Virus record (IMG/VR): IMGVR_UViG_3300034159_000040
DNA: 20,000 nucleotides
Reading direction: 5' to 3' (one strand)
Source of the DNA: an uncultured virus (IMG/VR IMGVR_UViG_3300034159_000040)
Lineage: Duplodnaviria > Heunggongvirae > Uroviricota > Caudoviricetes
The notes below the pieces were generated by a model. The model searched no databases. It was not told where the DNA came from and worked only from the letters and a program-made list of their open reading frames with translations. Made by a program: the position numbers and the translations under genes. Shown in pieces: positions 1-20,000 of this stretch (positions are counted from its first letter, which is position 1; every line of letters starts with the position of its first letter).

Positions 1-41
1 CGGCAAAGGACCGGGCTCTTTCCCACGGAGTATGCGGCGCC

Positions 42-284
42 ATGACCCGCCACACCATCCTATTCGAGTGGCCGGGCGACACCGTGCCAAATATCGACCG
101 CAAGCAAACATGGTGCGGAGGTAAGTTGCAAGCAATTGGTTTTGAAGATGTTTTCTGGGAACATGCCCGATTGCGCGCGGCCCTGGAGCGCATCGCCGAC
201 GGCTGGGGGATTACCGACCTGGAGGGGGCGCGCGAGGCGGCTGAGGCGGCGTTGCGCCGGCCCACGGAGGGCCAGCCGTCGTGA
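42..284 (+). CDS. Phage hypothetical protein (80 aa)
   Basis: GGAG upstream, ATGA overlap with a preceding partial ORF, GTGA overlap with the next gene. Confidence 0.7.
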   Translation: MTRHTILFEWPGDTVPNIDRKQTWCGGKLQAIGFEDVFWEHARLRAALERIADGWGITDLEGAREAAEAALRRPTEGQPS

Positions 285-616
285 GCGCCGAGACCCGCGG
301 TCCCGTCATCGAGCGCGTCGGCCTGGTCGCGGTCACGGTCCAGGTGCAGCAGGAGGCCGGGCAGTGGATCGCTAGGATATCCAGCATCGGGCGCGGAAGC
401 CTGACCAGCCAACCCTGCGCCAGCGCCGATGACGCCGTGGCATCGGTGTGCAGGCTGGCGAGCTATCCGCATCGGCTGCCGGAGTATGCCGCTCCGACGA
501 CCTACCGCGCCGAGCGTGACCGGCCATGCACCTGCCATCCAGACGACCGGCCGCCCGGTCCCTGCCCACGGCGTTATGCGGCCAGCGAGTGCCAACAAGC
601 GGCCATTGAACCATGA
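281..616 (+). CDS. Phage hypothetical protein with Cys-rich C-terminus (CTCHPDDRPPGPCPRRYAASEC)
   Basis: Coupled by GTGA/ATGA overlaps at both ends; GC3-rich codons. Confidence 0.7.
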   Translation: MSAETRGPVIERVGLVAVTVQVQQEAGQWIARISSIGRGSLTSQPCASADDAVASVCRLASYPHRLPEYAAPTTYRAERDRPCTCHPDDRPPGPCPRRYAASECQQAAIEP

Positions 617-853
617 CTTACCCTCACGCCGAGCCCGCGGCGACCGAGCCCGACCGCCCCTTTCGTAGCCCCGTCACGGACTCAGGGCCACGTCTTCGCC
701 TATCAGGTCACCGACCACCCCGGACGATGGCTGCGCGTGATCGCCCCCGAGGACACCCTGGAGATCCTGGAGGCGGACCTGCGCGAGCAGTTCGGGGACC
801 GGTTCGTGGCGGTGCGGGCCGACTCGTGGCGGGCGGTGCGCCATGACCACTGA
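613..853 (+). pseudogene. Small phage protein split by a +1 frameshift near 655-670
   Basis: The ATG 613 frame reads MTYPHAEPAATEPDRPF then degenerates into R/P/G-rich sequence. The +1 frame, with no start codon between 617 and the protein-like stretch, reads VAPSRTQGHVFAYQVTDHPGRWLRVIAPEDTLEILEADLREQFGDRFVAVRADSWRAVRHDH* (stop 851-853) with typical GC3 bias. Confidence 0.6.
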
Positions 854-1079
854 CCCCACCCCGACCCCGCGCTCGTGCCTCACCTGCCGCTGGTGCGCGC
901 CCGGCTCGCCCACCGAGCCAGCGACCTGCGCGTGGCTGCGCCACCTGCTCGACGGCCGCGAGCCACCGCCCTGGGTGGCGATCTTGCTGGTGCCCCAGCA
1001 CGTCCTGGTCGGCGACGGCGCGATGGGGGCTCGCTGCCGGGCCTGGCTGCGGGGAAGGTCGGGGGAGGGGGTGGCGTGA
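843..1079 (+). CDS. Phage hypothetical protein with CxxCxxC motif
   Basis: SCLTCRWC...C...C pattern; overlaps the upstream gene end. Confidence 0.65.
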   Translation: MTTDPTPTPRSCLTCRWCAPGSPTEPATCAWLRHLLDGREPPPWVAILLVPQHVLVGDGAMGARCRAWLRGRSGEGVA

Positions 1080-1085
1080 ACGCGC

Positions 1086-1114
1086 TTGATTTCGCCTTAT
1101 CTCAGGCATACAGT
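1086..1114 (+). promoter_or_regulatory. Sigma70-like promoter upstream of the HTH/replication operon
   Basis: TTGATT (1086-1091), 17 bp spacer, TACAGT (1109-1114); AAGGTG RBS at 1129-1134 before ATG 1142. Confidence 0.6.
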
Positions 1115-1141
1115 CGGCACACCGCAACAAGGTGTCACAAT

Positions 1142-1381
1142 ATGCCAAATCTAACCGAAACCAACCGCCCCCGTGTCTGGCACACCGAAGAACAGGAGGC
1201 CGCGCGCCTCGGCTTCAAGCACCGGACCCTGCGCCTGTGGCGCGCGAGCAAAAAAGGACCGCCGTTCATGCTCATCAACGGGTCGATCCGCTACAACCCG
1301 GATGCGGTAGATGCCTGGGTCCTGGCGCAGAACGTCCAACCAGAAGGCGATCAGGACGAGAAAAGCGCCGCAAGTCGCTGA
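1142..1381 (+). CDS. AlpA/excisionase-type (HTH_17-like) DNA-binding protein, 79 aa
   Basis: TEEQEAARLGFKHRTLRLWRASKKGPPFMLINGSIRYNPDAVDAWV fits the winged-HTH pattern. True start is ATG 1142, not 875. Confidence 0.85.
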   Translation: MPNLTETNRPRVWHTEEQEAARLGFKHRTLRLWRASKKGPPFMLINGSIRYNPDAVDAWVLAQNVQPEGDQDEKSAASR

Positions 1382-1390
1382 GAAAAAAAC

Positions 1391-2248
1391 ATGAGTAACG
1401 ACGCTACCCACTGGGCTTGGCGGCAAGTTGTGAACAGCAGCAGCGCAAAGCTCGTGTTGCTTTCGATCGCGGATCGCGCCGACGAAATGCACACGGCTTA
1501 CCCAAGTATCGAGCGGTTAGCAATGGATACTGAACTTGACCGGAAGACAGTGATGTTGGCCATTGAACACCTAGAGAAAGTTGGCGTGATCTCCGCAGAT
1601 CGGGGAAACGGAAGACGGACTCACTACCAACTGGTCGGGGTGATCGGCCGAGAGGATGGACAAACAAGACCAGTACCAAAAACGGGACTGGTCGAAAAAC
1701 GCAAAATCGGTACCAAAAACGGGACCGGTACCAAAAACGGGACCGGTACCAAAAACGGGACCCAGACCAGTCCCGAAAACGGGACTGGAGCAGTACCAAA
1801 AACGGGACACGAACCAATCAATAACCAATCAGTGAACCGGAAAGAGGGGGAGAAGGGGCGCCCGACCGACTCGACTCCTGCTGAGACACCGCAGGCGGCT
1901 GCGCCGCAACCCCCTCCCCGCCGCGCCCGATTTGTTCCTCCCACGGTTGAGGAGGTCCGCGCCTACTGCCGTGAGCGCGGGAATGCCATCGATCCTGAGC
2001 GTTTCATGAACTACAACAACTCATCTGGCTGGGTAATCGGAAAGTCCCTGAAGCCGATGAGCGACTGGAGAGCAGCAATCAGGACTTGGGAAACAAACCA
2101 AGGCCAACACACCAACACCCCCGGAGGCAACCATGGCCAGCGACCCGACCGACCCACCTTCAGCGAACTCAACCGACTCGACTACGAGCAACATTGCGGA
2201 CATCAAGATCCACCGGAGAGAGTCGTGTCTGGCATGGTTGTTCCGTGA
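1391..2248 (+). CDS. Phage replication initiator (lambda O analogue): N-terminal HTH_36-like domain, iteron-encoded linker, C-terminal replisome-organiser-type domain
   Basis: AKLVLLSIADRADE..AYPSIERLAMDTELDRKTVMLAIEHLEKVGVI; internal (GTKNGT)n repeats; RFVPPTVEEVRAYCRERGNAIDPERF...GW...MSDWRAAIRTWE. Confidence 0.88.
   Translation: MSNDATHWAWRQVVNSSSAKLVLLSIADRADEMHTAYPSIERLAMDTELDRKTVMLAIEHLEKVGVISADRGNGRRTHYQLVGVIGREDGQTRPVPKTGLVEKRKIGTKNGTGTKNGTGTKNGTQTSPENGTGAVPKTGHEPINNQSVNRKEGEKGRPTDSTPAETPQAAAPQPPPRRARFVPPTVEEVRAYCRERGNAIDPERFMNYNNSSGWVIGKSLKPMSDWRAAIRTWETNQGQHTNTPGGNHGQRPDRPTFSELNRLDYEQHCGHQDPPERVVSGMVVP
1673..1808. repeat. Iteron array, probable phage replication origin
   Basis: GTACCAAAAACGGGAC at 1673, 1710, 1728, 1746 and 1793, plus variant GTCCCGAAAACGGGAC at 1770. 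Followed by A-rich ACCAATCAATAACCAATCA. Confidence 0.88.
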
Positions 2249-2747
2249 GCTTGGCAACGAGTTCAAGGGGCGCTGGTCGGCCGACATGAAGTCGGCCGCG
2301 GATGTGCGCGACGCGAAAGTCTCGTGGTGGACGCACATCCACGACCTGAGCAAAGAGGAAATCCAGCACGCCCTGAGCGTCATGCCGACCGGCAAGGATG
2401 CCTGGCCTCCGGGTCCGCGCGAGTTCCGCAAGCTGGCCCGCTCCAATCGCCCGGCCCAGCCGGCGACCTACCTGCCGTCCCCACCGCGCACCCGCGACCA
2501 GCACCAGGCCGCGCTCGGGCACCTGCAAGCGATCCGCACGCTGCTGCCGCAGGTCCCGGTAGCCGCCGCCGTACTGCCCCAGGCGGACGGAGCGGTCCCT
2601 GACGATCCGGAGGCCGCCGCGCCGCTGGTCGATCCGCTCGCCCAGCGTCGCGCCTTCCTGGATCGCCATGCCGAGGACCTGCACGCGCTCGGGTTGGCGC
2701 GGTTCGCCCGTGAGCGGCCGGTCACGCAACCGCTCGATGCGCCGTGA
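2133..2747 (+). CDS. Replication protein P-like helicase loader
   Basis: Directly follows and overlaps the initiator; GGAGG RBS before ATG 2133; LFREL...RW...AKVSWW...LSKEEIQHAL...WPPGPREFRKL resembles the lambda P-like signature. Confidence 0.68.
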   Translation: MASDPTDPPSANSTDSTTSNIADIKIHRRESCLAWLFRELGNEFKGRWSADMKSAADVRDAKVSWWTHIHDLSKEEIQHALSVMPTGKDAWPPGPREFRKLARSNRPAQPATYLPSPPRTRDQHQAALGHLQAIRTLLPQVPVAAAVLPQADGAVPDDPEAAAPLVDPLAQRRAFLDRHAEDLHALGLARFARERPVTQPLDAP

Positions 2748-2757
2748 TGTATGACCG

Positions 2758-4143
2758 ATGGCCAGCTATCGCGCCTATCTCGACAGCCCGGCGTGGCGGT
2801 CGCTACGCCGGGCCGCCAGGCAGCGGGCGGGGAATCGGTGCGAATTGTGCGGGGCCGGCGCGGATGCGGTGCATCACGTCACCTACCCTAAGCGATGGGC
2901 AGATGACCACCTGGACAACTTGATTGTCGTTTGTAATTACCACCACGATCTTTTGCATGGGGTACGAGGTGAAACTATGAGCGGTGAGGTTCTTATCATT
3001 GAGGGGATCGAAAGCAAAGACGGATGGCTGGACTTCGATCAACTGCATGCGCTGCTGCATACCTACAAAATAACGTCGAAACATGACGGTCAAGACTTTA
3101 TTTCAAGGAGCAATGCTAAGTCGTGCGACTGGTACTATGACCAAATTAAACCGAAGTACAAGAAGCTCGGCAGCGTCAAATTGCTATCAGGAGCAACCAT
3201 CAATCGCCGGTGGGTGAACGAGCATGGAGCCTATCAATTCGCTTTGATGTGCAACACACCAAACGCTGAGCCGTTCCAGGAATTGGTTTTGGAAAAGATC
3301 ATTCCTCAAGTGAGAAGAACAGGATCATTCGTCCCTGAGTTAACTGGAAACAACCTTGCCGATTTTGCGCTGAACCTAAGCGAGCAAGCGAAGATCGTGG
3401 CGCGCTCTATTTTAGAATCAGCGGAAGCAAAGCGGGTTGCCGATAAGGCCGCGCAGGACGCGCACGAAGCCAGCATCGGCGTGGCGGACTGTCGCACTCG
3501 GCTTGATGATGCGGTCCAGCGCCTTGACGAAATTACCGGGGACAAGGTTTTAATGACCGCGATGCTCTTTTTGAAGAAATCTGGAGTCAATCCACAAGCA
3601 ATCTATCCCCGGACGCGCGACACGAACGCCAAAGTGCTTGGTGGGTGGTGCACGAGGGAGAGCCGGCGCCGCGGACTGCCGTTGCCGGAGAAGATCGCCA
3701 TGGGCGGTTTCGACGTCAATCAATATGAGCCCGCCTTACTGAGCGAGGGAGTCAAGGCGCTTGGAATGATACAAGACCAAAATCGCGCCACCGATCCGGC
3801 GTGCTCGCAATTTCGTTGGAAGCTGCCCACCAACACCGCCGAGTGGCATCGCCTGGTCGACGGATTAAAGATCACTGGCATAGCCGCGCAACTAGCCCGT
3901 CATTGCAATCTCGTCGCGTTGAGTGACGGGCACTTGACGTTGCAACTTGATCCAGCCGCCGAAGATCTACGCACGCCGACGATTGAGGAACGGCTGCGGT
4001 CATCCGTAGCCGCCGCACTTAATGAACCGGCGTTGCGGTTGGAGGTTCGCGTGGTGCGACTCGATAACGACGTGGTGGTGAAGCGATTGCGCGAACAATT
4101 CGGGGCGGCGGTTGTTCCTGGTAGCGTCCAAATATGTCCATGA
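2758..4143 (+). CDS. Multidomain protein: HNH endonuclease + Bro-N (antirepressor-type) + coiled coil + DNA polymerase III tau C-terminal (domain V)-like domain
   Basis: CELC...VHH..Y...DNLIVVCNYHHDLLH (HNH); WVNEHGAYQFALMCNTPNAEPFQELVLEKIIPQVRRTGSF (Bro-N); EWHRLVDGLKITGIAAQLARHC...LTLQLDP...LREQFGAAVVPGSVQ (DnaX C-terminus-like). Confidence 0.8.
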   Translation: MASYRAYLDSPAWRSLRRAARQRAGNRCELCGAGADAVHHVTYPKRWADDHLDNLIVVCNYHHDLLHGVRGETMSGEVLIIEGIESKDGWLDFDQLHALLHTYKITSKHDGQDFISRSNAKSCDWYYDQIKPKYKKLGSVKLLSGATINRRWVNEHGAYQFALMCNTPNAEPFQELVLEKIIPQVRRTGSFVPELTGNNLADFALNLSEQAKIVARSILESAEAKRVADKAAQDAHEASIGVADCRTRLDDAVQRLDEITGDKVLMTAMLFLKKSGVNPQAIYPRTRDTNAKVLGGWCTRESRRRGLPLPEKIAMGGFDVNQYEPALLSEGVKALGMIQDQNRATDPACSQFRWKLPTNTAEWHRLVDGLKITGIAAQLARHCNLVALSDGHLTLQLDPAAEDLRTPTIEERLRSSVAAALNEPALRLEVRVVRLDNDVVVKRLREQFGAAVVPGSVQICP

Positions 4144-4445
4144 CCAACCCCTCCCCCGGGCCCCAGCCCTGGACCGGCCTACCCGACCCGGCCGACCTGT
4201 CGGCTGACCTGGACGCCGAGGCGCACCCGCGCACCGCCGCCGACTGGACCCCGGAGGCGATCCGCGCCTGGTGCCTCCCCCGCGGTCGCGACCCGGCCTG
4301 GTTTCTCGATCCGGCGCCGCGGTCCAATCCCGACCCCGACCCGGTGCAGCGGATGGCCGCCAGAGCGCACCAGCGCCCCGTAGAGCCATCCGCGGCCCCT
4401 GACCCTGCCCACCCTACCGACCAACCCCCGGAGAGCCCCCAATGA
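4134..4445 (+). CDS. Pro-rich phage hypothetical protein (start may be ATG 4140)
   Basis: ATGA overlaps with both neighbours; GC3 bias. Confidence 0.6.
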   Translation: MSMTNPSPGPQPWTGLPDPADLSADLDAEAHPRTAADWTPEAIRAWCLPRGRDPAWFLDPAPRSNPDPDPVQRMAARAHQRPVEPSAAPDPAHPTDQPPESPQ

Positions 4446-4705
4446 GCGATATCAGCGACCGCATCCGCCGCATCGACCGCCTGCTGGCCGATGCCGCGAC
4501 CCAGCAGCCGAAAACCACGGCTGGCAGGCTAGAAATCATGGAGGGCATCATCGCGGCCTTGCCCGTGTCCATGCAGGTCGAAACCGCCTGGTGCGCCGCG
4601 GCCCTGGAGCGGCTGCTCGAAGGCTACCCGCCGGCGACAGCCGCGATGGCGCTGACGTTCGTGGAGGCCCGTTTGGCCGCGCGGGTACTGGGGGGCAAGC
4701 CGTGA
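4442..4705 (+). CDS. Phage hypothetical protein (87 aa)
   Basis: GGAG RBS, ATGA/GTGA coupling, helical composition. Confidence 0.7.
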   Translation: MSDISDRIRRIDRLLADAATQQPKTTAGRLEIMEGIIAALPVSMQVETAWCAAALERLLEGYPPATAAMALTFVEARLAARVLGGKP

Positions 4706-5160
4706 CCGGCCCGCGCTACAACACGGGTCGCAACCCGCCCAAGCGACGCATGGACCCGGACGCCCTGGCGGCATCGATGCTGATCCAGGCCCCGAGCGCC
4801 GAGGCGCTGGCCGCCCGTAAGGCGATGGCGGCCCACCAGGCGGCGGCGCAGATCCCGGCCGAGCATGTTTTCCCGCGCGAGCTGGAGGCCCGGCTGCGCG
4901 AGATGGACCCGCCACCGCGCCCCCCGCCCCGGGCACCGCCGGTCGAAGTCCAACCCCACCCGCCCGAGGTGGGCGACCCGGCGCTGCTGCTGGCCGTCCT
5001 GCGCGAGCACTACAGCGACGCCTGCCGGCTGCTGGCGGCCGAGGCGCCCTACGACGCATCGCAGGGACGGGCGCCGAGCCAGTGGGTGCGGGGTTTCGAG
5101 TGCTGCGCGCAACTGGCGCTGCTGCGGGCCGGGTTTTCGCTGTTTGAGCCGGAGTCGTGA
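4702..5160 (+). CDS. Phage hypothetical protein
   Basis: GTG 4702 overlaps the previous stop and is in frame with track ORF 4591..5160; GC3 bias. Confidence 0.65.
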   Translation: MTGPRYNTGRNPPKRRMDPDALAASMLIQAPSAEALAARKAMAAHQAAAQIPAEHVFPRELEARLREMDPPPRPPPRAPPVEVQPHPPEVGDPALLLAVLREHYSDACRLLAAEAPYDASQGRAPSQWVRGFECCAQLALLRAGFSLFEPES

Positions 5161-5339
5161 GTGCCGACTACACCGCCCGCGACGGCAACCGGCAAACGGC
5201 ACCCTGGGAGCGGGCCTAGAATGCCCGCAGAATTTCTAAAACGTCGAGCAAAATGGCATCTACGCGAAAAGCGGCCCACTGGCGGTGCGAGTGTGGCGGG
5301 TAGCCGGCCAGCTATCCAAAAACGAGGAGATTCCCAGCG

Positions 5340-5804
5340 ATGACCAAATCCGAGCTGTTCGCCGCCTTCGACAGCCAGATCTCCAGGACGGCGATCCGGC
5401 AGGATTTTGACGGTTGCGCCGACAACGAGTGGGCGGTCGTCGGCAAGTTCTGCCGCATCGTGCCCATCGCGAGCGGTTGGGACGTGTGGCTGTGCAACTC
5501 CCGCGACCCAACGGCGGGCCTGACGCCGCGCAAGGTGACGGCGATCCTGGTCGGTCTCGCTGACCTGCTGGCCCCGGACCACGCGCCGCACGCGCCGGGT
5601 GCGGCTGCGACCTGGGGTGCGTGGCATGTGCTCGACGGGGAGGCGTGGACGCGGCGGTTGACGCGCGACGAGATACTGGCGTGCCTGTCGATCCTGGGCA
5701 TCCGGCGGCGCAAAGTGGTCAGCGACGCCTGGCGGGCGGCGGCTCGCGAGCGACTGGTCGCCCTGCGCCCTGTGGGCGGTGCGGCCGTATCAGCGGATGA
5801 CTGA
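5340..5804 (+). CDS. Phage hypothetical protein (154 aa)
   Basis: GAGGAG RBS upstream; protein-like composition with basic C-terminal helix. Confidence 0.72.
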   Translation: MTKSELFAAFDSQISRTAIRQDFDGCADNEWAVVGKFCRIVPIASGWDVWLCNSRDPTAGLTPRKVTAILVGLADLLAPDHAPHAPGAAATWGAWHVLDGEAWTRRLTRDEILACLSILGIRRRKVVSDAWRAAARERLVALRPVGGAAVSADD

Positions 5805-5809
5805 GAATA

Positions 5810-6013
5810 ATGACTAATCGATCCCAAACAAAAGAACTTTATCTTTTCGCCGAAGATGATACTTGGATGAAATTCGAGTTAAGGGCTGATTACGAGTTTT
5901 TTATAACCTACATTCCCGATACGTTGGTTGAAACAGAAGAAACTGAGCTTCCTTTCCTTTCCAGGGAAGACGCCAAGAAACTGCGCGATTTTCTTATCTA
6001 TGCTCTTGCGTGA
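5810..6013 (+). CDS. Small acidic hypothetical protein, low GC
   Basis: Fills the gap between neighbours, GTGA overlap with the next gene; AT-rich codons. Confidence 0.65.
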   Translation: MTNRSQTKELYLFAEDDTWMKFELRADYEFFITYIPDTLVETEETELPFLSREDAKKLRDFLIYALA

Positions 6014-6399
6014 TTGAAATGAAAAATATCAACAATATGACAGCCGACGAAATCCGTCAGCTGCTAGATCGATTGAAGCGCGACAAGGACGAGATCACCA
6101 AGCAGTTGGAGGACGCCCGCAGTGCGGCGGCGGTGGACGGGGTATTTTCCGACCGTGAATGGTTTACGTCCGCTAAACACGCCGAGCGGATCAAGGGCCG
6201 CCAGATCGGCGAGGTGCAGATCGCGCTTGGGGTTGCCCTAAAGGAGCAGCGCGCCACCGCTTCTGAGGCCCAGAGTGTGCGTTTCGAGCGCGAGTTTATG
6301 CGCCAAGCGCGTGCCATTCTGCCGCGAGTCCTGTACGAGGAAGTGCTGAACGAAACCGTGGCGGCGACGACCAATGACAGCGATCCCGACCCAACTTGA
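6010..6399 (+). CDS. Coiled-coil phage hypothetical protein (start may be ATG 6019)
   Basis: Heptad-like helices; coupled to neighbours. Confidence 0.72.
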   Translation: MIEMKNINNMTADEIRQLLDRLKRDKDEITKQLEDARSAAAVDGVFSDREWFTSAKHAERIKGRQIGEVQIALGVALKEQRATASEAQSVRFEREFMRQARAILPRVLYEEVLNETVAATTNDSDPDPT

Positions 6400-6838
6400 C
6401 CTCTTCGACGGCCGCCGCAAGGCCCGCAACCCGATCGTCTGGCCGACCGAGCACGAGGACCAATGCGCGCTCATCGCCTGGGCCGCTTGGGAGGAGCGCC
6501 GACGCCCCGAACTGCGCCTGTTGCACGCCATACCCAACGGCGGCGAGCGGTATGCCGCGGTCGCGGTGGGGCTCCAGGCCGAGGGCGTGAAGCCGGGTGT
6601 CCCGGATCTGGACCTACCGGTGCCCCGTGGCAACTTCTGCGGTCTGCGCATTGAAATGAAACGGCAAGGGCGCAAGCCGAAGCCGACGAGCGAGCAGTCG
6701 CAGTGGCTTGCAGACCTGGCCGCCGTGGGCCACTCCTGCCACGTTTGCCAGGGCTGGGAAGCGGCCCGCGCCGTGATTCTGGCGTACCTCGCGCTCGATG
6801 CCGGCCGCGGTTCTCTGCCGCCCGCAGATACCCGCTAG
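6374..6838 (+). CDS. VRR-NUC domain nuclease (PD-(D/E)xK, resolvase-like)
   Basis: TEHEDQ...LLHAIPNGG.R...AEGVKPGVPDL.L...LRIEMKR...PTSEQSQWLADL..VG...VCQGWEAA. Confidence 0.92.
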   Translation: MTAIPTQLDLFDGRRKARNPIVWPTEHEDQCALIAWAAWEERRRPELRLLHAIPNGGERYAAVAVGLQAEGVKPGVPDLDLPVPRGNFCGLRIEMKRQGRKPKPTSEQSQWLADLAAVGHSCHVCQGWEAARAVILAYLALDAGRGSLPPADTR

Positions 6839-6870
6839 ACTGTACACATCAACCCGCAACCGAGTATTCC

Positions 6871-7182
6871 ATGAGCTATTTCGACGCCCCCTTGCCTGAC
6901 CCGACAGTCCCGACCGGCCCCGTGGTGGTCGTGATCTCGCCCCGTACCGCGGTCACCCGCTGGCTGCTCGCCCGTGCCCGCGAGGCATCGACCTGGCGCA
7001 GCCTGGGGCGGCTCGCGACGCTGGTCTTGATCCTTATCTGGCCAACAAAAATCAAGGAAATCGGAATGTTGGGTGTCGCCGCGTCAGAGGTGCTCGGTGT
7101 CCTGCTGCCCGACCGGGTGCTCGGCGGGGCCGCGACCCGCATCACCGATCCGGGGCAACCGGGCAATGCCGATGCGGGATGA
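6871..7182 (+). CDS. Putative holin (two hydrophobic segments)
   Basis: WLLARAREASTWRSL + LATLVLILIW + IGMLGVAASEVLGVLLPD; upstream of the endolysin; start ATG 6871. Confidence 0.65.
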   Translation: MSYFDAPLPDPTVPTGPVVVVISPRTAVTRWLLARAREASTWRSLGRLATLVLILIWPTKIKEIGMLGVAASEVLGVLLPDRVLGGAATRITDPGQPGNADAG

Positions 7183-7489
7183 TCGTATCAGCATCGACCG
7201 CTATCGCAGCACGGACGAGGACCCCTCGCTGTCATTCGAGCGGCGACTGGTGGCGATTGAGGGCAAGCTGGTGCTGATGCAGGACCAGCTTGCGGACGTG
7301 CATGGCGACGTGCATAACGTGAAAATGGTGGCTGATGCCATGTCGATGATGCTGATCGAGGAAACCAACCGCCGCAATGCGCAGCGTGAGAGCAATTCGG
7401 CCCGCTGGATCAAATTGATTACCATCGGCACTGGAATTGCTATTACCGTAGCCGCGATATTGACGGTGCTGAGGGGGGCAACTCCATGA
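7166..7489 (+). CDS. Coiled-coil protein with C-terminal transmembrane helix (XhlA-like/holin-associated); start 7166 or 7172
   Basis: FERRLVAIEGKLVLMQDQLADV coiled coil, then WIKLITIGTGIAITVAAILTVL; ATGA overlap with the endolysin. Confidence 0.65.
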   Translation: MPMRDDRISIDRYRSTDEDPSLSFERRLVAIEGKLVLMQDQLADVHGDVHNVKMVADAMSMMLIEETNRRNAQRESNSARWIKLITIGTGIAITVAAILTVLRGATP

Positions 7490-7929
7490 GTATCACCGCC
7501 GCCCAAGCCCTCGCCCGCTACGGCGATCCAACACGGGAGAAAGCGATGGTGTTGTACGATGTTCCAACCGCCCTGGAAATCGGCGCGGTCCCCAGGCGGG
7601 TCTATTGCAATCGGGACCTGGTGGGGCCGCTCAGCCGCGCCTTGGGGTTGATTGTAGAGCGCGACCTGACTGGGTTGCTGCGCACCTGGGACGGCTGTTT
7701 CCAGGTGCGAAGGAAGCGCGGCCGGGCAACGATGTCGCTGCACTCGTGGGGCCTGGCGGTGGACATAAACGCGGCCTGGAACCCGCTGGGGGCGGCATCT
7801 AAGCAGGACCCGCGGCTGACCGCCTGTTTCGTGGAGGCTGGTTTCGCGTGGGGTGGGGCCTGGAGGGGGAGATTGGATTGTATGCACTATGAACTTGCCG
7901 CCCTGCCGCGCCTGCCGGGGGTGAAATAG
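7486..7929 (+). CDS. Endolysin, peptidase M15 family (L-Ala-D-Glu peptidase-like)
   Basis: R...SLHSWGLAVDIN (SxHxxGxAxD), FAWGGAW, DCMHYEL zinc motifs. Confidence 0.92.
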   Translation: MSITAAQALARYGDPTREKAMVLYDVPTALEIGAVPRRVYCNRDLVGPLSRALGLIVERDLTGLLRTWDGCFQVRRKRGRATMSLHSWGLAVDINAAWNPLGAASKQDPRLTACFVEAGFAWGGAWRGRLDCMHYELAALPRLPGVK

Positions 7930-8522
7930 TGCGACCGACAGCCATAGCACGCAAGCGCCGCCTGCCCGAGTGGCCGGGCGACGAGCGCCGGCCCGATCCC
8001 GTGGAGCAGGTCGTGCGCGGGTTTGCCATCGCCGCCCGCGGCTGGGACCAGTTACGCGAGGGTTCGGCCGGGACTTCCGGCGCGCACGGCGCCTCCTGGG
8101 AGCGCGCGGTGTTCGCCTGCCGGGGGATGCGGCCCGAGGCCCTGGCGTGCTTGTTGTGGTCCAACGGCGTGGATGACGACACCATCCACGCCGAGGTGTT
8201 GCGGGCACTGGTCGGTAAGGCCGAGGACCTGGAGGTCCGGCTGAAGTCCATGAAGCACGGGCGGTGGTGGCCCCAGGGCATGGTCTCGGCGCTGGCGGGG
8301 TTGGCGGTGTGGGAGCTGCGCCCGGCGGTGCAGATGCGCAACCCGCGGGTCAGCGACGAGGAGCGTCGCGGGATGATCGCGCGTGACTGGCCGGGCCTTC
8401 CGGCGCGTCACGATGGCTCGTGGCGGGGGGAGTGGAAGGCGCGCTACCTCGACATCCTAGCCGCCGGGCGGCGGCTGGAGGGGGAGGCTGGAGGGTGGAT
8501 TAGGGCTCACTGGAGGGGCTAA
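7929..8522 (+). CDS. Putative late antiterminator, Q-like, without zinc finger
   Basis: ALAGLAVWEL...VSDEERRGMI...SWRGEWKARYLDIL...LEGEA resembles the C-terminal HTH region of lambdoid Q proteins; a promoter-terminator pair lies downstream. Confidence 0.55.
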   Translation: MRPTAIARKRRLPEWPGDERRPDPVEQVVRGFAIAARGWDQLREGSAGTSGAHGASWERAVFACRGMRPEALACLLWSNGVDDDTIHAEVLRALVGKAEDLEVRLKSMKHGRWWPQGMVSALAGLAVWELRPAVQMRNPRVSDEERRGMIARDWPGLPARHDGSWRGEWKARYLDILAAGRRLEGEAGGWIRAHWRG

Positions 8523-8528
8523 AACCGC

Positions 8529-8599
8529 CGTTCGTCGGGGCGAACGCGAAACCGCTTGCAGGTGTCGGGGCGAACGGTTAGTGTGGCTGACATCGGGGC
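8529..8599 (+). promoter_or_regulatory. Sigma70-like promoter with repeated operator-like sites
   Basis: TTGCAG (8556-8561), 17 bp, TAGTGT (8579-8584). GTCGGGGCGAACG at 8534-8546 and 8564-8576, partial TCGGGGC at 8593-8599. First copy lies in the dyad CGTTCG-N6-CGAACG. Confidence 0.62.
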
Positions 8600-8632
8600 A
8601 GCAAACCGCCGTCCCACCAGCGGGAAAATGAA

Positions 8633-8953
8633 ATGAGCACATACACAATCGACGCGAACGGTAACGACATGGGCGAATACGACGCTGGCACGGCGGCCGA
8701 GGCGCTGGACGCTTACGCCCAGGACGCCGGATATACGGACTATGCTGACGTAGTGAAGCAGTTCGGTGACGACGCGACGGCGACCAAAATTGATTCCGAC
8801 GCCCTGGTCCGCGCCGTGTCGATCGCAAAAGGGATTGAGGTATTCCAGGACTCTTACGGCAACGGGGTCGCCCTGGTCGAAGGGGTGAGCTATCCGACGT
8901 ACTACGCGCTCGCTGAATCGATCGGAAAAAGCCTGTCTGATTTTTCGGCTTAG
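8633..8953 (+). CDS. Small acidic Tyr-rich hypothetical protein (106 aa)
   Basis: First ORF behind the 8556 promoter; 18 D/E versus 5 K/R and 9 Tyr by manual count. Confidence 0.82.
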   Translation: MSTYTIDANGNDMGEYDAGTAAEALDAYAQDAGYTDYADVVKQFGDDATATKIDSDALVRAVSIAKGIEVFQDSYGNGVALVEGVSYPTYYALAESIGKSLSDFSA

Positions 8954-9003
8954 CGATAAACCAGCCCCACGGACGGGGCACCAACTGCCTCTTGGAGTAG
9001 ACC

Positions 9004-9453
9004 ATGCAAACCAAACACATCGCCGCCGCCAATAATTGGGACCAACAGGCCCGCGTCATTGTGCATTACCCGCACCATCCGGCCAGCAAAACCAGCTACG
9101 TCCGCGATCTGGAGACCGACACCGATACCCTGACGGGTCCCGCCCGCTGGCTCGCTGAGCACGTCCCGCCCGAGTTGTGGTCCGCCCGCTCAGCGACTGA
9201 TCCGGCCCGGCGCGTGCTGTGCTACGACGGGCGCACCCAGACCGAGGCGCGCACTGCTGAGCGCGGGGCGGAGTGGGCCGCATCAGCTCACCGCGCTTAT
9301 AGCGACGGCGCCGAGCCGGTCAGCACTGAATGGCTGTTCCCGCGCGCCGCCATCGCAGAGACCGGCCCGGCATACTGGAGGCGCGCCGCCGACGAAATGC
9401 GCGCCCGCGGTGCCGTGCGGGTCCGCGTGGGCGCCGCCGAGCTGACGTTGTGA
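9004..9453 (+). CDS. Hypothetical protein (149 aa)
   Basis: GGAG RBS, preceded by hairpin GCCCC-acggac-GGGGC; GTGA overlap with the next gene. Confidence 0.75.
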   Translation: MQTKHIAAANNWDQQARVIVHYPHHPASKTSYVRDLETDTDTLTGPARWLAEHVPPELWSARSATDPARRVLCYDGRTQTEARTAERGAEWAASAHRAYSDGAEPVSTEWLFPRAAIAETGPAYWRRAADEMRARGAVRVRVGAAELTL

Positions 9454-9677
9454 CCATTAAAGACCCAACAGCCCCCGCCCGCCGCGCCCGACACGTCGAG
9501 GCGCAGACCGCCGCCGGCCTGGTACGGGTCCGGGTCTGGGTTCCGGCCGCCAAAGCGCAGTCCGTGCGGGATCACGCCGCCGCCCTGTGCGCCGCGCGGG
9601 ACCCCGCCCCTGCCGAGCGGCTGCGCGCCGGCGGGTCGGACTCGCCCGCAACCACCGGGAAACGCGATAGCTCTTGA
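9450..9677 (+). CDS. Small basic DNA-binding protein, DUF3018/MazE-like (ribbon-helix-helix type)
   Basis: ARRARHVEAQTAAGLVRVRVWVP...VRDHAAAL matches the R..RHR....AAGL..V.VWVP pattern; GTG start at 9450. Confidence 0.62.
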   Translation: MTIKDPTAPARRARHVEAQTAAGLVRVRVWVPAAKAQSVRDHAAALCAARDPAPAERLRAGGSDSPATTGKRDSS

Positions 9678-9703
9678 CTTTCCGCGAAAAAACGGCTAGT
9701 TAT
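9674..9703 (+). promoter_or_regulatory. Putative late promoter (pR'-like)
   Basis: TTGACT (9674-9679), 17 bp, TAGTTA (9697-9702); followed by a short leader, a terminator and the terminase genes. Confidence 0.58.
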
Positions 9704-9740
9704 TCCAAAGATCGCGGGTGTCGCGCCCGCACCACATATG

Positions 9741-9776
9741 GCCCTGCCCCGGTTCTCCGGGGTGGGGCTTTTCTTT
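9741..9776 (+). terminator. Intrinsic terminator (tR'-like) in the late leader
   Basis: 12-bp stem GCCCTGCCCCGG/CCGGGGTGGGGC with two G-U pairs, loop TTCT, then TTTTCTTT. Confidence 0.85.
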
Positions 9777-9789
9777 GGGGTTCTGATGT

Positions 9790-10329
9790 GTGGCTGGGAA
9801 GAAAGGGGCTGACAAACTTGGAGATAGGCAGTCCAAATTCGTCGACGAGTACCTGATCGACCTGAACGCCACTCAGGCGTATATCCGCGCCGGATATTCA
9901 GCAAGAGGGGCTGAAGTCAGCGCGCATCGCCTGCTAAGAATTCCTAAGGTTCAAGTAGTTCTAGAAAAACGGATGAAGGAACGGTCCGTTAGAACAGGAA
10001 TTACGGTAGATCGCGTGCTTCAAGAGTACGGCCGGATCGCTTTCGCCGACTCCCGCAAATTCTTTTCCACCTCCGGGTCCTTGGTCCCAATCCACCAACT
10101 CGGCGACGACGAGGCCGCGGTCATTGCCGGAATGGATGTGTCGCGCCCGCTCGGCAGCGATGATGCCGCCCCGGCCGAAGTGCTCAAGATCAAACTGGTC
10201 AACAAGCTCGGTGCGCTCGATAGCGTCGCTCGGCACTTGGGAATGTTCCTGGGTAAGGACTCGCTGGACCTGACCCTTGGTGCGGCCCTCGCGGAGCGAC
10301 TGAACCGTGCCCGCAACCGCACTAAGTAA
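9790..10329 (+). CDS. terS: Terminase small subunit (Terminase_2 family)
   Basis: RQSKFVDEYLIDLNATQAYIRAGYS..GAEVSAHRLL...ITVDRVLQEYGRIAFAD...KIKLVNKLGALDSVARHLGMF. Confidence 0.96.
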   Translation: MAGKKGADKLGDRQSKFVDEYLIDLNATQAYIRAGYSARGAEVSAHRLLRIPKVQVVLEKRMKERSVRTGITVDRVLQEYGRIAFADSRKFFSTSGSLVPIHQLGDDEAAVIAGMDVSRPLGSDDAAPAEVLKIKLVNKLGALDSVARHLGMFLGKDSLDLTLGAALAERLNRARNRTK

Positions 10330-11758
10330 CCCACTGGAGCCGCTGTTCGCGTTGGCCGAGGAGTGCGCCACAGACCCCCTGCGTTGGGTGCTGTCGGCCT
10401 ACGATTGGGGCTTCGGGGAGTTGCTCGATTACGCCGGGCCGCGGGCCTGGCAGCGCGATGTGCTGGCCGATATCCGCGACCATCTGTGTGATCCGGTCCG
10501 CCGCCGCCAGCCGCTGAACCTCGCGGTCGCCAGCGGTCACGACATTGGCAAGAGCGCGGTTATTGGCATGATCGTCAACTGGGCGCTATCGACCGGAGAC
10601 GACTGCCGCATCATCGTCACGGCCAACACCGAGACGCAGCTACGCACCAAGACCAGCCCGGAGATCCGCAAGTGGTCGCGGTTGTCGCTGACCGACGCCT
10701 GGTTCGACACCCAGGCGCAATCGGTTACGTTGCGCGATCCGGCGCACGCCAAGACCTGGCGCGCCGACCTGATTCCATGGTCTGAGCACAACACGGAAGC
10801 TTTCGCCGGTCTGCACAACAAGGGCCGTCGCATCGTGCTGATCTTCGACGAGGCGAGCGCCATCGCCGATAAGGTCTGGGAGGTCGCCGAGGGCGTGTTG
10901 CTCGACGAGGACACGGAAATCCTATGGCTCGCGTTCGGCAACCCGACGCGCAATTCTGGCCGGTTCCGCGAGTGTTTCCGCAAGTTCAAGCACCGCTGGA
11001 TCACGCGCCAGATCGATTCGCGCGAGGTCGACGGGACCAACAAGGATCAGATCGCCAAGTGGGCCGCGGACTACGGCGAGGATAGCGACTTCTTCAAGGT
11101 CCGCGTCCGCGGGTTGTTCCCGAGTCTGTCGAGCCGGCAATTTATCTCCGAGGTCGACGTGGACGGCGCCTACGGGCGCGAGATCGCCCCCGAGCAGTTT
11201 GCCTTTGCGCCAAAGATTCTCACCGTCGATCCGGCCTGGGAAGGCGATGATGAGTTTGTGATCGGCCTGCGCCAAGGGTTGAATTTCCGAATACTCGACC
11301 ACTTCCCGAAAAACGACAACGACTTGATCGCCGCCGCCCGGATCGCCCGCTGGCAGGACCAGGAAGGGGCCGACGCGGTGTTTGTCGATGCCGGTTACGG
11401 CACTGGCATTGTCTCTGCCGGTTCCGGCCTGGGACGTTCCTGGACCCTGGTCTGGTTCGCGGGTGAATCATCCGACCCAGGATGCCTGAACAAGCGCGCC
11501 GAGATGTGGAGATCGGCCCGCGACTGGCTGAAATCTGGTGGGTGCCTACCGCTCGATCCCTCGCTGCGCGACGAACTGCAAGCGCCTGAAACCGTCCCGC
11601 GCATGGACGGGAAAATTCAAATCGAGGCCAAGAAAGACATGAAGAAACGCGGGATAGGAAGCGGCAATCGCGCCGACGCCCTGTGTCTTTCGTTTGCGTT
11701 CCCCGTGAGCATTGGCAACACCTACGCCGAGCCCCCCTCCCCAGACTGGCGCCTCTAA
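10307..11758 (+). CDS. terL: Terminase large subunit
   Basis: Walker A ASGHDIGKS, Walker B LIFDEAS, coupling motif FGNPT, nuclease motifs LTVDPAWEGDD, VFVDAGYG, NRADAL. Confidence 0.96.
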   Translation: MPATALSNPLEPLFALAEECATDPLRWVLSAYDWGFGELLDYAGPRAWQRDVLADIRDHLCDPVRRRQPLNLAVASGHDIGKSAVIGMIVNWALSTGDDCRIIVTANTETQLRTKTSPEIRKWSRLSLTDAWFDTQAQSVTLRDPAHAKTWRADLIPWSEHNTEAFAGLHNKGRRIVLIFDEASAIADKVWEVAEGVLLDEDTEILWLAFGNPTRNSGRFRECFRKFKHRWITRQIDSREVDGTNKDQIAKWAADYGEDSDFFKVRVRGLFPSLSSRQFISEVDVDGAYGREIAPEQFAFAPKILTVDPAWEGDDEFVIGLRQGLNFRILDHFPKNDNDLIAAARIARWQDQEGADAVFVDAGYGTGIVSAGSGLGRSWTLVWFAGESSDPGCLNKRAEMWRSARDWLKSGGCLPLDPSLRDELQAPETVPRMDGKIQIEAKKDMKKRGIGSGNRADALCLSFAFPVSIGNTYAEPPSPDWRL

Positions 11759-11761
11759 CCC

Positions 11762-14017
11762 GTGCCCTACGACCTGGCCCCCCTCCCTACCACCGACGAC
11801 CTCGCCCCCCCCGCCGACTCGCTTGCCCTCACGCTGACCGAACTGGCCGACATTTACGCCGAGATCGATGAGCAGCCGCCGTGGCGGACCATCGCCGACA
11901 AGGAGATGGACTACTCGGACGGCAACCAGCTCGACTCCGAACTGCTGAACAAGCAGCGCCAGTTGGGCATCCCCCCTGCCGTCGAGGACATGATCGGCCC
12001 CGCCCTGCGCGCGTTGAGCGGCTACGAGGTCGCGACCCGCACGGACTGGCGGGTGACGGCCGACGGACAGCCCGACGGCCAGGACACCGCCGATGCGCTG
12101 AACTACCGCCTGAACCAAGCCGAGCGCCACAGCGGCGCCGACCGCGCCTGTTCCGCCGCCTTCAAGCCCCAAGCCGCCTGCGGGGTCGGGTTCGTTGAGG
12201 TCTCGCGCGAGCAGGACCCCTTCGCCTTCCCCTACCGCTGTGCCGCGGTGCATCGCAACGAGATCCATTGGGATATGCCCGGCGCGCTCCAGGGCTGGGA
12301 CAAATGCCGCTGGCTGCGCCGTGCCCGCTGGCTGCGGCCCGAACGGGTTGCCCTGTTGTTCCCGGACCACGCGGACCTGCTCCAGCGTGTCGGGCGCTAC
12401 GGGCCGTCTTGGTGGGGCGACTCCAGTACGTTCGCAGAAGGTGGCATGAGCACGGGCCTGCAAAATGCTTGGGGTGCTGGCCGCGCGTGGACCCAAACCG
12501 AATCCATGTGGTACAACCAGACGCGCCGAGAGGTTTGCGTCTCTGAGGTCTGGTACCGGCGCTGGGTCAATGCCCCGGTGCTCAAGACCCGCGACGGGCG
12601 CTCCGTCGAGTTCGACGGTGACAACGAGGCCCACGCGATTGCTGTGGTCTCGGGCCAGGCGACGCTCATCAACGCCATCGTCACGCGGGTGCGCCGCGGG
12701 TACTGGATTGGCCCCTACCCCATGCACGACGGCCCCAGTCCCTACACCCATCGGCATTTCGGCTATGCCCCACTCTGGGGATTCCGCGAGGATCTGACCG
12801 GCACCCCTTACGGGTACGTGCGTGGCTGGAAGTACCCGCAGGACAGCCTGAACAGCGGGGTCTCAAAGCTCCGCTGGGGCATGGCCGTGGCGCGCGTCGA
12901 GCGTACCAAAGGCGCTGTGGCGATGAGCGATGAGGTGTTCCGCCGCCAGGTCGCGCGCGCCGATGCTGACATCGTGCTGGATGCCCAGCACATGGCCCAG
13001 CCGGGCGCCCGCTTCGAGGTCCGCCGCGACTACCAACTCACCGACCAGCACTACCAGATGCTCGCGGACAACCGGGCCACGATCCAGCGGACCAGCGGCG
13101 TCACCCCGGCGTTCCAGGGTCAGGGCCAACGGGGCAGCGCCACCTCCGGGGTGCAGGAGAGCATACAGGTCGATCAGAGCAACCAGAGCCTCGCCGACCT
13201 GATGGACCACTTCAAGGAAGGCCGCGCCCTGGTCGGCGACATGCTGCTGTCGCTGATCGTTGAGGATATCGGCGACCAGGAAGCCGAGGTCATTGTCCAG
13301 GGCGACGCGATCACGGCGGATCGCAAGATCGTCCTCAACAAGACCGAACTGGACGAGGATGGCATCCCCTACCTATCCAACGACTTGAGCCGGATCATGC
13401 TGAAGGTGGGCCTGGAGGACGTGCCGAGCACCAATTCCTACCGGGCGCAGCAACTGGCGGCGATGGCCGAGGCTGTGAAGTCTCTGCCACCTCAGTACCA
13501 GGCCGCGTCAATGCCTTTCCTCGCGAGTTTGATGGATGTCCCCTTTAAGCGCGACCTGATCGAGGCGCTGCGCAAGGCCGCCGAGACCCCCGACCCCAAG
13601 GCCGAGCAGATGAAGGCGGCCAACGAACTGAAGGCGCGCGAACTGGACCTGAAGGGGACGCTCAACGAGGCCGAGATCAAGCGCATCCAGGCCCAGGCCG
13701 TGCAGATCGGCGTACAGGCGGCCTTCTCAGCGATGCAGGCCGGGCAGCAGATCGTCATGAGCCCCCAGGTCGCGCCCATCGCCGATGTGGTGATGCAGAG
13801 TGCGGGCTACCAGGAACCCCAGCCCGCCGGCGTCGACCCCAACTACCCAACCCCGTCCGCTGGTGCACTACCGGCCCCGCCTGCGGGCGCCGTGGCGTCC
13901 CCGGTCCCGGTCAACGAGAACACCTCGCCGACGTTCCCCCCGATCCCGAGTAGCGGGCCATCGCCGATGGCCGGCATCGAGACGGCGAGCCCGGCGGATA
14001 ACCTCCCCCACCCATGA
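11762..14017 (+). CDS. Portal protein (P22-like podoviral type)
   Basis: 751 aa directly after TerL; WR..ADKEMDYSDGNQL, MIGPAL..LSGYE..TRTDW.V, GTPYGYVR...PQDSLN, ATSGV; C-terminal coiled coil. Confidence 0.92.
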   Translation: MPYDLAPLPTTDDLAPPADSLALTLTELADIYAEIDEQPPWRTIADKEMDYSDGNQLDSELLNKQRQLGIPPAVEDMIGPALRALSGYEVATRTDWRVTADGQPDGQDTADALNYRLNQAERHSGADRACSAAFKPQAACGVGFVEVSREQDPFAFPYRCAAVHRNEIHWDMPGALQGWDKCRWLRRARWLRPERVALLFPDHADLLQRVGRYGPSWWGDSSTFAEGGMSTGLQNAWGAGRAWTQTESMWYNQTRREVCVSEVWYRRWVNAPVLKTRDGRSVEFDGDNEAHAIAVVSGQATLINAIVTRVRRGYWIGPYPMHDGPSPYTHRHFGYAPLWGFREDLTGTPYGYVRGWKYPQDSLNSGVSKLRWGMAVARVERTKGAVAMSDEVFRRQVARADADIVLDAQHMAQPGARFEVRRDYQLTDQHYQMLADNRATIQRTSGVTPAFQGQGQRGSATSGVQESIQVDQSNQSLADLMDHFKEGRALVGDMLLSLIVEDIGDQEAEVIVQGDAITADRKIVLNKTELDEDGIPYLSNDLSRIMLKVGLEDVPSTNSYRAQQLAAMAEAVKSLPPQYQAASMPFLASLMDVPFKRDLIEALRKAAETPDPKAEQMKAANELKARELDLKGTLNEAEIKRIQAQAVQIGVQAAFSAMQAGQQIVMSPQVAPIADVVMQSAGYQEPQPAGVDPNYPTPSAGALPAPPAGAVASPVPVNENTSPTFPPIPSSGPSPMAGIETASPADNLPHP

Positions 14018-14024
14018 GGCACAC

Positions 14025-14879
14025 ATGAGCGAGCCTAGCACCGCCCTTACCACCATCGACCAAATCGAAGGCACCCCGACCCCGCAGCAGGGCGCCGACA
14101 TTCTACGGGAGGCCCTCGACGGCGCCCAGGTCCTGCCGGCCGAGACTGCCGCCGAGACAGCCGCCGAGGTCGCCGATCCCGAGCAACCGCCCGAGCCGGT
14201 CAAGGAAGAACCCGCCGCTGCGTCCGAGCCGGCCGCACCAGTCCCCTACGTCCCACCCCAGCGTCCCGACGCGGCCGAGCGGTACGCGGCGATCGCCGAT
14301 GAACTGAAGGCCCTGGGTGCGCAGTACGACAGCGGCGAGATCGCCACCGACGAGTACCACGCTCAGACGCTGGCCCTGCACGACGAGCGCACCGGTCTGG
14401 TGGTCGCCAACGCCCTGGCCGTCGAGCACGCCCGCGCGGCCGAGCACCAGACCGCCGCCGCTTGGTCCGCGGCCCAGGCGCAGTTCTGGACGACCCCCGG
14501 CAACGACAAGTTCGCCTCCGACCCGATCCTGTTCGGCGCCATGAACGCGGCGATTCAGACCGTCGGCGTCGACCCCGCCATCCGCGCCCAGGGTTTCGCG
14601 GCCGTGCTCGATGCCGCCAAGGCGCGCGTTGAGCAAGCCTTCGGCGCCCCCGGCGCGCCCCCGGCCCGGACGCCCGTCGACGTGAAGGCCGCCGCCCGCG
14701 CCCAGGCCGCCGCCGCGCGTCACCCGGTCCCGAGCAGCCTGACCGATTTCCCCGGTGGCGCACCGCCCCCGGCCGATGAGTTTGCGGGCGTGGCGGACAA
14801 GGCCCCCGCCGACCTGCTGGCGACCGTGCTGTCGTACAGCCCGGAAAAACTCGCGCAATTCGTAGAGCGCCGCGTCTGA
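14025..14879 (+). CDS. Putative capsid scaffolding protein (284 aa)
   Basis: GAGG RBS then ATG 14025; acidic Ala/Pro/Glu-rich N-terminus, helical middle, PSSLTDFPGG motif; lies between portal and capsid. Confidence 0.75.
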   Translation: MSEPSTALTTIDQIEGTPTPQQGADILREALDGAQVLPAETAAETAAEVADPEQPPEPVKEEPAAASEPAAPVPYVPPQRPDAAERYAAIADELKALGAQYDSGEIATDEYHAQTLALHDERTGLVVANALAVEHARAAEHQTAAAWSAAQAQFWTTPGNDKFASDPILFGAMNAAIQTVGVDPAIRAQGFAAVLDAAKARVEQAFGAPGAPPARTPVDVKAAARAQAAAARHPVPSSLTDFPGGAPPPADEFAGVADKAPADLLATVLSYSPEKLAQFVERRV

Positions 14880-14884
14880 TTGCG

Positions 14885-15058
14885 ATGATGTACTTCGACG
14901 TGGCCGCCGGCGAAACCCTGCACGTCGGCACCGCGACCGTGACGCTGATCGAGAAAAGCGGCCGGCGCGCGCGGGTTGGCGTGGTTGCCGACCCGTCGCT
15001 TAAGGTCCTTTTGGTACGACCCGAGAAGCCCAAAAGCAAGCCGCCACCACGGCAATAG
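14885..15058 (+). CDS. Small CsrA/RsmA-fold-like protein (57 aa; not in ORF track)
   Basis: MMYFDVAAGETLHVGTATVTLIEKSGRRARVGVVADPSLKVLLVRPEKPKSKPPPRQ* aligns by eye with CsrA GETLMIG..VTVTV....GNQVRIGVNAP. Confidence 0.68.
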   Translation: MMYFDVAAGETLHVGTATVTLIEKSGRRARVGVVADPSLKVLLVRPEKPKSKPPPRQ

Positions 15059-15079
15059 CTCGTTGTTCCTGTTCATTCC

Positions 15080-15114
15080 GGCGCATGAGTGCCATTCGAT
15101 ACCCAGGAGGTATC
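15080..15114 (+). promoter_or_regulatory. Two RNA hairpins in the capsid leader; the second covers the Shine-Dalgarno and has GGA in its loop
   Basis: GGCGC-atga-GTGCC (15080-15093) and GATACC-cagga-GGTATC (15098-15114), ending just before ATG 15116. Confidence 0.55.
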
Positions 15115-15115
15115 T

Positions 15116-16399
15116 ATGGCCACTGGCGCCCCCTACGGCGACCCGAAAAACCTGATCGTGCAGGCCGCTGGCCTGTTTGCTCAGTCCATGCAGCGCAATT
15201 CGCGGCTCGCGAAGATGTCCGGACCCATCCCCAAAGGGGAGGCCGGTGTCGAGTCGACGCTGCGCACGCAAACCTCAACCGACTATCCCATCGTCAAGGT
15301 CATCGACCTGGGCAAGGGGACTGGCGACGAGGTGAAATTCAATCTCGTCCAACCGTCCGGCGCCTACCCGATTATGGGCGACCGCAAAGCCGAGGGCCGC
15401 GGCACGTCAATCGCCATTGATGAGTCCAAGCTGCGCGTCAATCAGGCCCGGTTCCCGATTGATCTCGGTAGCGTCATGGCTGGTATCCGTAGCCCGGTGG
15501 ACTTCCGCCGCATCGGTCGCCCGGTCGCGCAATCGTACATGGACCGCTATATCGACCAGTCCTACATCGTCCACCTGGCCGGGGCGCGCGGCTTCCACAA
15601 CAACATCGAGTGGGTCATCCCCTTGGAGTCCCACCCCGAGTTCGCTGAGATCATGGTCAACGAGGTCAAGGCCCCGACCAAGAACCGGCACTTCGTGGTG
15701 TCCGGGACCGGTGTCTCGGGCGTCATTGCCAATGGCGGCGCCCTGACCATTGCGACCACCGACCTGCTGAAATTCAGCGTGGTGGACGCCATGCGCTCGG
15801 TGCTCGACACCATCCCGCTGCCGCCTCCGATCGTGCGCATCCAGGGCGACCCGGCGTCCGAGGACGACCCGATCCGGCTGTGGCTGATGTCCCCCAGTCA
15901 GTACAACACGTTCGCCTCCGACTCGACCTTCCGCAGTTACCAGGCTAATGCGATGGCGCGGGCCAACTCCGCGCGGCAGCACCCGCTGTTCACCGGTGAT
16001 GTCGGGCTTTGGAACAACTTCCTCATCATGAAGATGGCGCGGCCGATCCGCTTCTACTCCGGCGACCCGATCAATTACGCGGCGAGCTACACCAGTGAGA
16101 CCGAATCCTCGCTTACCGTCCCGGCGGGGTTCAGCACGACCTTTGCCGTGGACCGTTCGCTGATCCTGGGTGGCCAGGCGTTGGCCGAGGCGTTGGCGGC
16201 GCACCCCAAGAGCGGCATACCGTTCTTCTGGTCCGAGAAGGAACTGGATCACGACAACAACGTCGAGCTGCTGATCGGCACCATCCGGGGATTGAGCAAG
16301 ATTCGCTGGAACATTCAGACCGGCGGCGGCGAGCAATACACCGATCACGGCGTCATTGCGGTCGATTCCGCGGTCCCGCTGTCTGCTGCCGGCTCCTGA
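15116..16399 (+). CDS. Major capsid protein, N4-gp56/DUF4043 family (427 aa)
   Basis: AGGAGG RBS, ATG 15116; PIV...DLGKGTGDEVKFNL, PIMGD..AEGRG, HLAGARG, VKAPTKNRHF, HPLFTG..GLWN, VDRSLILGGQALA, DHGVIAVD. Confidence 0.92.
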   Translation: MATGAPYGDPKNLIVQAAGLFAQSMQRNSRLAKMSGPIPKGEAGVESTLRTQTSTDYPIVKVIDLGKGTGDEVKFNLVQPSGAYPIMGDRKAEGRGTSIAIDESKLRVNQARFPIDLGSVMAGIRSPVDFRRIGRPVAQSYMDRYIDQSYIVHLAGARGFHNNIEWVIPLESHPEFAEIMVNEVKAPTKNRHFVVSGTGVSGVIANGGALTIATTDLLKFSVVDAMRSVLDTIPLPPPIVRIQGDPASEDDPIRLWLMSPSQYNTFASDSTFRSYQANAMARANSARQHPLFTGDVGLWNNFLIMKMARPIRFYSGDPINYAASYTSETESSLTVPAGFSTTFAVDRSLILGGQALAEALAAHPKSGIPFFWSEKELDHDNNVELLIGTIRGLSKIRWNIQTGGGEQYTDHGVIAVDSAVPLSAAGS

Positions 16400-16425
16400 T
16401 CAACCTGAACTTATAGGAAAAAATC

Positions 16426-16908
16426 ATGACGATCATTACCAGAAAATCCGTCGGGGTGCGGCAGTTCGGCGGGTCGGGCGCGCCCTATGGCAACGCCACG
16501 ATCGAGCAATTCATCCTCAAGACCAAGGCCGACGGCTCGGTCGATGACGCCGACGTGACGGCCGCCGTCGCGGTCGGCGACGTGATTCGGGTTGGTCAGC
16601 TGCTGGCCGGGTTCCGGCTGGACGATGCGAAGATCATCGCCGTCACCGGATGGACGGCCGCCGTGACTGGCAAAATCGGCTTTGCCTATGTCGATGGCGT
16701 GGACGATACCGCGGTGCCCCAGGACGATGCCTATTTCGGCACCGGGGTGACCCTGGCTACCGCGGGAGTCTATCGGGCGGCCGTGGCGAAAGCGCCGGCG
16801 GTCCTGGCGAAAGACGCGTGGCTGACGGTCACCACCGCGGGCGCGATCAGTGCCAAGGCGAGCGAGGTGCACTTTCTGATCATCGGCGTACTGCTTGGGC
16901 CGAAGTAA
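16426..16908 (+). CDS. Putative head decoration/minor capsid protein
   Basis: Immediately after the MCP, AGGA RBS, beta-rich Ala/Gly/Val/Thr composition. Confidence 0.68.
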   Translation: MTIITRKSVGVRQFGGSGAPYGNATIEQFILKTKADGSVDDADVTAAVAVGDVIRVGQLLAGFRLDDAKIIAVTGWTAAVTGKIGFAYVDGVDDTAVPQDDAYFGTGVTLATAGVYRAAVAKAPAVLAKDAWLTVTTAGAISAKASEVHFLIIGVLLGPK

Positions 16909-16919
16909 GGAGTACCACC

Positions 16920-17357
16920 ATGCGTCCGCAGTTTGAAACGATTCGCCTGCGCTACATCGGCCCGCGACCGTACTGGAAAGATAACCTGTACGACAGCGGG
17001 CTCGACTGGGAGACCGGGCAGGAGCGCGACGTGCCGGAGTACCTGGCGCGGTCCTTCCTGCGCCACCACGACACCTTCGAGGTCGCAACGGCCCCGGCCA
17101 GCGTGCCCCAGCACGAGATGGTGGACGACACCGCGGCCCTGCTCCAGCAGGAGCAGCACAAGCAGGCCGTCGAGGAGCATCGGGTGGAGGAGCAGAACCA
17201 ACTGACCGACAGCATCGAGCGGCTCGACAAAGCGGGACTGCTTCAGTTCGCGAAAACCCAATACAAGCAGGACCTAAAGCACACCGATTCGGTGCCGTCG
17301 CTGCGCGAGCAGTGCCGAAACCTGGTGCGGCGCTTCGGCGTGGTCGGTCAGCCGTGA
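16920..17357 (+). CDS. Phage structural-module hypothetical protein (145 aa)
   Basis: AAGGAG RBS then ATG 16920; RYIGPRPYWKDNLYDSGLDW..GQ.R.VP..LA..FLRH. Confidence 0.78.
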   Translation: MRPQFETIRLRYIGPRPYWKDNLYDSGLDWETGQERDVPEYLARSFLRHHDTFEVATAPASVPQHEMVDDTAALLQQEQHKQAVEEHRVEEQNQLTDSIERLDKAGLLQFAKTQYKQDLKHTDSVPSLREQCRNLVRRFGVVGQP

Positions 17358-18061
17358 CCCTGGAGGGTCTGATCGCCGAGTATCGGTTGCTCGCCAACGA
17401 CGATCTCGATCCGCCCTGGGTGACGGACACCCAACTGTGGACCTTCTTCGCCGAAGCGGAAAGCGAGGCCGCAATCCGCGGCCGGCTGCTCCTGGAGACG
17501 ACCGATCCGGCCGTCTGCCAGGTGGGGGTCACCGCCGGGGCCGCGACGTACCGACTGCACCCGGCGCTCTTCGAGGTGACCCATGCGGCGTTTTCCCCCG
17601 ACACCGAGACGGCCCGCTCGGTGTTGACGCTGGTGTCTCCCGAGTGGCTCGACCCCGACCCTGATGCAACTCGATCACGCTGCCACGATGGCTACGACAC
17701 CCCCTCAAGGGAGGACTGGCGCACGGACGGCGGTCGCCCGCGCGTTGCGTTGCACACGGGAAGTTCGCTGCTGATCGTGCCCACGCCCAATATCGCCGGC
17801 ACCCTGCACCTGGAGGGCTACCGAACGCCCCTGGGTGCCACCGGTAGCGATCCCGAGATTGCCGCTGTCCACCATCGCCAACTGATCCAGTGGGCGCTGT
17901 ACCGCGGCCTGGGTGTGCCTGGTGCGGAACAGCAGGACCCGGCGCGCGCCGCGCTGGCCCTGACGCAGTTCGAGCGGTACTTCGGTCTGCGTCCCGACAG
18001 CGACCTACGCCGGGAGACCCGTAGCGATCTCCCGCATCACGTCGTCGCGCACTGGGTCTGA
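17354..18061 (+). CDS. Putative head-tail adaptor protein
   Basis: GTG 17354 overlaps the previous stop; MTLEGLIAEYRLLANDD..P..VTD.QL..FFAEAESEAAIR, PEIAAVHHRQLIQWALYR...A......FERYFG. Confidence 0.72.
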   Translation: MTLEGLIAEYRLLANDDLDPPWVTDTQLWTFFAEAESEAAIRGRLLLETTDPAVCQVGVTAGAATYRLHPALFEVTHAAFSPDTETARSVLTLVSPEWLDPDPDATRSRCHDGYDTPSREDWRTDGGRPRVALHTGSSLLIVPTPNIAGTLHLEGYRTPLGATGSDPEIAAVHHRQLIQWALYRGLGVPGAEQQDPARAALALTQFERYFGLRPDSDLRRETRSDLPHHVVAHWV

Positions 18062-18062
18062 C

Positions 18063-18437
18063 ATGTCCGGAACCCCAGCCACCATCCACCGGCCACCCCA
18101 TCGGCTGGGGACGACGCTGCGCGCGTTCTCGCTCGATTTCGCCCATCCCGCGACGGAACTACCGAAAGACCTGACCGGCTTGACCGCCCGTCTGCTCTGG
18201 CAGGACCAGGACGGTGCCACGGTGGCCGACTGGGTGCTGGATGATGATCTCAAGCCGGGGCTCGCGTGCCCTGCCCCCGCGACTGGTCGCCTCTATGTTG
18301 GGACCGGCGCGGTTGATCCGCTGCCGATCCCCGCCCGCACCAGTTTGTTGCGCGGGGATCTGAGGATTGAATTGGATGGGGAGACCTTCGTGCCCATCGC
18401 GATCCTGCAACCGGTCTTTGAGGGCGTGACGCCGTGA
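18063..18437 (+). CDS. Hypothetical tail-associated protein
   Basis: DLTGLTARL...beta-rich pattern like small domains preceding phage fibres; GTGA coupling to the fibre gene. Confidence 0.62.
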
Positions 18438-19870
18438 CTACCGAGGCCCTGCTCGTCACCGTCAACAGCACCGAGGATGTCTACACCGTCGTCGTGGCGG
18501 ATGTCGGTGGTCAGGGTCTGCCCGGAGAGCGCGGTGAACCTGGCCGCGGTCTGGACCTTAAAGGCACGGTCGCCACCACCGCCGACCTGCCCACCGAGAC
18601 GGCTTACCCCGGCGACTGCTGGATGGTCCAGGAAGACGCCCATGTGTGGGCGTTTGAGGGCGCCGGGGTCTGGTTCGATGCCGGGACACTGCAAGGTCCG
18701 GCGGGCGCTGATGGTGCCGACTCCACGGTTCCAGGGCCTGCCGGTCCTACTGGCCCCGCGGGCGCCGCGTCCACCGTGCCCGGTCCAGCCGGTCCGGCTG
18801 GCCCTTCAGGTCCGTCCGGGGCCGACTCCACGGTGCCTGGACCTACAGGTCCAACCGGCCCCGCGGGTGAGATTGGTCCGGCCGGACCTGCCGGGGCGAC
18901 TGGTCCGGCGGGCGCGGACTCTACGGTCCCTGGTCCACAGGGACCCCAAGGTCCCCAAGGCCCGACCGGCAGCGCCGGCGCCGACTCAACTGTTGCCGGA
19001 CCCCAAGGCCCGCAGGGTCCCCAGGGTCCCCAAGGCCCCGCCGGATCTGGCGGCACCGGGGCCGGCGTCACGGATGGCGACAAGGGCGACATCATCGTCT
19101 CGGAGTCCGGTGCGGTCTGGACGTTCGACCCCGGCGTGGTTTCGACGGCGGCCCGGGCGCTGCTCGATGACAGCACGGCCACGGCCATGCGCGCGACGCT
19201 CGAACTGGGCACGGCCGCCACCACCGCCACCACCGCCTACGCCACCACCGCCCAGGGCACCGATGCCCGCGTCCCGGTCGTTACCGGCCTGACCGATATT
19301 GGCGCCGCCCTGGCCGACGGCGACGAGTTCCCGGTCTATGACCTCTCGGCGACCGCGATCCGTAAGAGCGCGGCTTCGCGGCTGTGGACCTATGTCTCGG
19401 GGAAGATCGGCACGCTCGGCAGTGCCGCGGCGAAGGACGTGCCGGCCGCCGCAACCCGTGCCACCTCCTCCCAGGTCCCGCTCGGCGATGATCCGCGCCT
19501 GGTCTCACGAGGGGTGATCATCCCCCTGTCGTACCCCAACGCTAACCTCTTCGCTGAGAACAAGAAAGCGGTCTGGTCGTGGCCCGAGAACCGCACGATT
19601 ACCGGCTTTACGGTGTACTGCGATCCCGCTACAAAGCCCGCCGCGACCCACGCGATTTTCGACCTGACTACGCTTCATGCGACGACAGGCGTTGCCACCT
19701 CACTACTGACGACGAAAGCCCAGATCAGTACCGGCACCAGCAGTGGCAGCGGCACCCTCGCCGGATCAACCTATTCCTATATTGCCGGCACCTTGCTATC
19801 GATTGACGTGGATGCCGGGACCGATGGGCGCGGGTATTTCGCCAGCATCACCACCACGCTAACAGGTTAA
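18434..19870 (+). CDS. Collagen-like tail/head fibre protein
   Basis: Long Gly-X-Y tract, [13 protein letters not shown]...WT motif, Thr/Ala-rich shaft, beta-rich C-terminal domain. Confidence 0.85.
18690..19050 (+). repeat. Coding collagen (Gly-X-Y)n repeat interrupted five times by GA(D/A)STV(P/A)
   Basis: [30 protein letters not shown]...[23 protein letters not shown]; coordinates approximate. Confidence 0.9.
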
Positions 19871-19873
19871 ATT

Positions 19874-20000
19874 ATGACTGCTCCTGTGTTTAATCCCGAT
19901 CCGCAAGTCATCCTGAGCAAGGTCTATTTCAAGGAAGTGCTCAGTCTGTCGTCGCCGGAAAATCGCTTCGGGACCTTCGTCAACTGGGGACATATCCACG
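19874..20000 (+). CDS. Partial CDS running off the window end, probably tail-associated
   Basis: ATG 19874 three bases after the fibre stop; open to the end (MTAPVFNPDPQVILSKVYFKEVLSL...). Confidence 0.6.
   Translation, partial: MTAPVFNPDPQVILSKVYFKEVLSLSSPENRFGTFVNWGHIH

Follow-up and report, generated by a model that had tools for sequence, protein, structure and literature searches.

Domain V of E. coli tau (PF12170; 2AYA, 5FKU and 5FKV chain E, 8GJ0) consists of a KH-like core flanked by helices 1 and 6 (Su et al. 2007; PMC1888800) and a C-terminal tail. The extreme C-terminus is required for binding to alpha (PMC1888804), and tauC14, which is missing the last 18 residues of E. coli tau, does not bind alpha (PMC1888800). 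Affinity for alpha is 3.8 µM for the last 32 residues alone and ~0.13-0.26 nM for the whole domain; taking 0.13 nM, the short piece is ~30,000-fold weaker (PMC1888804, Table 1). Helix 6 carries A614 and S617, and the substitution S617P costs 4.1 kcal/mol (PMC1888804). Low-level expression of tauC16, the isolated domain V, kills E. coli. The suppressor mutations lie in the tail, and the toxicity of free tau domain V is relieved by point mutations at L627 and F631 (PMC1888804). The KH type II fold is also found in DnaA domain I and the DciA N-terminal domain, both of which bind DnaB (PMC8216460).

Several phage systems act on the host replisome, including Twort Gp168 (a beta-clamp inhibitor), Mu (which uses the beta clamp) and the SPP1 replication proteins with host DnaX/DnaE; none of them is known to be a copy of the polymerase-binding domain of tau. 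In the literature searched, no phage is described that carries this module, in agreement with the preliminary description of the present DNA. Here we describe a protein of an uncultured phage that has a trimmed tau domain V and probably hooks onto the host replicative polymerase; the proposed target, distinct from those of the systems just named, is the tau-binding domain of alpha.

Layout of the phage gene and its neighbours

The window, that is the whole stretch of 20,000 nucleotides analysed, is near-identical to a second viral record (G001, rated 61% complete), which was used as extra context and encodes the protein under study (P0001) with 100% identity. The relevant features are as follows.

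1391-2248, + strand: O-like replication initiator (phrog_6643, E = 1.1e-34; HTH_36)
1668-1808: about six iterons, GGTACCAAAAACGGGAC-like, tandem repeats within the O-like gene
2133-2747, + strand: P-like helicase-loader candidate, a weak assignment (phrog_109 only, E = 2.3e-5)
2758-4143, + strand: whole ORF, 461 residues, with HNH, Bro-N/Ant-like region, long helix, unassigned region, tau domain V core and tau tail
2758-2967, + strand: HNH nuclease domain, residues 1-70 (phrog_144, E = 1.1e-9; phrog_8048, E = 6e-9)
2966-2979, + strand: possible internal start in the sequence, GAGGTG (2966-2971) 5 bases 5' of the ATG at 2977 (M74)
3181-3474, + strand: Bro-N/Ant anti-repressor-like region, residues 142-239 (phrog_130 'anti-repressor Ant', E = 6.7e-10)
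3382-3534, + strand: long predicted helix, residues 209-259, possibly a coiled coil or oligomerization element (full-length AF2 model, pLDDT < 50)
3835-4059, + strand: tau domain V KH-like core, residues 360-434, helix-helix-strand-strand-helix-helix-strand (profiles, phmmer, AF2, Foldseek)
4060-4140, + strand: tau alpha-binding tail, residues 435-461, equivalent to E. coli tau I618-I643 plus one residue (alignments, tail HMM, complex model)

Positions 3838-4143 comprise the codons for residues 361-461 and the stop codon; they do encode the peptide reported earlier. The exact 461-residue sequence is present on four contigs and a 388-residue call starting at M74 on four more (eight contig records), gene callers thus reporting both products. 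The gene adjoins O- and P-type genes, as had been claimed, with the P-like candidate, whose stop codon lies 10 nt 5' of the ATG of the ORF, weakly supported (Pfam gives no match to it). The iteron region within the O-like gene is a probable phage origin, judged from its repeats. Neither the window nor the remainder of the 61% complete G001 showed a phage DNA polymerase.

At the N-terminus of the protein, C28, C31, H39/H40, N54, C59, H62/H63 and H67 are all present, and the C, H and N columns are invariant in our alignment A2. We take these residues to be the catalytic residues and zinc ligands of an HNH nuclease that, by its motif, is apparently intact. This part of the protein matches that of P0028 with E = 2e-20; the Pfam HNH families match relatives but not P0001 itself (E ≤ 10). 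The preliminary description mentioned neither this domain nor the deletion of helix 6 described below. M74 is invariant in all eight aligned family proteins (alignment A2), and translation from it is possible, which would give a product without the HNH domain.

The central part had been described as a Bro-N domain with a coiled coil, and this holds in part. Besides phrog_130, further Ant PHROGs match the protein, and tblastn against 50,697 phage records finds, among others, annotated phage antirepressors; the Pfam Bro-N match, however, is sub-threshold (21.1 against 25.6 bits; residues 144-183 on profile positions 63-96 of 96), and the evidence for a coiled coil is weak because the full-length AF2 model is poor (mean pLDDT 57.9). 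The likeness to phage Bro-N/Ant anti-repressors (phrog_130 and related) consists of residues 142-239 and a gene in the early region, whereas those proteins themselves have no HNH or tau domain.

The tau-like core and tail

Sequence comparison confirms that the C-terminal ~100 residues of the 461-residue protein are homologous to tau domain V of DnaX. A phmmer search with residues 340-461 against 1.84 billion representatives returned 293 matches with E ≤ 1e-3 (14 with E ≤ 1e-10), the best non-self matches having E = 1.0e-21 and 5.2e-20 (52% identity). PF12170 was found in 57 of the 58 best matches scanned and DnaX domain III in 19 of them. A profile built on the phage domain retrieves E. coli tau from the PDB (5fku_E, E = 7.5e-21), whereas single-sequence phmmer of the domain against the PDB gives no match and a word-indexed search with residues 340-461 returns the protein itself only. 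The earlier reading of residues ~361-461 as a tau C-terminal end is borne out by these results. Direct comparison with PF12170 (DNA_pol3_tau_5), proposed as a check, gives E = 1.8e-4 but a score of 22.1 bits, below the 28.8-bit gathering cut-off, residues 360-430 aligning to profile positions 21-90 of 142; the NCBIfam dnaX models PRK07994 (5.8e-7) and PRK12323 (2.3e-6) also match. The phmmer match P0005, a 2330-residue Big_12/subtilase protein (E = 6e-19, nine stretches), was set aside as repeat-driven and without PF12170.

The core is modelled by AF2 with pLDDT > 90 and H-H-E-E-H-H-E topology. The top Foldseek matches are E. coli tau chains [5fkv_E (E = 4.2e-3, which is weak; TM 0.51/0.54), 5fku_E and 2aya], so that structure as well as DnaX profiles connects the domain to tau, a match without which the preliminary description would have abandoned the reading. 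Next come the DciA and DnaA-domain-I KH relatives 8a3v_C, 7ykm and 4tps_D, which belong to the same fold class as the phage core (PMC8216460). A DciA-like or DnaA-N-like identity was rejected on the sequence evidence (tau 1e-21, DciA Pfam E = 0.14). The DnaX proteins most similar to the phage domain are those of Thiodictyon and Lamprocystis (~55%), and the core is identical to Thiodictyon DnaX at 45 of 78 positions (58%). Among nine strictly conserved hydrophobic residues of E. coli tau, six are identical in the phage protein (W523, L530, L554, L556, L563 and L572) and two conservatively replaced (L576 and I588). Unlike DnaX, the phage protein has neither the AAA+ clamp-loader domains I-III, as already claimed, nor the DnaB-binding domain IV (Pfam and NCBIfam scans of P0001 found no AAA+, delta2, lid or gamma3 match), and its domain V is joined to HNH and Bro-like modules.

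Both flanking helices of domain V are absent. No helix precedes W363 in the AF2 model, and alignments and model agree on a clean internal deletion of ~25 residues corresponding to E. coli 593-617, so that P599, A614 and S617 are lost along with helices 1 and 6; the match to tau falls into two stretches, ending within three residues of the DnaX C-terminus. Binding to alpha should therefore be weakened.

Beyond the deletion the tail is collinear with DnaX and ends in exact C-terminal register, in keeping with the earlier claim that the extreme C-terminus needed for alpha binding is included. The equivalent residues (phage = E. coli) are D438 = D621, L444 = L627, F448 = F631, A450 = A633, V452 = L635, S456 = S639 and V457 = I640. 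L627, F631, A633 and S639 are thus identical in the phage and L635 is conservatively replaced by V; the E. coli sites at which mutation or deletion is most damaging to alpha binding are among these, identical (L627, F631 and A633) or conservative (L635). The tail alone (25 residues) is insignificant at whole-database scale (best 19.3 bits, E = 50), and its significance rests on a conditional test, in which residues 439-461, the final 23, reach 37.0 bits with an HMM built from 153 DnaX tails and the highest of 2000 shuffles scores 8.0. With L444 and F448 at the critical positions, the classic toxicity result with E. coli tau is directly applicable as a test.

For modelling of a complex, residues 968-1231 of Lamprocystis purpurea DnaE served as a surrogate partner; this DnaE, which may not be that of the host, comes from the lineage whose DnaX is most similar (Chromatiaceae). 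The model scores 0.74, compared with 0.12 for the best of three controls; in the calibration of the modelling tool, 116 of 157 solved complexes attained this mark, as did 2 of 215 mismatched pairs. Agreement in contacts across the three runs is at least 86%, and the partner has a pLDDT of at least 86. In the predicted interface, residues 433-461 of the phage protein lie on residues 160-211 of the DnaE piece, overlapping PF20914 (DNA_pol_IIIA_C, 179-228). The model speaks for a tail that docks on the DnaE C-terminal domain, and its score could partly reflect likeness to solved tau-alpha complexes.

A tail that has been kept, and for which docking on DnaE is predicted, could serve host shut-off: it would titrate Pol III alpha off the host clamp loader and uncouple host replisomes, the N-terminal modules being irrelevant or separate. 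The lethality of low-level free tau domain V in E. coli, with its suppressors in the tail (PMC1888804), speaks for such a decoy. We nevertheless consider it unlikely. The loss of helix 6 predicts a weak affinity and hence a poor competitor of tau (~0.1-0.3 nM), and a decoy offers no explanation for the DNA-binding and nuclease modules to which the tail is fused. Given that no polymerase gene was seen in the window or in the incomplete G001, the phage itself presumably needs host Pol III, and global sequestration would therefore harm it too.

Relatives and origin of the fusion

The preliminary description had left room for a one-off fusion and suggested a search for the same architecture elsewhere. 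HNH, Bro-like region and tau core occur in the same order in five metagenomic relatives (P0028, P0152, P0153, P0155 and P0158); the tail, however, is found in none of the five, which end 0-13 residues past the last strand of the KH core. Their HNH domains are 40-50% identical to that of the phage, M74 is invariant, and their KH cores also lack helices 1 and 6. These cores are only 26-42% identical to the phage core, in contrast to the 58% between the latter and Thiodictyon DnaX. Phage proteins have thus put the tau KH core to use on more than one occasion, as is evident from the tail-less relatives.

Since all five relatives are without the tail, the common function of the family cannot depend on it, and since tauC14 does not bind alpha (PMC1888800), the relatives must do something else. 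It is conceivable, if rather improbable, that P0001 is likewise an early regulator of the Ant/Bro type, with the KH core serving another partner, DNA or oligomerization and the tau tail a functionless leftover. The anti-repressor PHROG matches fit such a protein, as does the binding of DnaB by the KH type II fold in DnaA domain I and DciA (PMC8216460). A useless tail of 27 residues, on the other hand, is unlikely to have kept its exact register and its key hydrophobic positions, and the sequence is far nearer to tau than to DciA.

The HNH type is found alone or with unrelated C-termini at 34 of 35 metagenome loci and is therefore a promiscuous module. This promiscuity counts against a replisome-targeted nuclease, in which the tau tail would bring the HNH domain to DNA held by Pol III (forks or primer ends), either cutting host DNA or nicking phage DNA for rolling-circle priming; so does the M74 start, which could give an HNH-free product. 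The nuclease activity is putative, being read from the motif. Phage P1 offers a precedent in Ref, an HNH nuclease reported to be targeted by RecA (PMC4713147), and the motif residues of P0001 appear intact, yet we regard this explanation as improbable.

Scans of IMG/VR found the tau part in the contig of the protein itself only, together with one tau-less relative (L112); a tau-less relative in another viral contig adjoins an O-like/primosomal gene. The C-terminal domain is covered by none of the 25 records matched by tblastn among the 50,697 phage records, and a plasmid search gave no match. A 2.8-kb unannotated 'phage' record, the only match to a DnaX domain V query, was taken as host DNA. 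When the window was compared with 201 Chromatiaceae genomes by blastn, nothing within 2758-4143 was matched, and there is hence no sign of a recent capture at the DNA level; three of these genomes do have short matches (69-77%) to the regions of the terminase, the O-like gene and VRR-NUC, which weakly suggest Chromatiaceae as host. A neighbour-joining tree of low resolution (79 columns, 73 sequences, 100 bootstraps) pairs the phage domain with that of P0028 in 13 of 100 bootstraps and unites the five phage-family domains as one clade in none; the nearest non-family neighbours are mainly of Chromatiaceae type in 52.

Pointing to a mosaic origin, the GC content, ~70% elsewhere in the phage, drops to 48-60% over ~2850-4100. 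This dip, and an internal deletion that could be read as decay, might indicate a decaying chimera without function. Such an interpretation is scarcely credible, as the frame is open over 461 codons, the exact sequence is carried by eight contig records, the architecture is kept in relatives at 25-30% overall identity and the core is confidently folded in the AF2 model.

A proposed link to the host polymerase

Our tentative preference, over a pure decoy, is for an early protein of the replication module that links host Pol III to phage DNA. One polypeptide would combine modules acting on DNA (HNH, Bro-N/Ant-like region and long helix) with a trimmed tau domain V; the Pol III core would thereby be physically linked to DNA held by the N-terminal modules, and host polymerase would be brought to, or kept on, phage DNA near the origin initiated by the O/P proteins. 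This linkage is favoured because the tail is joined to DNA-binding and nuclease modules, because the gene is part of the replication operon and because the loss of helix 6 should give an affinity that is moderate (in the micromolar range) rather than poisoning. The lethality of tauC16, in which free domain V engages alpha in vivo, provides a precedent (PMC1888804). Some observations run counter to the proposed linkage: the PF12170 match is below cut-off and confined to the profile positions given above, A614 and S617 have gone with helix 6, and in view of the tail-less relatives of the same architecture the tail here could be vestigial.

A more elaborate and quite speculative version, which we think doubtful, is a phage tau surrogate free of the clamp loader. 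Through the captured tail, an oligomeric, DNA-anchored hub would tie host Pol III cores to phage replication, maybe where its own HNH domain has nicked the DNA, giving a rolling-circle start or switch without host tau; the tail-less relatives would then represent a second use of the captured core.

The host clamp and helicase are known targets of phages. If the binding to alpha is true, the phage domain would be a natural minimal alpha-binding module, made of the tail and a core lacking helices 1 and 6, and a possible lead for peptides directed at the tau-alpha interface. It would also give a handle on how temperate phages gain access to the host polymerase at their origins.

Gene neighbourhood and domain organization

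The window comes from the genome of an uncultured phage, with all listed genes on the plus strand. In the near-identical viral record G001 (37,465 bp, with a completeness rating of 61%), the protein studied here, P0001, is present at 100% identity. The gene order is as follows.

before 1391, +: small early ORFs and an HTH/excisionase-like ORF
1391-2248, +: O-like initiator (phrog_6643, 1.1e-34)
2133-2747, +: P-like loader, weakly supported (phrog_109, 2.3e-5)
2758-4143, +: studied ORF, encoding P0001
after P0001, +: ORFs without assigned function, VRR-NUC nuclease, M15 endolysin
next in order, +: terminase, portal, capsid and tail-fibre genes

The position beside O and P genes agrees with the preliminary description. 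About six GGTACCAAAAACGGGAC-like iterons, spaced at 18- and 23-bp periods, sit within the O-like gene (1668-1808) and are followed by an A/T-richer stretch; the origin of the phage is probably here, in a lambda-like arrangement. A promoter search of 1-7000 gave nothing sigma-70-like, and no tRNA gene was found. The next ORF (4134-4445, GC-rich, no function assigned) has an ATG overlapping the end of the P0001 gene by 10 nt (4134-4143), which suggests translational coupling. Within the tail-fibre gene (~18995-19277; PHROG 'collagen like minor tail' match), short repeats have counterparts of ~40 bp, 84-92% identical, in many Chromatiaceae genomes. Outside the window, G001 encodes besides the O-like gene a TrfA-like plasmid replication initiator (L120:4369-5265; PF07042, 4.2e-18); a phage-plasmid lifestyle or a second mode of replication is possible. 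It also has a 1857-aa open frame of the polyvalent-protein kind with an ART-PolyVal ADP-ribosyltransferase domain (L120:13426-18999, minus strand; 4e-12).

P0001 comprises the following parts.

residues 1-70: predicted HNH nuclease (phrog_144, 1.1e-9)
residues 142-239: Bro-N/Ant-like region (PHROG anti-repressor families, 6.7e-10)
residues 209-259: predicted long helix, low confidence
between the long helix and the C-terminal part: stretch without domain assignment
C-terminus: tau-like part, already flagged in the preliminary description

The fusion to Bro-N and a coiled coil claimed there stands in part: the PHROG Ant match covers the first element, whereas Pfam Bro-N falls below its cut-off and the helix is of low confidence. 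Gene callers differ on the start: four contigs give the exact 461-aa product, and another four records have a 388-aa product that begins at M74. Since M74 is invariant in all eight members of the family alignment (A2) and GAGGTG (2966-2971) lies five bases 5' of its ATG at 2977, an internal start yielding two isoforms, with and without HNH, is possible. GC content in this otherwise ~70% GC phage dips to 47-60% at ~2850-4100, 1350-2250 and 5700-6150, which points to mosaic modules. Given the low GC over ~2850-4100 (48-60%), the P0001 module seems to have been gained through recombination; the GC switch (near 2880-2900) falls within the stretch that codes for HNH.

The C-terminus as a derivative of tau domain V

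The C-terminus of P0001 is a derivative of DnaX tau domain V, as had been proposed. The Pfam profile of this domain, PF12170 (DNA_pol3_tau_5), matches with E 1.8e-4, yet its 22.1 bits (profile positions 21-90 of 142) lie below the 28.8 cut-off; NCBIfam dnaX equivalog models match the same residues at 5.8e-7 and 2.3e-6. A HMMER search of residues 340-461 against 1.84 billion representatives returned 293 matches at E<=1e-3, the best non-self ones at 1.0e-21 and 5.2e-20 (52% identity). Domain scanning covered 58 of the 150 listed among these 293 (P0003-P0060): 57 carry PF12170, 19 have DnaX domain III as well, and full-length DnaX accounts for two. The exception, P0005, a 2330-aa Big_12/subtilase repeat protein matched in nine stretches (E 6e-19), was set aside as probably a repeat or composition effect. 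P0019 and P0033, in which PF12170 is joined to unrelated domains (Lip_A_acyltrans; Biotin_lipoyl), may be genuine fusions, or else artefacts of chimeric gene calling or assembly.

With a profile built from the P0001 domain plus 53 short matches, E. coli tau is recovered (5fku_E 7.5e-21, 8gj0_B 5.1e-19, 2aya_A 4.5e-13), and from that alignment AlphaFold2 predicts the core at pLDDT above 90 (mean 81.2, pTM 0.65). In Foldseek the top places go to chains of E. coli tau (5fkv_E, E 4.2e-3, TM 0.51/0.54), then to DciA and DnaA domain I, which share the KH type II fold with tau V (PMC8216460).

Aligned with DnaX and E. coli tau, the core (residues 360-434) is matched between W363 (E. coli W523) and its final strand, LRLEVRVVR. 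Helix 1 before W363 is absent, as are ~25 residues equivalent to E. coli 593-617 (helix 6); according to Su et al. (PMC1888800), these two helices are added to the KH fold and pack on each other. The tail (435-461) aligns with I618-I643 of E. coli tau and ends in the same register as DnaX (D438=D621, L444=L627, F448=F631, A450=A633, V452=L635, S456=S639). By itself the tail is too short for significance in a database-wide search. Against an HMM of 153 DnaX tails, phage copies excluded, its last 23 residues (439-461) reach 37.0 bits, versus a maximum of 8.0 over 2000 shuffles.

Relatives and origin

Among the matches of residues 340-461, P0028 (471 aa) has both HNH and PF12170, and the architecture is no one-off: P0152, P0153, P0155 and P0158 (2-kb contig L054) share its order of HNH, Bro-like region, helix and tau core. 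The P0152 cluster has 12 members on many contigs. PF12170 scores of these five metagenomic relatives are 30.9, 29.1, 27.1, 23.8 and 18.9 bits, over profile positions ~13-94 only, and all five end 0-13 residues past the last core strand, without the tail. As judged from the alignment, the tail in this architecture is unique to P0001 among the family members compared. The rival view of P0001 as a regulator with a vestigial tail draws its best support from these relatives without a tail.

P0154, P0156, P0157 and a protein of another viral contig, L112, lack the tau part. On L112, immediately after the tau-less member (7938-9346), comes a separate second HNH gene and, behind it, an O-like/primosomal gene together with RusA; the member's position between a cI/cro-like switch and the O-like/primosomal gene places the family in the early replication region. 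Of 35 metagenome loci with the HNH type of P0001, 34 have it alone or with other C-termini. Each phage core is 40-58% identical to bacterial DnaX versus 26-42% to other phage cores, and neighbour-joining bootstraps do not separate one capture from several.

The closest DnaX among species-representative genomes is that of Chromatiaceae (Thiodictyon, Lamprocystis; 26 loci in a pattern-based scan). That scan is biased to the P0001 motif type; the unbiased HMMER search gave the same kind of top matches. Chromatiaceae DnaX is 48-55% identical over ~92 residues in five of five genomes, and the P0001 core matches Thiodictyon DnaX at 45/78 positions, about equal to Thiodictyon versus Thiocystis (46/78). 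A Chromatiaceae host is plausible. Because a nucleotide search found no DNA-level similarity of the gene to Chromatiaceae dnaX, the tau capture is, on sequence grounds, not recent.

Predicted binding to DnaE and possible function

The need for tau's very C-terminal end in alpha binding, cited in the preliminary description, is borne out by E. coli data (PMC1888804, PMC1888800). There, tauC16 (domain V) binds alpha at ~0.13-0.26 nM; loss of seven C-terminal residues raises the KD to 6.7 uM, and loss of 11 or 18 makes binding undetectable by SPR. The worst point changes are L627P, S617P and F631I, and the last 32 residues by themselves bind at 3.8 uM. The P0001 copy retains the main binding determinants, though with helix 6 (including A614 and S617) missing it would bind alpha more weakly, probably in the micromolar range.

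Residues 355-461 (54-row alignment, A3) were modelled with the last 264 residues of Lamprocystis purpurea DnaE (G004, L080:430-4125; 29-row alignment, A6). The tail is predicted to dock, with a complex score of 0.74 (three runs: 0.75, 0.72, 0.74) versus 0.12 for the best of three controls, at least 86% of contacts in agreement and partner pLDDT of at least 86. In the calibration of the method, 116 of 157 solved complexes attain this mark, as do 2 of 215 mismatched pairs; with user-supplied alignments, as here, these counts hold only roughly. The predicted interface joins phage residues 433-461 plus 384 to residues 160-211 and 241-242 of the DnaE piece, overlapping PF20914 (DNA_pol_IIIA_C, 179-228) beyond the OB fold (68-143), and the contacts of lowest error include L444 and F448. 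Binding of the tail to DnaE is thus supported by the model as a prediction; as tau-alpha complexes have already been solved, the pass may be a product of likeness to them.

In the literature searched, no phage protein bearing tau domain V is described, in keeping with the earlier remark that no such system was known to the writer; the phage cases found act on the beta clamp or employ phage helicases. Even at a low level of expression, tauC16 kills E. coli, and suppressor mutations occur in the tail (PMC1888804). P0001 might be a decoy that uncouples host replisomes, or might deliver its HNH to replisomes. The tail is predicted to bind the C-terminal domain of alpha. It is fused to DNA-acting modules in a replication operon, and no polymerase gene was seen in the window or the rest of G001 (61% complete). 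On these grounds P0001 would most likely act as a tether between phage DNA and the Pol III core of the host.
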